The position numbers and the translations under genes are program-made. DNA of 64,000 nt. It comes from an uncultured Chloroflexia bacterium. GTDB taxonomy: Bacteria > Chloroflexota > Limnocylindria > Limnocylindrales > CSP1-4. The first letter of the stretch is position 1; each line of letters begins with the position of its first letter. This document shows, piece by piece, positions 1 to 64,000 of the stretch. The stretch lies in NCBI GenBank assembly GCA_963828165.1, contig CAWHDR010000001.1:2016001-2080000 (forward strand). The letters are read 5' to 3'. The notes beneath the pieces were generated by a model, which saw only the letters and a list, made by a program, of their open reading frames with translations, was not told the origin of the DNA and did not search any database.

Positions 1-97
1 AGAGGTACCAGCGGCGAGCGCCGGTCGTACTCTCGGCGGCTGGTGGAGGCGACGTGTTGTGGGGCCGCAACGCTCACCACGAGTACGATGGGTGGCC

Positions 98-1117
98 ATG
101 GAACCTCTCGATACGCTCGGACGGCCGCTCCACGACCTGCGCATCTCGGTCACGGACCGCTGCAACTTCCGGTGCACCTACTGCATGCCCAAGGAAGTGT
201 TCGGTCGGGACTATGCGTTCCTGCCCAAGGACCAGGTCCTGAGCTTCGAGGAGATCGAGCGCGCGGCTCGCGCGTTCGTGGCACTGGGCGTCGAGAAACT
301 GCGGATCACGGGTGGTGAACCACTTGTCCGGCGTGAGCTCCCCACGCTCATCGCGGAGCTGGCGGCAGTGCGGACCACGGACGGCCGCGAGCTCGACCTG
401 ACGCTGACGACGAACGGCGCGGCGCTCGGGACGCTCGCCCGTCCCCTCGCTGATGCGGGACTCCGCCGCGTGACCGTCAGCCTGGATTCGCTGGACGACG
501 AGGTGTTCGGAGCGATGAACGGCGTCGACTTCCCCGTGGCGCGCGTCCTCGACGGCGTGGATGCCGCCCTGGAGGCCGGTCTGGACCCGGTCAAGGTCAA
601 CATGGTGGTTCGGCGCGGCGTGAATGAGTCATCGGTCGTGCCCATGGCGCGCTGGGCGCGCGAGACCGGCGTGGTCCTGCGGTTCATCGAGTACATGGAC
701 GTCGGGCATTCGAATGGCTGGCGGCTCGACGAGGTGGTGCCCGCCCAGGAGCTGATCGACCTCGTGGGCGGTGTGTGGCCTGCCGAGCCCGCGGATCCGA
801 GCTATCGGGGTGAAGTCGCCGGCCGGTGGACCTACCTGGACGGCCTCGGCGAGTTCGGGATCATCTCGTCGGTCACCCGCCCGTTCTGTCGCGATTGCAC
901 GCGCGCGCGGCTGTCGGCCGACGGCAAGCTCTACACGTGCCTGTTCGCCGTCGAGGGCCGCGACGTCCGGGCGGTCCTGCGCGACGGATCGAGTGACGAG
1001 GACCTGGTGGCGTTCCTCGCGGAGACGTGGCGTGCGCGCGACGATCGCTATTCCGAGCTCCGCTCGCAGTCCACCTCCGACCTGCCCAAGGTCGAGATGT
1101 TCGCGATGGGCGGCTGA
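98..1117 (+). CDS. moaA: GTP 3',8-cyclase MoaA (radical SAM, molybdenum cofactor biosynthesis)
   Basis: LRISVTDRCNFRCTYC radical SAM motif, TGGEP, C-terminal CRDCTRARLSADGKLYTCLF cluster, terminal MFAMGG. Start 98 chosen from TACGAT at 84-89. Confidence 0.97.
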   Translation: MEPLDTLGRPLHDLRISVTDRCNFRCTYCMPKEVFGRDYAFLPKDQVLSFEEIERAARAFVALGVEKLRITGGEPLVRRELPTLIAELAAVRTTDGRELDLTLTTNGAALGTLARPLADAGLRRVTVSLDSLDDEVFGAMNGVDFPVARVLDGVDAALEAGLDPVKVNMVVRRGVNESSVVPMARWARETGVVLRFIEYMDVGHSNGWRLDEVVPAQELIDLVGGVWPAEPADPSYRGEVAGRWTYLDGLGEFGIISSVTRPFCRDCTRARLSADGKLYTCLFAVEGRDVRAVLRDGSSDEDLVAFLAETWRARDDRYSELRSQSTSDLPKVEMFAMGG

Positions 1118-1134
1118 GGGCGGCCGCCCGACGT

Positions 1135-1209
1135 TCGTCCACAGGGTTATCCACAGGCGGAACGGGTTCGTGGACAGGGTTCGGACGCGTTTGGCCGGTT
1201 CGTGGATAA
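1135..1209. promoter_or_regulatory. Cluster of four DnaA-box-like 9-mers
   Basis: Perfect TTATCCACA at 1147-1155; TCGTCCACA at 1135-1143; minus-strand CTGTCCACG at 1169-1177 and TTATCCACG at 1201-1209. Confidence 0.7.
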
Positions 1210-1214
1210 GCGCG

Positions 1215-1244
1215 TTGACCCGCCCGCGACTCGCCGCCTAACGT
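1215..1244 (+). promoter_or_regulatory. Sigma70-type promoter
   Basis: TTGACC (1215-1220), 18 nt spacer, TAACGT (1239-1244). Confidence 0.6.
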
Positions 1245-1250
1245 AGTCCT

Positions 1251-1409
1251 CGCCCGAAGGGGCCGACAGGACCCCAGGAACCGCGATCACATCAAGGGCC
1301 TGAGATTCGCCGTTCGGTCGCTTCGGGCGCTTCGTTGCCCAAGCCTCGTGGCTGTCTCACCACAGCGTCGGGGGTGCGGGACGCCCGACGGGATGCGATC
1401 GGCATCCCG
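1251..1409 (+). ncRNA. Candidate structured RNA or 5' leader (unassigned)
   Basis: Directly follows the promoter. Nested complementary segments CCGAC/GTCGG, CCGCGA/TCGTGG, GGGC/GCCC, GCTGT/ACAGC, and a closing hairpin CGGGATGC/GCATCCCG (1389-1409). Confidence 0.3.
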
Positions 1410-1485
1410 GTGTCGATACTTCCGTCGGGCCGACGAAGTCCGAGCGCCTCGGGCGTCCTATGCTGGACGCGACCCTGGAGGCCCG

Positions 1486-2361
1486 ATGTCCGACCCGACA
1501 CCAACCGTCGATCCCACGCGCCCGATCCCGCCCGCAGAGCAGCCTTCACGGATCGCCGCGCTCGTCGCCGCAGTCCGCGACCACACGCCACTCGTCCCAG
1601 AGGTGGGGATCGTCCTGGGCTCCGGCCTGGGCGGGCTCGCCGATGACCTCGAGGACCCGATCGCGATCCCGTTCGGGGACCTGCCGGGGTGGCCACCGGC
1701 GACCGCACCGGGTCACGCGGGACGGCTGCTGCTCGGCCGTCTCGGGGGTCGGCCGGTGATCATGCTCCAGGGCCGCTTCCACCTCTACGAAGGCAACGAC
1801 CCGGGCCTGGTCATCCAACCCGTCCTGCTGTTCGGGGCGCTCGGCGTGAAGGTCGTCGTGCTGACCAACGCCGCGGGCGGCCTCGATCCGTCGTTCGGTC
1901 CGGGCACGCTCATGGTGATGACCGACCACATCAACCTGACCGGTCGGTCGCCGCTGATGGGGCCGAACGCTGACGAGCTCGGGCCGCGCTTCGCGGACCT
2001 GACCGACGCGTGGAGCCCGCGCCTCCGACGACGCCTGCACGCCGCGGCCGTGGCGGAGGACGTCGAATTCCGCGAAGGCGTCTATGTCGGGCTCACCGGA
2101 CCGACCTACGAGACCCCGGCCGAGGTCCGGATGCTCGCCGGGCTTGGTGGCGATGCCGTCGGGATGTCGACCGTGCTCGAATGCATCGCCGCCCGGTGGA
2201 TCGGCCTGGAGGTTTGTGGGGTCTCCCTCGTGACGAACGCCGGCGCCGGGTACACGGGCGAACCGCTGACCCACGAGGAGGTCCTCGAGTCCGGGGCGGA
2301 GGCCGGCCCCCGGCTGGCGCGCGTGATCCGGCGCTTCCTCGTGGACCTCGCCGACGACTGA
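1486..2361 (+). CDS. punA: Purine-nucleoside phosphorylase (trimeric PNP I / XapA family)
   Basis: GIVLGSGLG, QGRFHLYEG, LTNAAGG, GPTYETPAE and VGMSTV motifs; GGAG RBS before ATG 1486. Confidence 0.95.
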   Translation: MSDPTPTVDPTRPIPPAEQPSRIAALVAAVRDHTPLVPEVGIVLGSGLGGLADDLEDPIAIPFGDLPGWPPATAPGHAGRLLLGRLGGRPVIMLQGRFHLYEGNDPGLVIQPVLLFGALGVKVVVLTNAAGGLDPSFGPGTLMVMTDHINLTGRSPLMGPNADELGPRFADLTDAWSPRLRRRLHAAAVAEDVEFREGVYVGLTGPTYETPAEVRMLAGLGGDAVGMSTVLECIAARWIGLEVCGVSLVTNAGAGYTGEPLTHEEVLESGAEAGPRLARVIRRFLVDLADD

Positions 2362-2362
2362 C

Positions 2363-3490
2363 GTGGCGACCACGAAGTCGACGGCGCCGGTCCTCTCGCG
2401 TCGCGCCCTCAATCGGACCCTGCTGGGTCGCCAGCTCCTCCTGGAGCGGGTCCCGCGTCCGGCCGAGGATGTCATCGAGCATCTCGTCGGGATGCAGGCC
2501 CAGGAGCCGCCCGACCCGTATCTGGCGCTATGGAGCCGGATCGAGGGGTTCGACCCGCACGAGCTCAGCACCCTCATCGAGGAGCGGCGAGCGGTCCGTG
2601 GCAGCACGATGCGGACCACGCTGCACCTGATGACCGCGCGGGACTTCCTGGCCCTGCGACCCGTGCTGCAGGGCGTGTTGGAGCGTGCGTGGAAGAGCAG
2701 TCCGTTCGCGAAGGATCTCGTCGGCGTCGACCTTGCGGAGCTCCTGGCCGCGGGGCGCGAGCTCGTCGAGGAGCAGCCGCTGACGACAGCCCAGCTGGCC
2801 AAGGCGCTCGCGGAGCGGTGGCCCGATCGCGTCCCCAACTCCCTCGCGTACGCTTCGCGGTTCCTGCTTCCCATCGTCCAGGTGCCGCCGCGGGGGCTGT
2901 GGGGCAAGAAGGCGGCACCCAAGGCCACGACCGCGCAGGTCTGGCTGGGTCAGGAGCTCGGAACGGAGACGGCGCCCGACGAGGTGATCCTCCGGTATCT
3001 CGCTGCATTCGGGCCGGCGACCGTGTCGGACATGCGGATCTGGTCGTGGCTGACCGGGCTGCGCGAGGTCGTGGAACGGCTCCGCCCTCGGCTCAGGACG
3101 TTCCGCGACGAGGCCGGGCGGGAGCTGTTCGATGTCGAGGACGGGCTCTTCGTGGACCCGGACGTGCCGGCCCCGATCCGCTTCCTGCCCACGTACGACA
3201 ACATCTTCCTGTCGCATGACGATCGCGCTCGCATCCTGATCGAACGGATCGCCGTGCCGGACCTCATCTGGCGCGGCGGCGTCCTCATCGACGGCTTCAT
3301 CTCGGGCGCGTGGCGGGTCAAGCGCGAGAAGCTCGCGGCCACCATGACGATCGAGCTCGTGACCGCGGTGAAGGGCGCCCAACGGGCCGAGCTCGAGGAG
3401 GAGGCGGCCCGCGCGTTCGCGTTCGTGGCGCCGCAGGCCGAGACACGCGACGTCGAGATCGTTCCCGCGAGCTGGCTCGCGGCGTCCTAG
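2363..3490 (+). CDS. AlkZ/YcaQ-family (HTH_42) winged-helix DNA glycosylase
   Basis: LNRTLLGRQLLL start, GMQAQ (QxQ motif), LALWSR, MRTTLHL, RYLAAFGPAT, FLPTYDN. Confidence 0.88.
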   Translation: MATTKSTAPVLSRRALNRTLLGRQLLLERVPRPAEDVIEHLVGMQAQEPPDPYLALWSRIEGFDPHELSTLIEERRAVRGSTMRTTLHLMTARDFLALRPVLQGVLERAWKSSPFAKDLVGVDLAELLAAGRELVEEQPLTTAQLAKALAERWPDRVPNSLAYASRFLLPIVQVPPRGLWGKKAAPKATTAQVWLGQELGTETAPDEVILRYLAAFGPATVSDMRIWSWLTGLREVVERLRPRLRTFRDEAGRELFDVEDGLFVDPDVPAPIRFLPTYDNIFLSHDDRARILIERIAVPDLIWRGGVLIDGFISGAWRVKREKLAATMTIELVTAVKGAQRAELEEEAARAFAFVAPQAETRDVEIVPASWLAAS

Positions 3491-4164
3491 GCGTCCAGCG
3501 TGCGCGGGGGCGCCTCGGCGGGTTCTCGGTCGTCCAGCGGGTCCGTCCCGGGCGACGAGCAGACGTAGTAGCGCAGTGGCATCCGGCCGGTGTTCTCGAC
3601 GCGGTGGGTGAGCCCGGCCTCGACGCGGATTCCGGTCAACGGCTCGAGCGTCTCGGTCGTCTCGTCGACGGTGACGAGCCCGCGACCCTCGAAGACCACG
3701 ATCGCGTGCTCGGCACCGGGGTGGCGGTGCCACGCATCGGCCGCACCGGGGGCGACCACGACCTCGCTGATCGTGAAGGTCGCGGTGCCGAAGTCACCCG
3801 GCCGGACGATGAGCCGCCGCGAGATCCCGGCATCGTCGATGACGACGGCGTCACCGCCGCGGCGGACCGGCTCGTCCTCGCCGTCCCAGCGTTGCAAGAG
3901 GAGTCCCGGACGGCGCGGGTCCGGATCGACGGACGCCAGGAGCGCCAGGGCATCGACGAAGCCCTCGTTGCGGACCAGGTGGTGCTCCGCTGGCGCCTCG
4001 TACAGGACATCCCCGGCACGGACCACGGCCTGCCGTTCCAGCTCCTCGCCATGCTGGAAGACGAGCTCGCCGGCGGCGACGTACACGATGGTCTCGAGAC
4101 CGTGGCGATGCGGGCCGATCTCGACCCCCGGCGGGATCCGGTCGAACTGGAGCCGGATCGTCAC
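3487..4164 (-). CDS. Bicupin (two cupin domains)
   Basis: Two cupin motifs, PHRHGLETIVYVAAGE...EHHLVRN and WHRHPGAEHAIVVFEGRG...THRVENTG. GTG start overlaps the thyX stop (GTGA). Confidence 0.82.
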   Translation of the reverse strand: MTIRLQFDRIPPGVEIGPHRHGLETIVYVAAGELVFQHGEELERQAVVRAGDVLYEAPAEHHLVRNEGFVDALALLASVDPDPRRPGLLLQRWDGEDEPVRRGGDAVVIDDAGISRRLIVRPGDFGTATFTISEVVVAPGAADAWHRHPGAEHAIVVFEGRGLVTVDETTETLEPLTGIRVEAGLTHRVENTGRMPLRYYVCSSPGTDPLDDREPAEAPPRTLDA

Positions 4165-5045
4165 GCCTGGGGCAGCTCCCGGCCGCCTGCCCGGGCCGCC
4201 GCAGCCTTCTCGGCCCAGGCGCCGAGGACGTTGTCCTTGTGGGGTCGGATCGGGCAGTGCTCGTCGCGGTTCTTGAACTCGTCGCAGTACCCGAGGGGCA
4301 CGCACTTGGGCGCCAGGAACGAGCCGAGGAAGGGCGACACGCCGAAGATCTCGTGGCGGACCAGCTGGAAGAGCCGGCGGATCTCCCACTGGGCCATCGT
4401 GCACAGGCGCAGCCCCGACATGTGGATGAGCGCCCGCAGGTTCGTCGTCATCACGAGGTTGGTCCGGGCCGCGTTCGGGAAGACGAACCGGGCGTCCTCA
4501 CCCGGGACTCCGGCGTCGAGCATCTCGCCGTACAGGCCCAGCGCACCGTCGATCTGCTCTTCGTACTTTTCGCGAAGCGCCGGATCGCCCTCGGCGATCG
4601 AGTGCGGCAGCATGGTGGCCGCGCCCTTGAACTTCACGTAGCGCTGGCTCTGCTGGTCGAAGGCCACGCCGGCGCGATGCCGGACGAGCTGGTGCGACAG
4701 CGTGCGCGAGACCCCGGTGATGGCGAAGGTGAAGACCACGTGCTCGATCGTGGAGCCATGGCCCGATTCGATCACGGACGAGATCAGCTTCTGCATCTTG
4801 GCCGGGTCGTAGCCGCCGTCGACCGCTTTGGCGAAGATCTCTTCGGGGACCTCTTCCGAGTAGCAGGTCCGGCACGCCGTGTAGATGACCGGGACGTAGA
4901 ACTTCTCGACGATCTCCCGGTCCGGGAACAGGAGGGAGACCTTCATCCCGAGGTCGCGCCGGCCCGGGTTCTTGGGGATGCCGCTCTTCTCGCGCGCCGG
5001 CGGCTGGCCGGACGGGACGGGATCGGGGAGGGGCTGGGCGGTCAT
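4161..5045 (-). CDS. thyX: FAD-dependent thymidylate synthase ThyX
   Basis: GHGSTIEH, HQLVRHRAGVAFDQQSQRY (ThyX motif), EDARFVFP, LRLCTMAQWEIR. Confidence 0.96.
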   Translation of the reverse strand: MTAQPLPDPVPSGQPPAREKSGIPKNPGRRDLGMKVSLLFPDREIVEKFYVPVIYTACRTCYSEEVPEEIFAKAVDGGYDPAKMQKLISSVIESGHGSTIEHVVFTFAITGVSRTLSHQLVRHRAGVAFDQQSQRYVKFKGAATMLPHSIAEGDPALREKYEEQIDGALGLYGEMLDAGVPGEDARFVFPNAARTNLVMTTNLRALIHMSGLRLCTMAQWEIRRLFQLVRHEIFGVSPFLGSFLAPKCVPLGYCDEFKNRDEHCPIRPHKDNVLGAWAEKAAAARAGGRELPQA

Positions 5046-5095
5046 CGGAGGGCCAGTCTAGCCGAGGCGACCCGCGGAGGCGCGAGGCGAGCCGG

Positions 5096-5311
5096 TCAGT
5101 AGTAGTCGGAGCAGGACAGGAAGTAGCCGCAGCGGCAGATGAGCTTGCATTTGCGCTCGTCCATCGCCGCGCCGCAGTTGGCACAGGTCATGATCACGAG
5201 ACCGGGATCGACCGCGCCCGGAGGCTCGTCGAGGTCCTCGAGGAGCTGGATCGGTTGGATCGGCGAAAGCGCCGCTGGTCGCGTCGGGTCGTCGAGCATC
5301 GCGTCGCTCAT
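5096..5311 (-). CDS. Small Cys-rich zinc-ribbon protein
   Basis: CANCG-x7-CKLICRCGYFLSCSDYY. ATG overlaps the stop of the cyclase gene. Confidence 0.78.
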   Translation of the reverse strand: MSDAMLDDPTRPAALSPIQPIQLLEDLDEPPGAVDPGLVIMTCANCGAAMDERKCKLICRCGYFLSCSDYY

Positions 5312-8082
5312 GGTACCGGGGCCGGGTCCTCCAGCGCGTACGCGACGATCTCGTCGAGACCCATCGACGCGCCTTCGGCGACGTAGCGCTGGAAGTCCTC
5401 GGGGCTGAGCACCGAGCGTGGGGACGGAGCATTGAATTGGGAATAGGTCTCCTCGACGTACATCGCGAGGGTCGTGCCGCTGGTGGCCTGCAGGTGGCGC
5501 GCCGCCCCGTAGAGTCGCCCGGCCCGCGGCGGGTCCCCGGCACTCACCGCGATCGACGCGAGGTCGTCGAGGATCAGCGTGATGCCGGCCACGTCGCCAG
5601 CGTCACGGAAATGTCCAAGAGCTGCCCGAGCGTTGGCGAGCGCGTCGTCGAACTTGCCCATGCCGATCTGGACGAGGCCGAGCATGTGCAGTGACCAGGC
5701 CTCCATCGTGCGATGCCCGGCCGCCCGATGGAGCTTGAGGGACTCGGTGTACCAGTGCTCGGCGGGCACGGAGTCGGACGTGAAGTAGTGGTAGCTCCCG
5801 AGGGCCCACAGGATGTTCCCCTCACCGGCCTGGTCGCCGGCCTCGCGATAGAGCGCGAGCGCCTCCTCGAGCTTCGCCAAGCCCACCGCGAATTTCGGCG
5901 CCTTCTGCGCCTCGGTCAGGTCACGGCCCGTCAGGCCCATGAGCGGCAGGATGTCGGCGTACGCGTCGTTGTAGAGCGCGTTCGCGATCTCACGCTTGTC
6001 TCCCTGCTCGCGCCAGATCCGGAGCGCCTCGTGATACCAGCGCTCGGCGGCCGGGTGATCCGCCTGCCAGTAGGCCACGCCACCGATCGCCTCCGCGAAG
6101 TGCGCCGCGCAGACGGGCTCGAGCGACCAGTCCTGCGCCGACATGGCTTCCAACCGCATGCGCGCCTCATTGAGGTAGCCGCGCTGCTGCCAGAACCGCC
6201 ACAGGGCGAACCCCATCCGAGCACCCAGGTCCGGGTCAGGCCGGGCGGTGGCCCACTCCAGCGCGGCGCGCAGGTTGTCGTGGTCTCGCTCCAACCGATC
6301 GAGCCAGTCGCGCTGCTCTTCCCCGGTCAGGTGCGGCTGCGCTCGCTCGGCGAGGTCGAGCAGCGCGTGCGCATGTCGCTCGGCGATCGCGTCCGCCTCA
6401 CCGCGGAGGGCCAGCATCTCGGCCGCGTACTCGCGGATCGTGTCGAGCATGGTGAACCGGGGCGGGCCGTCGCCGGTGCCCTCGTCGATCCGAACCAGGC
6501 TCTGGTCGACGAGCGCGCCGATGCCGTCGAACACGTCGATCCCGAGCTCGTCCGACGGGCCGCACACGGTCTCGGCCATCTCGAGCTCCCAGCCCCCGCG
6601 GAAGACGGACAGGCGGTCGACGAGGCGCTTCGCGCCATCATCGAGCAGGTCGTAGCTCCACGCGATCGCCCCGCGCAGCGTCTGCTGCCGCTCCGGCAGG
6701 TCGCGCGAACCCGCGGTCAGCAGCGCGAGGTGATGCTCCAGCCTTGCGAGGATCTGGTCGGGTGTCAGGAGCTTGATGCGCGCGGCGGCCAGTTCGATGG
6801 CAAGGGGCATGCCGTGCAGTCGGGCGGAGATCCCGGCCACCGCCGGGGCATTCGCGTTCGTCACCGCGAACCCGGGCTTGACCGCCGACGCGCGCGCGAT
6901 GAACAGCCGGACCGCCTCGAACTGGTTGAGCGCGTCGAGATCGAACTCGCGCAGCGCCCGAGGGAGGTTGAGCCGGTCGACTTCGGACAGCCGGCTCGTG
7001 TCGGGCGGGGCCGGGAGGCCCGGCACCGGGTACTCCTGTTCGCCCGACACCCGCAGCGCGATGCGGGTCGTGACGAGGCACGCGAGATTCGGGCAGCGCC
7101 GCAGGAGGTCGGCGACGATCGACCCGGCGGCAACGACCTGCTCGAAGTTGTCGAGGACCAGCAGCATCCGCTGCTCCCCGATGTGGTCGGCAAGCGTGTC
7201 CACGGCCGGGCGGTTGCGGCTGTCCGCCACGCCGAGCACGCGGGCGATCGTCGCGGCCACCAGGGTCGGGTCGCGGACCGGTTCGAGGGCCACGAACCAG
7301 ATCCCGTCCGGGAATTCGTCGGCGGCGGCCGCCGCGACCTGCAGCGAGAGCCGTGTCTTGCCGGTGCCGCCGGGACCGGTCAGGCTTAGCAGTCGGGTTC
7401 CGGCCAGCAACGCCACGGCCTCGCCGAGCTCCTTGTCGCGGCCGACGAACGTCGTCAACTGGGTCGGCAGGTTGTTCGGGCGGGCGTCCAGCGATCGCAG
7501 TGGTGGGAAGTCGGCCGGCACGCCATCGATGACGAGCTGGGCGAGGCGCTCGGGGGCGCGCAGGTCCTTCAGCCGATGCTCCCCGAGGTCGCGCAGGGTG
7601 ATCCCGTCGGGCAACGACCCGGCGACGAGGACGCGGGTCTGATCGCTGAGCAGGACCTGGCCGCCATGGGCGACCGCGGCGATCCGCGCCGTCCGATTGA
7701 TCGCGTACCCGATCACGTCGGCGCCGGTCGCTTCGATGTCGCCGGTGTGGAGTCCCATCCGCACGCGAACCGCGACACCGTCGGGCCACGGCTCGGCGGT
7801 GATCGCTCGCTGCGCCGCGGCGGCCGCCCTGATCGCATCGAACGCGCCACGAAAGATCACGAAGAACGAGTCGCCTTCGGTGCCCTGCTCATGGCCGCCG
7901 TGGGCCTCGAAGGCCGCCCGGAGCAGCTCACGGTGTCGTTCTCGAATGTCGCGATACGGGCCCGTGCCCAGCTCGATCTCGAGGCGCGTGGAGCCCTCGA
8001 TGTCGGTGAACAGGCAGGTGACGGTCCCGATCGGCGCGCCGGATGCGCCGGATGACCCGGACGCGCCGGGGGTTCCGGTCAC
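5308..8082 (-). CDS. Class III nucleotide cyclase - STAND P-loop ATPase - TPR protein
   Basis: LFTDIEGST, EGDSFF, RMGLHTG and INRTARI (cyclase); GPGGTGKT and LLVLDNFE (Walker A/B); GMPLAIELAA; TPR-like C-terminus. Start uncertain. Confidence 0.92.
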   Translation of the reverse strand: MTGTPGASGSSGASGAPIGTVTCLFTDIEGSTRLEIELGTGPYRDIRERHRELLRAAFEAHGGHEQGTEGDSFFVIFRGAFDAIRAAAAAQRAITAEPWPDGVAVRVRMGLHTGDIEATGADVIGYAINRTARIAAVAHGGQVLLSDQTRVLVAGSLPDGITLRDLGEHRLKDLRAPERLAQLVIDGVPADFPPLRSLDARPNNLPTQLTTFVGRDKELGEAVALLAGTRLLSLTGPGGTGKTRLSLQVAAAAADEFPDGIWFVALEPVRDPTLVAATIARVLGVADSRNRPAVDTLADHIGEQRMLLVLDNFEQVVAAGSIVADLLRRCPNLACLVTTRIALRVSGEQEYPVPGLPAPPDTSRLSEVDRLNLPRALREFDLDALNQFEAVRLFIARASAVKPGFAVTNANAPAVAGISARLHGMPLAIELAAARIKLLTPDQILARLEHHLALLTAGSRDLPERQQTLRGAIAWSYDLLDDGAKRLVDRLSVFRGGWELEMAETVCGPSDELGIDVFDGIGALVDQSLVRIDEGTGDGPPRFTMLDTIREYAAEMLALRGEADAIAERHAHALLDLAERAQPHLTGEEQRDWLDRLERDHDNLRAALEWATARPDPDLGARMGFALWRFWQQRGYLNEARMRLEAMSAQDWSLEPVCAAHFAEAIGGVAYWQADHPAAERWYHEALRIWREQGDKREIANALYNDAYADILPLMGLTGRDLTEAQKAPKFAVGLAKLEEALALYREAGDQAGEGNILWALGSYHYFTSDSVPAEHWYTESLKLHRAAGHRTMEAWSLHMLGLVQIGMGKFDDALANARAALGHFRDAGDVAGITLILDDLASIAVSAGDPPRAGRLYGAARHLQATSGTTLAMYVEETYSQFNAPSPRSVLSPEDFQRYVAEGASMGLDEIVAYALEDPAPVP

Positions 8083-8102
8083 GGTGGTGTCTCGCGGATC
8101 GG

Positions 8103-8531
8103 TCAGTGCCGGCCGGCTTCGGTCAGCGTCCGAAGCCGCCCGGCCAGGCCGCGCAACAGCGCGAGTGCCACGGAAGGCTGTTCGTTGATGACCGCCTCGA
8201 GCTCCCAGGTGGCGAGCGCAAGGCACGTGGTCTCGCCATCGGCGACGACCTGGGCGATCCGTGGCAGCCCATCCAGCACGGATAGCTCGCCGAAGAAGTC
8301 TCCCGGTCCGAGCGTGGCGATGGTCTTACCGTCGCGGACCACCCGTGCGCCGCCGCGCGCGATCTGGAAGAACCCGGTGCCCACTTCGCCCTGGCGGGCG
8401 ATGACGTGGCCATCCGTGAAGACGACCTCGATCGTGCGATCCGCGATCCGCTCGAGCCCGGCCGCGTCGACACCGGCCAGCAGAGGCGCGGCGGCCAGCA
8501 GCTCCGTCTTGCGGTCGCGCGTCAATGTCAT
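8103..8531 (-). CDS. Stand-alone cyclic-nucleotide-binding domain protein
   Basis: VIARQGEVGTGFFQI and LGPGDFFGELSVLDGLPRIAQV phosphate-binding cassette; no HTH. Confidence 0.9.
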   Translation of the reverse strand: MTLTRDRKTELLAAAPLLAGVDAAGLERIADRTIEVVFTDGHVIARQGEVGTGFFQIARGGARVVRDGKTIATLGPGDFFGELSVLDGLPRIAQVVADGETTCLALATWELEAVINEQPSVALALLRGLAGRLRTLTEAGRH

Positions 8532-8691
8532 CGGGATCCCTCCAGGCATCACGTTCGTCGTCGCGTGGGCACGCCATCCTCCGCCCGGTCGTGATGCTGC
8601 GCCGCGCGACCGAGAGCGTCAAGGTCGCCAGTGTCGTCCTGATGACGAAGGCCGCTTCACGCGACGACGCGCGCGTGGCACCATGCGAATT

Positions 8692-9114
8692 ATGGCCGCC
8701 CAGGACGAGCTCATCGACGCGATCGCCGGCTTCGGCCTGTTCGCGGACCTGACGTCGCCGCAACTCGAAGGCGTCGCCCACACGTTCGAGGAGGTGGCCT
8801 ACGCGGAGGGCCAGAAGATCCTCCATCAGGGGCTCAGCGGGTCGGGCTTCCACGTGATCCTCGACGGCGAGGTCGCGGTCGTCGTCGACGGTGAGGAGCG
8901 CGCGCGTCTCGCCCGCGGCGAGTTCTTCGGTGAGGTCTCGATCTTCCTCGGTGAGGCCCCCATCGCCGACATCGTGGCCACCCGGCCGCTGCGCTGCCTC
9001 GTCCTGGCGGGGCCGCGGGTGGAGCCGTTCCTGATCGCCCATCCACGCGTGATGTACCGCATGCTCCAGGCGCAGGCACGCCGTCTGCGAGCGGCGAATC
9101 GATGGCGGAGCTGA
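8692..9114 (+). CDS. Stand-alone cyclic-nucleotide-binding domain protein
   Basis: ILHQGLSGSGFHVILDG and GEFFGEVSIFLGEAPIADI; no HTH. Confidence 0.88.
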   Translation: MAAQDELIDAIAGFGLFADLTSPQLEGVAHTFEEVAYAEGQKILHQGLSGSGFHVILDGEVAVVVDGEERARLARGEFFGEVSIFLGEAPIADIVATRPLRCLVLAGPRVEPFLIAHPRVMYRMLQAQARRLRAANRWRS

Positions 9115-10652
9115 CCGGGCCGGCCGCGGAGGACCGCCCGTCCCCACCCGGCGACTACCCGGTGGTCGTGATCGGCTCCGGACCCGGCGGGCTGCAGGCG
9201 TCGTACTCGCTGGCGCGCCAGGGGATCGGGCACGCGACGATCTCCGCGGACCCGGGACCCGGTGGCATGTTCCGGCGCTGGCCGTTCTTCCAGCGACTGC
9301 TGTCCTGGACCAAGCCGCACGCCCCTGCCCCGAGAGGCTCGCGCGCGTACGAGCGGTTTGACTGGAACAGCCTCCTGGGCGAGGACGCCGAGACCCGGGC
9401 GCTCCAGCCCGAGTTCATGGATGGCTCCTCGTACTTTCCGTCCCGGCCGGAGATGGAGGCGAACCTCACGGCATTCGCCGAGCGCGGCGCCGTGGCGGTC
9501 CGCTACGGCTGCCGCTGGACCGGGACACAGCTCGAGGAGGGTCCGGACGGGCGCCGGTTCGTCGTCAAGACCTCCGACGGGACGTACCGCGCCGAGGCGC
9601 TCATCGTCGCCGTCGGCGTGTCCGAGCCCTACATCCCGCCGGGCGCCGGGATGGAGCATGCGCGGCACTACGCGGACGTCCAGGAAGCCCAGAGCTATGC
9701 CGGGAAGCGCGTCTTCATCGTCGGCAAGCAGAACTCCGGGTTCGAGCTTGCCAACGGCCTTCTGCCGTGGGCGCGTCAGCTGGTGCTCGCGTCGCCGTCG
9801 ACGGCGCGCCTCTCGGTCGATACCCGCTCATTGGTCGGCGTCCGCGCCCGGTATGTCCAGCCATACGAGGACCACGTGCTCGGTGGCGGTGTCGCCATCC
9901 TCGACGCCGCGATCGAGCGCATCGAGCCGGTGTCCGGCGGTGACGGAGCCTTGTCGGTGCACCTGCGGCGTACCGACGGAGGCGGCGACCTCGCGCTCGA
10001 GGTGGATGAGGTGATCTCGGCCACGGGGTTCGTCTGCCCGCTCCAGGACCTGCCCGATCTCGGGGTCACGACGATCGGTGCCAGCAGGTTGCCCGGGCAG
10101 ACGGCGTGGTGGGAGAGCACGACGGTGCCCGGCCTGTTCTTCGCCGGGACGATCGGACAGGGCGCGAAGGGCCTCCAGCGACACGGCCAGCCGAGCAACT
10201 CCGGAGCGGTCCACGGGGCCCGCTACAACGCCCGGCTCTTGGTGAGGCGACTCGCTGAGACTCGGTTCGGGGTTGCGCCGCCGCGCCCGCAGGTGGCGGC
10301 CGCCGACGTGGTGGACCTCGTGACCAGCGAGCTGGCCGAAGCGCCCGAGCTGTGGCATCAGCGCGGCTACCTCGCCCGGGTGATCACCGCCGACCCGGAC
10401 GCCGGGCTGGTGGACGACGGTGTCCAGCCGCTCAGCCACGTCCTGGATGCCGGCGGCTCCGACGCACTGGCGTTCACGCTCGAGGCAGACGGGACAGGCG
10501 CGATCTACCCGGTGTTGTACAGCCGGATCCGGGGTGCGGTCTCAGAGCGGATGGTCGACCCGGATCCGTTGCTGCGCTACGACGGGCCGGACACCCGGAG
10601 CGTCATCGAGGAGGTCGTGCGGTCGGTGGTGCCGGGCGCCGTCGCTCGCTAG
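9102..10652 (+). CDS. FAD/NAD(P)-dependent oxidoreductase (FOXRED2-like / FMO-like)
   Basis: VVIGSGPGGLQ FAD motif, RFDWNSLL, second Rossmann motif IVGKQNSGFE, ATGF, SGAVHGARY. Confidence 0.85.
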   Translation: MAELTGPAAEDRPSPPGDYPVVVIGSGPGGLQASYSLARQGIGHATISADPGPGGMFRRWPFFQRLLSWTKPHAPAPRGSRAYERFDWNSLLGEDAETRALQPEFMDGSSYFPSRPEMEANLTAFAERGAVAVRYGCRWTGTQLEEGPDGRRFVVKTSDGTYRAEALIVAVGVSEPYIPPGAGMEHARHYADVQEAQSYAGKRVFIVGKQNSGFELANGLLPWARQLVLASPSTARLSVDTRSLVGVRARYVQPYEDHVLGGGVAILDAAIERIEPVSGGDGALSVHLRRTDGGGDLALEVDEVISATGFVCPLQDLPDLGVTTIGASRLPGQTAWWESTTVPGLFFAGTIGQGAKGLQRHGQPSNSGAVHGARYNARLLVRRLAETRFGVAPPRPQVAAADVVDLVTSELAEAPELWHQRGYLARVITADPDAGLVDDGVQPLSHVLDAGGSDALAFTLEADGTGAIYPVLYSRIRGAVSERMVDPDPLLRYDGPDTRSVIEEVVRSVVPGAVAR

Positions 10653-11818
10653 GTCGCGCCCAGGCGGGCGAGCCGGGCCGCGGCGGCCTCCAGCGTGGCG
10701 AGCTGCTTGGGGAACGCGAAGCGCAGCTTCGTGCGGCCGAGCTCCGGACGCGAGAAGAACGACGATCCAGGTACCCCCGCCACACCCGGGTCGCGGATGA
10801 GCCGGTGGGCGAAGGTCACGTCGTCCTCGTCGGTCAGGTCGCGGATGTCGGTCATGACGTAGTACGCGCCGGCCGGGCGGTGCACGCGGAACCCGGCCGC
10901 CTCGAGTGCCGGGACGAGGACGTCGCGCCGTTCCCGGTATGCCGCCAGGAGGTCCGTGTAGTAGGCGGGCGGGAACCCCAGCGCCGTCACGGCCGCGGCC
11001 TGGAGCGGGGCCGCTGCCCCGACGGTCAGGAAGTCGTGGACGCGCCGGATGCCCACCGACAGGTCGGCCGGAGCGATCGTCCAGCCGATCCGCCAACCGG
11101 TCACCGAGTACGTCTTGGACATCGAGTGGATCGAAACCGTCCGCTCCGCCATCCCGGGTAGCGTCGCGAGGGGGATGTGCTCTCCCTCGAACACGAGGTG
11201 CTCGTAGATGTCGTCCGTGAAGGCGATGACGTCGTGCTCCTGGCACAGATCGGCGATGAGCTGGAGCTCGTCGCGCGAGAAGACCTTGCCCGTGGGGTTG
11301 TGTGGCGAGTTGACGACGATGCCCCGGGTCTTCGCGTTGAATGCCGCCCGCAGCTCATCGGGGTCGATGGACCAGTCGGGCTCGTGGAGCGTCACGTAGC
11401 GCGGGGTGGCGTCGCTGAGGATCGCGTCGGGGCCGTAGTTCTCGTAGTACGGCTCGAAGACGACCACCTCGTCGCCGGGATCGAGGATGCCGAGCATGGC
11501 GGCGATCATCGCCTCGGTCGCGCCACAGGTGACGGTGACCTGGGTCTCGGGATCGATGTCGCCCCAGGCCGGGACGTGTCTCGGGGTGGTCTCGGCGATG
11601 GCATCACGCAGCGGCTTGGAGCCCCACGTGATGGCGTACTGGTTGATGTCCGCGTCGACGGCCTCGGCGACGGCGCGTTTGAGCTCCGGTGGACAGGCGA
11701 AGTCCGGGAAACCCTGGGCGAGGCTGACGGCCCCGTGCGCCACTGCCTGGCGATTCATGTCGCGGATGACCGACTCGGTGAATCGCTCTGCCTTGGCCGA
11801 GATCCTCGAAGGTCGCAT
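10649..11818 (-). CDS. PLP-dependent aminotransferase class I/II (YbdL/DapC-like)
   Basis: LAQGFPDF, TCGATEA, NSPHNPTGKV, DDIYEHL, SMSKTYSVTGWRIGW. Confidence 0.93.
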   Translation of the reverse strand: MRPSRISAKAERFTESVIRDMNRQAVAHGAVSLAQGFPDFACPPELKRAVAEAVDADINQYAITWGSKPLRDAIAETTPRHVPAWGDIDPETQVTVTCGATEAMIAAMLGILDPGDEVVVFEPYYENYGPDAILSDATPRYVTLHEPDWSIDPDELRAAFNAKTRGIVVNSPHNPTGKVFSRDELQLIADLCQEHDVIAFTDDIYEHLVFEGEHIPLATLPGMAERTVSIHSMSKTYSVTGWRIGWTIAPADLSVGIRRVHDFLTVGAAAPLQAAAVTALGFPPAYYTDLLAAYRERRDVLVPALEAAGFRVHRPAGAYYVMTDIRDLTDEDDVTFAHRLIRDPGVAGVPGSSFFSRPELGRTKLRFAFPKQLATLEAAAARLARLGAT

Positions 11819-11836
11819 CGCGCCGAAGTCTAGGGC

Positions 11837-13957
11837 TCAGACCAGGTGGCGGGGGATGCGCTCGGACCAGGAGCGCTCGAAGAAGCGGACGCCATCGACG
11901 TCGACCTCGAGCCGGACAGTCAGGTCGAAGTCGGTCGCGCTGCTCGTCTGCCGGGAGTCCGCCCTGATCTCGATGCGGGTCAGCTCGCCGTCGCGGCCGC
12001 TCTCCCGCTCCTGCCAGCGATAGACGACGTGTGCGTCGAGCTCCGCGCGAGCCGGGTCGGCGTCCCAGGCCGTCATGCGCAGCGTCTCGGCCGCGTACAG
12101 GCGCCGGCCATCGGGCACGATCGTCTCGCCGCCGTCGTGGACATGGACGGTCACGGAGCCCCCGATCACGTCCTCGTCGATGCGCCACACCGGCGGGTCC
12201 ATCACGGCCGCGCCCCCGCCGTCCAGCGGGTTCGCGCGCGGCCAGTGCAGGTCGGGTGGCTGGGTCCGGAATGCCGGCGCGGCCGCGTCGCCCGGACCGC
12301 TGGCGGGCGGGACCACCGGGAGCTCGAGGCGCGACGGCGTGGCGGGCCCGCGATGCACCCGGAACGTAGCCGGATACGGCGACGGCCACAGCACGGGCCA
12401 CAGCGACGAGGCGAGCGCGACCCGGATGCGGTGACCCGGCAGCCACCGATAGCCGGCGGTCCGAAGCGGCACCCGGATCTCCTCGACGACGCCGGGCCGC
12501 AGTGGCTCCGGGTCGGTATGCGAGCGGCGATGGGTCAGGTTCAGCACGCCGGCGCTGACCAGGGCCACGCTGCCGTCCGGAGCCACGTCCGACAGCCGCA
12601 CCGAGAGGGTCGCCACGGGGGCGTCGACGTCGACGTGGACGACGACTTGCGGGACGCCGAGGATCTCGATCGGTCCGTCCAAGGGGTCGGACGTGTAGGT
12701 CGGGCCGGCATCCTCGTCCCGACGGAGGTCGCGCGCGAGGCCGTTCGGAGCGTCGCCGGCGCCCCACGACAGGGGGCCACGCGTGCCGGCGGTCGGCCGG
12801 TGGACGAACGTATCGATCGACTCGCCGCCGTCCACGCCCGACTGGACGAGCCGCCCGGCCAGCGGAACCGCTCCCGCCCCGAATGACCAGGGTCGGGCGA
12901 CGGTCTCCGGATGCGGGTAGGCGCTTGCCGCGCGCCAGCGGCCGGGCGATCCCGCTGGGAACGGCGCCGGCGGTGCCCATTCCCGCTCGAACCAGACGAC
13001 GGCCGGCTCGGTGTCCCAGCCGTTGTCGGCCCCGCGCAGGTGCCGATCGAAGAATCGAGCGATCTCGTGCAGCTCGTCGAGGTTGGGGCCCGGCGCGGCC
13101 TCGTGCGGCCACGAATGCACCCAGTTCCCGACGAGCGTGTGCGACGGCGCCGGGCAGCGGGCCTGCATCCGGAACGCCGGGTCGACATAGCTGTCCTGCC
13201 AGCCGCCGATGTTGAAGATCGCGGCTTCGATCCCGTCGTAGTCGGGCGCGAGCGAGCCTTGGCGCCAGTACGGTCCGTCGGTCTGCTGTCGGAGCCAGGC
13301 GAACAGCCACGGCGGCGTGGCGTCCAGCCGGGCGAGCCATTCGTCGCGCCATGCGGCGCCTCGGAACGCCGCGTCGGGCGGCATCGCGTTCATCGCGACC
13401 TGGCTCACCGCGTACTGCGAGAGCTCGCTGACCGTGACGCAGCCGCCCCGATAGTGCACGTCGTCGAGATATCGGTCGTCCGTGGCCATGACCGGCACGA
13501 TCGCGCGCAGGTGTGGCGGGCGCAGGGCCGCGACCTGGATCGCCGTGAAGCCGCCGTAGCTGATCCCCCACATGCCGACCGCGCCATCGCACCATGGCTG
13601 CGCGGCCAGCCACTCGACCGCGTCGTATCCGTCCCGTGTCTCGTCCGCCGTGTACTCGTCCAGCGCCACGCCGCCGGACGATCCCGTGCCGCGGACGTCA
13701 ACACGGCAGAGCGCGTAGCCGCGGGCCGCGAACCACTCGCCACGGGTGATGTCCGACGCCCGTCGCCAGTTGTCCTTGCCGTACGGGATCATCTCCAAGA
13801 TGGCCGGGAAGGCCTCGTCCGGGGCGTCGGGACGGGGGAGGGGCCGCCAGATATTGGCCGACAGCTCGACCCCGTCGCGCGCCGGGATCCGAACATCCCA
13901 GTCGACCGCGACCTCGTGCCTCGGTTCGCTGGCCGTTCGCGGATCCGGGTCGGTCAC
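11837..13957 (-). CDS. CocE/NonD family serine hydrolase
   Basis: IPYGKD, DVRGTGSSGG, GMWGISYGG nucleophile elbow, GGWQDSY, GNWVH, C-terminal PepX-like jelly-roll. Start taken from TAGACT at 13965-13970. Confidence 0.92.
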   Translation of the reverse strand: MTDPDPRTASEPRHEVAVDWDVRIPARDGVELSANIWRPLPRPDAPDEAFPAILEMIPYGKDNWRRASDITRGEWFAARGYALCRVDVRGTGSSGGVALDEYTADETRDGYDAVEWLAAQPWCDGAVGMWGISYGGFTAIQVAALRPPHLRAIVPVMATDDRYLDDVHYRGGCVTVSELSQYAVSQVAMNAMPPDAAFRGAAWRDEWLARLDATPPWLFAWLRQQTDGPYWRQGSLAPDYDGIEAAIFNIGGWQDSYVDPAFRMQARCPAPSHTLVGNWVHSWPHEAAPGPNLDELHEIARFFDRHLRGADNGWDTEPAVVWFEREWAPPAPFPAGSPGRWRAASAYPHPETVARPWSFGAGAVPLAGRLVQSGVDGGESIDTFVHRPTAGTRGPLSWGAGDAPNGLARDLRRDEDAGPTYTSDPLDGPIEILGVPQVVVHVDVDAPVATLSVRLSDVAPDGSVALVSAGVLNLTHRRSHTDPEPLRPGVVEEIRVPLRTAGYRWLPGHRIRVALASSLWPVLWPSPYPATFRVHRGPATPSRLELPVVPPASGPGDAAAPAFRTQPPDLHWPRANPLDGGGAAVMDPPVWRIDEDVIGGSVTVHVHDGGETIVPDGRRLYAAETLRMTAWDADPARAELDAHVVYRWQERESGRDGELTRIEIRADSRQTSSATDFDLTVRLEVDVDGVRFFERSWSERIPRHLV

Positions 13958-14024
13958 GTCGGGGAGTCTAGAGCCGTCGTGCGACGTGCCGACGGGCGAG
14001 CCCGTGCCATGCGACGATGCCGCC

Positions 14025-14573
14025 ATGGACGGGCGCTTCGCACGAAACAGCCGGCGCGTCGCGTATCAGAACGCGTGGATCACCGTGTGGCACGACGAGG
14101 TCACCCGCCCCGACGGCAACCCCGGGATCTACGGCGTCGTGCACTTCGCCAACCGGGCGGTCGGCGTCGTCGCGATCGACGATGACGATCGACTCGTCCT
14201 CGTCGGCCAGCACCGCTATCCGCTGGAGCACGAGTCGTGGGAGATCCCGGAAGGCGGCGTAGCGGTCGACGAGGACCCGGTGGTGGGCGCCCAGCGCGAG
14301 CTCCGCGAGGAGACCGGCCTGACGGCGACGTCCTGGCGCGAGCTGTGCCGGCTCGAGTTGTCCAATTCGGTGACCGACGAGACGGCGGTCCTGTTCGTCG
14401 CGGCCGGCCTCACCGCCGGCGAGTCCGATCCAGAGCCCACGGAGTCCATCGAGGTCCGCTGGGTGCCGTTCGAGGAGGCCCTCGCGATGATCCTCGACGG
14501 GCGGATCACCGACGCGCTGTCCGTCGTGGCGATCCAGCGGGTCGCCCTGGACCGACTGACTGCGAGGCCATGA
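14025..14573 (+). CDS. NUDIX hydrolase (ADP-ribose pyrophosphatase-like)
   Basis: WEIPEGG...AQRELREETG Nudix box, QHRYP, GRITDA. Confidence 0.92.
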   Translation: MDGRFARNSRRVAYQNAWITVWHDEVTRPDGNPGIYGVVHFANRAVGVVAIDDDDRLVLVGQHRYPLEHESWEIPEGGVAVDEDPVVGAQRELREETGLTATSWRELCRLELSNSVTDETAVLFVAAGLTAGESDPEPTESIEVRWVPFEEALAMILDGRITDALSVVAIQRVALDRLTARP

Positions 14574-15751
14574 CCAGCGAACGTCACGAGTGGGACGTCG
14601 TCGTGGTCGGCCTGGGCGCGATCGGGTCGGCCGCGGCCTACTGGGCGACCACCCGTCCCGGCACCCGCGTCCTCGGTCTCGAGCAGTTCGAGCTTGGGCA
14701 CGCGAACGGCGCGTCCGCGGACCACAGTCGGATCATCCGTCTGTCCTACCACCGACCCGACTACGTTCGGTTGGCCAAACGCGCGTTCGAGACATGGGCC
14801 GAGGTGGAGGCCGAGGCCGACGAGCGGATCGTCACGGTGACGGGCGGGCTCGACCTCTGGCCCGCGGACCCCGGCATCCCGATGGGCGACTACACGGACA
14901 GCCTTGCCGCCGAAGCCGTCCCGTTCGAGATCCTCGACGCCGCCGAGGTCATGCGGCGCTGGCCGCAGTGGCACCTCCCGGACGACGTCACCGCGATGTG
15001 GCAATCGCGAGGCGGACTCGCCGACCCCTATCGCGGGAACGCCGCGCATCGGCGGCTGGCGACGGCCCGCGGCGCCGCCCTCGTCGACCGCACGCCCGTC
15101 ACGGCGATCCGGGGGGCAGGAGGTGCCTACGAGGTGGATGCCGGCGGCGAAACCCATGTCGCCGGCCGCGTCATCCTGGCCGCCGACGCCTGGACCAACC
15201 CACTGCTGGCCTCGTTCGACCGGCGCCTGCCCCTGACCGTGACGAAGGAACAGGTCACCTACTTCGCGGCGCCCGATCCAGCCGCCTTCGCGCCCGACCG
15301 GTTCCCGGTCTGGATCTGGATGGACGAACCGTCCTTCTACGGCATCCCGACCTATGGCGAGGCCGGTCCCAAGGTCGCCCAGGATGCAGGCGGGCAGCCG
15401 ACGACACCCGACGAGCGGACGTTCGACCGCGACGACGCGATGTACGGTCGCGTGCGGCGATTCACCGAGACGTACCTGCCCGACGCCGCTGGCCCCGAGC
15501 TCCTCACGAAGACGTGTCTGTACACGCTGACGCCGGATCGGGATTTCGTCGTGGACCGCGTTCCTGACGCGCCCGGCGTCGTCGTCGGGCTCGGCGCGGG
15601 CCACGGGTTCAAGTTCGCTTCCGTCCTCGGCCGCATCCTCGTCGAGCTGGCCCTGGACGGGCGATCGCCGTCCGACGGCGAGCTGGGCGGATTTCGGATC
15701 GACCGGCCCATCCTGCTCGAGCGCGATCCCGCGACGAGCTGGCTGGTCTGA
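14570..15751 (+). CDS. solA: N-methyltryptophan oxidase / monomeric sarcosine oxidase family
   Basis: VVGLGAIGSAA, ASADHSRIIRLSY, TCLYTLTPDRDFVVD (covalent-FAD Cys), GHGFKF. Confidence 0.88.
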   Translation: MTSERHEWDVVVVGLGAIGSAAAYWATTRPGTRVLGLEQFELGHANGASADHSRIIRLSYHRPDYVRLAKRAFETWAEVEAEADERIVTVTGGLDLWPADPGIPMGDYTDSLAAEAVPFEILDAAEVMRRWPQWHLPDDVTAMWQSRGGLADPYRGNAAHRRLATARGAALVDRTPVTAIRGAGGAYEVDAGGETHVAGRVILAADAWTNPLLASFDRRLPLTVTKEQVTYFAAPDPAAFAPDRFPVWIWMDEPSFYGIPTYGEAGPKVAQDAGGQPTTPDERTFDRDDAMYGRVRRFTETYLPDAAGPELLTKTCLYTLTPDRDFVVDRVPDAPGVVVGLGAGHGFKFASVLGRILVELALDGRSPSDGELGGFRIDRPILLERDPATSWLV

Positions 15752-15884
15752 GGCGCACGCTGCGGGTCGTTCCTTGCACCGCCCCCCGGCGTATGCCACC
15801 GTACGGCCACTCGGCCGGGATGGACGAGTTCGGGAGGACAACGGGCGGCCAGGAACGCAAACCGGCCGCATGGAGGAGGCTTCG

Positions 15885-17801
15885 ATGCGATCTCCCCTGC
15901 ATGCTCGCACGGTTCGCGCGGTCGCTGCCGCCGGCCTGATCGCGGCGCTGCTGCTTCCAGCCGCGATCCCTGCGACGGCGCAGACCACGATCGTGCTCCG
16001 TGCCGGCACGGATCAGGATCTGCAGGTCCTCAACCCCTGGCACTCGGTCCTCGTCGTCGACTACGAGGCCTTCACGCTCAACTACGACCTGCTCGTAGGC
16101 TTTGGCCAGGATCTCCAGCCGGCCCCGGGCTTCGCCGAGTCGTGGTCGTCGTCTGCGGATGGGATGACCCATACCTTCAAGATCCGCGAGGGGATGACCT
16201 GGTCCGACGGAGAGCCGGCGACATCAGAGGATGCGCGCTGGACCTACCAGCTCGTGCTGGACGCCGTAGCATCTGAGGCGGGCGGCCTCGGATCGTTCTA
16301 CCTGGAGCCGTACCTCACGAATGCCGGCTTGAAGGCCGTCACGGCGCCGGATCCGCTGACCCTCGTCGTCGAGACGTCCTTCCCGACCACCCTTCTGACG
16401 CAGGCCTACGTGCCGATCCTGCCCAAGCACATCTGGGAGGACTACTCCCTGGAGCAGATCGGCAACTCGGAGGCGGACGGCTTCTTCAAGAACGAGCCGC
16501 CGGTCGTCGGCACGGGCCCCTACCAGGCGGTCTCATGGGAGCCCGGTGACAACATCCGGTTCGCACGCAACGAGTCGTACTGGGGCGACCAGGGCGCGGC
16601 CGACGAGATCATCATCCAGAACTTCGAGAGCACGGACACGATGACCCAGGCCCTCAAGACCGGCGAGGTCGACTACATCCGCGGCGTCGGCGCCGACCAG
16701 TTCGACGCGCTCGCCTCGGAGGAGGGGATCGAGACCGTCGAGGGCTTCGCGAACGGGTACTCGTACCTGTCCTTCAACACGAAGGGGAACGCGGAGGGAT
16801 ACGGCGGCTCGACCTCGGCCCTCGCCGATGTCGCGTTCCGTGACGCCCTTGGCTATGCCATCGACCCGGCCCGCCTGGTCGATGCGACCCTGGCCGGCCA
16901 CGGTGTGCCCGGGACGACGAATGTTCCGCCGTACCACGCCAACTGGCACGTGGCGCCAGCCAGTCCACGGACCTTCGACATCGAGGAGGCGAAGCGTCGA
17001 CTCGATGCCGCCGGGTACCCGCTCGACGCCGGCGGACGTCGGCTCGACAAGGACGGCGAGCAGATCACCCTTCGGTTGACGTGGCCCGACTCGGAAGCCG
17101 AGATGGCCACGAACGCACAGTTCATCCAGGGCTGGTACCAGGAGCTCGGCATCACGGTCGATGCTGCGGTGACCGAGGAAGGCAAGCTGCTCGAAGACCT
17201 CCTGGGTCCACCCGATGGCCCCGCGAACTGGGACTTCTACATGTGGGGCTGGGTGGGCGATCCGGATCCGATGTCGCTGCTCTCGTTCTTCACGTCCGGT
17301 CAGCTGGGCGGCCTCAACGACAGCTTCTACGCCAACGATCGCTACGACGAGCTGTTCGAGCTCCAGCAGAAAGCCCTCGACCCCGTCGAGCGCAAGGGCT
17401 ACATCGCCGAGATGCAGGAGATCTTCTATCGCGATGCCCCGTACCACGTCATGTATTACGACTCGGAGCTGCACGCCTACCGGACGGACACGTTCAGCGG
17501 CTGGGAGAACCAGCCACCCGAGAGTGGCACGCCCCTGTTCGGGTACGGCCCGATCGGCTACACCAAGCTCACCCTGGCATCGGAGGCCGCACCCAGCGCC
17601 TCGGCACCCGCGAGCGGCGGGGCTGCGGCCAGCGGTGGCGCCACCACGCCGGCGCCGACCCAGCCGGCGCCCACGAATCCGCTCGCGGGCAACACGCCGC
17701 TGCTCGCGGTCATCCTGGCGCTCGTCGCCGTCGCGGTGGTCGGGCTGGTCCTCGTGCGGCGACGCCGCACCACGACGGTCACAACGACGGAGGACGAGTG
17801 A
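15885..17801 (+). CDS. Peptide/nickel ABC substrate-binding protein (family 5) with C-terminal TM anchor
   Basis: Signal peptide, TFKIREGMTWSDGEP, VGTGPY, Ala/Pro/Thr linker, TM helix and RRRR tail; GGAGG RBS. Confidence 0.92.
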   Translation: MRSPLHARTVRAVAAAGLIAALLLPAAIPATAQTTIVLRAGTDQDLQVLNPWHSVLVVDYEAFTLNYDLLVGFGQDLQPAPGFAESWSSSADGMTHTFKIREGMTWSDGEPATSEDARWTYQLVLDAVASEAGGLGSFYLEPYLTNAGLKAVTAPDPLTLVVETSFPTTLLTQAYVPILPKHIWEDYSLEQIGNSEADGFFKNEPPVVGTGPYQAVSWEPGDNIRFARNESYWGDQGAADEIIIQNFESTDTMTQALKTGEVDYIRGVGADQFDALASEEGIETVEGFANGYSYLSFNTKGNAEGYGGSTSALADVAFRDALGYAIDPARLVDATLAGHGVPGTTNVPPYHANWHVAPASPRTFDIEEAKRRLDAAGYPLDAGGRRLDKDGEQITLRLTWPDSEAEMATNAQFIQGWYQELGITVDAAVTEEGKLLEDLLGPPDGPANWDFYMWGWVGDPDPMSLLSFFTSGQLGGLNDSFYANDRYDELFELQQKALDPVERKGYIAEMQEIFYRDAPYHVMYYDSELHAYRTDTFSGWENQPPESGTPLFGYGPIGYTKLTLASEAAPSASAPASGGAAASGGATTPAPTQPAPTNPLAGNTPLLAVILALVAVAVVGLVLVRRRRTTTVTTTEDE

Positions 17802-17884
17802 CCGAGCGGGCTGCGGCCCGCTCGCCGGTCACGGGCCGGGGGGGCCGCGTTCGCGCGGTCCCCGCCCGGTAACGCCGGGCGCCC

Positions 17885-18859
17885 GTGGGCTTGCGCTATC
17901 TCGCCCGAAGGGTCGCCGCCGCCCTGCTGACGATCCTCTTCATCGTCCTGCTCAACTTCGTCCTGTTCCGGATGATGCCTGGGTCGCCGGAACGGATCCT
18001 TGGGCGCAACCCGAACGTGACGCCGGAGATCCTCGCCGCCAAGCGCGCCCAGTGGGGCCTCGACAAGCCGGTTTTTCCCGACCAGTTCGCCGCGTACATC
18101 AGCTCCACCGTCCAGGGCGATCTCGGCTTCTCATTCGTGGCGCGCGGCCGGAGCGTCGTGGAGGTCCTGGGCCAACGGATCGGCCCGACACTGCTGCTGT
18201 TCGGGCTGGGCGAGATCATCGCCATCGTGGTCGGCCTGGCGCTGGGTGCCTATTCGGGCTGGAAACGCGGCGGCCCGGTCGACCACGTCGGGAATGCCGC
18301 ATCGCTGCTCCTCTACTCGACCCCGTACTTCCTCCTCGGTATGGCGCTCCTGCTGATCTTCGCGACGACGCTCGGCTGGTTCCCGACGTTCGGGATGCTC
18401 ACCGCCGGGGCGACGTACGCGTCCCCACTCGACAAGCTCGCCGATCTCGGGCGCCATCTCGTGCTTCCGGTCGCGACGGTCGCGCTCGGGCTCATCGGCC
18501 AGTACGCGATCGTCATGCGCTCGTCGATCGTCGAGACGCTCTCGGACGACTACGTGACGACGGCCCGGGCGAAAGGGTTGCGCGACGATCAAGTGCTGCG
18601 CCGGCACGCGCTCCCGAACGCGATGCTGCCGACGGTCACGCTGATCGCGATCAACCTGGGCTACGTCGTGGCCGGCGCCATCACCGTGGAGGTCGTCTTC
18701 AACTGGCCGGGTCTCGGCACGCTGACGGTCGAAGCGCTGTCGGCTCGCGACTACCCGGTCCTGCAGGGCATCTTCCTGTTGCTCTCGGTGTCGGTCGTGC
18801 TGGCCAACCTCGGAGCGGACATGCTGTACGGCAGACTGGACCCGCGGGTGCGGACATGA
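17885..18859 (+). CDS. Peptide ABC permease (DppB/OppB)
   Basis: GDLGFS, DYVTTARAKGL, RHALPNA, RDYPVLQG, LDPRVR. Confidence 0.95.
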   Translation: MGLRYLARRVAAALLTILFIVLLNFVLFRMMPGSPERILGRNPNVTPEILAAKRAQWGLDKPVFPDQFAAYISSTVQGDLGFSFVARGRSVVEVLGQRIGPTLLLFGLGEIIAIVVGLALGAYSGWKRGGPVDHVGNAASLLLYSTPYFLLGMALLLIFATTLGWFPTFGMLTAGATYASPLDKLADLGRHLVLPVATVALGLIGQYAIVMRSSIVETLSDDYVTTARAKGLRDDQVLRRHALPNAMLPTVTLIAINLGYVVAGAITVEVVFNWPGLGTLTVEALSARDYPVLQGIFLLLSVSVVLANLGADMLYGRLDPRVRT

Positions 18860-19806
18860 CCGCCGCGCCCGTCCCGGTCCCGACCGTCATCGACCGACCC
18901 CGCGGCCGAACGGGTCAGGCGCGACACTTCCTGGGCCGGCTGCTCGGCCGCAGGGATTCGGCGGTGGGCGTGGCGCTCATGCTGGTGTTCACCGTCGCCG
19001 CGCTGATTCCGACGATCCTCGTCGGGCCGCTCGAGACCGCGGTGACCGCGACCGGCCCGCGGCTGGCCCCACCGAGCGCCGGCTATCCGCTGGGCACCGA
19101 CGAGCTGGGTCGAAGCATGCTGAACCTGACCGTCCATGCCACCCGGGTTTCCATGGTCATCGGGCTATTGGCCACGGTCGTGACCGTGTTCGTCGGCGCC
19201 GTCGTCGGGATCGTCGCCGGGTTCGTCGGGGGCCGCCTCGATGCCGTGCTCATGCGGATCGCCGACCTGTTCCTCGTGATCCCGACCTTCGTCCTGGCCA
19301 TCATCCTGACGTCCCTCATCCGCGACGCCCTGGGTGGCGCCACGACCGAGTTCTTCGGGATCCGGGTCGGGCTCCTGGTGATCGTCGTCGTCATCGGGAT
19401 CACGTCGTGGTCGTCGACGGCGCGCATCCTCCGCTCGGAGACGCTGTCGCTGAAGCAGCGCGCGTTCGTGGACCGGGCACGGGTGATCGGGGCGGGCCCC
19501 GGTCACATCATGCGCCGGCACCTCCTGCCGAACGTCGTGAACCTGATCGTCGCGAACGCGGTCCTCGTCTTCGCGGGGGCCGTGCTGACCGAGACGACCC
19601 TGTCGTTCGTCGGCCTGGGTGATCCACTCCAGCCCTCGTGGGGCCAGCTGCTCGATGCGGCACGGGAGGTCGGGGCGCCCGGCCTCGGAGCGTGGTGGTA
19701 TTTCGTGCCGCCCGGCGTCTGCATCGTCCTCGTCGTCTTCGCGTTCACGCTCGTGGGCGGGGCGCTCGACGACATCCTCAACCCGAAGCGGCGACATCGC
19801 CGATGA
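18856..19806 (+). CDS. Peptide ABC permease (DppC/OppC)
   Basis: PLGTDELGRS, RHLLPNV, LSFVGLG, SWGQLL; ATGA overlap. Confidence 0.95.
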   Translation: MTAAPVPVPTVIDRPRGRTGQARHFLGRLLGRRDSAVGVALMLVFTVAALIPTILVGPLETAVTATGPRLAPPSAGYPLGTDELGRSMLNLTVHATRVSMVIGLLATVVTVFVGAVVGIVAGFVGGRLDAVLMRIADLFLVIPTFVLAIILTSLIRDALGGATTEFFGIRVGLLVIVVVIGITSWSSTARILRSETLSLKQRAFVDRARVIGAGPGHIMRRHLLPNVVNLIVANAVLVFAGAVLTETTLSFVGLGDPLQPSWGQLLDAAREVGAPGLGAWWYFVPPGVCIVLVVFAFTLVGGALDDILNPKRRHRR

Positions 19807-21035
19807 CCGTCCTCGAGGACGGTGCGTCGATCGCGGAGCCGGGCGGCGGCGTTGGCAGCGCCGCGGACCGCGCCGCAGACCGCGCCGCGATCCGCGCGAG
19901 ACGGCCGTGGCCACTGCCGAAGCAGGCGATCCCGGATGCCCCGCTCCTCGAGGTTGACGACCTCACCGTGCATTTCAGCTTGCCGAACGGCCGCGTAGAG
20001 GCGGTCCGTGGGGTCAGCTTCGCCATGAACGACGGCGAGGCACTCGGGATCGCCGGCGAGTCGGGCTGCGGCAAGACGACGATGGCGCTGTCGCTCGTGC
20101 GCCTGCTGCCGGAGAACGGGCGAGTGGTCAGCGGCAGTGTCAGGCTCTTTGGCATCGACCTCGTACCGAAGACCGAGCGCCAGCTCCTGCGCTACCGCTG
20201 GCGCGAGATCGCGATCGTGTTCCAGGGCGCGATGAATGCGCTCAACCCGGTGCGCCGCGTCCGCGACCAGATCGCCGAGCCCATCGAGCTTCGCCTCGGC
20301 CTCCCGCGCGACGCGTCCCGGGCGCGCGCCGGAGAGTTGCTCGAGCTCGTCGGGATACCCAGCAAGCGTGGTGGCGCCTATCCCCACGAGCTGTCGGGTG
20401 GCATGCGCCAGCGGGTGATGATCGCGATGGCCCTGGCCTGTGACCCGGCGCTCGTCATCGGCGACGAGCCAACGACGGCGCTCGACGTGATGGTCCAGGC
20501 GCAGATCCTCGAGCTCCTCGAACAGCTCCGTCGCGAGCTTGGGTTGTCGCAGTTGCTCATCACGCACGACCTGTCGGTCATCGCCGAGACCTGCGATCGC
20601 GTCTTGGTGATGTATGCGGGCAAGGTGGCCGAGGAAGGGCCGGTCCAACGCGTGTTCGCGGCGCCCCGCCATCCGTACACGCAGAAGCTGCTGTCGTCAT
20701 TCCCGAACTTGCGCGCGGACCGGCGAACCCTCGACGTCATCCCGGGCGCGCCGCCGGATCTGCGCAATCCCCCGGTCGGCTGCCCATTCGCGCCGCGATG
20801 CCCGGCGGTGATGCCGGTATGCACGGAGGTGATGCCGCCAGAAGTCCACTTCGCGGACGGCGTCCGGGTGGCCTGTCATCTCTACCCGCCTGAGACCGAG
20901 GGCGCCTTGGCGGCTCCCGTGGTGGTCGCCGAGCCCCTGCCGCTGGAAGCCGCACCGGTGCCCGAGGCCGGGCCGCCGGTGGGTGCGGGTACGGCGGCCG
21001 CGGACCGCGAGGGCATCCCCGAGGGGGCGCCATGA
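19803..21035 (+). CDS. Peptide ABC ATPase (DppD/OppD)
   Basis: [40 protein letters not shown]. Confidence 0.95.
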
Positions 21036-22108
21036 GCGAGATCCTGCGACTCGAGGGGCTCGAGGTGCATTTCCGCGTGGGCGGCGGGCTGCTGGATTCG
21101 ATCGCCCGGCGACCGCCCGCCTTCGTGCGCGCCGTGGACGGGATCGATCTGACACTCGAGAAGGGCGAGGTCCTCGCGCTGGTCGGCGAGTCGGGGAGTG
21201 GCAAGACCACGACCGGCCGGGTGATCGTGAAGCTGACGCCCCAGACGAGCGGGCGGATCACGTTCGACGGACAGGATGTCAGCACGCTGTGGGGGACGCG
21301 CGAGCTCCGGGACTACCGACGGCGCGTCCAGCTGATCTTCCAGGATCCATACGAGACGTTGAACCCGCGGCAGACGATCCTTGATTTCGTGCGCGAACCC
21401 CTGGTCGTCAATCGGCTCGGCTTCGATCGCGCCGAGCGGGATCGGCGGGCGCTGGAGGCGCTCGACGCGGCGGGCCTTCGGCCGGCCGCGGAGTACGGGC
21501 ACCGCTATCCACACGAGCTGTCAGGGGGCCAGCGCCAGCGGGTCGTGATCGCCGGCGCGCTCGTCATGGGGCCGGAGCTGATCGTGGCCGACGAGCCCGT
21601 CTCGATGCTGGACGTCTCGATCCGCACCGAGCTCCTGCGCCTGATGCTGGAGCTGCGTCGCGAACGCGGGCTGACCTATTTGTTCATCACCCACGATCTG
21701 TCCCTGGCCTGGGTGATCGCCGACCGGATCGCCGTGATGTACCTGGGCAAGATCATGGAGATCGGCCCGGCCGAGTCCGTCATCCGCGACCCGCGCAACC
21801 CCTATACGCAGGCACTCGTATCCGTATCGCCATCGCCCGATCCGCCGACGGTCGGCGAACGGGCCCAGCGGACGATCCTCAAGGGTGAGACGCCGGACGC
21901 GGCGCACATCCCGGTCGGCTGCCGCTTCAACCCGCGCTGCCCCAAGGTCTTCGACCGATGCCTGGTCGAGGAGCCGCCGCTCATCGACGTGGGCGGCGGC
22001 CAGGCGGCGGCATGCTGGCTGGCCGAGCCCGGGATGGCGGATGGCGGGCGTGCCCTGCCGATGGCGGGCGCCGTGGTTCAGGCGACGACCGCGGAGCCCG
22101 CAACGTGA
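21032..22108 (+). CDS. Peptide ABC ATPase (DppF/OppF)
   Basis: GESGSGKT, IFQDPY, LSGGQRQR, DEPVSMLD, GCRFNPRC. Confidence 0.95.
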   Translation: MSEILRLEGLEVHFRVGGGLLDSIARRPPAFVRAVDGIDLTLEKGEVLALVGESGSGKTTTGRVIVKLTPQTSGRITFDGQDVSTLWGTRELRDYRRRVQLIFQDPYETLNPRQTILDFVREPLVVNRLGFDRAERDRRALEALDAAGLRPAAEYGHRYPHELSGGQRQRVVIAGALVMGPELIVADEPVSMLDVSIRTELLRLMLELRRERGLTYLFITHDLSLAWVIADRIAVMYLGKIMEIGPAESVIRDPRNPYTQALVSVSPSPDPPTVGERAQRTILKGETPDAAHIPVGCRFNPRCPKVFDRCLVEEPPLIDVGGGQAAACWLAEPGMADGGRALPMAGAVVQATTAEPAT

Positions 22109-22677
22109 CCGACCCGTTCGCTGCCGACGCCGAGGCCCTCGTTGCGCTCGACCTGCCGACGATCGAGGGCCTGCTGGCGGCGGGCGCGACGGCCGTCTCG
22201 GCCGAGATCGCCGGCCTGGGCGCCGCCGCGGCCTGGCGCCCTGCCCCCGGCGAGTGGTGCGCCAACGAATGCGTCGGCCACCTCATCGAGGCCGAGCGCC
22301 GCGGGTTCGCCGGGCGGATCCGCCGCATCGTCGACGCGACGAAGGGCGACGAACCGCATCTGCCGCCCGACCTCGAAGCGTGGGATCCACCCGCGGTCGC
22401 TACCGCTCGCCGGGACGACCTCCGCGACCCCGCCGAGCTGGTCGACGAGTTCGTGGCGCTTCGGGCGGACGGCGTGGCCCTGGTCCGGACGCTGTCCGTG
22501 GACGACCTTCATCGCACTGGCGTGCATCCCGATGTCGGGCCGCTCCGTGTGGACGAGCTCCTCGGCGAGTGGGTCCATCACGACCGCAACCACATCCGCC
22601 AGCTCCTGGCAGTGACGCAGGCTCGCGTCTGGGGTCAGATGGGCAACGCCCGCCGGTTCAGCCTCGACGAGGAGTGA
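22105..22677 (+). CDS. DinB family protein
   Basis: GEWCANECVGHL and HDRNHIRQ metal-binding His pattern; GTGA overlap with the upstream ATPase. Confidence 0.82.
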   Translation: MTDPFAADAEALVALDLPTIEGLLAAGATAVSAEIAGLGAAAAWRPAPGEWCANECVGHLIEAERRGFAGRIRRIVDATKGDEPHLPPDLEAWDPPAVATARRDDLRDPAELVDEFVALRADGVALVRTLSVDDLHRTGVHPDVGPLRVDELLGEWVHHDRNHIRQLLAVTQARVWGQMGNARRFSLDEE

Positions 22678-22720
22678 CGAGCAGTCCCGGTACGACCGCG
22701 GCGAGCCCCGGTGCCGGAGC

Positions 22721-23383
22721 CTAGTCCAGCGCCTCCTCGTCCCCGCCGTCGATGACGCGATAGATCCCCCAGCCGAGCACGGAACCCACGATCGGGGCGA
22801 CGATGTAGACCCACAGCGAGGTGAGGTCCCCCCCGACCAGCGCGGAGCCCAGCGAGCGTGCTGGATTGACCGATGCGCCCGTGAGCGGGGCGGACGCGAA
22901 GTGGATCGCGACGAGGGTGAGCGGGATCGCGAGCGGAGCGAGCCGGGGCGCACGCTTGGTCGAGGCCAGGATGACCGCCACGAAGGCGGCCGTCAGCACC
23001 GTCTCCAGGATGAGGGCGCCGATCTCGGTGACGCCGTTGCCGGGCTTGGTGACGCCAGCAGCGACCGACGCCTGACCGACGACCGCCAGCACGAGCGCGG
23101 CCGCTCCGATGGCACCGATCACCTGCGCCACGATGTAGCCGACCGCATCCATCGGGAGCAACCGCCGGTCGATGACCATCGCCACGGTGACCGCGGGATT
23201 GAAGTGCCCGCCGGAGATGTGCCCCACGGCGAAGATCGCCGCAAGGAGACCGAGGCTGAACGAGAACGGCACGACGAGCAGCCCCGGGGCGTCTGCGGCC
23301 ATGAACGAAGCCACCGACGCATAGCCGATCGTGAGGAACAGGAACGTACCGACCAGCTCGGCCAGGTACTTGCGGGTCGACAT
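22721..23383 (-). CDS. MIP family channel (aquaporin)
   Basis: AELVGTF, ISGGHFNPAVT and ASVNPARSLG (two NPA motifs). Confidence 0.96.
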   Translation of the reverse strand: MSTRKYLAELVGTFLFLTIGYASVASFMAADAPGLLVVPFSFSLGLLAAIFAVGHISGGHFNPAVTVAMVIDRRLLPMDAVGYIVAQVIGAIGAAALVLAVVGQASVAAGVTKPGNGVTEIGALILETVLTAAFVAVILASTKRAPRLAPLAIPLTLVAIHFASAPLTGASVNPARSLGSALVGGDLTSLWVYIVAPIVGSVLGWGIYRVIDGGDEEALD

Positions 23384-23443
23384 GGTCCCTCCTGTGGTTC
23401 GAGCGGTCGCAAGCGACCGTCTGGGCACGCCGATGCTACCCGG

Positions 23444-24064
23444 TCAGTCCACCGTCGCGCGAGCTGCCCGCAGCAGGAGTGCGTCGCCCCAGGCTCGGCA
23501 CAGGACCTCGATGAGCTCGAGCCGATCGACCGCGGCGACGAGGTCCCGACCGACCGCGACCGCGCCGTGCCGCTCGAGCAGGACGGCGTTCGCGTATGGC
23601 TCCGGCCCGTCGGTCATGGCCGTCACGATCCGTTCGGCGAGGTCGGCGCTACCCATCTCGCCAAAGCGCACGAACGGGAGGCGCGGGATGAACAGGGCCG
23701 TCTCGGGGAGGACATTCGGATCGGGGATCTCGCCGGCGAGGGTCAAGGCGATCGAGGCCGGCAGATGGGCATGCACGACCGCACCCATGTCCGGCCGGCC
23801 AGCGTGGACGGCGAGATGGATCGCCAGGTCCGAGGAGGGCGCCAGGCCCGACGCCGAGCGTGCTTCACGGTCCATCCGTTCGAGCGGCACGACGACGATG
23901 TCATCGGCCCCGAGCTCGTCCTTGCGCCGCCCGCTCGGTGTGATCGCGAGTCGTTCATCGTCGAGCCGGACCGAAAGGTTGCCCTCACCGGCCGAGATGA
24001 GGCCGCGCGCACCGAGCCGACGCCCAGCCGCGAGGATGGCATCGGTCGCATGAGCCAGATCCAT
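23444..24064 (-). CDS. Class II aldolase/adducin family protein
   Basis: GNLSVR, ITPSG, PSSDLAIH, VVHAH, LERHG. Confidence 0.9.
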   Translation of the reverse strand: MDLAHATDAILAAGRRLGARGLISAGEGNLSVRLDDERLAITPSGRRKDELGADDIVVVPLERMDREARSASGLAPSSDLAIHLAVHAGRPDMGAVVHAHLPASIALTLAGEIPDPNVLPETALFIPRLPFVRFGEMGSADLAERIVTAMTDGPEPYANAVLLERHGAVAVGRDLVAAVDRLELIEVLCRAWGDALLLRAARATVD

Positions 24065-24195
24065 CCGCGGATGCTACGGCAGCGGCATCGACGGCGACCC
24101 GATCACGGCCAGCGATGTGGGCGATACCACGATCGAATCATCCGTTGATGGACCCGTCGTCGCCTACCTGAAGCCCCTCGCGGCGTAACCCGCGG

Positions 24196-24333
24196 TTAGG
24201 CGACGGCGTCGAGCGCGACGAACGGATCCGGCGCGATCTCGGCGGCGATGCCGCAGCCATCGCAGGTGACGAGCGTCAGCGCCTCGTCCGCCGTGGCCTC
24301 GCCCGCGCAGAGCGGGCAATCGATCGTGATCAT
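24196..24333 (-). CDS. 45-aa zinc-ribbon microprotein (absent from the ORF track)
   Basis: Translates MITIDCPLCAGEATADEALTLVTCDGCGIAAEIAPDPFVALDAVA*; CPLC and CDGC pairs; AAGGAG RBS. Confidence 0.75.
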   Translation of the reverse strand: MITIDCPLCAGEATADEALTLVTCDGCGIAAEIAPDPFVALDAVA

Positions 24334-24361
24334 CAGTTGGACTCCTTCTGCCGGTTGGCTT

Positions 24362-24390
24362 GACACGGAGTCTCGGAGCGGGGTGTGACA
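24362..24390 (-). promoter_or_regulatory. ECF sigma (ECF41-like) promoter
   Basis: TGTCACA-N16-CGTGTC on the minus strand upstream of the microprotein. Confidence 0.5.
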
Positions 24391-24391
24391 G

Positions 24392-24982
24392 CTAGCGTGT
24401 CACGCCGTAGCGGAAGCAGCCCGGCAGGTGATCGTCGACGAGGCCCACGCTCTGCATGAAGGCGTAGACGATCGTCGAGCCGACGAACCGGAAGCCGCGC
24501 CGCTTCAGGTCGGCCGACAGCGCGTCCGAGACCGGGGTCGTGGCCGGGATGTCGCCCACCGTCGCGGAGCCGGGCATCCGCGCCGGTGGGGACGGGACCA
24601 TCGAATCGAGATACGCATCGAACGACCCGAATTCCTCTGCCGTGGCCAGGAACGCCGCCGCATTGCCGATCGTTGCGTCGATCTTGGCGCGATTGCGGAC
24701 GATCCCGGCGTCGGCCATGAGGCGCGCTCGGTCGCCATCGTCGAAGGCAGCCACGACTTGCGGATCGAACCCGCGGAACGCCTCCCGGAAGGCATCGCGC
24801 TTGTTGAGGATCGTCGACCACGACAGCCCGGCCTGGAACGACTCCAGGGCGAGCCGCTCGAAGAGCTCGATGTCGTCGTGCGTCGGTACGCCCCATTCAT
24901 CGTCGTGGTAGGCGACCATGCGCGGATCCGCCCCGGCACCGGCCGCATCCGACCACCAGCAGCGTTGGAGCCCGTCGGTCAT
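24392..24982 (-). CDS. tag: DNA-3-methyladenine glycosylase I
   Basis: RCWW, YHDDEWG, LESFQAGLSW, IVRNRAKI, GFRFVGST, DDHLPGC. Confidence 0.96.
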   Translation of the reverse strand: MTDGLQRCWWSDAAGAGADPRMVAYHDDEWGVPTHDDIELFERLALESFQAGLSWSTILNKRDAFREAFRGFDPQVVAAFDDGDRARLMADAGIVRNRAKIDATIGNAAAFLATAEEFGSFDAYLDSMVPSPPARMPGSATVGDIPATTPVSDALSADLKRRGFRFVGSTIVYAFMQSVGLVDDHLPGCFRYGVTR

Positions 24983-24992
24983 GCCGGGATGG

Positions 24993-26357
24993 TCACGGCA
25001 CCGGCTTGAGATCGAACAGCGTGCTCCGCATCGACGGATCGTCAGCGGGTCGATTGGCGTTGAACACGGAGCGGAACACCGAACCCGACACCTTCCGGGT
25101 CCCGAGGGACCCGATCAACGTCACGCTGATCAGTCGCCCCGACACGCCCCGGTCGCGCAGGTCCAGCGCGGCGATCGTCCCGACGTTCGTTCGGCTGTCG
25201 CGGCCGAACATCGTGGAGAGCTGTGTCCGCGTGTAGGTCCGCGTCTTCCACGTTGCGTAGGGTGAACCGGCGTCGTACGCGGTCCCGTCCGCGCGGCGAT
25301 CGCCCGATCCGCGCAGATAGCTCACCGGTCCCGCGACCTTCGCCCCGGTCGGGCTGACGTAGACGTTCTCGTTGTGCTCCGTGGCGCCGCCCCCGGTGGA
25401 GTGGAACAGCGTGTTCGCGATGGTCGAGCCACTCTTGAGGACGACGCCGGCGGTGGCCTTGATCGCCGCAGTCGTGGTCGCCTTCTCACCGAGGACCCCG
25501 AGGTAGATCTGCGAGGTCGAGTCGTCGTCCACGTCGAAGTACGAAGCGCCCGGTCGCAGCCGTCGGGCCGCGTAGGAGCGCGCGGCGATCGATTGCGCCT
25601 TCAGCGCTTCCGCCGGCCAGGTCGACGGCATCTCGGACGGCACGACGCCCTGCAGGTAGCCCTCGAGCGAGCGCTCGTTCGTCGCGCTGGCCAACGCTTC
25701 CGTATTCTTCAGCCCGACGCGCATGGTCCCGCGGTACTGGTCGTAGGACGAGGTTCGCGAGGCGACCTGGAAAAGCGTGTTCGTGGTCAGGCCACGCAGC
25801 CGGAACGACTTGATGGCACCCGCCCGGAGGATCGTTCCGTCCGGCGCGCTGACCTTGACGCGCCACGCCACCGTCGTGCCCGAGGCCGACTTCGTGATCG
25901 TGGGCCGGATCTCCATGCGCGAATCCTTCGGGTAGAGCGTCGCGCTGCCATCGAAGCGCCATTCCCCTCGGCGCCCGTAGAGCACGAGTGGCCGGGTCGC
26001 CGTCGCCTTGAAGTCCCGCAGCACGCGCACCCGGATCTGGGTGTCGAGCGCGACCGATCCAGGCGTAGCGCCCCGGTAGTAATGGGCAAGGATCTCGGCC
26101 GATGTCGCGCCGTCGAGCGCCCGGCCGCGTGCGCCGTGCTGACTCATCCCCACGCCGTGACCGTAGCCGCGCCCATGGATGGTGACCGTGGATCCTACGG
26201 CCGTCGTGCCGGCCGGGACGGAGGCCGTTGCGAGCGTCGGTCCTGCGGCCTGGACCGGGGCAGGGGGCGCCGCGGGGACGATGGTGCAGATCGCCAGGAG
26301 CGCCACGGCGATGGGCATCGACGGGCGAACTCGCGATCGATCCTGGGCGAACGGCAT
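24993..26357 (-). CDS. SpoIID/LytB domain lytic transglycosylase-like secreted protein
   Basis: GRGYGHGVGMSQHGA, YLQGVVPSEMPSTW, ALKAQSIAARSY, FHSTGGG. Start uncertain. Confidence 0.9.
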   Translation of the reverse strand: MPFAQDRSRVRPSMPIAVALLAICTIVPAAPPAPVQAAGPTLATASVPAGTTAVGSTVTIHGRGYGHGVGMSQHGARGRALDGATSAEILAHYYRGATPGSVALDTQIRVRVLRDFKATATRPLVLYGRRGEWRFDGSATLYPKDSRMEIRPTITKSASGTTVAWRVKVSAPDGTILRAGAIKSFRLRGLTTNTLFQVASRTSSYDQYRGTMRVGLKNTEALASATNERSLEGYLQGVVPSEMPSTWPAEALKAQSIAARSYAARRLRPGASYFDVDDDSTSQIYLGVLGEKATTTAAIKATAGVVLKSGSTIANTLFHSTGGGATEHNENVYVSPTGAKVAGPVSYLRGSGDRRADGTAYDAGSPYATWKTRTYTRTQLSTMFGRDSRTNVGTIAALDLRDRGVSGRLISVTLIGSLGTRKVSGSVFRSVFNANRPADDPSMRSTLFDLKPVP

Positions 26358-26473
26358 ACGGTCCCTTCTGCGGCGGGGACGAAGCATGCCCGGTGCATCC
26401 TGTCGACGGCCATGGGCCCAAGGGGCCACGGCGCGGCCAGTCGATGGGCCTACCGGACGGCTACGCTGTCGAT

Positions 26474-27019
26474 ATGGAACTCCATTGTTTTCTGGGCCAC
26501 GGGGCGTCGGGGTCGGCGGCCAGCATGACACCGTACGTCAACGGGCTGCATGCCCGTGGGATCGCCGCGACCGCGATCGACCTGCCACGTCGGCGCGCCG
26601 AAGAGGCCATCCCGGCCTTCCATTTGGTCGTGCCGCGCGAGCCGACGGTCGTCGTGGGTGGCCAGTCCTTCGGCGGTCGGGTCGCCAGCCTGGCGGCGGC
26701 CGAACCCGAGGCGCCGTACGCCGCGCTCGTGCTGTTCAGCTATCCCCTCCATCCGCCCGGCTCACCCGAGAAGGCCGAGGCCCGGACGAGCCACTGGCCG
26801 CGGATCCGCTGCCCGGTGCTGCTTTTGTCGGGCGAATCGGACCCGTTCGCGAAGCTCGACCTGTTGCGCGCCGCGGTCCCGACCTTGGGTGGACCGGCCG
26901 AGCTCGTCACCTACCCGAAACTGGGCCACGGCCTGATGCCCGTGCTCGACGACGTGCTCGATCGCGTCGCGGCGTTCCTGGCCGCCAACCCTCACGTTTC
27001 GTCCGACCCCTTGCCCTGA
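26474..27019 (+). CDS. Alpha/beta hydrolase (KANL3/Tex30-like)
   Basis: GHGA, GGQSFGGR, SYPLHPPG, GESDPF, GH. Confidence 0.87.
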   Translation: MELHCFLGHGASGSAASMTPYVNGLHARGIAATAIDLPRRRAEEAIPAFHLVVPREPTVVVGGQSFGGRVASLAAAEPEAPYAALVLFSYPLHPPGSPEKAEARTSHWPRIRCPVLLLSGESDPFAKLDLLRAAVPTLGGPAELVTYPKLGHGLMPVLDDVLDRVAAFLAANPHVSSDPLP

Positions 27020-27201
27020 CCGTTCGAGCGCCCTATGGTGGGCGACCTCCGGGGGGGCCGGCGCCCACCGTGCCCGCCTGGACGATCCGCGTCGCTGCCG
27101 GAGTCCCCAGCCGGCGGGCCCCCAAGCCCGTCCAACGCTCCGGCCCGACCGAGCCGACGTTCGATGCGCTCACCGCATCGACGCGGTAGGGAGGAGCCAC
27201 A

Positions 27202-28041
27202 TTGCGAGTCTTGTCCGGCCGCCGTAGCGCGGTCCTCGTCGTCGCACTTGCGACGATCCTCGTCCTCACGGCATCGGGCTCTGCGGCCCTCGCCGCGAAG
27301 TCCCCGCCCGGTCTGGCCAAGTTCAAGGCCGCCATCGGCCGGATCGAGTCCGGCGGCAGGTACACCGCGCGGAACCCCAAATCCGGCGCGTATGGCAAGT
27401 ACCAGATCATGCCGGCGAACTGGCCGTCGTGGGCGCGCCAGTACCTCGGCAACGCGAATGCTCGCCCGACCCCGGCGAACCAGGAGAAGGTCGCCTCGGG
27501 CAAGATGAGCTCGCTCTACCGCTGGCTCGGCAGCTGGAAGCGGGTCGCTTACTGGTGGCTGACCGGTTCGTCCCGGACGACGGGATGGTCCAGTTACGCG
27601 AAGCGCTATGTCGCCACGGTCATGCGCTATTACCGCGCGGCCGGTGGCAAGGCCGCCCCGAAGGCTGCCCGCTGGGTCGCGAGCGAACGCTCCAAGGCCA
27701 TCGACTTCAGCGGGACGTGGCGGAGCGCCAGGCATCGCGGCTACGGCGGCGATCGCGTCATCTACGCGACGTCGGCCGGCGCCAGCGCGACGTTCACGTT
27801 CGTCGGCAGAAAGGTCGCATGGAGCGGCCCGACGGGCCCGACGCGCGGCAAGGCCAAGGTCTACATCGACGGGAAGTACGCCAAGACGGTGAACATGAAC
27901 CGCCGGTCCTTCGACCCCCGAGCGACCCTGTTCCAGGCCAGCTGGAAGTCAGCCGGCGAGCACAGCCTCAAGATCGTCGTCCTCGGCACCAAGGGCCACC
28001 CGATGGTCGCGATCGACGACTTCGTCGTCCTGAAGAAATAA
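27202..28041 (+). CDS. Secreted lytic transglycosylase (SLT-like) with C-terminal beta-sandwich
   Basis: Signal peptide; IESGG...SGAYGKYQIMPANW lysozyme-like motif; GPTRGKAKVYIDG domain; GGAGG RBS with TTG start. Confidence 0.8.
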   Translation: MRVLSGRRSAVLVVALATILVLTASGSAALAAKSPPGLAKFKAAIGRIESGGRYTARNPKSGAYGKYQIMPANWPSWARQYLGNANARPTPANQEKVASGKMSSLYRWLGSWKRVAYWWLTGSSRTTGWSSYAKRYVATVMRYYRAAGGKAAPKAARWVASERSKAIDFSGTWRSARHRGYGGDRVIYATSAGASATFTFVGRKVAWSGPTGPTRGKAKVYIDGKYAKTVNMNRRSFDPRATLFQASWKSAGEHSLKIVVLGTKGHPMVAIDDFVVLKK

Positions 28042-28066
28042 CCCCTCCGGGACTGGCGGCGCGGCG

Positions 28067-28447
28067 TCAGCGCGCCGCCAGGACCTCGATCTCGATGCGG
28101 TAGTCGGCGGCGAGGGCGGTCACGCCCACGGTCGCCCGGGTCGGTGGCTCGGTCGGGAAGTACTCGCGATAGACGTCGTTCATCGCCGCGAACTCGCTGA
28201 AGTCGCGCAGATAGACCGTGCACTTCACGACGTCCCCGAAGCCCAGCCCGACTGCCTCGAGCAGCCGGCCGACGTTATCGAGCATGGCGCGGGTCTCCGC
28301 GGCGATGCCGCCAGGGACGGCGCCGTGGGTCCCGGGCGCGTCGCCGACTTGCCCTGCCAGGAACACGAACCCGTTGGCCTCGACGACCTGTGAGAACGGA
28401 TAGTCGCTCGGCGGGATGCCAGGGAGCTGTGGGACGGTCTTGGGCAC
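28067..28447 (-). CDS. RidA family enamine/imine deaminase
   Basis: PFSQ, FLAGQ, VVKCTVYL, MNDVY, PTRATV (conserved Arg), IEIE. Confidence 0.94.
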   Translation of the reverse strand: MPKTVPQLPGIPPSDYPFSQVVEANGFVFLAGQVGDAPGTHGAVPGGIAAETRAMLDNVGRLLEAVGLGFGDVVKCTVYLRDFSEFAAMNDVYREYFPTEPPTRATVGVTALAADYRIEIEVLAAR

Positions 28448-28479
28448 GAAGCACCTCCTTGGTCAGAGTGTGCCGCACG

Positions 28480-28512
28480 GACGAGCCGCAGACGAGCCGC
28501 AGACGAGCCGCA
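28480..28512 (+). repeat. Tandem repeat, 3 x GACGAGCCGCA
   Basis: Three perfect 11-bp copies starting at 28480, 28491 and 28502, intergenic. Confidence 0.9.
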
Positions 28513-28519
28513 TGCGGCG

Positions 28520-29656
28520 TCAGAGTCGGCGCTCGGCCGCCTCGACGGCGCGTCGACTCCACCAGGCGAGATCGTCGGCGGCCGACATCCGCGACGCGAG
28601 GACCACGCCGGCCTCGGCGTCGAGCGCCTTCCGCCACCCGCGCAGCAGCAAGCCCACGATCCAGGTCAGGTCCGCCTGGGCTTCCCAGTCGCCGGTCAGG
28701 CCGGCGAAGTCGTGCGCGTCGTCGCCGAATCCCCAGCGCCCGCTGTCCCATTCGAGCGCCTGGCGGTACTCCGCGACGATCGACTCCGGCTTGGCCGGGA
28801 GCGAGCCGCTGTTGGACACCAGGAACCAGCCAAGATCGACGGCGATCGGCGCGCGCAGCGTCATCTGCCAATCGATGAAGCCGACCCGATCCTCCGGTAG
28901 CAGAGCCACGTTGGCCAGCTTGAGATCGCCGTGCAGCCCGACGGATGGCAGCCGTCCGAGCGCATCGACCAGCGGCGTCGGGTCCGCCCCGAGGTCGTCC
29001 ACGAGCTTCCGCGCCGTCTCCGGCGCGCGCCGGTCGAACGCGTCCCAGCCCGCGAGGAAACGCTGGCCCACGGTGTTGCCCGCTGCCGCGTAGGACTCGG
29101 CCGAAGGTCGGGCCAGCAGCGTGAGGCGCTCCGCGAGCGGGCACCACGGGGGTGGCGGCTCGCCCTCGCGCTCGCTCGCCGATTCGAGCACCCGGCTCCA
29201 GGGCATCGCGTGGAGCCGCGCGACCGACTCGATGACCCGTCGGAGGGTCGGATCGTCGATCACCGGGTCGTGCCCGGGCCGCTCCCAGGCAATGAGCTCG
29301 GTCGAGAGGTCGGGCATGAGGATCGCGACGCCCTCGCCGTCGGCGGCGGCGCCGAGATAAGCGATCGACGTGCGCGGTAGCCATGCCATGACCTCGGTCG
29401 GGCGGGCCGCGAGCCAGCCCTCGCGCAGCTCGTCGTCGCGGGTTGCCTGGGCGATCCAGTCCGTGGCGACCGAAGTCCGCTTCAGGACGTAGTGCCGGCC
29501 GACCGGATCGATGAGGCCGGTGAAGGTCGCACCGGACCAGCCGTCGGTCGGGAACGCATGCTCGGGGCTCAGCTCGAGTCCGTGCTCGGTCAGCAGGTCC
29601 AGCAGGGTTCGATCGCGCCAACCCACGACCATCGGGTCAGCAGGGCGCCGGGACAT
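28520..29656 (-). CDS. APH/choline-kinase-family phosphotransferase
   Basis: GWSGA, YVLKR, LHGDLKLANV (Brenner motif), FIDWQ. Confidence 0.85.
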   Translation of the reverse strand: MSRRPADPMVVGWRDRTLLDLLTEHGLELSPEHAFPTDGWSGATFTGLIDPVGRHYVLKRTSVATDWIAQATRDDELREGWLAARPTEVMAWLPRTSIAYLGAAADGEGVAILMPDLSTELIAWERPGHDPVIDDPTLRRVIESVARLHAMPWSRVLESASEREGEPPPPWCPLAERLTLLARPSAESYAAAGNTVGQRFLAGWDAFDRRAPETARKLVDDLGADPTPLVDALGRLPSVGLHGDLKLANVALLPEDRVGFIDWQMTLRAPIAVDLGWFLVSNSGSLPAKPESIVAEYRQALEWDSGRWGFGDDAHDFAGLTGDWEAQADLTWIVGLLLRGWRKALDAEAGVVLASRMSAADDLAWWSRRAVEAAERRL

Positions 29657-30053
29657 CGTCGCTGCCGTCCGGCCCGCCGTCGAGGTACACGACGTGCGAA
29701 TCGGGGCAGTTCCGGGTCAGGACGACGACCAGTGGCTCGTCCGACGAGGCGTTCTCCTCGACGTGGACCTCGCCGGCCGGGATGTAGATGACGTCGCCGG
29801 TGCCGGCGCCCATCTCGTGCTCGGTGCCCGTCGGGCCCCACGTGTAGCGGGCCGTCCCGGACAGGATGTAGATCGAGGTCTCGCACTCGCCGTGGTGGTG
29901 GATGCGCGTCTTCTCGCCCGGCGCGGTCGACACCAGGGCCGTGTACAGCTGGTCGGCCCCGACCGTCGGCCGCGAGATCGCGATCGAACGCTCCATGCCG
30001 GGGTGCTGACCCACGGTCGTGTGCCGATCGTCGGGGCGGATGCGGGTGGCCAT
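29637..30053 (-). CDS. Cupin domain protein
   Basis: HHHGECETSIYILSG and GDVIYIPAGEVHVEEN. Confidence 0.88.
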   Translation of the reverse strand: MATRIRPDDRHTTVGQHPGMERSIAISRPTVGADQLYTALVSTAPGEKTRIHHHGECETSIYILSGTARYTWGPTGTEHEMGAGTGDVIYIPAGEVHVEENASSDEPLVVVLTRNCPDSHVVYLDGGPDGSDDVPAPC

Positions 30054-30083
30054 CGCCCGATGATAGGCCGCTACCATCCGACC

Positions 30084-31064
30084 ATGTCCGTCCCGGCACG
30101 CGAACTCCCGCGCATCCGGCTGTTCGATGCGCCGTCGCCACTCGCGCCGCTGCCTCGATTCTCCGCGGCCCTGGGCGGCCGTGCCGAGATCTGGATCAAG
30201 CGCGAGGACCTGCTGCCGCTCGCCTTCGGCGGCAACAAGCTGCGCAATCTCGAATTCCTCGTCGGCGCGGCACTGGCCGACGGGGCGGACACCCTGGTCA
30301 CGAGCGGGCGCCGCTGGTCGAACCACTGCCGCTTGACCGCGGCGGCCGGCGCCGCGGCGGGCCTCGCCGTGGAGCTGGTGCTGTCCGGGCCACCCACCTC
30401 CGTCCCCGGGCCCGGCGTACGGCTCATGCAGGCGCTCGGGGCGACGGTGCATCAGCTGCCCACCGCGGACCGGGCGGCGCGGGACGTGGAGGTGTCACGG
30501 GTGGCGGGGGATGTCGTCGCGCGTGGCGGGCGGCCGTACGTGATCGATGTGGGGGGCTCGGGCGTGCTCGGGGCGTTCGGCCAGTCGCTGGCCGGTCAGG
30601 AGCTGTTCGACCAGGCCGACGCCCTGGGTCTCACCGTCGATCGCATCGTCGTGCCGTCGGCCACGGGCGGGACGCAGGCCGGGTTGATCGTCGCGGCCGC
30701 CAGCCGCTCCCCGGCGACGCGTGTCGCGGGCGTGATCGTCGCCCGTCCTGCGTCCGAGCTGCGACCGGCGATCGGATCGATGGTCCGCGGCCTGGACTCG
30801 GACGCCGCCGCGGGCGTCGACTCGAACGAGGCGATCGATCTCGACGAGCGTGAGCTCGGCGACGGGTACGGGCGGCCGACGGCCGAGGCTGGCGCGGCGG
30901 GCGACCTCCTGGCCCGGACCGAGGGGATCCTGGTCGATCCGATCTATACGGCCAAGGCGCTCGCGAGCCTCGTCTCCAGGGTGCGCAACGGCGCCGTCGA
31001 CGGGCAACGGATCGTGTTCTGGCACGCCGGCGGCCTGCCCGGGATCTTCGAGCCGCTGGACTGA
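30084..31064 (+). CDS. D-cysteine desulfhydrase / ACC deaminase family PLP enzyme
   Basis: IKREDL..AFGGNKLR, SNHCR, SATGGTQAG, DPIYTAKA, FWHAGG. Confidence 0.9.
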   Translation: MSVPARELPRIRLFDAPSPLAPLPRFSAALGGRAEIWIKREDLLPLAFGGNKLRNLEFLVGAALADGADTLVTSGRRWSNHCRLTAAAGAAAGLAVELVLSGPPTSVPGPGVRLMQALGATVHQLPTADRAARDVEVSRVAGDVVARGGRPYVIDVGGSGVLGAFGQSLAGQELFDQADALGLTVDRIVVPSATGGTQAGLIVAAASRSPATRVAGVIVARPASELRPAIGSMVRGLDSDAAAGVDSNEAIDLDERELGDGYGRPTAEAGAAGDLLARTEGILVDPIYTAKALASLVSRVRNGAVDGQRIVFWHAGGLPGIFEPLD

Positions 31065-31100
31065 CGCCCGACATTCCCTGATGGGGCGTCGGCGAGAGAG

Positions 31101-32293
31101 TCACTCCCCGGCGGACCGCCACGCGTCGCGGATCTTCATCCGGCCCGCCGTCTGGAGCACCGCGCCGGCGTAGACCCGCGCGCCGATGTTGAACAAGACC
31201 CAGATCCCGGCCACCGTGACCACGACCGACAGCAGGATCTCGAGCGGTCCGATCGCATCGAATGCCGCGCGCAACGGAACGACGAACGGCGCTGACGGCG
31301 GCAGGTACGTCGCGACCTGGGCGATGGGTCCGGACGGATCGTTGGTCACGGCGAAGATCGCCACGAAATAGCTGATCATCGCGACCATCGTGACCGGCGT
31401 CGATGCGTTCGATGCCTCCTCCATGCGCGACGCCAGGGCCCCGAGGAAGCCGAGCGCGGTGGAGTACAGCGCGTAGCCGAGGATGAACCAGAGCACCAGC
31501 AGCGGGATCGCGGCCGGCGTGGTGTCGGGCAGCCCGAAGCGGTCCGTTAGCACGGCCGCCCCGAGCGCCGCGGCGACGAAGACGGCCAGCTGGATCAGGC
31601 CCAGGACACCGATGCCCATGACCTTGCCCATGAGGAGGTCGCGCGGGCGAACGGTCGAGAGGACGACCTCCACGACGCGGCTCTGCTTCTCTTCCACGAC
31701 GCCAGTGAGCACCGTGAACCCGAAGCTGAAGATGCCCACGAGGATCAGCACGGCGCCGATGTTCGCGAACAGGAACTGCGCCTCGTCCGCCTCGGTCTGC
31801 GGGTCCAGCGCATGGACGGTCGGTGATCGCTGGGCGGCAAGCATCTCCGCTGGCGGGACGCCCGCCTCGGTCACCACGGCCTGCGTTCGCAACGCGACCA
31901 CCGAAGCCGTTACGAGCTGGGTCACGAACTGGTCCGGTTCCTCGTCGAAACGGATCTCGCCGGGACCGGACAGGTCGGCCGGCACGATCGCGACGCCTTC
32001 GACGGACTCGTCCGCGAGCGCCGCGTCTCCGGCGGCTTCGTCGGCGAACGGCACGATCTCGACGTCCCGGTCGAGCTGGCCCGCGGTCGTGGTGATCGCG
32101 AGGCTCAAGCCGGGCGGCTCCGGCTGGACGACCCCGATCTTCGTCGCGGCGTCGTCGCCGAACAAGAGCGTCGGTACGACGAACGACCCGACCACGAGCA
32201 CGGTGGTGAACGCGACCGAGAGGATGAAGCCGCGACTGCGACCGCGCTCGATCATCTCGCGCCGGGCGACCAGCCAGACGCTCCGCCAGCGGC

Positions 32294-32297
<4 letters not shown>
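31101..32297 (-). CDS. ABC-2 exporter permease
   Basis: GVVEEKQSRVVEVVLS, LLMGKVMG, multiple TM helices. Confidence 0.9.
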
Positions 32298-33214
<917 letters not shown>

Positions 33215-33272
33215 GTGTCCCCCCGTGTCGCGCGCGGCGCTCTCGGCAGGCTCCGAGGATACCCAACGAAGA

Positions 33273-33303
33273 AGACCCCGGCCTGTGCAGCAGGCCGGGG
33301 TCT
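33273..33303 (-). terminator. Intrinsic terminator after the cupredoxin gene
   Basis: 13-bp stem AGACCCCGGCCTG / CAGGCCGGGGTCT, followed by TCTTCGTT on the minus strand. Confidence 0.7.
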
Positions 33304-33323
33304 GGAGCGGAGCGAGAGCGAGG

Positions 33324-33722
33324 CTATCCCGCGGTGAGCGTGCCTTTCATTTCCGGATGGACTTCGCAGAAGAACTCGTAGGCGCCGGCGGCGAGCGCCG
33401 GAACGTCGTACGTGATCGCCGCGGAGGTCACGATCTCACCCTTGAACTTGACCGCACCCGAGGCGTCCTTGATGGCCACGTTGTGGGGTGCGGACTCCTG
33501 GTTGTCCAAAGCGATCTGGAACCCCTCGTCCGCGGGTGCCGCGATCGACGCCGTGGAGAACTTGAGGTCCTTGGCGCTCACGGTGATGGCGTCGCCCGCC
33601 GGGGCGGAGGCGGCCGGCGCGGAGGCTGCCGGCGCTGAGGCCGAGGCCCCGGATCCACCGGAACAGGCGGCGCTGGTGATGGCGAGGGCCACGAGGCCCA
33701 GGCCCAGGACGAGGCGCTTCAT
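33324..33722 (-). CDS. Cupredoxin (plastocyanin-like) lipoprotein
   Basis: Lipobox SAAC, PHNV, CEVHPEMKG type-1 copper ligands. Confidence 0.9.
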   Translation of the reverse strand: MKRLVLGLGLVALAITSAACSGGSGASASAPAASAPAASAPAGDAITVSAKDLKFSTASIAAPADEGFQIALDNQESAPHNVAIKDASGAVKFKGEIVTSAAITYDVPALAAGAYEFFCEVHPEMKGTLTAG

Positions 33723-33781
33723 CGGTTCGGACTCCTTGTCGGATGAGCGCGGCCGGGTTGACTCCCGGCCGCACCATTTCG

Positions 33782-34207
33782 TCAGGCGCCGGCACCCTCG
33801 GTGCGGCGGCCGGTGACGAGCCTGGCGAAGGACGCCATCTCGCGCTTGACCACGGCGATCGGGTTGCCGTCCATCCGGGCGAAGTCGACGGCGACCAGGA
33901 CGATCAGCGCGACCTCGATGGCCTTGGCGACGTAGGCCGTCTGGTAGTACGGGCCCTGGATCGCCCAGCCGAGGATGGTCGTGAAAGCGTAGCCGATAAG
34001 GCCGAGACGGACGACCCAGCGGAACCGGACCGCAAGGGCAAGCGGCACGATCATCGCGACCGCGGCGACGAGGTAGCCGATCGCGTTCAGCGTGAACAGG
34101 AGTCCGCCCAGGGTCGAGTGGATGTATCCGGTGGCCAGCGCCAGGCCGACGATGGCGGCGCGGATGACGACGTCGGACGTGCGGAGCTGCGTTCGGGAAG
34201 CGAACAT
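33782..34207 (-). CDS. Small multi-pass membrane protein, unknown function
   Basis: About four hydrophobic helices; ATGYIH and KAIE motifs; co-oriented with the cupredoxin gene. Confidence 0.7.
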   Translation of the reverse strand: MFASRTQLRTSDVVIRAAIVGLALATGYIHSTLGGLLFTLNAIGYLVAAVAMIVPLALAVRFRWVVRLGLIGYAFTTILGWAIQGPYYQTAYVAKAIEVALIVLVAVDFARMDGNPIAVVKREMASFARLVTGRRTEGAGA

Positions 34208-34434
34208 CTGTGTCGGGACCTCGCTAGGTTGTGACCGGTCAGGGGTGCCGTGTCGTGCCGATATCGTCCGGGCGGCATGGGCCGAACGCGCCCGACAAGG
34301 GACACCAGCCGACCCGGACACTCGCCCTCGCCGCTGTGCCGTCGCTGGTCGACCCTCGCCTCGGCCGGATGACGTAGCTGCCTCGGCCGAGAGGCGATGC
34401 CCGCTCGTGGCGGACCCGTCGTATCCTCGCGCCG

Positions 34435-37400
34435 ATGGCCGCTCCCGCCCGTCCGCCCGGTCCGATCGAGCCTGTTCCTACCCCGACCGACCCCGACGGC
34501 GGGGCGGGCGGGATCCACGAGCTGCTGTCGGTCGCCGTCGAAGAGGCGGCCCGGCTCCTCGACGCCGACGGCGCGATGGTCTACCTCATCGACCCGGCCA
34601 CCGGGAACCTGCGTTTCGCGCACGACGCGGGCATCCGCAGCGAACGCAGCCGCGAATGGGTCCGCGGCCTCGAGCTGGCCCCCGGGACCGGGATGTTCGG
34701 GCGAGCGCTGGTCGAGCGTGCCATCGTGGTCACGAACGACTACCAGAACGACCCCTCGTTCCGCCATGCCACCCAGACCGACCGCGTCGTCGAGGACATC
34801 GGCATCCGCTCGATGGTGGTCGCGCCACTCGTTGCGGGCGACCAGGTGTTCGGGGCGATGGGCACCTTCTCCACGCGCGCGGAGGCCTTCGAGCAAGGCG
34901 CAGATCGCCCTCGTCCGCGCGCTGGCCGATCATGCGGCCGCCGCCATGGCGAACATCCGCCTGATCGAGGAACTCGACCGATCTCGGAAGGAGCTCGCGC
35001 AGCGGGCCGAGGTCGAGCGAACGCTGCGCGAGATCAACGCCCGCATCTCGGCCGCGGCGGATCTTTCGAGCGTGCTGCAGCTCGCCGTCGACGAGGCCGC
35101 CCGGCTGCTGGGGGCCGACGGCTCCCGGATCGACCTCGTCGATCCCGGGTCGGGGCTGCTCCGTTGGGCGTATGCGTCGGGCGAGGTCAAGCCGGTCGAC
35201 GAGGCCAGGTATATCGATCCCGAGGAGACTCCCGAGCAGGGCATCGCCGGCCAGGCGATGGCCCAGGCGCGGCCCATCTGGACGGGCGATTACACCGCCG
35301 ACGACGGCTTTCCGCACGGGACCGGCGGCGATGCGTACGTGGCCGAATTCGGCATCCATTCGGTCATGGCCGCGCCGCTGGTCGGGGAGGCCGGACCCTT
35401 CGGTGCCCTGTCGATCTTTTCCACGCGCACCGACGCGTGGCGAGACGCGGATGCCGGCCTGCTCGAGTCGATCGCCGCGCAGGCCGCCATCGCCATCACC
35501 CGGACCCAGCTCCTCGAAGAGCTCGACCGGTCCCGCGGCGCGCTCGCACGCCGGGCTGGGGCGGAACAGGCGCTGCGCGAGATCGCCGCGCGCATCACCG
35601 CGATGCGAGATCCGTCCGAGATCCTCCAGCAGGTCGTGGAGCTCGCGAGCCGCCTGGTCGGCGGACAGGGGGCCATCCTCGACATCCTGGAGCCGGGCAC
35701 CGACAAGCTGCGCTGGGCGTTCGATGACGGACTGCGGCGGCTTTTCAGCGACGAGGAACGCTCGAATCTGTGGATCTCGGTCGGGGAGGGCGCCACCGGG
35801 ATGGCGGTCGCCGAGGACCGCGTCGTGATCGCAGGCGACGACCTGGCCGCGCAGTTCCCGCCAAGCCCCGAGTCGACGCAGTTCTACGACCGGACCGGCT
35901 TCCGCTCGATGATCGCGGCGCCGATCACCGGGGAGCACGGCCCGCTCGGGGTCATCGAGGTCTATGCGGTCGTGGCGGACGCGTTCGACGGCGAGGATGC
36001 GGCGCTCATCCGGGCGCTCGCCGGGCAGGCGGCGATCGCGATCACCAATGCGCGGCTCATCGACGAGCTCGAACGGTCGCGCGAGGAGACGGCCCGGCGC
36101 GCCGACGCCGAGCGGACCCTCCGCGAGATCGCGGTCCGTGTCTCGTCGATCCTCGACCCCGATACGGTCCTGACCCGGATCGTCGCAGAATCCGCACGCC
36201 TTCTTGGCTCCGACGGTGCGCGGATCGACCTGTGGGACGAGGAGCTGGGCTCGCTGCGCTGGGCCTACGCCTCGGGCGACGCGATGTCCGAAGTGCCCGA
36301 ATGGGGGCGGACCGGTGGGCTCAAGCCGCGCCAGGCCGTGGCCGGCCTCGCCTTCGCCGAGCAGAAACCGATCATGACCCAGGACTACCTGGCCGACGAC
36401 CGGTTCGAGACCACGCCCGAGATCGAGGCGTTCGTGCGCAAGGCCGGCATCCGCGCCGTGATCGGCGTGCCGCTGACCGGTGAGGGCGACGCACCGCTCG
36501 GCGTGCTGTCGGTCGTGTCCCGCGAGCCCGGCGCCTACACCGCGACCGAGGTGGAGCTGCTGACCGCCCTCGCGACGCACGCGTCGATCGCGATCACGAA
36601 CGCGAACCTGATGGAGCAGCTCGCCCGCTCCCGCCAGGACATCGAGCGTCGCGCGGAGGCCGAGGCCAGCCTGCGCCAGATCGCGGCCCGGATCACGGCC
36701 CTGCGCGAGCCGGATGAGGTCCTCCAGCACGTCGTCGACGAGGCGCGACGCCTGTTGCGCGCCGACGGTGGCCTGATCGACCAGTACGACCCTGAGAGTG
36801 GCACGCTCCAGTGGGCCTACGACGCCGGACTCGAGCCCGACCAGCGCGAGGCGGTCAAGATGACCAACCTGCGCCTGGGCGAAGGCGTCTCAGGCAAGGC
36901 CGTGGCCGAGGCCCGGGTCATCCACGCCGGGGACTACCTGGCCGGCGATTTCCAGCACGACGCGCTGGCGGATTCGCTCGTCGAGCGGGCCGGTGTCCGT
37001 GACCTGATCGCGGCGCCGATCATCGGAGAAGCCGGCCCCCTGGGCGCGATCGAGGTGCTGAGCCGCCGGCCGAACGCGTTCGACGATCTCGACGCGGCCG
37101 TGCTCGGAAGCCTGGCCGAGCAGGCGGCCATCGCCATCACGAACGCCCGGCTGATCGACGAGCTGGAGCGGTCCCGACTGGCCCTCGCTCGCCGGGCCGA
37201 AACCGAGCGGTCGCTCCGGGACATCACGGCCCGGATCGCGGCGCTGACCGACCCGGATGAGGTCCTCGAGCGGGTCGTCGAGGACGCGAAGCGCCTGCTC
37301 GCGACGGACGGCGCGCACCTGACCCGCATGGCTCCCACCGGCACGTACCTCATCCCGGTCGTGGTGACCGGCGCCAGCGATGACGCGACGCGCGAGTGGC

Positions 37401-39949
37401 TGATGAGCAAGCGGTTCCCGCTTGGAGCGGGGATCAACGGCCTCGCCGCACAGGAGGGAACACCGGTCTGGACCTTCGACTACCTGGCGGACCCGCGCAT
37501 CCCGCACGAACCGGACGACGACTTCACGGCCGAGCGGCTGGGCCTGCGAGGCATGGCGTCGACGCCGTTGCGCGCGCCCGGTGGCGACGTCATCGGCACA
37601 CTCGCCATCTCGACGGCGGAGCCGCGCACCTTCGAGGCCGACGACCTGGACCTCCTCCAGGGCCTCGCGGATCAAGCGGCCATCGCCCTGACGAATTCGA
37701 ACCTCCTCGCCCGACTGACCCAGGAAGAGGCGCGTTTCCGGGGACTGGTCCAGACGACCCCGGACGTGATCTGGCACGCGGATGGGAACGGGACCTTCAC
37801 CTTCATGGCGGACTCGGCGGAGGCCCTCTTCGGCTGGCCGGTCGACGAGATCGTCGGGCAACACTTCGATTTCCTGACCGAACCGTCGTCGATGCCGGTC
37901 GCCCTCGAGGCGTACGGGGCCGTCGGGGCGGAGCCGGGCCGCGTCGAGCGGGTGCCGCTCATCCTGGTCCGTCGCGACGGGTCGAGATTCGCCGCGGAGG
38001 TCACCACCACGGGTGTCTTCGAGGACGGCGTCTGGGTCGGTGCGCAGGGCACGGTCCGGGACGTCAGCGAGCGGGAACGGCTCGAGCGCGAGCTGCGCCA
38101 ATCGGAGGAGCGCTACCGGTTCCTCGTCCAGAACGCTCCGGATCTCGTCTGGTCGATCGGACCGGACGCGCGCATCACGTTCCTGTCGGACGCCGTCGAG
38201 CGGCTGACCGGTTTCCGCCCGGAGGAGCTGCTCGGCGAGCATTTCGGGGCCATCGTCCATCCCTCGTCGCGCGACGTCGCCGAGATCGACTGGACCGCTG
38301 CGATGAACGCGCCGTCCCAGGAGGTCCGCGGGCGGATCAGCCTCCAGCACCGCGACGGGTCGGCGGTCCCGGCCGAGTTCATCGCCGTCGCCGCCCTCGG
38401 CGCTGACGGCGATTTCGCGGGAGCGAACGGGTCCGTCCGCGACATGCGCGAGCGCGACCGGCTCGAGCGCGAGCTGCGCGCATCCGAGGACCGCTACCGG
38501 ACTCTCGCCTCGTCGTCGCCGGACCTCGTGTTCGCCACGGACGCGGAGGGTCGGTACACGTTCCTGTCCGACCGGGCCCAGACGACGCTCGGCTGGGACC
38601 GCACGGCCGCACTCGGCCGTTCGTTCATGGCATACGTGGCTCCGGGCTTCGAGGCGGCCGCCGCCGCGAGCTACCAGGCCGTCCTGGCCGATCCCGAACA
38701 GGTCCATTCGGCGCGGGTGGATTTCCTCGACGGGTCGGGGCAACCGGTCCAGCTCGAGATCAACGTCGTCGGCAAGGTCGAGGACGGCGCGCTGGTCGGG
38801 ATCAACGGGGTCGCGCGTGACGTGTCGGAGCGGGAGCGGCTCGAGCGCGAGCTGATGCGGTCGGAGGAGCGCTATCGGTTCCTCGTGCAGAACTCGCCGG
38901 ACGTCGTCTTCGCGACGAACGTCGAGGGAAACTTCACCTTCATCTCGGCCGCCATCGAGCGGCTCACCGGCCATCCCGCGGCCCAGCTCATCGGGAAGCA
39001 TTTCGGGACGATCGTCGAGTCGGAGGACGCCCAGGTGGCGGGCGGCCGTTGGGAGGCGCTCTCCAGCCACCCGGACCAGGAGGTCCAGACCGCCCAGGTC
39101 CTGCGTGGTCGCGACGGCCGCCATACCCCGGTCGATGTCCGAGCGGTGGGCGTGTGGGTGGACGGGGCGTTCGCAGGCATCCAGGGCGCGGCGCGCGACG
39201 TGAGCGACCAGGTCCGACTGGAGCGGGAGCTACGACGCCAGGCCGGGGAGCTCGCCGCCGGCGAGGAGCGCGCCCACCTCGCACGGGAGCTGCACGATTC
39301 GGTCACCCAGGCGCTGTTCTCCATGACCCTCGTGGCGCGCTCGGTCGAGATGCTGCTGGAAACGGACCCGGACACCGCACGGACGCACCTGACCCAGCTG
39401 CGCGAGCTCCAACGGGAGGCGCTCGCGGAGATGCGCGCCCTCATCTTCGAGCTTCGGCCCGGCAACCTGGAGCAGGATGGCCTGGTCAGGGCGGTGAAGA
39501 CCCACAGCGCCGCGCTCCAGGGCCGGCTCGGGCTCCCGGTCGTCGTGGAGAGCGACCTGGAGGATCGACTGCCGCTGGCGGCCGAGGAGGTCCTGTACCG
39601 CATCGCCCAGGAGGCGCTGCACAACGTCGTGAAGCACGCGGCCGCCCGGCAGGTGCGCGTCGACATCCGCCAGCACGACGGCGGCATTCGGCTGCGGGTG
39701 AAGGACGACGGCAAGGGATTCGATCCGTCGACCGTGCCCGACGGCCACCTGGGGCTCGCGGGCATGCGGGCTCGGACCGAGCGGGTCGGCGGCACGTTCA
39801 CGTGCGTGAGCGAACCCGGGTCGGGGACCGCGATCGAGGTCACGCTCCCTCCGGCCGTGCTCGCGGACCTGCAGGCGGTGGCATCGGCCGGTGAGGTCGC
39901 GGGACGTCCCACCCCACCCGCGGGGACCCCCTCGATCCGCGACGGATGA
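34435..39949 (+). CDS. Giant cytoplasmic sensor histidine kinase (6 GAF + 4 PAS + HisKA_3 + HATPase); +1 frameshift near 34891
   Basis: First GAF lies in frame 34435 and continues in frame 34397 after TTC-G-AGC. EERAHLARELHDSVTQ H-box, QEALHNVVKHA, DDGKGF, GLAGM. TATCCT at 34422 supports the start. Confidence 0.9.
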
Positions 39950-40036
39950 CGTAGATCCGGTTCGGTCGTTCCGCCGAGGTCATCTCGGTCGAAGGTCGCT
40001 TTCGCTCCCCGAGGCTGCGGCCGCACCATCTCCGCC

Positions 40037-40444
40037 ATGCCCCCCGCTGACGCCCGGTCCGACGAAGCTGCGCCGCTGCGCATCCTCGTCGTCGATGCCG
40101 ATGACCGGGTTCGCGAGAGCCTGACCGGGTTGCTCGCCATCGGCGAGCGGGTGCTCATCGTCGGCAGCTCCGGCCAGTCCGGAACGGCGCTCGCCCTGGC
40201 GCGCGAGCATCGACCCGACGTCGTGATCGTCGACCCGCGCCTGCCCGAGGTCGACGGTGGACTGAGCTTCATCGCCGGGGTCCGGCAATGGTGTCCGGAC
40301 ACGCGCATCCTCGCCATGAGCTGGTCCGACGCGCTCGAGCGCCAGGCCCTCGACGGCGGAGCCCACGGCTTCGTCCGCAAGACCTTCCGCCCCGCTGAGC
40401 TGATCGCCGCGATCCTCGCGGCCGGCCGGCCCGCCGATGCCTGA
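40037..40444 (+). CDS. Single-domain response regulator
   Basis: RILVVD, PDVVIVD, GFVRK receiver pattern; no output domain. Confidence 0.85.
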   Translation: MPPADARSDEAAPLRILVVDADDRVRESLTGLLAIGERVLIVGSSGQSGTALALAREHRPDVVIVDPRLPEVDGGLSFIAGVRQWCPDTRILAMSWSDALERQALDGGAHGFVRKTFRPAELIAAILAAGRPADA

Positions 40445-41189
40445 GGAGACCGCTTTGCTAGACTCGACGCTGTCCCCAACGTCCCCGCCAGACACCAGCG
40501 GCGCGAGTGCGCCGGGAGCCGACGTGACAGACGACGCCCCGATCCGTGTGCTCATCGTCGACGACCACGCGGTCGTCCGGACGGGTCTCAAGGTGTTCCT
40601 CGATCTCCAGACGGATATCGAGGTCGTCGGCGAGGCGGCAGATGGCTCCGAGGGCGTGGCGATGGCCCGCCGACTCCAGCCCGATGTCGTGCTGATGGAC
40701 CTGCTGATGCCGAACATGGACGGCATCACCGCGATCGGCCGGATCAAGGCCGAGCACCCCGAGATCGAGATCGTGACGATGACCTCCTTCATCGAAGAGG
40801 AGAAGGTGACCTCGGCCCTGGAGGCGGGAGCGTCGGGCTACGTCCTCAAGGACGCGGAGGCCGAGGAGGTCGCCGCGGCCGTGCGCGCGGCCCATGCGGG
40901 CGAAGTCCACCTCGACCCAGCGGTCGCGCGCCTGCTTGCCCAGCGGATGCGTGACCGCAAGTCCCCCAAGGACGAGCTGGCCGAGCCGTTGACCGATCGC
41001 GAGAAGGACGTGCTCCGCCTGCTGGGGCAGGGGATGTCCAACAAGGACATCGGCTCGACGCTGTTCATCACGGAGCGCACCGCCCGCACGTACGTCTCGA
41101 ACATCCTGGGCAAGCTCGGTCTCGCGTCACGGACGCAGGCGGCGCTGTACGCGGTGGAGCACAAGCTCGTCGACGCGCCCGGCGCCTGA
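40437..41189 (+). CDS. NarL/LuxR family response regulator
   Basis: VLIVDDH, DVVLMD, GYVLK, LTDREKDVL HTH. True start may be GTG 40524 (GGGAG RBS). Confidence 0.95.
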   Translation: MPEETALLDSTLSPTSPPDTSGASAPGADVTDDAPIRVLIVDDHAVVRTGLKVFLDLQTDIEVVGEAADGSEGVAMARRLQPDVVLMDLLMPNMDGITAIGRIKAEHPEIEIVTMTSFIEEEKVTSALEAGASGYVLKDAEAEEVAAAVRAAHAGEVHLDPAVARLLAQRMRDRKSPKDELAEPLTDREKDVLRLLGQGMSNKDIGSTLFITERTARTYVSNILGKLGLASRTQAALYAVEHKLVDAPGA

Positions 41190-41219
41190 ACCCCGGGCTG
41201 CCAGGGCGCGCGACCCGAG

Positions 41220-42497
41220 CTATTCGACGGAGACGACCCGGTACGTGACCGCGCCCCGTGGCGTCTTGACTGCGACCTCGTCGCCCGCGACCGCGCCCAG
41301 TAGTGCCCGCCCGACCGGTGATGCCACCGACAGCCGCCCCGAGGATGGATCGGCCTCGGCCGTGCCCACCAAGGTGTACGTGTCGGTGTCGCCCTCGATC
41401 TCGACGACGATCCGGGAGCCCAGGTCCGCGCCGGCCCCGGCGGTCGGCGCCACGGCGATGACGGCCGAGCGCAACTGCGCCTCGATCGACTGGACGCGGC
41501 CTTCAAGGAACGACTGCTCCTCGCGCGCGGAGCTGTAGTCGGCATTCTCCTTGAGGTCGCCGAGCTCCTTGGCAGCCCGGATCCGGGCGATGACCTCGGG
41601 CCGCTTCACCCCGGTCAGCTCCGCCAGCTCCGCCCGCAGGCGCTCGGCTCCCTCCGCGGTCAGGGTCGCAGCCGGACCGCCGGGCGTGGCCGTCGGTGGG
41701 GCTTCCGGAGGGCGTGCCGCTCCGGGCGACGAGGGGCTCCCACCGCCTCCGGCGCGTGACGATGTCGGCGCGGGCGACCGCGACGGCGTGGCTCGCGGCG
41801 CACGCCGCCGTGGCTCCGGCGGCTCCCCTCGCGCCCCCTCCGCATCGCCGTCCGGGACGACCACGACCCTCGTCACCGGCGCTGCCGGTTCGACCGCCTC
41901 GGGTAGCAGCGACCCGGACAGGCCGCTCGTCTTGCGCTCGCCGGTCGGACGCCGCAGGTTCGCGAATGGCAGGACGACGTCGGGGTCCCGCAGGCCCGCG
42001 CGCTCGCTGGCGGTGACGGTCTCGGCGAAGGCCGCGAGCAGCGCGTCCTCGTATTCCTCCACGGCCTCGGTCGCGGCCCACCACACCCGGCATGACGGCA
42101 ACGCTCGCAAGGTCATGAGCCAGTGGCCGCCGGCGTATGGCCGTCGGTCTCCGAGCGTCGTCCGCGCCATGGCCGCCAGCCGACCGCTGATCGTCGCCCC
42201 GGTCGCGCCGACATAGAGCACGGTCTGGGACGGCAGCCAGAAGGAGGCGAGCCGGGCCGACAGGGCACGCGAGGTCGGCCTTGCGCCGTCGAGCAGGAGG
42301 CCAGGCACGTGCTCGAGCCATTTGCCGACACGCGTGAGCTCGATCGGGGCCGTCGGGAGTGGTGCCGGGAGCTCCACCAGGAAGACGCCCGGGGAACGGC
42401 CGGGCACCGGGCGCCCCCACGGCAGGGGCCCGTCGGGAAGCAGGCCGACCTTGCGCAGCAGGCTCGGCGCGGACAGCGCCTCGTCGTCGTCAGGCAT
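41220..42497 (-). CDS. greA: GIY-YIG-like domain fused to transcription elongation factor GreA
   Basis: C-terminal LTAEGAERL...GDLKENADY..AREEQ...LSVASPVGRALLG. N-terminal PGVF...LYVG...RL...E..LL...PFAN. Pro/Ser/Ala linker; single ORF. Confidence 0.85.
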   Translation of the reverse strand: MPDDDEALSAPSLLRKVGLLPDGPLPWGRPVPGRSPGVFLVELPAPLPTAPIELTRVGKWLEHVPGLLLDGARPTSRALSARLASFWLPSQTVLYVGATGATISGRLAAMARTTLGDRRPYAGGHWLMTLRALPSCRVWWAATEAVEEYEDALLAAFAETVTASERAGLRDPDVVLPFANLRRPTGERKTSGLSGSLLPEAVEPAAPVTRVVVVPDGDAEGARGEPPEPRRRAPRATPSRSPAPTSSRAGGGGSPSSPGAARPPEAPPTATPGGPAATLTAEGAERLRAELAELTGVKRPEVIARIRAAKELGDLKENADYSSAREEQSFLEGRVQSIEAQLRSAVIAVAPTAGAGADLGSRIVVEIEGDTDTYTLVGTAEADPSSGRLSVASPVGRALLGAVAGDEVAVKTPRGAVTYRVVSVE

Positions 42498-42543
42498 CCG
42501 GGGGATGGTACCCGTGACGGACTCGCGGTACCGTGCACTGCGC

Positions 42544-43932
42544 ATGGCTGCTGTTCGGCCGCGTCGGACGCGGGTCCGGCGCGCCCTCCTGATCCTCGCC
42601 ACCGTGACGGCGACGAGCGTCATCTCGATCGCACTCGGCCCGCTGCTGACCACTTCGCGGATCCCCGACCCGATCGCGGCCGCGCGGCCGTCGCCGTTGG
42701 CCGAACCGACGGCTCGCGCCGAGGTCGACCGTGGCGTCCGGCCGGCCAGTGCGAAACCCGCGAACCCGATCCCGGCACCACCCGTGGCGGCGCGCCCGGT
42801 CGTGGCAACCATCGGGGTCCGGCCGCCGGAGCTGGCCGGTCTCACGGCGACGGCCGCGACGCGCCGCGCCCTCCAGAAGCGTCTCGACCAGCTGCGCGAG
42901 CGGTATGGGGTCCCCGGGATCTCGGTCACGATGCTCTTCCCCGATGGCAGCTCGTGGGTCGGCGTGAGCGGCCTGGCGAACGTCGGGGCCAAGACGCCCG
43001 TGACCGCGTCCACGTCCTTCGCCATCGCGAGCATCAGCAAGACCTTCACCGCCGCCCTCGTCCTGGCCCTGGCGCAGGACGGGACGATCGACCTCGACGA
43101 GCCGGTGCGGACATACCTGCCCGAGGTGAAGGTCAATGCAAAGATCACGGTCCGCCAGCTGCTCGACCACACCAGCGGGCTGCGCGATTACTTCTTCCAT
43201 CCGGCGATCGACAAGAAGCTGTTGACGGATCGCAGCCGGGTCTGGGATACCGCCGACGCGATGAAGCACGTCGGCAAGGCGTACTTCAAGCCGGGCACCG
43301 GTTGGCACTATTCGAACACCAACTACCTCGTGCTCGGGATGCTCGCCGAGCGGGTCGGCGGGGCGCCCCTGGCGGATCAGGTCCGCGCCCGCTTCCTCGA
43401 GCCGCTGGGACTGCGACACACCTGGTATCAGCCCACCGAGGAGGCCAGCGCCGACGGCGCCCACGGCTACCGGTTCGATTCGACGTCGAAGGACGCTCCT
43501 GCCATCGACCTGTCCGATGGCAGCCCGTTCATGCCATTCACCTCCGTCGTCACCGCAGCGGCCGGCGCCGGAGCCTTCGCGTCCAACTCGACCGATCTCG
43601 TCCGCTGGGTCCGCGCGCTCTACGCCGGCGCGGTGCTGTCCCAGGCGTCGGTCGATGCGATGGTCGGCGACATCAGCCGAACCGCGCCGTACAAGCCCCG
43701 CGTGCCCTACGGTCTGGGCGTCCAGCGCCAGGACATCGACGGGTACCAGTCGCTCGGGCATTCCGGGCGGCTGCTCGGCTTTCGGTCGGTCGTCCGTTGG
43801 TTGCCGGACGAGGACGTTGCGATCGCCGTGGTGAGCAACCAGAGCCGGACCGATCCCGGGATCTTCGCGCGTGCCTTGCTCAGGACCGCCCGGGCCGCTG
43901 GCGCGTGCGTGAACTGCACCAGCCAGCGCTGA
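42544..43932 (+). CDS. Serine hydrolase, beta-lactamase / D-Ala-D-Ala carboxypeptidase family
   Basis: FAIASISK (SxxK), LLDHTSG, YSNTNY, GHSG; N-terminal TM or signal. Start uncertain. Confidence 0.9.
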   Translation: MAAVRPRRTRVRRALLILATVTATSVISIALGPLLTTSRIPDPIAAARPSPLAEPTARAEVDRGVRPASAKPANPIPAPPVAARPVVATIGVRPPELAGLTATAATRRALQKRLDQLRERYGVPGISVTMLFPDGSSWVGVSGLANVGAKTPVTASTSFAIASISKTFTAALVLALAQDGTIDLDEPVRTYLPEVKVNAKITVRQLLDHTSGLRDYFFHPAIDKKLLTDRSRVWDTADAMKHVGKAYFKPGTGWHYSNTNYLVLGMLAERVGGAPLADQVRARFLEPLGLRHTWYQPTEEASADGAHGYRFDSTSKDAPAIDLSDGSPFMPFTSVVTAAAGAGAFASNSTDLVRWVRALYAGAVLSQASVDAMVGDISRTAPYKPRVPYGLGVQRQDIDGYQSLGHSGRLLGFRSVVRWLPDEDVAIAVVSNQSRTDPGIFARALLRTARAAGACVNCTSQR

Positions 43933-44047
43933 CGCGCTGCTCGCGTCGTGCGGGCGGTGGGACCATCGCACCCGTCCCGACGGTACGGACGGCTGTTGAC
44001 CTTTGCCATCGGAGCGCGCACGTTGCGGGGTACGTTTCGGGGGAAAC

Positions 44048-44596
44048 ATGATCCAGGTCGATGCCTATACCGTCGGGGGGATGGCCCACGGCACGCTCAC
44101 GCGTGCCGGGCATCTGCGCGAGATCCTCGAGGAGACCGGCGAGCTCGCCCTGCAGAGCGTCCGCTGGTTGCCGCTCGGCGCGTCGGAGGCCCAGGCCGCC
44201 GGCGACCTGACGATCGCCATCGACGACGTCCTCGTGGCTGTCACGAACGACGAATCGACCATCCCGGTCCACGCCAGCTGGCACGCGCTCAGGATCGAAG
44301 TCGGCCCGTATGTCCTGGAAGGTGAGCTGCCGACGCTCCCCGGCTACGACCCCGACCGTGCCCTCGCGCGACCGAACGGCGAGTTCGTGCTCATCCGCGA
44401 ACCGCGCCTTGGTCGGGTGGGTGGCCCCCTCGGGCCGATCGGCCAGGAAGCGCTCGTGAACCGCTACAGCGTCGAGCGGGTCGAGGCGGACATCATGCTC
44501 GGGTTCTTCTTCCCGGGAGCTGCGATGCCCGCCACCAGCGAGACCGACGCGATCGAACGGCGACCGGCCCCGACCCCGGAGACGAGCGCGCCCTGA
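44048..44596 (+). CDS. Hypothetical protein
   Basis: Protein-like ORF filling the gap, apparently two similar beta-rich halves; no recognised motif. Confidence 0.65.
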   Translation: MIQVDAYTVGGMAHGTLTRAGHLREILEETGELALQSVRWLPLGASEAQAAGDLTIAIDDVLVAVTNDESTIPVHASWHALRIEVGPYVLEGELPTLPGYDPDRALARPNGEFVLIREPRLGRVGGPLGPIGQEALVNRYSVERVEADIMLGFFFPGAAMPATSETDAIERRPAPTPETSAP

Positions 44597-44618
44597 CCCA
44601 CCGCCAAGGCGGCGTTTC

Positions 44619-45884
44619 CTAGCGTGAGCCGCCGGTGCCGGCCCCCGTGCGTCGGCGCACGGGCTTGCGATGCGCGTGGTGCTCTTGCGTCACGCGGGCA
44701 TGGCCGCTGCGCATGCCAAGGGGCCGTGGCTCCGTATCGCGATCCGGCACGAAGCCCTCGGCCACGGTCCACGGGATCGCATGCTTGAGCATCCGCTGCA
44801 CGCCGCGGAGCAGGTCGACCTCATCGATGCACACCAGGCTGATCGCCTCGCCCAGGGCGCCCGCGCGGCCGGTCCGGCCGATGCGGTGGATGTAGTCCTG
44901 CGGGTTCCAGGGCAGCTCGAAATTCACGACGACCGGCAGGTCCTCGATATCGAGGCCACGGGCGGCGACGTCCGTCGCGACGAGCACCCGGATGGCCCCG
45001 GTCTTGAAGCCTTCGAGCGCACGGGTCCGCTCCGGCTGCGACCGGTCGCTGTGGATGGCGACGGCGTCGATGCCTTCCCGGTCCAGGCGCGTCGCGAGCC
45101 GGGAGGCAGCGAGCTTCGTGCGGGTGAAGACCAGGACCTGGTGCAGGTCGCCTGACCGGATGAGATGGGCGAGGAGCGCCTCCTTGCGGTCGCGGTCCAC
45201 CGGATAGACGAGCTGGCGGATGCCCTCGACCGTGGTGTTGCGCGGCGCCACCTCGACCGTCTCGGGGTCGCGCAGGATCGTCCCGGACAGGCGCCGGATG
45301 TCGTCGGAGAAGGTCGCTGAGAACATGAGGTTCTGGCGACGCTTCGGGAGGAGCTCGATGATGCGCTGGATGTCCGGCAGGAAGCCCATGTCGAGCATCC
45401 GGTCGGCCTCGTCGAGGACCAGGATCTCGACCTGACCGAGGTTCGCGACCTTCTGTCCCACGAGGTCGAGCAGGCGACCCGGGGTCGCGACGAGGATCTC
45501 GACCCCCGCGCGCAGGGCCTTGATCTGCGGGTCCATGGGGATGCCGCCGTACACGACGGTCGAACGCAACGGCACGGTCCGGCCGTAGGTCCGGACGCTC
45601 TCATCGACCTGCATCGCGAGCTCGCGGGTCGGCACGAGGATGAGCGAGCGAACCGGGTGACGGGCCGGCGAGAACGACGTATTGGCCTGCGGCCGGAGTC
45701 GATCAAGGATCGGCAGCGTGAACGCCGCGGTCTTGCCGGTACCGGTCTGGGCCGCCGCGAGGACGTCACGGCCGGCGAGTACGAGGGGGATGGCGGCCGC
45801 CTGCACCGGTGTGGGTGTGGTGTAGCCCTCTTCGGTGACGGTCTTGAGTAGATCGGCCGACAGGCCGAGTGAGTCGAAGGTCAA
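44619..45884 (-). CDS. rhlE: DEAD-box RNA helicase (RhlE-like)
   Basis: PTPVQ, AQTGTGKT, PTRELA, DEAD, SAT, ARGLD, HRIGRTGR; TTG start with GGAG RBS. Confidence 0.93.
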   Translation of the reverse strand: MTFDSLGLSADLLKTVTEEGYTTPTPVQAAAIPLVLAGRDVLAAAQTGTGKTAAFTLPILDRLRPQANTSFSPARHPVRSLILVPTRELAMQVDESVRTYGRTVPLRSTVVYGGIPMDPQIKALRAGVEILVATPGRLLDLVGQKVANLGQVEILVLDEADRMLDMGFLPDIQRIIELLPKRRQNLMFSATFSDDIRRLSGTILRDPETVEVAPRNTTVEGIRQLVYPVDRDRKEALLAHLIRSGDLHQVLVFTRTKLAASRLATRLDREGIDAVAIHSDRSQPERTRALEGFKTGAIRVLVATDVAARGLDIEDLPVVVNFELPWNPQDYIHRIGRTGRAGALGEAISLVCIDEVDLLRGVQRMLKHAIPWTVAEGFVPDRDTEPRPLGMRSGHARVTQEHHAHRKPVRRRTGAGTGGSR

Positions 45885-46372
45885 GCGTGGCTCCTGCAGG
45901 GACCCTGGCCGTCGCGGGCGGGACTCCGCGGGAGCGCGACGGTGGCGTGGGACGGCGCGCCAGAACGCGGCCGCACGTGGCCCGCCCGGAGCATAGCCGA
46001 AATCGGTCGCATCGGGACTTCCCGGCTGTTGAAAAGCGGCCCGGTGCGCACCGGTACGACTGGTGCAATGACGGGGGCTTGCTTGCACTGGCATACTTTG
46101 GTCGCAGCCCCCCAGGCTTGCAGACACCAGACAGACAGGCATCAACCAAAGACTCGCCGCCCCAACGGCAGGACCCTGTCGATCACGTCGGGTGCTCTTC
46201 ACTCGACGGCCCGGTTCGGCTCACCCGGACCGGCTCAACCCTTCGCTCGCGCTCAGCGCGATCGATGGGCGTCCGTCGCTCGCGCGCTCGCGAACTTCCT
46301 GCCACACGGCGGCACCACCCCACCGTCACCGCGTCCCCCCACGCGGTGTTCTGGAAGAAGGAGGCAGGAATC

Positions 46373-47221
46373 TTGCTGGTACCCACGAACGTCGCCCAGA
46401 GGGCGGCCAGCCACCGGTCACTTCGCCTGACCGCATTCGCTCTGACGGCCGCGCTGGTCGTGAGCCTCGGAGCGATGGCGAACCCCCAGGAAACCAACGC
46501 TCGAGCCCTCAAGGTCGTCGTGGTCGTCGGACCGGTCGGGTCGAAGACCTCGGAGTACAAGTCCAGCGGCAAGTACTACGCCAAGCTGGCGCGCTCGTAC
46601 GGAGCGTCGGTCACGGAGATCTACAGCCCCTACGCGACATGGTCCAAGGTCAAGGCTGCCGCCCAGGGCGCCAATCTGCTGATCTACCTCGGCCATGGCA
46701 ACGGCTATCCCAGTCCCTACGGCTCGTTCCAGCGCTACACCAAGGACGGGATGGGGCTCAACGCCTCGTACGGCAACGGCAACTCGAACGTCAAGTACTG
46801 GGGCGAGTACTACATCGACCGGGACATCCAGATGGCGAAGAACGCCGTCGTCATCCTGAACCGCCTGTGCTATGCGTCGGGCAATTCGGAGTGGGGTTCC
46901 GCGAATCCGACGAAGTCGACCGCGATCAAGCGGGTCGACAATTACGGCGCCGGGTTCCTGCGGGCGGGTGCGAAGGCCGTGTTCGCGGAAGCGATCACGA
47001 GCGCGTCGTACACGATCCGCGCGCTCTTCAAGTCGTCGAGGACGATGAACTCGATCCTCATGACCCACCCCTCGGCGAGTGACGCGCGAGACTTCTACGT
47101 CAACTCGGCCCGAACCAGCGGCATGCGGGCGCACCTCGATCCGCCCCAGGCCGGCAAGTACTGGCGGTCCCTCATCGGCAACCTGGCGTTGACCGCCACG
47201 CAGTGGCGCGCCGGCGGCTGA
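46373..47221 (+). CDS. Secreted protein, probable caspase/CHAT-fold cysteine peptidase-like
   Basis: Signal peptide; IYLGHG and LNRLCYASG; GFLRAGAKAVFA; AAGGAGG RBS with TTG start. Confidence 0.65.
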   Translation: MLVPTNVAQRAASHRSLRLTAFALTAALVVSLGAMANPQETNARALKVVVVVGPVGSKTSEYKSSGKYYAKLARSYGASVTEIYSPYATWSKVKAAAQGANLLIYLGHGNGYPSPYGSFQRYTKDGMGLNASYGNGNSNVKYWGEYYIDRDIQMAKNAVVILNRLCYASGNSEWGSANPTKSTAIKRVDNYGAGFLRAGAKAVFAEAITSASYTIRALFKSSRTMNSILMTHPSASDARDFYVNSARTSGMRAHLDPPQAGKYWRSLIGNLALTATQWRAGG

Positions 47222-47300
47222 GGCCTCCGCTCCGGCGAACCTTCGAGGCCCGGCGTCGAGCCGGGCCTCGGCACGTCCGGGAGGCCGTACCATGCTGGCC

Positions 47301-47873
47301 ATGACTGTCACGACCGACCGACTGCCCTTCACCGGTGACGACGCCGCCGATCGATTGCTCGTCTCGGATCCCCTCGCGATGCTGATCGGGTTCGCCCTCG
47401 ACCAGCAGGTCACGGTCCAGAAGGCCTTCAGTGGCCCGCTCGAGCTGGAGCGCAGGATCGGCCACCTGGATGCCGCGAAGCTCGCGGCGACCGACCCCGC
47501 GGAGCTTGACGCGGTGTTCCGCAAGCCGCCCGCCCTGCATCGGTTCCCCGGATCCATGGCCGGCAAGGTCCAGCAGCTCGCTGCCGCGATCGCCACCGAC
47601 TACGGCAACGACGCGGCCCGCATCTGGACGGAAGCGAGCGATGGCCCCGACCTCAAGCGCCGCCTGCTGGCCTTGCCCGGTATCGGCGAGATGAAAGCCG
47701 CCGCGATCATCGCGATCCTGGGCAAGCGCCTCGACCTGGACCTGCCGGGTCTCGACGCCGTGATGCCGGCGCACCCAACCCTCGGAGATGTCGATTCAGC
47801 CGAGGCGCTGGCGTCCTACCAGGCCGGCAAGCGGGCCATGAAAGCGGAGAAGCGCGCGGCCGCAAAGGGCTGA
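47301..47873 (+). CDS. HhH-GPD-type base excision repair protein
   Basis: LDQQV, KAFSGP, HRFPGSMA, ALPGIGEMKA HhH, DV. TACCAT at 47288 supports the start. Confidence 0.88.
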   Translation: MTVTTDRLPFTGDDAADRLLVSDPLAMLIGFALDQQVTVQKAFSGPLELERRIGHLDAAKLAATDPAELDAVFRKPPALHRFPGSMAGKVQQLAAAIATDYGNDAARIWTEASDGPDLKRRLLALPGIGEMKAAAIIAILGKRLDLDLPGLDAVMPAHPTLGDVDSAEALASYQAGKRAMKAEKRAAAKG

Positions 47874-47920
47874 CCCTCGAGCGCGGCCGGGCAGGGCGAC
47901 TTGGCCGCCCCGGACACGAA

Positions 47921-47948
47921 ACGACCCCGGCTGCTGGGCCGGGGTCGT
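47921..47948. terminator. Hairpin terminator between convergent genes
   Basis: 11-bp stem ACGACCCCGGC / GCCGGGGTCGT. Confidence 0.65.
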
Positions 47949-47962
47949 CCGTCTGCGCGGGG

Positions 47963-48127
47963 TTATCGAGGTTGCCCTGTCGGTACGAGCCAGGGACGGC
48001 TGTCGCGGTCGTCGATGCCGGGGCGGGAGTCGACGCCGAAGCGGAACGCCGCCGCCGCGAACGCGGCGATCGGGAAGATGAAGCTGGCGGCCACAGCGAG
48101 GGCGGCCACGACCTGATCGAACGTCAT
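47963..48127 (-). CDS. 54-aa single-TM microprotein
   Basis: MTFDQVVAALAVAASFIFPIAAFAAAAFRFGVDSRPGIDDRDSRPWLVPTGQPR; purine-rich GGAAAGGAAAGGG upstream; terminator downstream. Confidence 0.65.
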   Translation of the reverse strand: MTFDQVVAALAVAASFIFPIAAFAAAAFRFGVDSRPGIDDRDSRPWLVPTGQPR

Positions 48128-48149
48128 GTCTTTCGCCCTTTCCTTTCCG

Positions 48150-48190
48150 GTCCAATGTCGTGGAATCTGACTGATGGCTTGACATTGGAC
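48150..48190. promoter_or_regulatory. Probable MocR operator overlapping a -35 box
   Basis: Perfect 10-bp inverted repeat GTCCAATGTC-N21-GACATTGGAC; TTGACA at 48179-48184; further GTCCAAT, GCCAAT and GTGGAC copies at 48227-48255. Confidence 0.65.
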
Positions 48191-48215
48191 TGTTGCTCCG
48201 TGCATCATGACGCGC

Positions 48216-49772
48216 ATGAGCGACCAGTCCAATAGCCAATCCGATGTAAGTGGACTGAAAAGGCAATCGATGGTCTCTGCGGCGGCCCTCGTTGAGCTCA
48301 TCGGTCCGTGGGCCGATGGCGCCGACCCGCTGAACGAGCAATTGGCGGCGGCCCTGGCCCGGGCCATCGACCTCGGTCTGCTGCCACCGGGCGCGCGCCT
48401 CCCGGCGGAGCGCGAGCTCGCGCGCGAACTCGCCCTGAGTCGGACCACGATCGTCGCCGCGTACGACCGCCTGCGCTTGGCCGGGCTGGCGCGAAGCCGC
48501 CAGGGGAGCGGCACGAGGGTCGCGGCGCGACGACCCGGTCTGACCCAGCCGTACCTCGCGTCCATCGAGTCGATGGATTCGGACGCCGTACGAATGCCAG
48601 CCACTACCACGGCCGCCACCGCAGCCGCGGTCGGCCTGCTGACCCCGCTCGTCGACGACGCCATCGAGCTCACGATCGGCGCGCTTCCGGCCGGATCGAT
48701 CGTGGCGGATGCGATGGCTGCGGCAGTACGTGACGATCTCCCGAACCTGCTCCGCGACAGCGGCTACGACCCGTTCGGCCTGCCGGCGCTGCGCGGGCAG
48801 ATCGCCGCATACCTGACCCGCCTCGGCGTGAACACGGATCCCGACCAGGTCCTCGTCACGAGCGGCGCGCAGCAGGCGCTCCATCTCATCGGATCGCAGC
48901 TCGGCGGACCCGGGAGCTCCATCGTCATGGAGAACCCCACCTACATCGGGGCCATCGATGCATTCCGAACCACGGGCAATCGGCTCGTCCCGATCCCGGT
49001 CGACGACCACGGCGCCCGGGTCGAGGTCATCGGGCTGCTCGGGTCGAGCGCGCCAGTCCGCCTCGTCTATGTGATCCCCACGTTCCAGAACCCGACCGGT
49101 GCGGTGATGCCGGAATCGCGCCGTCGCGAGCTCGCGCGGATGGCGTCCGAATCCGGTTTCCAGATCGTCGAGGACCTCACGCCCGACCTGACCCTCGGGG
49201 TCGACAGCCCCCCACCGATCGCTGCATTCGACGCAGGCGACCGGGTCATCACCGTCGGCTCGCTGAGCAAGCTCGCCTGGGGCGGGCTGCGCGTCGGTTG
49301 GGTGCGGGCGTCGCGGGAGGTCATCGATCGGCTTGTCGCCGGCAAGATCGTCGCGGACCATTCCTCGAGCCTCGTCACGCAGGCGATCGGTGCGCGCGTG
49401 TTCGATCGGCTCGACGATGTCGCGGCCCGCAGTCGCCAGGCCGCCGCGGAACGACGATCCGTGTTGATGGAGGCGCTCGCGACGCGCCTGCCCGAGTGGT
49501 CCTGGACCGAGCCCAAAGGCGGGCTCTCCCTGTGGGTTCGCCTGCCGGGGACCGACGCGGTGGCGTTCAGCCGCCTCGCTGCGACCCTCGGTGTCGTGGT
49601 GCGGCCCGGTCCGCTCGCCTCCCCGGACGGTGGCTTCCGCGACCACGTCCGGATCGCCTACGGCTCGGAGCCGGACCGGCTGGTCGACGGCGTGGAGCGC
49701 TTGGCCGCCGCATGGGCGGCCTACACCCCGGCCATTCGTTCGAGCCGCCCGTCGCTGGCCGTCAGCGTCTGA
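48216..49772 (+). CDS. MocR/GabR family regulator (GntR HTH + PLP aminotransferase domain)
   Basis: LPAERELA..LSRTT..AY, RQGSGT, TSGAQQAL, FQNPTG, SLSKLAWGGLRVGW. Confidence 0.94.
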   Translation: MSDQSNSQSDVSGLKRQSMVSAAALVELIGPWADGADPLNEQLAAALARAIDLGLLPPGARLPAERELARELALSRTTIVAAYDRLRLAGLARSRQGSGTRVAARRPGLTQPYLASIESMDSDAVRMPATTTAATAAAVGLLTPLVDDAIELTIGALPAGSIVADAMAAAVRDDLPNLLRDSGYDPFGLPALRGQIAAYLTRLGVNTDPDQVLVTSGAQQALHLIGSQLGGPGSSIVMENPTYIGAIDAFRTTGNRLVPIPVDDHGARVEVIGLLGSSAPVRLVYVIPTFQNPTGAVMPESRRRELARMASESGFQIVEDLTPDLTLGVDSPPPIAAFDAGDRVITVGSLSKLAWGGLRVGWVRASREVIDRLVAGKIVADHSSSLVTQAIGARVFDRLDDVAARSRQAAAERRSVLMEALATRLPEWSWTEPKGGLSLWVRLPGTDAVAFSRLAATLGVVVRPGPLASPDGGFRDHVRIAYGSEPDRLVDGVERLAAAWAAYTPAIRSSRPSLAVSV

Positions 49773-49836
49773 CGAACGAACCGACGTTCGTTCGCGTCCC
49801 GGCCGGATCCCGCCGACCGGGCTAGACTTCCCGGCA

Positions 49837-50451
49837 GTGGCCGACCTCCCCGCAGGCTCACCGCAGCCCCCTCGCCCCAGCGCCCGATCGGCGCGTCGCC
49901 CGCGCTTCGTCCTGCCCGATGATCACATCGATGAACGGGCCGGCGAACGCATCGAGGCGTTCCTCGAGGGCCCGCCGGTCCGCGCCCGGCGCACTCGTCG
50001 GTCGCGGCATCTGCGGTCCGAAGGTCTGCGCCCGGTCCGCCGGGTCGTGCCCATGGACACCCGGACTGACTGGGATATCGCCCTGCGCCACGAGGACGCC
50101 CGCGTCGCGCGCTACGGACGGCCGGCGGCGATCATGGCCATCCGGCTCCGGATGCTCACGGCGGGCGCCGTCGACCACTATGCGGCGCGCATCGGTGGCG
50201 CCATCCGGCATCAGGCTCGCGAGACGGACCGGGTGACCCGCTTCGGTCCGGACCGCTTCCACGTCCTGTTGCCCGAAACCCTCGAGGCCGAGGCGTCGGT
50301 CCTCGCGGAGCGCGTCCGCGCGGCCTGCGTCGCCGTGATCCCGGGCGCCCAGGGGTCAGAGGTGGAAGTCATGGTCGCCGCGGCCGGGACGTCCGGTGGC
50401 GGCTCGCTCCTCGAGGCCATGCGGTCGGTCAAGGCCCGCCTGGAGAGCTAG
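49837..50451 (+). CDS. Degenerate GGDEF-like protein
   Basis: ARYGRP, RETDRVTRFGPDRFHVLLPET (GGDEF replaced by GPDRF); TAGACT at 49823. Confidence 0.65.
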   Translation: MADLPAGSPQPPRPSARSARRPRFVLPDDHIDERAGERIEAFLEGPPVRARRTRRSRHLRSEGLRPVRRVVPMDTRTDWDIALRHEDARVARYGRPAAIMAIRLRMLTAGAVDHYAARIGGAIRHQARETDRVTRFGPDRFHVLLPETLEAEASVLAERVRAACVAVIPGAQGSEVEVMVAAAGTSGGGSLLEAMRSVKARLES

Positions 50452-50837
50452 CGGACCAACGTCTCGAAGAGGTGCTCGAGCTCGGCCGCGGGATCGTCGG
50501 TCAGCCCCGTGTGGACATCCGACGGCTGGATGATCGTGCTGGCCGGCGACACGAGCCAGTGGAAGCGCTCGGCGATCGACAGGCGAGCGATCGGCCCGCC
50601 ATCCGGCTCGCCCCGCGCGACGCGTTCGATCGCCGCGAGATGAGGACGGACCGACACTGGATCGGTGTCGGGCGCCAGCGCCGCGAGACGGCGCTCGTCG
50701 AGCTCGGTGCGCGCGCCGATGTACGACTTCGATCGGCACAGCAGCACGACGCCGGCGTTGAGGCACTCCCCGCGCTCCACGCGCGGGACGACGCGGATGA
50801 TCGCGTACTGGTAGGGACTACGCGGCTCGTCGGGCAC
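50448..50837 (-). CDS. DUF3037 domain protein
   Basis: YQYAIIRVVPRVERGECLNAGV, ERFHWL, STIIQPS.VHTG, LFETLV. Confidence 0.88.
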   Translation of the reverse strand: MPDEPRSPYQYAIIRVVPRVERGECLNAGVVLLCRSKSYIGARTELDERRLAALAPDTDPVSVRPHLAAIERVARGEPDGGPIARLSIAERFHWLVSPASTIIQPSDVHTGLTDDPAAELEHLFETLVR

Positions 50838-51603
50838 GTTCGGCCTCCTCCACGAACGGACGTCGTCCGGCTAGCCGCCGTTCGAGATAGCGAACGTACG
50901 CGGCTCGCTGGCCGTCGGCGTCGCCGGCGGTCGGATCGTCGGGCAGCCACAGGTCGGGGATGGCGGCGGCCAGCCGCTGGAACAGGCCCCGGTCGAGCGT
51001 CTGCGCCAGGCGGGCGTCCGCTTCGTCGATCGGGCCCGCGAACGGCAGCAGCACATGATCGCGCGTGCGCTCGAACGGCCGCTCCGCGTGCGCGTCGGGG
51101 TCGCGCCAGGTGTGGTGGACGTAGAGGGCCGCCCCGTGGTCGATCAACCAGGTCCGGCCGTGCCAGATGAGCAGATTGGGATTGCCCGCGGTCCGGTCGG
51201 GGTTGGTGGTGAACGCATCGAGCCACACGATCGCCGCAGCGGCCTCGGGATCGACGACGGGTGAGGCCCCTGGGTTGAACGTCAGGGCGCCGGGCAGGAA
51301 GTCGATGCCCAGGTTCAGGCCGCCGCTGCGCCGGACGAGCTCCTGCAGCTCCTCGTCGGGCTCGGCGTCCCCGAGGCTGCCGTCCACGTCGATCGTGACG
51401 ATCTCGGGCACCGGAAGCCCGAGCGCCCGACCGATCTCGCCGGCAAGCCATTCGGCCACGAGCGCGCGCGGACCCTGCCCGGCGGCCCGGAATTTCACCA
51501 CGTACAGGCCATCGTCATCCGCCTCGACGAGCCCCGGCAGCGACCCGCCCTCGCGCAGGGGCGTGACATAGCGGGTGGCGGTCACGTGGCGCGGTTCGGG
51601 CAT
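50818..51603 (-). CDS. HipA-like (PI3/4-kinase fold) kinase
   Basis: PLREGGSLP P-loop, YVVKF, NPDRTAGNPNLL catalytic loop, LIDHG. Confidence 0.88.
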   Translation of the reverse strand: MPEPRHVTATRYVTPLREGGSLPGLVEADDDGLYVVKFRAAGQGPRALVAEWLAGEIGRALGLPVPEIVTIDVDGSLGDAEPDEELQELVRRSGGLNLGIDFLPGALTFNPGASPVVDPEAAAAIVWLDAFTTNPDRTAGNPNLLIWHGRTWLIDHGAALYVHHTWRDPDAHAERPFERTRDHVLLPFAGPIDEADARLAQTLDRGLFQRLAAAIPDLWLPDDPTAGDADGQRAAYVRYLERRLAGRRPFVEEAERARRAA

Positions 51604-51758
51604 CGCGCCGGAGTCTAGCGCCCCACGACGCGTGCAGGTTCGCAACGGTCTCCCGGGGCATTGTGAGGTCAGCGACTATGCTTGGTCGTACCCTTAGGGC
51701 CAACAGTCGTCGCTTCGAGCCTTGGCACTGGCCGAGCACCATCGACCAGGAGACCGCC

Positions 51759-52736
51759 ATGACCGCAACCGTCCGCCGGCTCGAGCCCGGCCAGGAATTC
51801 GATGCCGGCGAGGCGCTCGCCAACGATCAGGCGCTGCTGGTCGAGCTGGAGCCCGAGGCAGGCCGGCTGTACGACCGCCATGCCAAGGTCGCCCAGGAGT
51901 GGTTCCCCCACGATTACATCCCGTACCGGCTCGGGCGCGATTTCGACAAGGAGCCCTGGACGCCCGACCAGCCGCGGCTCACGGGCGTGGCCCAGACCGC
52001 GTTCGAGATCGGCCTGCTGACCGAGGACAACCTGCCCTCGTATCACCGGCTCATCCACGGGATGTTCGGCCGGGGCGATGGCGCCTGGATCAACTGGGTC
52101 GGGCGCTGGACGGCTGAGGAGGGACGCCACGCGATCGTCCTGCGTGACTACCTCACGGTCACCCGCAACATCGACCCGATCATGCTCGAGCGCGGTCGAA
52201 TGACCCAGCTTCAGCAAGGCTACGACCATGCCTCCCCGACGACCCTGCGCGGTCTCGCGTACGTTGCCTTCCAGGAGCTCGCGACGCGGATCGCCCATCG
52301 CAACACCGGGCGCTACTCGGACGATCCCGTGGCGGACAAGATCATGGTCCGGATCGCCGCGGACGAGAACCTGCACATGGTGTTCTACCGCGACATCCTC
52401 GCGGCCGCGCTGAAGCTGCAGCCCTCCGCGGCGGTCCGCGCCATCGTCGACGAGGTCCTGGCCTTCGAGATGCCGGGGGCCGGGATCCCAGGGTTCATCC
52501 GCAAGGCGGCGCAGATCGCGAAGGCCGGGATCTACGACCTGCGGGTCCATCACGACGAGGTCCTGATGCCGATCCTGCGCCACTGGCGCATCTTCGAGCT
52601 CGAAGGGCTCGACGCCGCCGCCGAGGATGCTCGCCGGCGACTAGCCGAGCACCTCGCGGCGCTCGATGCGGCCGCGACGCGGTTCGAGGAGAAGGTCGCC
52701 AACTCGAGCTTCCCGCGGATCGCCTCCACAGGCTAG
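51759..52736 (+). CDS. Acyl-ACP desaturase (soluble di-iron, DesA-like)
   Basis: LLTEDNLPSY, WTAEEGRH, FQELAT..H, AADENLH, FEMPG. Confidence 0.93.
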   Translation: MTATVRRLEPGQEFDAGEALANDQALLVELEPEAGRLYDRHAKVAQEWFPHDYIPYRLGRDFDKEPWTPDQPRLTGVAQTAFEIGLLTEDNLPSYHRLIHGMFGRGDGAWINWVGRWTAEEGRHAIVLRDYLTVTRNIDPIMLERGRMTQLQQGYDHASPTTLRGLAYVAFQELATRIAHRNTGRYSDDPVADKIMVRIAADENLHMVFYRDILAAALKLQPSAAVRAIVDEVLAFEMPGAGIPGFIRKAAQIAKAGIYDLRVHHDEVLMPILRHWRIFELEGLDAAAEDARRRLAEHLAALDAAATRFEEKVANSSFPRIASTG

Positions 52737-52758
52737 CTTCCCACCCGCGTACCGCGCC

Positions 52759-53262
52759 TCAGAGCTCGGTCTGGAGCACCTGCCAGACGGCCCCGATGGC
52801 CGTCACGATGAGCCACAGGACGCCGACCACGAGCAGCGCCAAGCCGACGAAGAATGCCCCCTCGCCCCGGGTCGAGGCCTCCGGCTCGAGCGCATGGCGG
52901 CGGAACAGTGCCAGGTTGCGGGAATTGGAGCGGAACGCGAAGTCGTACAGGTCGCCCAGGAAGGGGATCGCGCCGATCGCCAGGTCGACGAGCAGGTTCA
53001 CGACCATCCTGGCGAGGACGATCCGGGGGATGCCGAAGCGCGCCGCCTCGGCGATGACCCACGCCCCGACGATCCCCGAGATGACGTCGCCGACCACCGG
53101 GACGAGACCGACGATCGGATCGAGTCCGACCCTGACGGAAGTTCCCGGGATCCCGACGAGCTCGTCGAGGGCGTGCGTGACCCGTTCGATCCGCCGCTCG
53201 GCCGCGTGGAAACGATCGCGGCGGCTGGCACCGATGACCTCGCCGTTGATCGAACCCTGCAT
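52759..53262 (-). CDS. DUF4112 domain membrane protein
   Basis: GLDPIVGLVPVVGD, GAIPFLGDLYD, SNSRN. Confidence 0.88.
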   Translation of the reverse strand: MQGSINGEVIGASRRDRFHAAERRIERVTHALDELVGIPGTSVRVGLDPIVGLVPVVGDVISGIVGAWVIAEAARFGIPRIVLARMVVNLLVDLAIGAIPFLGDLYDFAFRSNSRNLALFRRHALEPEASTRGEGAFFVGLALLVVGVLWLIVTAIGAVWQVLQTEL

Positions 53263-53580
53263 CGTTCGAGTGTACGGCGCGAGGCAGTGCGCCCGAGTCC
53301 GGCATGGACGGATGTCCATGTCGACTTCATGACGGACGCCGAGTGGTATCGAGCATCACCGCGCCTACGTTGTCTCCAGCACGAAACGGACCGCCGGACA
53401 ACGAGACGTTCGACCGGCGGCGCGTCGACCCTCCGGCGGGATGCCGGGCGGCGGCGGAGCCGGCAATCCTGACCGGACGGTGGTCCGACACTGCTGACAA
53501 CTGAAGAACAATCGAATCGCCGCTGACCGCTCGGATGTTTGGGGACGTCGAGCGGTCAAGCGGTGTTCTTGGCTTGGCAT

Positions 53581-53601
53581 ACATGACGGAAGTTGGCAGG
53601 T
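53581..53601 (+). promoter_or_regulatory. Degenerate WYL-regulator operator
   Basis: ACATGACGGAAGTTGGCAGGT is 16/21 identical to the palindrome at 54789; CAGACT -10 at 53610. Confidence 0.55.
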
Positions 53602-53621
53602 TCGAAGTCCAGACTCCAGGC

Positions 53622-53807
53622 ATGGACCTGATCGAACTGACCCGCACCATCCAGGCACAGAAAGAGCGAGACATCGAAGCGGCAAGCCGCCACCTCCGAC
53701 TGCTGCCGCCCAACGCGTCGGCGGGGCGTCAGGGATGGCGCCAGCGCTGGTTCGGCTCCGGCAGGACGGCTCAGCGTCCGGTCTCGAGCGGGACCGCGTC
53801 GCGGTAG
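53622..53807 (+). CDS. Small hypothetical protein (61 aa), putative WYL target
   Basis: MDLIELTRTIQAQKERDIEAASRH...; leaderless-type promoter plus operator upstream; 3' end overlaps the WYL gene. Confidence 0.55.
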   Translation: MDLIELTRTIQAQKERDIEAASRHLRLLPPNASAGRQGWRQRWFGSGRTAQRPVSSGTASR

Positions 53808-54769
53808 CGCTCGACGATCCGATTCGCGGTCGCCAGCACCCGATCCCGGATCTCGGGTGGGTGCAGGACCTGGAGGCCTGACCCGATCGACAGGAGCTTG
53901 CCCGGGACCTCCTCGGGCCAGCTGAGGGTCAGCCGCAGGCGCGTCCAGCCGTCGGGATCGAGCTCGTCCAGTCGCGCCGCTGTCTCGAGCGTTTCCCGTC
54001 CGAAGACGTCCGCGATCCGCCATTCCCGGTCCGAGGGAACGCGGACCGTGACCTCGACCGTCGGGACGTCTCGCTCGTAGGCGGCGCTGGATTCCTGCCA
54101 GTACGCTGCGAGATCGAAGCCGGGCGGGCGTTCGACCCGATCGTCGAGCAGGGTCGCCTCCAGCACGCGCGAGGCGCGATAGGTCCGGATCTGCCCGTCC
54201 GTGATCCCGATCACGTACCACATGCCCCCTTTCAGCACGAGCCCCAGCGGACCGACCGTGCGCTCGACCGGATCGCGTGGGCCGCTGCCGCGTTCGTAGC
54301 TGATCCGGACGGCGCGGCCATCCCAGACTGCCGCCGAGAGCGTCGCGAGGTGGGGCACGGTGTCGTCGGCGTGGAACCACGAGGCGGCGTCGAGGTGGAA
54401 TCGCTCCACGATGCGCGACGCTCGCGACCGCAGCTCCGGTGGCAGCGCGGCCATGACCTTGAGCTGGGCCGCCGCCACGACCGTGCCGAGACCCAATTGC
54501 GCGGCGGGGCCGGGGAGGCCGGCCAGGAACAGGGCCTCGGCCTCGTCCGCGGTCATCCCGGTCAGCCGGGTGCGGTACCCGTCGACGAGCCGGATGCCAC
54601 CGAGCGGGCCGCGCTCCGCGAAGATCGGCACGCCGGCCGCGCTCAGCTCCTCGACATCGCGATGGACGGTTCGGACGGACACCTCGAGCTCGCGCGAGAG
54701 CTCCGCCGCGGTCATGCCGCCACGGCTCTGAAGCAGCAGGAGCAAGTTCACGAGACGGGACGCGCGCAC
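53771..54769 (-). CDS. YafY-type HTH-WYL-WCX transcriptional regulator
   Basis: MRASRL..LLLLLQ, ELEVSVRTVHRD, PLGLVLKGGMWYV, RTYRASRV. Confidence 0.95.
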   Translation of the reverse strand: MRASRLVNLLLLLQSRGGMTAAELSRELEVSVRTVHRDVEELSAAGVPIFAERGPLGGIRLVDGYRTRLTGMTADEAEALFLAGLPGPAAQLGLGTVVAAAQLKVMAALPPELRSRASRIVERFHLDAASWFHADDTVPHLATLSAAVWDGRAVRISYERGSGPRDPVERTVGPLGLVLKGGMWYVIGITDGQIRTYRASRVLEATLLDDRVERPPGFDLAAYWQESSAAYERDVPTVEVTVRVPSDREWRIADVFGRETLETAARLDELDPDGWTRLRLTLSWPEEVPGKLLSIGSGLQVLHPPEIRDRVLATANRIVERYRDAVPLETGR

Positions 54770-54788
54770 GGACGAAGTGTAGCGGCGG

Positions 54789-54809
54789 ACATGACAGGAC
54801 TTGTCATGT
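54789..54809. promoter_or_regulatory. Palindromic operator upstream of the WYL gene
   Basis: ACATGACA-GGACT-TGTCATGT with perfect 8-bp arms, next to the minus-strand -10 TACACT (54776-54781). Confidence 0.75.
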
Positions 54810-54824
54810 ACCGATGGTGGTCAC

Positions 54825-55694
54825 CTACGTGCGGGGCTGACCCTCGGTGCCGCCTTCGCGCAGGAAGCGCTCGATCTCTCCGATCAGGTCATCGCCGGAT
54901 GGGAGCCGCTGGTCGTCGACCAGGCCCTCGAGGCGCTGGACGTAGTCCCTGGTGGTCTCCTCGAGGGCGGTCGCGGTGTCCAGGCGGTTGCGAAGCTGTT
55001 CCGCCTCTTCGGCGAGGTCGCCCGCGGGAAGTACCACGTCGAGATGGCGCCCGAGGGCCATGAGCAGCTCGACCGACGCAGCGGGATACGGTCCCGAGAC
55101 GTAATGGGGGACCTGCGCGAAATAGCCGACGGCGGGGATGCCGCCCTCGGCCATGGCCATCTCGAGCACGCTCACCGTCGCCGCCGGCACCCGCAGGAGA
55201 CCGGCCGGTCCCGGTCGCACGTCGCCGCGTAGCCGACCGGCTTCCGACGTGGTCCCAAGGATCGGCACGGAACGGGTATGCGGCACGGCCGCCGGGATCG
55301 CTCCCAGGCTGATCCACTCCACGACGCCCAGGCGATGCGCGATCTCGACGACCGCGTCGCGGAACGCCTGCCACCGGTCGTCGGGTTCCGGACCAGCGAG
55401 GACGAGCAGGTCCCGCTCCGAGACCCGGACTCGCCGGATCGCGAGCTCGGGCCACGTCAGCTCGTCCAGCCGGCCGTCCACGATGTGCAGCGTCGGCCGG
55501 CGGGCACGGTAATCGAACAGCGCATCGGCATCGAAGGTGACGACGACCGGGGCGTCCTCGACGAGGTGGTCGAGGGCGGTCGTGGCGGCGCTGCCGGCAT
55601 CGACCCAGCCATCGAAGGCGCCCACCATGGTGGGCGCGATGAGGTCGCCCGGGTCGCCCGGGGCACCGGGCTTGGCCAGCTCGTACAGGCTCAC
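54825..55694 (-). CDS. PAC2 (proteasome assembly chaperone) family protein
   Basis: FDGWVDAG, FDYRARRP, GPEPD..W, VPHTR, AQVPHY. Confidence 0.9.
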   Translation of the reverse strand: MSLYELAKPGAPGDPGDLIAPTMVGAFDGWVDAGSAATTALDHLVEDAPVVVTFDADALFDYRARRPTLHIVDGRLDELTWPELAIRRVRVSERDLLVLAGPEPDDRWQAFRDAVVEIAHRLGVVEWISLGAIPAAVPHTRSVPILGTTSEAGRLRGDVRPGPAGLLRVPAATVSVLEMAMAEGGIPAVGYFAQVPHYVSGPYPAASVELLMALGRHLDVVLPAGDLAEEAEQLRNRLDTATALEETTRDYVQRLEGLVDDQRLPSGDDLIGEIERFLREGGTEGQPRT

Positions 55695-55959
55695 CGCGAC
55701 AGGATACGCGCGGCCACGTTCGGTGCCTCGGCGCCGGAGGTCATCGCCAGGCCCAACGCGTCGCGGGTGGAAAATGCTCGCAGGGGCGGAAACCGTTGCA
55801 CGGCCGTATTCGAGTACGCTCCTCGTGGCAACACCGGTGATTCAGGAATCGACATCGTCTTTGGATCGAAGCTGGGTTGCAGTGACCCATGCGTCTTTGG
55901 CAGATTCCCTGCCGGCCCACCCGGGCATACCCACGCAATTCGCATCGAGGAGGGACACC

Positions 55960-57132
55960 TTGCGGAGGAGTTTCGCGCGGTCGACTCGAGTCACGGCTGC
56001 GCTCGTCATCTCGACCCTGGTCCTGTGGACGTTCGCCCCGGCGGTCTCCGCGGACGACGGCCTGGAGGTCACGACGCCCTTCCCCGCGGTCGCGGTCGCG
56101 CCGGGCACGAAAGTCAGCTTCGATCTGACGGTGGACTCCACGCGCGCGGCCAACGTCTCCCTCGCCTTGAGCGGCGTCCCGGAGGGCTGGACCGCCAGCC
56201 TGCTCGGTGGCGGGTTCGTGGTCGACGCGGTGGCCGTCACCTCGGGCACGGCCTCGGAGGTCCGGCTCGATGTCGACGTCCCCGCGGACGCGGCGGCCGG
56301 CACCTCGACGCTGCGACTCACGGCGCGCGGCGGCGGAGCCCAGGACGTCCTGCAGATCTCCGTCCGAGTCGACGCCGAGGCGGCCGGCGACATCACTTTG
56401 ACGACGTCCACGCCGACCCTCACGGGGGCATCGGACGCCGACTTCACGTTCGACCTGCAGCTCCAGAACGACACGGCCCAGGACGTGACGGTGTCGGTCT
56501 CGGCGAGCGGGCCGGAGGGCTGGGACGTCGAGGCCACGCTGACCGGCGAGACGCAGGCCGCCTCCACGATCGTAGAGGCGGGGGCCTCCCAGAACATCGG
56601 GGTGACCGCCAGCGCCCCCGATGATGTCCCGGCGGGCACCTATCCGATCACGGTCGAGGCGCGGGCCGGCGAACGGACGATCCCGGCCGAACTCGGCATC
56701 GAGGTCACGGGCTCGTATTCCATGGAGCTCGCCACGCCCAACGACGTGCTGTCGGCAAGCGGATCGGCCGGGTCGCCCACGACCCAGGCATTCGAGATCA
56801 CGAATACCGGCACTGCCCCGCTCACGGAGGTGACCCTGACGGCGACCCCGCCGACGAACTGGGAGGTCACGACCGACCCACCCACGGTCGCGTCGATCGA
56901 GCCAGGCGCCACGCAGACGATCACGGCGACCATCACGCCGTCCGGCGAAGCGGTCGCCGGCGACTACGTCATCACCTTCGATGCCGCCGCGGCAGAGGAG
57001 GGCGCCGAGGGTAGCAGCCAGGTCCGCTTCACCGTCGAGACGTCGCCGCTCTGGGCCCTCGTCGGCCTTGGCCTCATCGCTCTGATCGTCGCGGGCCTCT
57101 TCTACGTCTTCCGGACCTACGGGCGCCGATGA
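55960..57132 (+). CDS. NEW3/COG1470-like Ig-repeat surface protein with C-terminal TM
   Basis: Signal peptide, repeated PEGW/AGTY beta-sandwich units, NTGTAPL, terminal VFRTYGRR; GAGGAGG RBS. Confidence 0.85.
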   Translation: MRRSFARSTRVTAALVISTLVLWTFAPAVSADDGLEVTTPFPAVAVAPGTKVSFDLTVDSTRAANVSLALSGVPEGWTASLLGGGFVVDAVAVTSGTASEVRLDVDVPADAAAGTSTLRLTARGGGAQDVLQISVRVDAEAAGDITLTTSTPTLTGASDADFTFDLQLQNDTAQDVTVSVSASGPEGWDVEATLTGETQAASTIVEAGASQNIGVTASAPDDVPAGTYPITVEARAGERTIPAELGIEVTGSYSMELATPNDVLSASGSAGSPTTQAFEITNTGTAPLTEVTLTATPPTNWEVTTDPPTVASIEPGATQTITATITPSGEAVAGDYVITFDAAAAEEGAEGSSQVRFTVETSPLWALVGLGLIALIVAGLFYVFRTYGRR

Positions 57133-58397
57133 GCGCCAGCCCCGGGCGGATCGCGCCCAAGAAACGGCCGGGCCGCCGACTCGCGGCCGCACCGACGGCT
57201 CCGTCGGGCGGCGTCAGCGGGATCGACGCTCCATCCGACAGCATCCGTATCCGCACGCGCGGGCTTACCAAGCGCTACGACGAACTCGTGGCGGTCGATC
57301 ACCTCGACCTCGACATCCACGCGGGAGAGATCTTCGGGCTGCTGGGCCAGAACGGGGCCGGCAAGACCACGACGATCCTCATGCTGCTCGGTCTGACCGA
57401 GCCCACCTCTGGCGCTGCGCGAGTGGTCGGGCTTGATCCGTCGCGCGGCCCGCTCCAGGTCAAACGGCGGGTGGGCTACATGCCGGACAGCGTCGGCTTT
57501 TACGGCGACCTCACGGGTCGCGAGAACCTGCGCTACACGGCCCGGTTGAATCGCGTACCAGCCGACCTGACGGAGACGACCATCGATGAAGTCCTCGAAC
57601 AGGTGGGGCTGACGGGTCGCGCCGACGACAAGACCGACACGTACTCGCGGGGCATGCTGCAGCGCCTCGGTATCGCGGACGCGCTCGTGAAGGATCCGGA
57701 CGTGCTCATCCTCGATGAGCCCACGACCGCGATCGACCCGCTGGGCGTCACCGAGGTCCTGGAACTCCTGCGACGGCTCGTGCGCGAACGGGGGATGGCC
57801 GTCCTGCTTTCGAGCCACCTGCTCAATCAGGTCCAGAGTGTGTGCGACCGGATCGGGATCTTCGCGGCCGGGAAGCTGATCGGGCAGGGGACCATGGAGC
57901 AGCTCGCGGCCCGCTTCGGCGATGGTCGGCGCGAGGTCGAAGTCGGGCTGGACCTGCCGGAAGGTGCGGACGACAGCCACGCACGCGAGGTCCTGCGGAA
58001 CGTCCCGGGCGTCGAATCCCTTGACGATGGGCCGCGTCCCGGCGACCCCTGGACGCTGACCGTGGCACCTGGCAGCGATCCTGCCGCAGTGCGATCGGCG
58101 GTGCTCGCAGTGGTGGCCGCCGAGGGCCTTCCCCTCGCATCGATCCGCGCGGTCCTCCCGTCGCTCGAGGACGTCTACCGGCGGGCCGTGGCCCGCCCGG
58201 CAACGGCCGGCGCGGCTCGGCCGCGCCCGTCGAACGAGGACGCGCCTGCTGTCGAGGACGCGCCTGCTGCGGATGCGCGCGCGGACCGGCACCGCGTGCC
58301 CGCCGGTGCGCCTCCACCCGTCCGCGTCGTGGCGCCCGACCCGGTCGAGCCGGTCACGCTCCCATCCGATCCGCCCACCCCGGAGGAGAAGCCATGA
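57129..58397 (+). CDS. ABC transporter ATPase
   Basis: GQNGAGKT, YSRGMLQR, DEPT. Confidence 0.93.
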   Translation: MSASPGRIAPKKRPGRRLAAAPTAPSGGVSGIDAPSDSIRIRTRGLTKRYDELVAVDHLDLDIHAGEIFGLLGQNGAGKTTTILMLLGLTEPTSGAARVVGLDPSRGPLQVKRRVGYMPDSVGFYGDLTGRENLRYTARLNRVPADLTETTIDEVLEQVGLTGRADDKTDTYSRGMLQRLGIADALVKDPDVLILDEPTTAIDPLGVTEVLELLRRLVRERGMAVLLSSHLLNQVQSVCDRIGIFAAGKLIGQGTMEQLAARFGDGRREVEVGLDLPEGADDSHAREVLRNVPGVESLDDGPRPGDPWTLTVAPGSDPAAVRSAVLAVVAAEGLPLASIRAVLPSLEDVYRRAVARPATAGAARPRPSNEDAPAVEDAPAADARADRHRVPAGAPPPVRVVAPDPVEPVTLPSDPPTPEEKP

Positions 58398-59395
58398 CGG
58401 CGGTGACCGCCCCGCGCACGAGGTCGGTCCCGGGATCGGGCTGGACCGTCGTGGCGGCAAAGGAGTTCGGCGACCACCTGCTGTCGGCGCGGTTCTTCGT
58501 GCTCGTCATCGTGCTCGGGCTGGCCGCCGCCATCCCCCTGTATTTCGCGGCGGCCGCGATCCGGGAGGTGGCGTCGGGCGTCACCGACTCCCAGGCCATC
58601 TTCATCGCGCTGTTCTGGTACGCCCCGGACGTCGGCGGCCAAGTCACCCTGCCGGCAGTGACGGGCTTTGTGGCCTATGTCGCGCCGCTGCTCGGCCTGG
58701 CCTTCGCCTTTGACTCGATCAACGGGGAGCGCGCCCAGGGCACGCTGCCGCGGCTCCTCTCGCAGCCGATCCACCGCGACGATGTCGTGAACGGCAAGTT
58801 CCTGGCCGGGCTCGCGGTGATCGGGCTGGTCCTCGTCACGGTCGTCGGCACGATCGCCGCATTCGGGATCATCCGGCTTGGCATCGTGCCGCAGCCGGCC
58901 GAGCTCCTGCGGATCGTGCTCTGGCTGCTGCTGACCTTCGTCTACGTCTCGCTGTGGCTCGCGTTCGGCATGCTCCTGTCGGTCGCAGTTCGCCGAGCCG
59001 CGACGTCAGCGCTCATCGGCTTTGGCGTGTGGGTTCTCCTGACGATTTTCGGCCGACCCATCGTCTCGCTCCTCGGCGGCGTCTTCGCCCCCAGAGGTGC
59101 CACTGCGGAGGAATTCCTCCAGAACAGTGGTATCAGGGAGACACTCTTCCGGCTGCTCCCCGACACCCTCTACCGCGAGGCGTCGCTGACCCTGCTGAAC
59201 CCGCAGGTCACGTCGGTGTCCACGCCGGCCACGATCGGCAGCTACGAGCAGGCGCAGCAGCGCATCCCGTCGCTGCTCTCGCTCGACCAGAGCTTCATCC
59301 TCGTGTGGCCGCAGGTCGTGGGCCTCGTGGCGATGATGGTCGCCTGCTTCGCCCTGGCCTACGTGCTGTTCATGCGCCAGGAGGTCCGGGCCTAG
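58394..59395 (+). CDS. ABC-2 type permease
   Basis: FDSINGERAQGTLPRLLSQPIHRDDVVNGKF, FMRQEVR. Confidence 0.9.
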   Translation: MTAVTAPRTRSVPGSGWTVVAAKEFGDHLLSARFFVLVIVLGLAAAIPLYFAAAAIREVASGVTDSQAIFIALFWYAPDVGGQVTLPAVTGFVAYVAPLLGLAFAFDSINGERAQGTLPRLLSQPIHRDDVVNGKFLAGLAVIGLVLVTVVGTIAAFGIIRLGIVPQPAELLRIVLWLLLTFVYVSLWLAFGMLLSVAVRRAATSALIGFGVWVLLTIFGRPIVSLLGGVFAPRGATAEEFLQNSGIRETLFRLLPDTLYREASLTLLNPQVTSVSTPATIGSYEQAQQRIPSLLSLDQSFILVWPQVVGLVAMMVACFALAYVLFMRQEVRA

Positions 59396-59398
59396 CCC

Positions 59399-60004
59399 CT
59401 AGGCCAGCGCCCCGCCCGGCAGCCCGAGCTCCCGCTCGGCCGCGTCCGTCGCCCAGGCCACGACCTCGCCGCGGCTGATCGTGGTCGCGTGGGCCACGAC
59501 CTGGAGCGCGAGGCCGTCCAGCAAGCGACAGGATCCGCCACGCCGCGCTCGCCGGGTCCGGGCAGGTGAACGCCCCGGCCGCCACGCCCCGCCCGATCGT
59601 CCGCTTCCAGCAGGCCCTGCCACTCCAGGTTGAGCCGGCGTGAGGTCGCCTGGACGGCCGGCCGGCGCGCCGCCTCGGCCCACGCGTCGAGCCACAGCTG
59701 GAACGCCCAATCCTTATCGGCCGGCGTGTAGGTCCGGAAGAACACCCGCAGCGCCTCGACTGGCGACGACGCCTCGGCCATGGCGGCCGCCGGACAGCGC
59801 CAGGTCGTGTGCCGCCACCCGCTCGAAGGCGGCCGCGAGCACCTCATCCATCGAATCGAAGTAGTGGTGGATGAGGCCGGACGACGTCCCCATCTCGGCG
59901 GCCACGTCGCGCACCGTCGTGGAGGCCAGGCCCTTGCGCACCGCGACGTCCAGGGCGGCCGCGACGATCGCCTCGCGTCGCTGGTCTGGCGTCATCCGCT
60001 TCAT
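59399..60004 (-). CDS. TetR (BetI-like) regulator with three +1 frameshifts (probable sequencing errors)
   Basis: HTH TVRDVAAEMGTSSGLIHHYF. The protein continues across four ORF segments, with breaks near 59792, 59605 and 59523, and ends LDGLALQ...ERELG. Confidence 0.85.
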
Positions 60005-60024
60005 GGGCGCGCAGCGTAGAACGA

Positions 60025-60044
60025 TATTGCGCAGACGTCCAATA
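60025..60044. promoter_or_regulatory. Probable TetR operator
   Basis: TATTG-CGCAGACGTC-CAATA inverted repeat between divergent tetR and the gcvT-like gene. Confidence 0.55.
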
Positions 60045-60093
60045 ACGGATATCGTGCCCGGACCACCCGCACGACACGAGGGCCCGTCACGGC

Positions 60094-61294
60094 ATGATCC
60101 GCACCACGCCCTTCCACGAGCGCACGAACGCGCTCAACGAGACGCAACTGTGGAGCCACTGGTCCGGCTACCTCGCCGCGGACCGCTACCAGATGTCGGA
60201 CAAGATGGAGTACTTCGCGGTCCGCAACGCCGCGGGCCTGTTCGACTCGAGTCCGCTGTACAAGTACCGCATCACCGGCAAGGACGCAGAAGCCTTCCTC
60301 GCCGGCGTCCTCGCCCGCGACATCCGAGCGTGTCCACCAGGGGGGGCCCAGTACACCTGCTGGCTCGACGATCGCGGCTTCGTCATCGAGGACGGGGTCA
60401 TCCTCCACACCGCGAAAGACGAGTACCTGCTGACGAGCGCCGAACCCAACTTCGCCTATTTCGCCGACCGCATCGGGCGCCACGACGTCTCGATCGAGGA
60501 GGTGAGCGACGACATCGGGACGCTCGCTCTCCAGGGCCCGCGCTCGCGCGACCTGCTCAAGCGACTCGTTCCGCAGATGGAGAAGATCCCGTACTTCGGT
60601 GTGGCGAAGGGCGAGATCGGCGGGGCGGGCGTGACCGTCAGCCGGACCGGCTACAGCGGCGACCTCGGCTACGAGGTCTGGGTGGACACGCCGGATGCGC
60701 TGCACGTCTGGGACACGCTGTGGGACTCGATGGAGGGCCACGGCGTCCTGCCGTTCGGGCTCGCCGCCCTCTACATGCTCCGCATCGAGGCCGGGTCTGC
60801 TGCTCCTCGACGCCGATTTCGACTCGAGCCGCTTCGCCTGGAACGATTCGCACCGATCGAGCCCGATCGAGCTCGGCTGGTCGTGGATGTTCAAGGACCT
60901 CAAGTCGGACGATCGGGCGTTCATCGGCCGCAAGGCGCTCGAGCGCGAGATCGGCGACAAGACCTCGCGCTGGGCGATGCGCGGCCTCATCGTCGATTGG
61001 CGGGACTACGATCGGGTCTACAACGAGGCCGGGCTCATCCCGCCCAAGGACCACGCGCCGGTCCAGGAGGACTGGATGTGCTACGACGACGACTACCAGC
61101 GTGTCGGCTATGCCACGAGCTTCATGTACTCGCCGATGCTCCAGCGCCACATCGCCATCGCCCGCATCCGCCCGGACCTCGCCAAACTCGGGACCAAGGT
61201 GAACCTGGAGTTCACGGTCGACCACCACTACGAGCAGGTCGCGGCGCACGTCGCGCGGCTGCCGCTCTACAACCCTGAGCGAAAGACGGCCTGA
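60094..61294 (+). CDS. GcvT-family aminomethyltransferase; +1 frameshift near 60795
   Basis: TPFH, AVRNAAGLFD, ALQGPRS, SRTGYSGDLGYE, LRIEAG joins LLLLDADF...FIGRKAL...YSP in the other frame. Confidence 0.88.
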
Positions 61295-61295
61295 C

Positions 61296-63000
61296 ATGAC
61301 GACGACGATCCCGACCCGGAAGCGCCCGACCACCAAGCGCCCCGCATCGACGGCGCCTCCGAAGGGCTCGAAGTCGACGACCGGATCGACGAAGACCAGC
61401 TCACGTGGCGATCGGACCTACGACGCCATCGTGGTCGGTGGCGGCCACAACGGCCTGGTCAACGGCGCCTACCTCGCGAAGGCCGGCCTCAAGACGCTGA
61501 TCATCGAGCGTCGCCACCTCGTCGGCGGTGCGGCCATCACCGAGGAGCTGCGCCCGGGTTTCTGGTTCACGACGTTCTCGTATGCGCTGTCGCTGTTGCG
61601 GCCGGACATCATCCACGACCTGGAGCTGACCAAGCACGGCTTCATGCCCCTGCTGATGTCGACGCTCCTGGCCCCCGGCGAGAACGGCGATTACCTGCTG
61701 TTCACCCAGGACCACAACCAGAACCTCAAGGAGATCGCGCGGCACTCCAAGCACGACGCCGACGCGTACGACCAGTACACCCACGACATCGAGATGGTCT
61801 GCCAGGCCATCAAGCCCCTGCTCGACATGGTCCCGCCCGACATCTTCAGCGACGACCCGGAGGAGCTGATGGCGCTGGCCGGCCTGGGCTCGCGCTTCCG
61901 CAAGCTCGACAAGCGGGTGCTCCATAACGCGGTCCGGCTGCTGACCGGCAGCGCCGCGGACTTCCTCGACGACTACTTCGACTCGGAGCTGCTCAAGGGC
62001 TACCTTGCCTCGCTCGAGCATCATCGGCACGAAGGTCGGGCCGCGCTCGCAGGGTTCGGGACTCGTGCTGCTCTACCACTCGATCGGGGAGCACGACGGC
62101 GAGTTCGGGTCGTGGGCCTTCCACAAGAAGGGCAACGGCGGGTTCACCCAGGTGCTGGCGCGCGCGGCCGAGTCCTACGGCGCGGAGATCATCCTGGAAT
62201 CGCCTGTCGACAGCGTCATCACCAAGAACGGTCGGACGACCGGTGTCGCCCTGGCCGACGGCACGGAGTACTACGCCGATACCGTCGTCAGTGCCCTGGA
62301 CCCCCGCCGGACGTTCCTCGAGCTCGTCAACCCGCGCGAGCTGCCGGACGACCTCGTCGAGAACATCCAGCGGTTCCGCTTCCAGGGAACCTCGTCAAAG
62401 GTGAACTTCGCCCTCGATGGGATCCCGAACTTCCCGCCCCTCGGCCAGAAGCCGGACCACTTCCGCGGGTTCACGAACATCGGGCCGTCGATGGACTACC
62501 TCGAGCGCGCCTTCGACGACGCGAAGTACGGCTGGTACAGCCAGAACCCATACATCGACATGGCCATCCAGTCGACCATCGACGCCGACATGGCCCCGCC
62601 CGGCAAGCACGTCCTGAGCTGTTTCATCCAGTACACGCCGTACCAGCTGCGCGAGAGCGATTGGGACACCGAGAAGGAGAATCTCGGTGACACCGTCCAG
62701 CGCACCCTCGAGCGGTTCTTCCCGGGCTTCGGCGACCTCGTGCTCCAGCGGGAGGTGCGCACGCCGCTCGACATCGAGCGGACGGTCGGCCTGTCCGAGG
62801 GCAACATCTTTGCCGGCGAGTTCTTCGCACCGCAGATGTTCTTCTTCCGGCCGGCACCGGGCTGGAGCCAGTACCGCACGCCGATCGACGGCTACTACCA
62901 GTGCGGCTCGGGCACGCACCCCGGCGGCTGCGTCATGGGCGCGCCGGGCAAGCTCGCGGCCGGCCAGATCCTCAAGGACCGGGCAAAGACCCGCGCGTAG
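61296..63000 (+). CDS. Phytoene-dehydrogenase-like (PYROXD2-type) FAD oxidoreductase; +1 frameshift near 62013
   Basis: IVVGGGHNGL, VGGAAITEE; C-terminal TPLDIE, GNIF, YRTPIDGYYQCGSGTHPGG in the second frame. Confidence 0.88.
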
Positions 63001-63073
63001 ATCCGTCCGGGCATGGAAACGCCCGCCCGGCACTGCGATGTCGAGCGGGCGCTGCCCAGGAGTGTTCGGTGGG

Positions 63074-63616
63074 TTACTGGCCGATCAGCGCGCCCGCGCT
63101 GTCCACGACGTACCACTTCGTGCCGAGGCCCTGGCCGTTGGTGTCGCCGGCCGCGGAGTCGCCCGCGAAGTAGTACAGCGGCCAATCTCCGTACTTGACC
63201 TGCTTGGTCCCGTCCGTCCGGTCGACGGTCGTGAGCTTGGTCGCGTCAAGGCCCGCACCGGCCGAGACGGCCGCAGCGTCCGTGGCGAGCAACGGGGGCC
63301 ACTGGGCGGCGCAGGCGTCGTAACAGGTCGACTCGCCGGAGGTGTCGGGGGTGAACCCGTACAGCGACTTGCCCTTGGCGTCCACGATGATCTCGCCGAG
63401 CGCATTCGTGGCGAGGGCGATCGTGGCGTCGGCGGCCGCAGACGGGGCCTCGGATGCTGGGGCCTCGGACGCCGGCACCTCGGACGGCGCCTCGGACGGC
63501 GCGGCGACGGATGGCGCCGCAACCGACGGCGAGGTGGTCGCGGCAGGCGTCGAGCAGGCTGCGAGCAGTGCGACGAGGCCAAGGACCAGGAACAGGGGTC
63601 GCAGGGTCGAGTGCAT
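63074..63616 (-). CDS. COG4315 / Lipoprotein_15 secreted-repeat lipoprotein
   Basis: Lipobox LAAC, GKSLYGFTPD, CYDACAAQWPP, PLYYFAGD, GQG..W. Confidence 0.9.
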   Translation of the reverse strand: MHSTLRPLFLVLGLVALLAACSTPAATTSPSVAAPSVAAPSEAPSEVPASEAPASEAPSAAADATIALATNALGEIIVDAKGKSLYGFTPDTSGESTCYDACAAQWPPLLATDAAAVSAGAGLDATKLTTVDRTDGTKQVKYGDWPLYYFAGDSAAGDTNGQGLGTKWYVVDSAGALIGQ

Positions 63617-63653
63617 CCGGTGATCTCCAGTCGGGCGGGTTCGGTTCACCCAT

Positions 63654-63683
63654 GTCTACGCTCCTGAAGAGATCCTGGTTTTG
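63654..63683 (-). promoter_or_regulatory. Possible ECF sigma promoter
   Basis: CAAAACC-N16-CGTAGAC upstream of the lipoprotein gene (AAC / CGT ECF pattern). Confidence 0.4.
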
Positions 63684-63833
63684 CGCCCGAGTCAGGCGCG
63701 TGCGTGATGCGATCCGCACACTCCGGCCGGCTACAACGCTTGACGCCACCACGAATCGCAGCGCGGCGACGCCGGGGAAGAGCCACCGCCCCGAGCCCAC
63801 CGAGTGGGTGCCGCCCGGCATACCATGCCGGCC

Positions 63834-64000
63834 ATGACGCCCGCGAACACCGCCACTCCGATGGGCTCGCCGACCGGCACCCTCTTCTTCGTCCACGGCG
63901 CCAACGAGACGTCCGAGGGCTTGGCAACGAACCTGTCGCGTATCGAGGATCAGGTCCGCAGGCGCGGCTGGGACGTGCGAGTCGTCGGCCCCGAATGGCG
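63834..64000 (+). CDS. N-terminus of an alpha/beta-hydrolase-like protein, truncated by the window edge
   Basis: Open to the window end; TLFFVHGAN motif; TACCAT at 63821. Confidence 0.55.
   Translation, partial: MTPANTATPMGSPTGTLFFVHGANETSEGLATNLSRIEDQVRRRGWDVRVVGPEW

Follow-up and report, generated by a model that had tools for sequence, protein, structure and literature searches.

The gene at positions 41220-42497 on the minus strand of the window, the 64,000-nucleotide stretch of DNA analyzed here, probably encodes a second Gre factor that carries a domesticated, largely non-catalytic binding module derived from a nuclease. The gene consists of 425 codons and a stop codon (41220-41222), and its product combines a GIY-YIG-derived domain, a linker and a GreA module. 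Coordinates and strands are positions in the window, residue numbers refer to the 425-aa product, and all parts of the gene described below lie on the minus strand.

The frame that ends at 41220 translates into 425 aa from the ATG at 42497, the single ORF already described from the sequence alone. The open frame itself reaches upstream as far as 43172, corresponding to 650 aa, and the start is placed at ATG 42497 by comparison with relatives. In one relative, a stop precedes the equivalent Met by 3 codons; most relatives start 5–10 residues ahead of a conserved A..LLR motif. In some public annotations the start is set 16 codons earlier (441 aa). A TACCAT hexamer (42505..42510), seen in the sequence 7 nt upstream of the ATG, is a possible candidate −10 element of a leaderless mRNA; in relatives, a similar TACCAC or TACCAT encodes a recurrent '..YH..M' directly ahead of the start. 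A consensus scan for promoters and terminators between 40900 and 43000 found no sites. Among public runs, we found no RNA dataset holding the gene, and the DNA runs that hold it reach a word share of at most 0.16. Judged by dN/dS against the closest relative, both the N-domain (0.098) and the Gre module (0.108) are under purifying selection.

Few regulators of the RNA polymerase (RNAP) secondary channel have been studied as thoroughly as the Gre factors, almost all of which are small two-domain proteins. The Asp and Glu of the Gre tip enter this channel and rescue backtracked complexes, and the catalytic role of the two acidic residues at the tip of the coiled coil is established for the family. 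Both Gre Pfam domains are matched in the Gre module of the window protein (residues 278-425). The N-terminal antiparallel coiled coil (PF03449; 41457..41663, residues 279-347) is found with E 3e-24 and 85.5 bits, the cut-off being 24.5, and forms two long helices in the model, 281-311 and 319-344. The C-terminal globular domain (PF01272; 41223..41426, residues 358-425) is found with E 6.7e-20 and 71.3 bits (cut-off 26.9). The tip, GDLKENADY (41535..41561, residues 313-321), contains the acidic pair D314/E317, and residues G313, D314, L315, E317, N318 and Y321 are invariant in an alignment of 35/35 fused homologues that share 44–84% identity with the window protein. The module scores above the curated cut-off of TIGR01462 (145.5 against 139 bits) and narrowly misses the equivalog NF001263 (143.9 against 145 bits). 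Sequence comparison thus bears out the complete C-terminal Gre factor with an intact tip that the sequence-only reading had described.

Of 8000 proteins scored, 1331 match the N-domain at E≤1e-3; both Gre domains are present in 114 of the 120 best matches. A count of genomes, suggested as a check on the earlier claim, places the fusion in 16/16 genomes of the family, which belongs to the Chloroflexota. In the domain tree, all 22 Gre-fused representatives belong to one clade of 42 rows (SH-aLRT 97); on this tree the Gre fusion arose once. In public annotation the fused proteins appear as plain 'GreA'.

An assembly or indel error that joined a nuclease-like gene to greA within the GC-rich linker would mimic such an architecture, and the low-complexity linker, with ~75% G+C, is a sequence type prone to indel errors. 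The sequence-only reading had itself pointed to this danger, and to relatives that might always encode two separate genes. However, the matches carrying both Gre domains come from many independent assemblies, and the linkers differ in length and sequence, yet are in frame in 35/35 aligned fused proteins. An independent public run (soil) provides a contig that covers 41512-42362, starting in the Gre module, crossing the entire linker and ending in the N-domain; it differs by 84 substitutions and contains 0 gaps. On this evidence, and with the fusion seen in 16/16 genomes of the family, we reject the artefact, whose probability is negligible. A full-text literature search found no paper describing a GreA/GIY-YIG fusion, consistent with the earlier impression that the architecture had not been characterized. 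Judged by title and abstract, none of the papers retrieved on Gre factors, N-terminal extensions and the secondary channel concerns such a fusion either.

GIY-YIG nucleases use the elements G(I/V)Y, YIG, R, E and N in that order. The N-terminal domain of the window protein (41883..42497, residues 1-205) is assigned to this fold by its model, which is of high confidence (pLDDT 96.2, pTM 0.91), and has no sequence match in Pfam or the PDB. Against Pfam at E≤10, the domain gave noise only and no GIY-YIG match; no match was obtained in the PDB by sequence, either with the single protein or with a profile, or in PHROGs and NCBIfam. The family is unnamed in public annotation, being absent from Pfam, NCBIfam and PHROGs.

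A PDB-wide fold search with the model returned Z≥2 for only 12 of 48,161 chains, and the top 7 are GIY-YIG nucleases. The PDB titles name this class for the UvrC and Eco29kI matches; EndoII, PD-T4-3 and the plant Grx N-domain belong to it as well. The Z scores are 7.2 for T4 EndoII, 6.0 for UvrC-N, 5.7 for the plant Grx N-domain, 5.6 for I-TevI, 5.1 for Eco29kI, 4.2 for Hpy188I and 3.8 for PD-T4-3, all middling by the search tool's own scale. PMC1952068 describes I-TevI as a GIY-YIG nuclease, and the title of PMC2630997 does so for Hpy188I. Foldseek returned R.Eco29kI chains in all of its top 10 places, with weak E-values (0.16–0.5); against the PDB and viral models it found nothing at E≤0.001, the weak GIY-YIG rows coming first.

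Traces of the same ancestry are present in the relatives. Among 38 N-domain relatives compared with Pfam, 6 match PF20815 (GIY_YIG_2, best E 0.003) and 4 match PF01541 (GIY-YIG, best E 0.014), all below threshold. Two non-fused relatives weakly match positions 21-80 of TIGR00194 (UvrC), scoring 16 bits where the cut-off is 285. The closest neighbors in the protein atlas are clusters of hypothetical proteins without a name, and GIY-YIG clusters appear only at ranks 22 and 26 with a score of 0.91, which serves as a lead only. The motifs noticed earlier all occur in the stated order: PGVF at 36-39, VLYVG at 93-97, R106-L107, YAGG at 121-124, YEDALL at 149-154 and PFAN at 177-180, with a helical insert of ~55 residues separating the GIY strand (37-42) from the YIG strand (93-99). 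A GIY-YIG-like fold, and descent from GIY-YIG nucleases, are therefore supported by a hit list that is exclusive to this class at the top and by the motif order, rather than by one strong score. The fold proposed by the sequence-only reading is upheld, and the domain without a GIY-YIG fold that it had named as the opposite outcome is not what the search found.

The non-fused relatives of the N-domain occur in two forms, a ~200-aa stand-alone protein and a ~320-aa protein with another C-terminal extension. They share 35–45% identity with the window domain across its whole length, as well as the motif order, and differ from it in being scattered across many phyla. Some reside in prophages, and four are located between phage terminase and portal genes. 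No Gre gene was found in the fetched flanks of 50 non-Gre loci (0/50). The extension of the ~320-aa relatives (QRVTAADL..G.IRIP) suggested a B3/EcoRII-N-like DNA-binding domain, a candidate that we dropped: a Pfam search returned no family for it, a PDB profile search gave only a chance match (E 2.2), and we leave the extension unassigned.

The canonical catalytic residues Y-Y-R-E-N are all present in 50/50 representatives outside the clade, against 5/42 across the clade and 3/22 of its Gre-fused representatives, which are mutually related, so that counts such as 3/22 do not represent independent events. In the window protein, the GIY motif reads G37-V38-F39 (42381..42389), with Phe replacing the first catalytic Tyr. 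Among the 21 fused representatives this column reads F11/Y8/L1/V1; among the short non-fused ones it is Tyr in 32/33. The YIG motif, Y95-V96-G97 (42207..42215), retains its Tyr, which is kept in 13/21 fused representatives and replaced in 8/21. The conserved GIY-YIG arginine, R106 (42180..42182), is invariant in one alignment of the N-domain with its relatives, and the fused representatives contain R in 19 and K in 2 of 21. The ancestral metal-binding Glu, E150, is kept in 15/21 and lost in 6/21. It lies in the E147-E148-Y149-E150-D151 helix (42045..42059), where it is flanked by an acidic signature that only the fused clade shows: E148, Y149 and D151 are each found in at least 18/21 fused representatives and are variable in the non-fused ones. 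The GIY-YIG asparagine of the PFAN motif, N180 (41958..41960), is N in 14/21 fused representatives (replaced in 7/21), compared with 31/33 short non-fused ones.

Further changes surround these sites. Ten positions are near-invariant outside the clade, and a median of 5 of them are changed in the fused representatives against 0 outside. The window copy has changed five (F39, A111, Y121, M128 and S191), the last four in place of the family-invariant Y111, H121, K128 and H191. The sequence-only reading had suspected weakened catalysis from the Phe at the first Tyr; F39 is as described, and the loss is larger than stated. In R.Eco29kI, the active-site residues listed in PMC1952068 are Y49, Y76, R104, H108, E142 and N154, and the Y49A mutation of the first Tyr reduces cleavage to 0% with DNA binding retained. 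Y49F, the equivalent of the substitution in the window, is called an 'inactive variant' in the title of PDB 3nic.

Across the Gre-fused clade, the alignments indicate that constraint on the catalytic residues is relaxed. The clade instead fixes a different, more acidic and putatively surface-located set of residues, D22/E42/R137/W139/T143/EEY-D. In its signature, D22, E42, R137, W139, T143, E147, E148, Y149 and D151 are near-invariant, and the median net charge of the N-domain is 0 (pI 6.7) in the clade compared with +3 (pI 9.1) outside.

It is unlikely, though conceivable, that the domain is an active tethered nuclease: anchored by the Gre module to backtracked RNAP, it would introduce nicks into nearby DNA or cleave RNA or R-loops, with a role in transcription-coupled incision or defense. 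The fold is that of GIY-YIG nucleases, the prophage and restriction-like contexts of the non-fused relatives are typical of active nucleases, and the length of the linker should let the domain reach DNA in the vicinity of RNAP. The window copy retains 4/5 canonical residues (Y95, R106, E150 and N180) together with H125, so that weak or altered catalysis is possible, and since three fused representatives keep all five residues, some lineages may still cut. However, the first Tyr is lost in the window copy, with the family-invariant residues listed above, and the fused domain is less basic than its non-fused relatives. Replacement of E150, N180 and the YIG Tyr within the fused group makes a conserved catalytic role unlikely. 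The same genome also encodes a full UvrC (575 bits) and Mfd (925 bits), leaving no repair gap to fill.

A version of this idea in which the domain is still an enzyme with a rearranged site, composed of Y95, R106, H125, E150 and N180 with E147, E148 and D151, and is carried by Gre onto backtracked RNAP to make nicks in DNA or cleave RNA or an R-loop, appears quite improbable. If true, it would physically connect stalled transcription to the cleavage of nucleic acids in a new way that does not depend on Mfd, across a whole Chloroflexota family. Because much of the cutting site is lost, the N-domain is probably a binding module rather than a nuclease; a binding or adaptor role fits it better than nucleolysis, with weak residual activity possible. 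Of the earlier proposal that the fusion delivers a nuclease or a nucleic-acid-binding module to RNAP, the active nuclease is disfavored by the residue counts and the binding role is the part that fits.

The genome contains a separate, canonical GreA of 154 aa, with which the Gre module shares 47% identity without gaps, and at least 2 Gre matches occur in 35/41 genomes of the family. A co-existing stand-alone greA, another point raised for checking, is therefore present. Given the canonical GreA, UvrC and Mfd, the fusion does not replace housekeeping functions.

A DEAD-box RNA helicase gene (44619..46202, minus strand; Pfam DEAD 3.2e-47, Helicase_C 5.4e-31) is a conserved, co-directional upstream neighbor of the fusion gene in related genomes. 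It is possible that the pseudo-nuclease domain is an adaptor that binds this helicase, bringing it to stalled RNAP or bringing Gre to the RNA substrates of the helicase. In the 26 fused loci for which the upstream flank measures 2 kb or more, the orthologous helicase is upstream and co-directional in 19 and adjacent, within 600 nt, in 11, and its conserved, His/Arg/Lys-rich C-terminal tail could fit a putative acidic surface of the N-domain. However, 7/26 loci have no helicase inside the fetched flank, and in the genus of the window two unrelated genes, both on the plus strand in the window itself, are inserted between the pair. As all these loci belong to a single bacterial class, common descent may be enough to explain the gene order. 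The predicted complex of the N-domain with the neighboring helicase obtained a score of 0.01 (mark 0.32), which weighs neither for nor against the pairing. We regard the helicase adaptor as very doubtful.

The two folded parts are connected by the linker (41667..41882, residues 206-277), which is rich in Pro, Ser, Ala, Gly and Arg, has a net charge of +3 and is predicted to be disordered, in keeping with the Pro/Ser/Ala linker noticed earlier. In the full-length model, pLDDT falls below 50 at residues 217-224 and 230-274. The alignment of fused proteins reveals a semi-conserved linker motif, TRVVVVPDGDAEGARGEPP (41817-41873, residues 209-227), which is not confidently ordered in the full-length model, and the N-domain and the Gre module show no confident packing against each other (pTM 0.52).

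In the model we favor, the gene product is a second Gre factor that is specific to the lineage and consists of three parts, an N-module, a linker and GreA. By analogy with its family, the Gre module would dock on RNAP, extend through the secondary channel to the active site and promote the cleavage of backtracked RNA. The N-module may derive from a single capture out of a nuclease family with the GIY-YIG fold, whose other members stand alone or carry different C-terminal extensions, some of them in prophages. Once fused, the domain would have come under relaxed catalytic constraint and gained a new invariant, more acidic surface, with selection on the domain as a whole still purifying. Tethered to the Gre module by a flexible, basic linker of ~70 residues, this largely non-catalytic pseudo-nuclease would bind a nucleic-acid feature or a protein partner near the stalled polymerase, and ligand binding would target or regulate the Gre module.

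A whole bacterial family thus keeps a normal GreA and a second GreA bearing a folded, nuclease-derived domain. As this domain is under strong purifying selection, something beyond transcript cleavage may be brought to, or controlled at, the stalled polymerase, and the ligand of the N-domain would reveal possible ways of targeting or regulating Gre activity. The protein may also exemplify how a nuclease from a mobile element becomes domesticated, here as a probable pseudo-enzyme, through one capture, loss of catalytic constraint and acquisition of a new conserved surface.

Compared with canonical GreA (PF03449 and PF01272; TIGR01462), the C-terminal 148 residues of the window protein have the same length, both domains and the tip D..E, while a folded N-terminal domain of 205 aa and a linker of ~70 aa are added. 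NF004969, a 'transcript cleavage factor/unknown domain fusion protein' of 718 positions, and NF011309 (906 positions) likewise describe long proteins with a C-terminal Gre. They match the window protein in the Gre part only, at model positions 570-704 and 758-900, with scores of 44 and 75 bits, far below their cut-offs of 697 and 714. Since their N-terminal parts are unmatched, the fusion described here is independent of theirs and involves another N-domain.

The N-domain shares its fold (Z 7.2–4.2) and the order GIY, YIG, R, E, N with T4 EndoII, the UvrC N-domain, I-TevI, R.Eco29kI and R.Hpy188I, and R.Eco29kI also contains an insertion between the two Tyr motifs. It differs from the solved GIY-YIG nucleases in its lack of a Pfam or PDB sequence match, in the ~55 residues between GIY and YIG, and in the Phe at the first Tyr and the loss of further family-invariant residues. 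UvrC and Cho combine GIY-YIG with UvrBC-interaction, RNase H-like and HhH domains, whereas the window N-domain has no NCBIfam match and does not reach the TIGR00194 cut-off. Its partner is a transcription factor, not a DNA-binding or repair module.

A single gene of the window (41220-42497, - strand) encodes an intact Gre module (residues 278-425), joined by a linker (206-277) to an N-terminal domain of predicted GIY-YIG fold (N-domain, residues 1-205). The open frame on the - strand spans 43172 to 41220, and translation from the ATG at 42497 yields a protein of 425 aa (P0001). All motifs quoted in a sequence-only reading of the DNA are found in it, in the order claimed. Public calls differ, with some records starting 16 codons earlier (P0002, 441 aa). 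Comparison with relatives favours the start at 42497: most homologues begin 5–10 residues ahead of a conserved A..LLR, and the related locus L008 has a stop codon three codons ahead of the corresponding Met. The hexamer TACCAT, located 7 nt before the ATG on the - strand, could serve as the -10 element of a leaderless mRNA; in relatives a comparable hexamer, TACCAC or TACCAT, again precedes the start. A consensus promoter scan around the gene returned no site. For the 16 codons ahead of the ATG (42498-42545, - strand, in the window), the related locus L004 and several public gene calls show the pattern M-R-x-A-R-Y ... G-T-I-P, and more distant relatives have '..YH..M' directly ahead of the start. 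What is conserved here is probably a DNA element, TACCAT/TACCAC, located ~7 nt ahead of the start, and not coding sequence.

The C-terminal part had been read as an intact GreA, and the profiles agree. Pfam detects PF03449 (residues 279-347, E 3e-24) and PF01272 (residues 358-425, E 6.7e-20). The fusion protein scores 145.5 bits against NCBIfam TIGR01462 (cut-off 139) and lies one bit under the cut-off of the equivalog NF001263. Across 35 aligned fused proteins, 44–84% identical to the window's protein, the tip residues G313, D314, L315, E317, N318 and Y321 never vary. By every sequence criterion the module is expected to be a working Gre factor, and it would dock in the secondary channel. The question whether a stand-alone greA exists beside the fusion can be answered: a separate 154-aa GreA, 47% identical to the Gre module with zero gaps, is encoded elsewhere in the same genome.

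Several observations exclude that the fusion is an artefact, such as the indel considered in the sequence-only reading. An independent public run yielded a contig of 851 nt that aligns gap-free, with 84 substitutions, to 41512-42362, a stretch reaching from Gre across the linker to the N-domain. Both Gre domains are present in 114 of the 120 best N-domain matches, one in two, and none in four, which are at most 309 aa long (two are labelled partial); source names of the best matches are Chloroflexota and Candidatus Limnocylindrales. Within the genus, 19 of 24 genomes have the N-domain (the other five are 59–77% complete); within the family, it occurs in 16/16 genomes with completeness of at least 80%, from eight genera. 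A phylum sample gave matches in 22 of 301 genomes, four of them only weak, and a sister family whose genomes measure 1.1 Mb gave none in 16. A Gre match is present in all 41 family genomes, 35 of which have at least two, typically one short and one long open frame. The fusion has a single origin: a tree built from 92 representatives of the domain places every one of the 22 Gre-fused rows in one 42-row clade (SH-aLRT 97), whose other 20 rows are for the most part short or truncated gene calls. Both domains are under purifying selection; measured against the closest relative, L004, dN/dS is 0.098 in the N-domain and 0.108 in Gre, with 0.057 in the linker. The fusion is genuine and of long standing, and it extends across the lineage. 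A few family genomes carry a second N-domain match (G284:C1:673295-673813, G236:C13:35043-35576 and G004:C141:4602-4964; two with an internal stop), which may represent extra or decaying copies.

For residues 1-200, Pfam, NCBIfam and PHROGs gave no match, nor did the PDB, whether queried with the single sequence or with a profile. Among 1.84 billion cluster representatives searched, 879 were related at E<=1e-3, many of them ~200-aa stand-alone proteins. The N-domain model, predicted from a 38-sequence alignment, has a pLDDT of 96.2 and a pTM of 0.91. Ten R.Eco29kI chains lead the Foldseek list against PDB, weakly (E 0.16–0.5). In a fold search of 48,161 PDB representatives only 12 chains reached Z>=2, led by T4 EndoII (Z 7.2, 106 aligned residues, rmsd 2.8), the UvrC N-domain (Z 6.0), a plant glutaredoxin N-domain (Z 5.7), I-TevI (Z 5.6), R.Eco29kI (Z 5.1), R.Hpy188I (Z 4.2) and PD-T4-3 (Z 3.8), values that are middling by the tool's own warning. 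These first seven are GIY-YIG proteins, including three that we take to belong to the class (T4 EndoII, the glutaredoxin N-domain and PD-T4-3). UvrC and Eco29kI are so named in PDB entry titles, Hpy188I in a paper's title and I-TevI in PMC1952068. Since the match list is exclusive and the motif order of the N-domain (G-V-[YF] ... Y-[IV]-G ... R ... E ... N) is consistent with it, we assign the model to the GIY-YIG fold despite the middling Z values, as the sequence-only reading had suggested; its family is not represented in Pfam, NCBIfam or PHROGs. Pfam GIY_YIG_2 is matched by 6 and GIY-YIG by 4 of 38 relatives at sub-threshold E values, and two relatives weakly match the UvrC N-terminus in NCBIfam. 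An unusual, mostly helical insert of ~55 residues separates the GIY strand (37-42) from the YIG strand (93-99).

Relatives without Gre are spread over Bacillota, Actinomycetota, Bacteroidota, Pseudomonadota and other phyla, and no Gre gene was found in the flanks of 50 non-Gre loci. Three adjoin helicase genes; the one tested with Pfam, at L095, neighbours a PLD-helicase gene. Four have phage neighbours, a terminase gene on one side and a portal gene on the other. These are ~200-aa stand-alone proteins with an intact catalytic signature (L027 911-1516, L028 6001-6606, L030 6001-6609, L031 6001-6606), flanked by terminase large-subunit-like and portal-like genes, then protease- and capsid-like genes (neighbours named by eye). 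Such a position is typical of mobile endonucleases, and the contexts of these relatives would fit descent from an active mobile nuclease. Relatives of ~320 aa (P0268, P0257, P0262, L067 6001-7017, L095 6001-6960 and others; alignment A4) are extended at the C-terminus by ~100 conserved residues that include the motif QRVTxxD..G.IRxP...K.LFP. This extension matches no Pfam family or PDB sequence and may resemble B3/EcoRII-N DNA-binding domains. In some family members another small conserved segment ..A..L...GLL.D...RPG.PLR.LLR.G.I.. is joined C-terminally in L076 6001-6861 and L081 547-1515 and N-terminally in the proteins P0186 and P0202; the L076 segment has no Pfam family.

Conservation of the catalytic residues is relaxed in the fused clade. 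Representatives inside and outside the Gre clade were compared, the groups being set by the tree and the presence of the Gre tip, independently of catalytic residues. The counts are not independent events, because the rows are related to one another: Y39, Y95, R106, E150 and N180 are all kept in 50/50 rows outside the clade, 3/22 Gre-fused rows and 5/42 rows of the whole clade. With Y111, H121, K128, K189 and H191 added, all ten family-invariant positions are kept in 34/50, 0/22 and 1/42, respectively, and the median number changed is 0, 5 and 5. Among 21 fused representatives, position 39 is F11, Y8, L1, V1; position 95 is Y13, F6, L2; position 150 is E15, A4, L1, Q1; and position 180 is N14, V5, T2. 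The window reads F-Y-R-A-Y-M-E-N-K-S at the ten positions. Phe in place of the first Tyr had suggested a weakened domain; F39 is indeed seen, and four more of the ten are changed. According to PMC1952068, R.Eco29kI Y49, equivalent to this first Tyr (I-TevI Y6), gives 0% cleavage when mutated to Ala while DNA binding is kept, and the title of PDB 3nic reads 'inactive variant Y49F'. An active nuclease is therefore unlikely given how rarely Y-Y-R-E-N is complete in fused proteins, although the reading keeps some weight because the window's copy has four of the five canonical residues. The N-domain has probably lost its cleavage activity or retains only a weak one.

The fused clade has also gained a nearly invariant signature, D22, E42, R137, W139, T143, E147, E148, Y149 and D151, variable outside the clade. 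Three of these residues share a helix with the ancestral metal-binding Glu, which they flank, and are better conserved than the Glu itself. The median net charge of the N-domain is 0 (pI 6.7) in the clade versus +3 (pI 9.1) outside; the window's N-domain has -1 (pI 6.15). The fusion would combine a Gre factor with a GIY-YIG-derived pseudo-nuclease, which would serve as a flexibly tethered binding module. Many, not all, fused proteins share a semi-conserved linker motif, T-R-V-V-x-x-P-D-G-D-A-E-G-A-R-G-E-P-P (41817-41873, - strand), not confidently ordered in the model; D-P-T-R-R-T-G-V-L-R-S replaces it in another subclade.

A LuxR-type response regulator (40437-41189, + strand) converges on the fusion gene and a beta-lactamase-family gene (42322-43932, + strand) diverges from it (both Pfam); both neighbours are kept within the genus. 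The regulator follows a receiver-only one (40037-40444, + strand; Pfam) and an 1850-aa ORF (34397-39949, + strand) with, by eye, many repeated sensor-like segments and a histidine-kinase-like C-terminal end. Synteny is the basis of a further, less likely reading, a helicase adaptor: among the 26 more distant fused loci for which 2 kb or more of upstream sequence is available, 19 have a DEAD-box helicase orthologue upstream on the same strand, 11 of them within 600 nt. In the window the beta-lactamase-family gene and a 197-aa ORF now lie between the helicase gene (44619-46202, - strand) and the fusion, and the arrangement may be inherited gene order only. A His/Arg/Lys-rich C-terminal tail is conserved in the helicase (44622-44700, - strand) and its orthologues at L043-L103: the window has EHHAHRKPVRR, whereas relatives show EHGHAHRKP[IL]R or HHAHHKPIR. 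Full UvrC and Mfd are encoded elsewhere in the genome.

Literature searches of open-access article texts returned no paper on a Gre–GIY-YIG fusion, and public annotation names the fused proteins GreA. Other long Gre fusions are known as NCBIfam NF004969 and NF011309, but their N-terminal parts differ from the pseudo-nuclease proposed here and do not match this N-domain.
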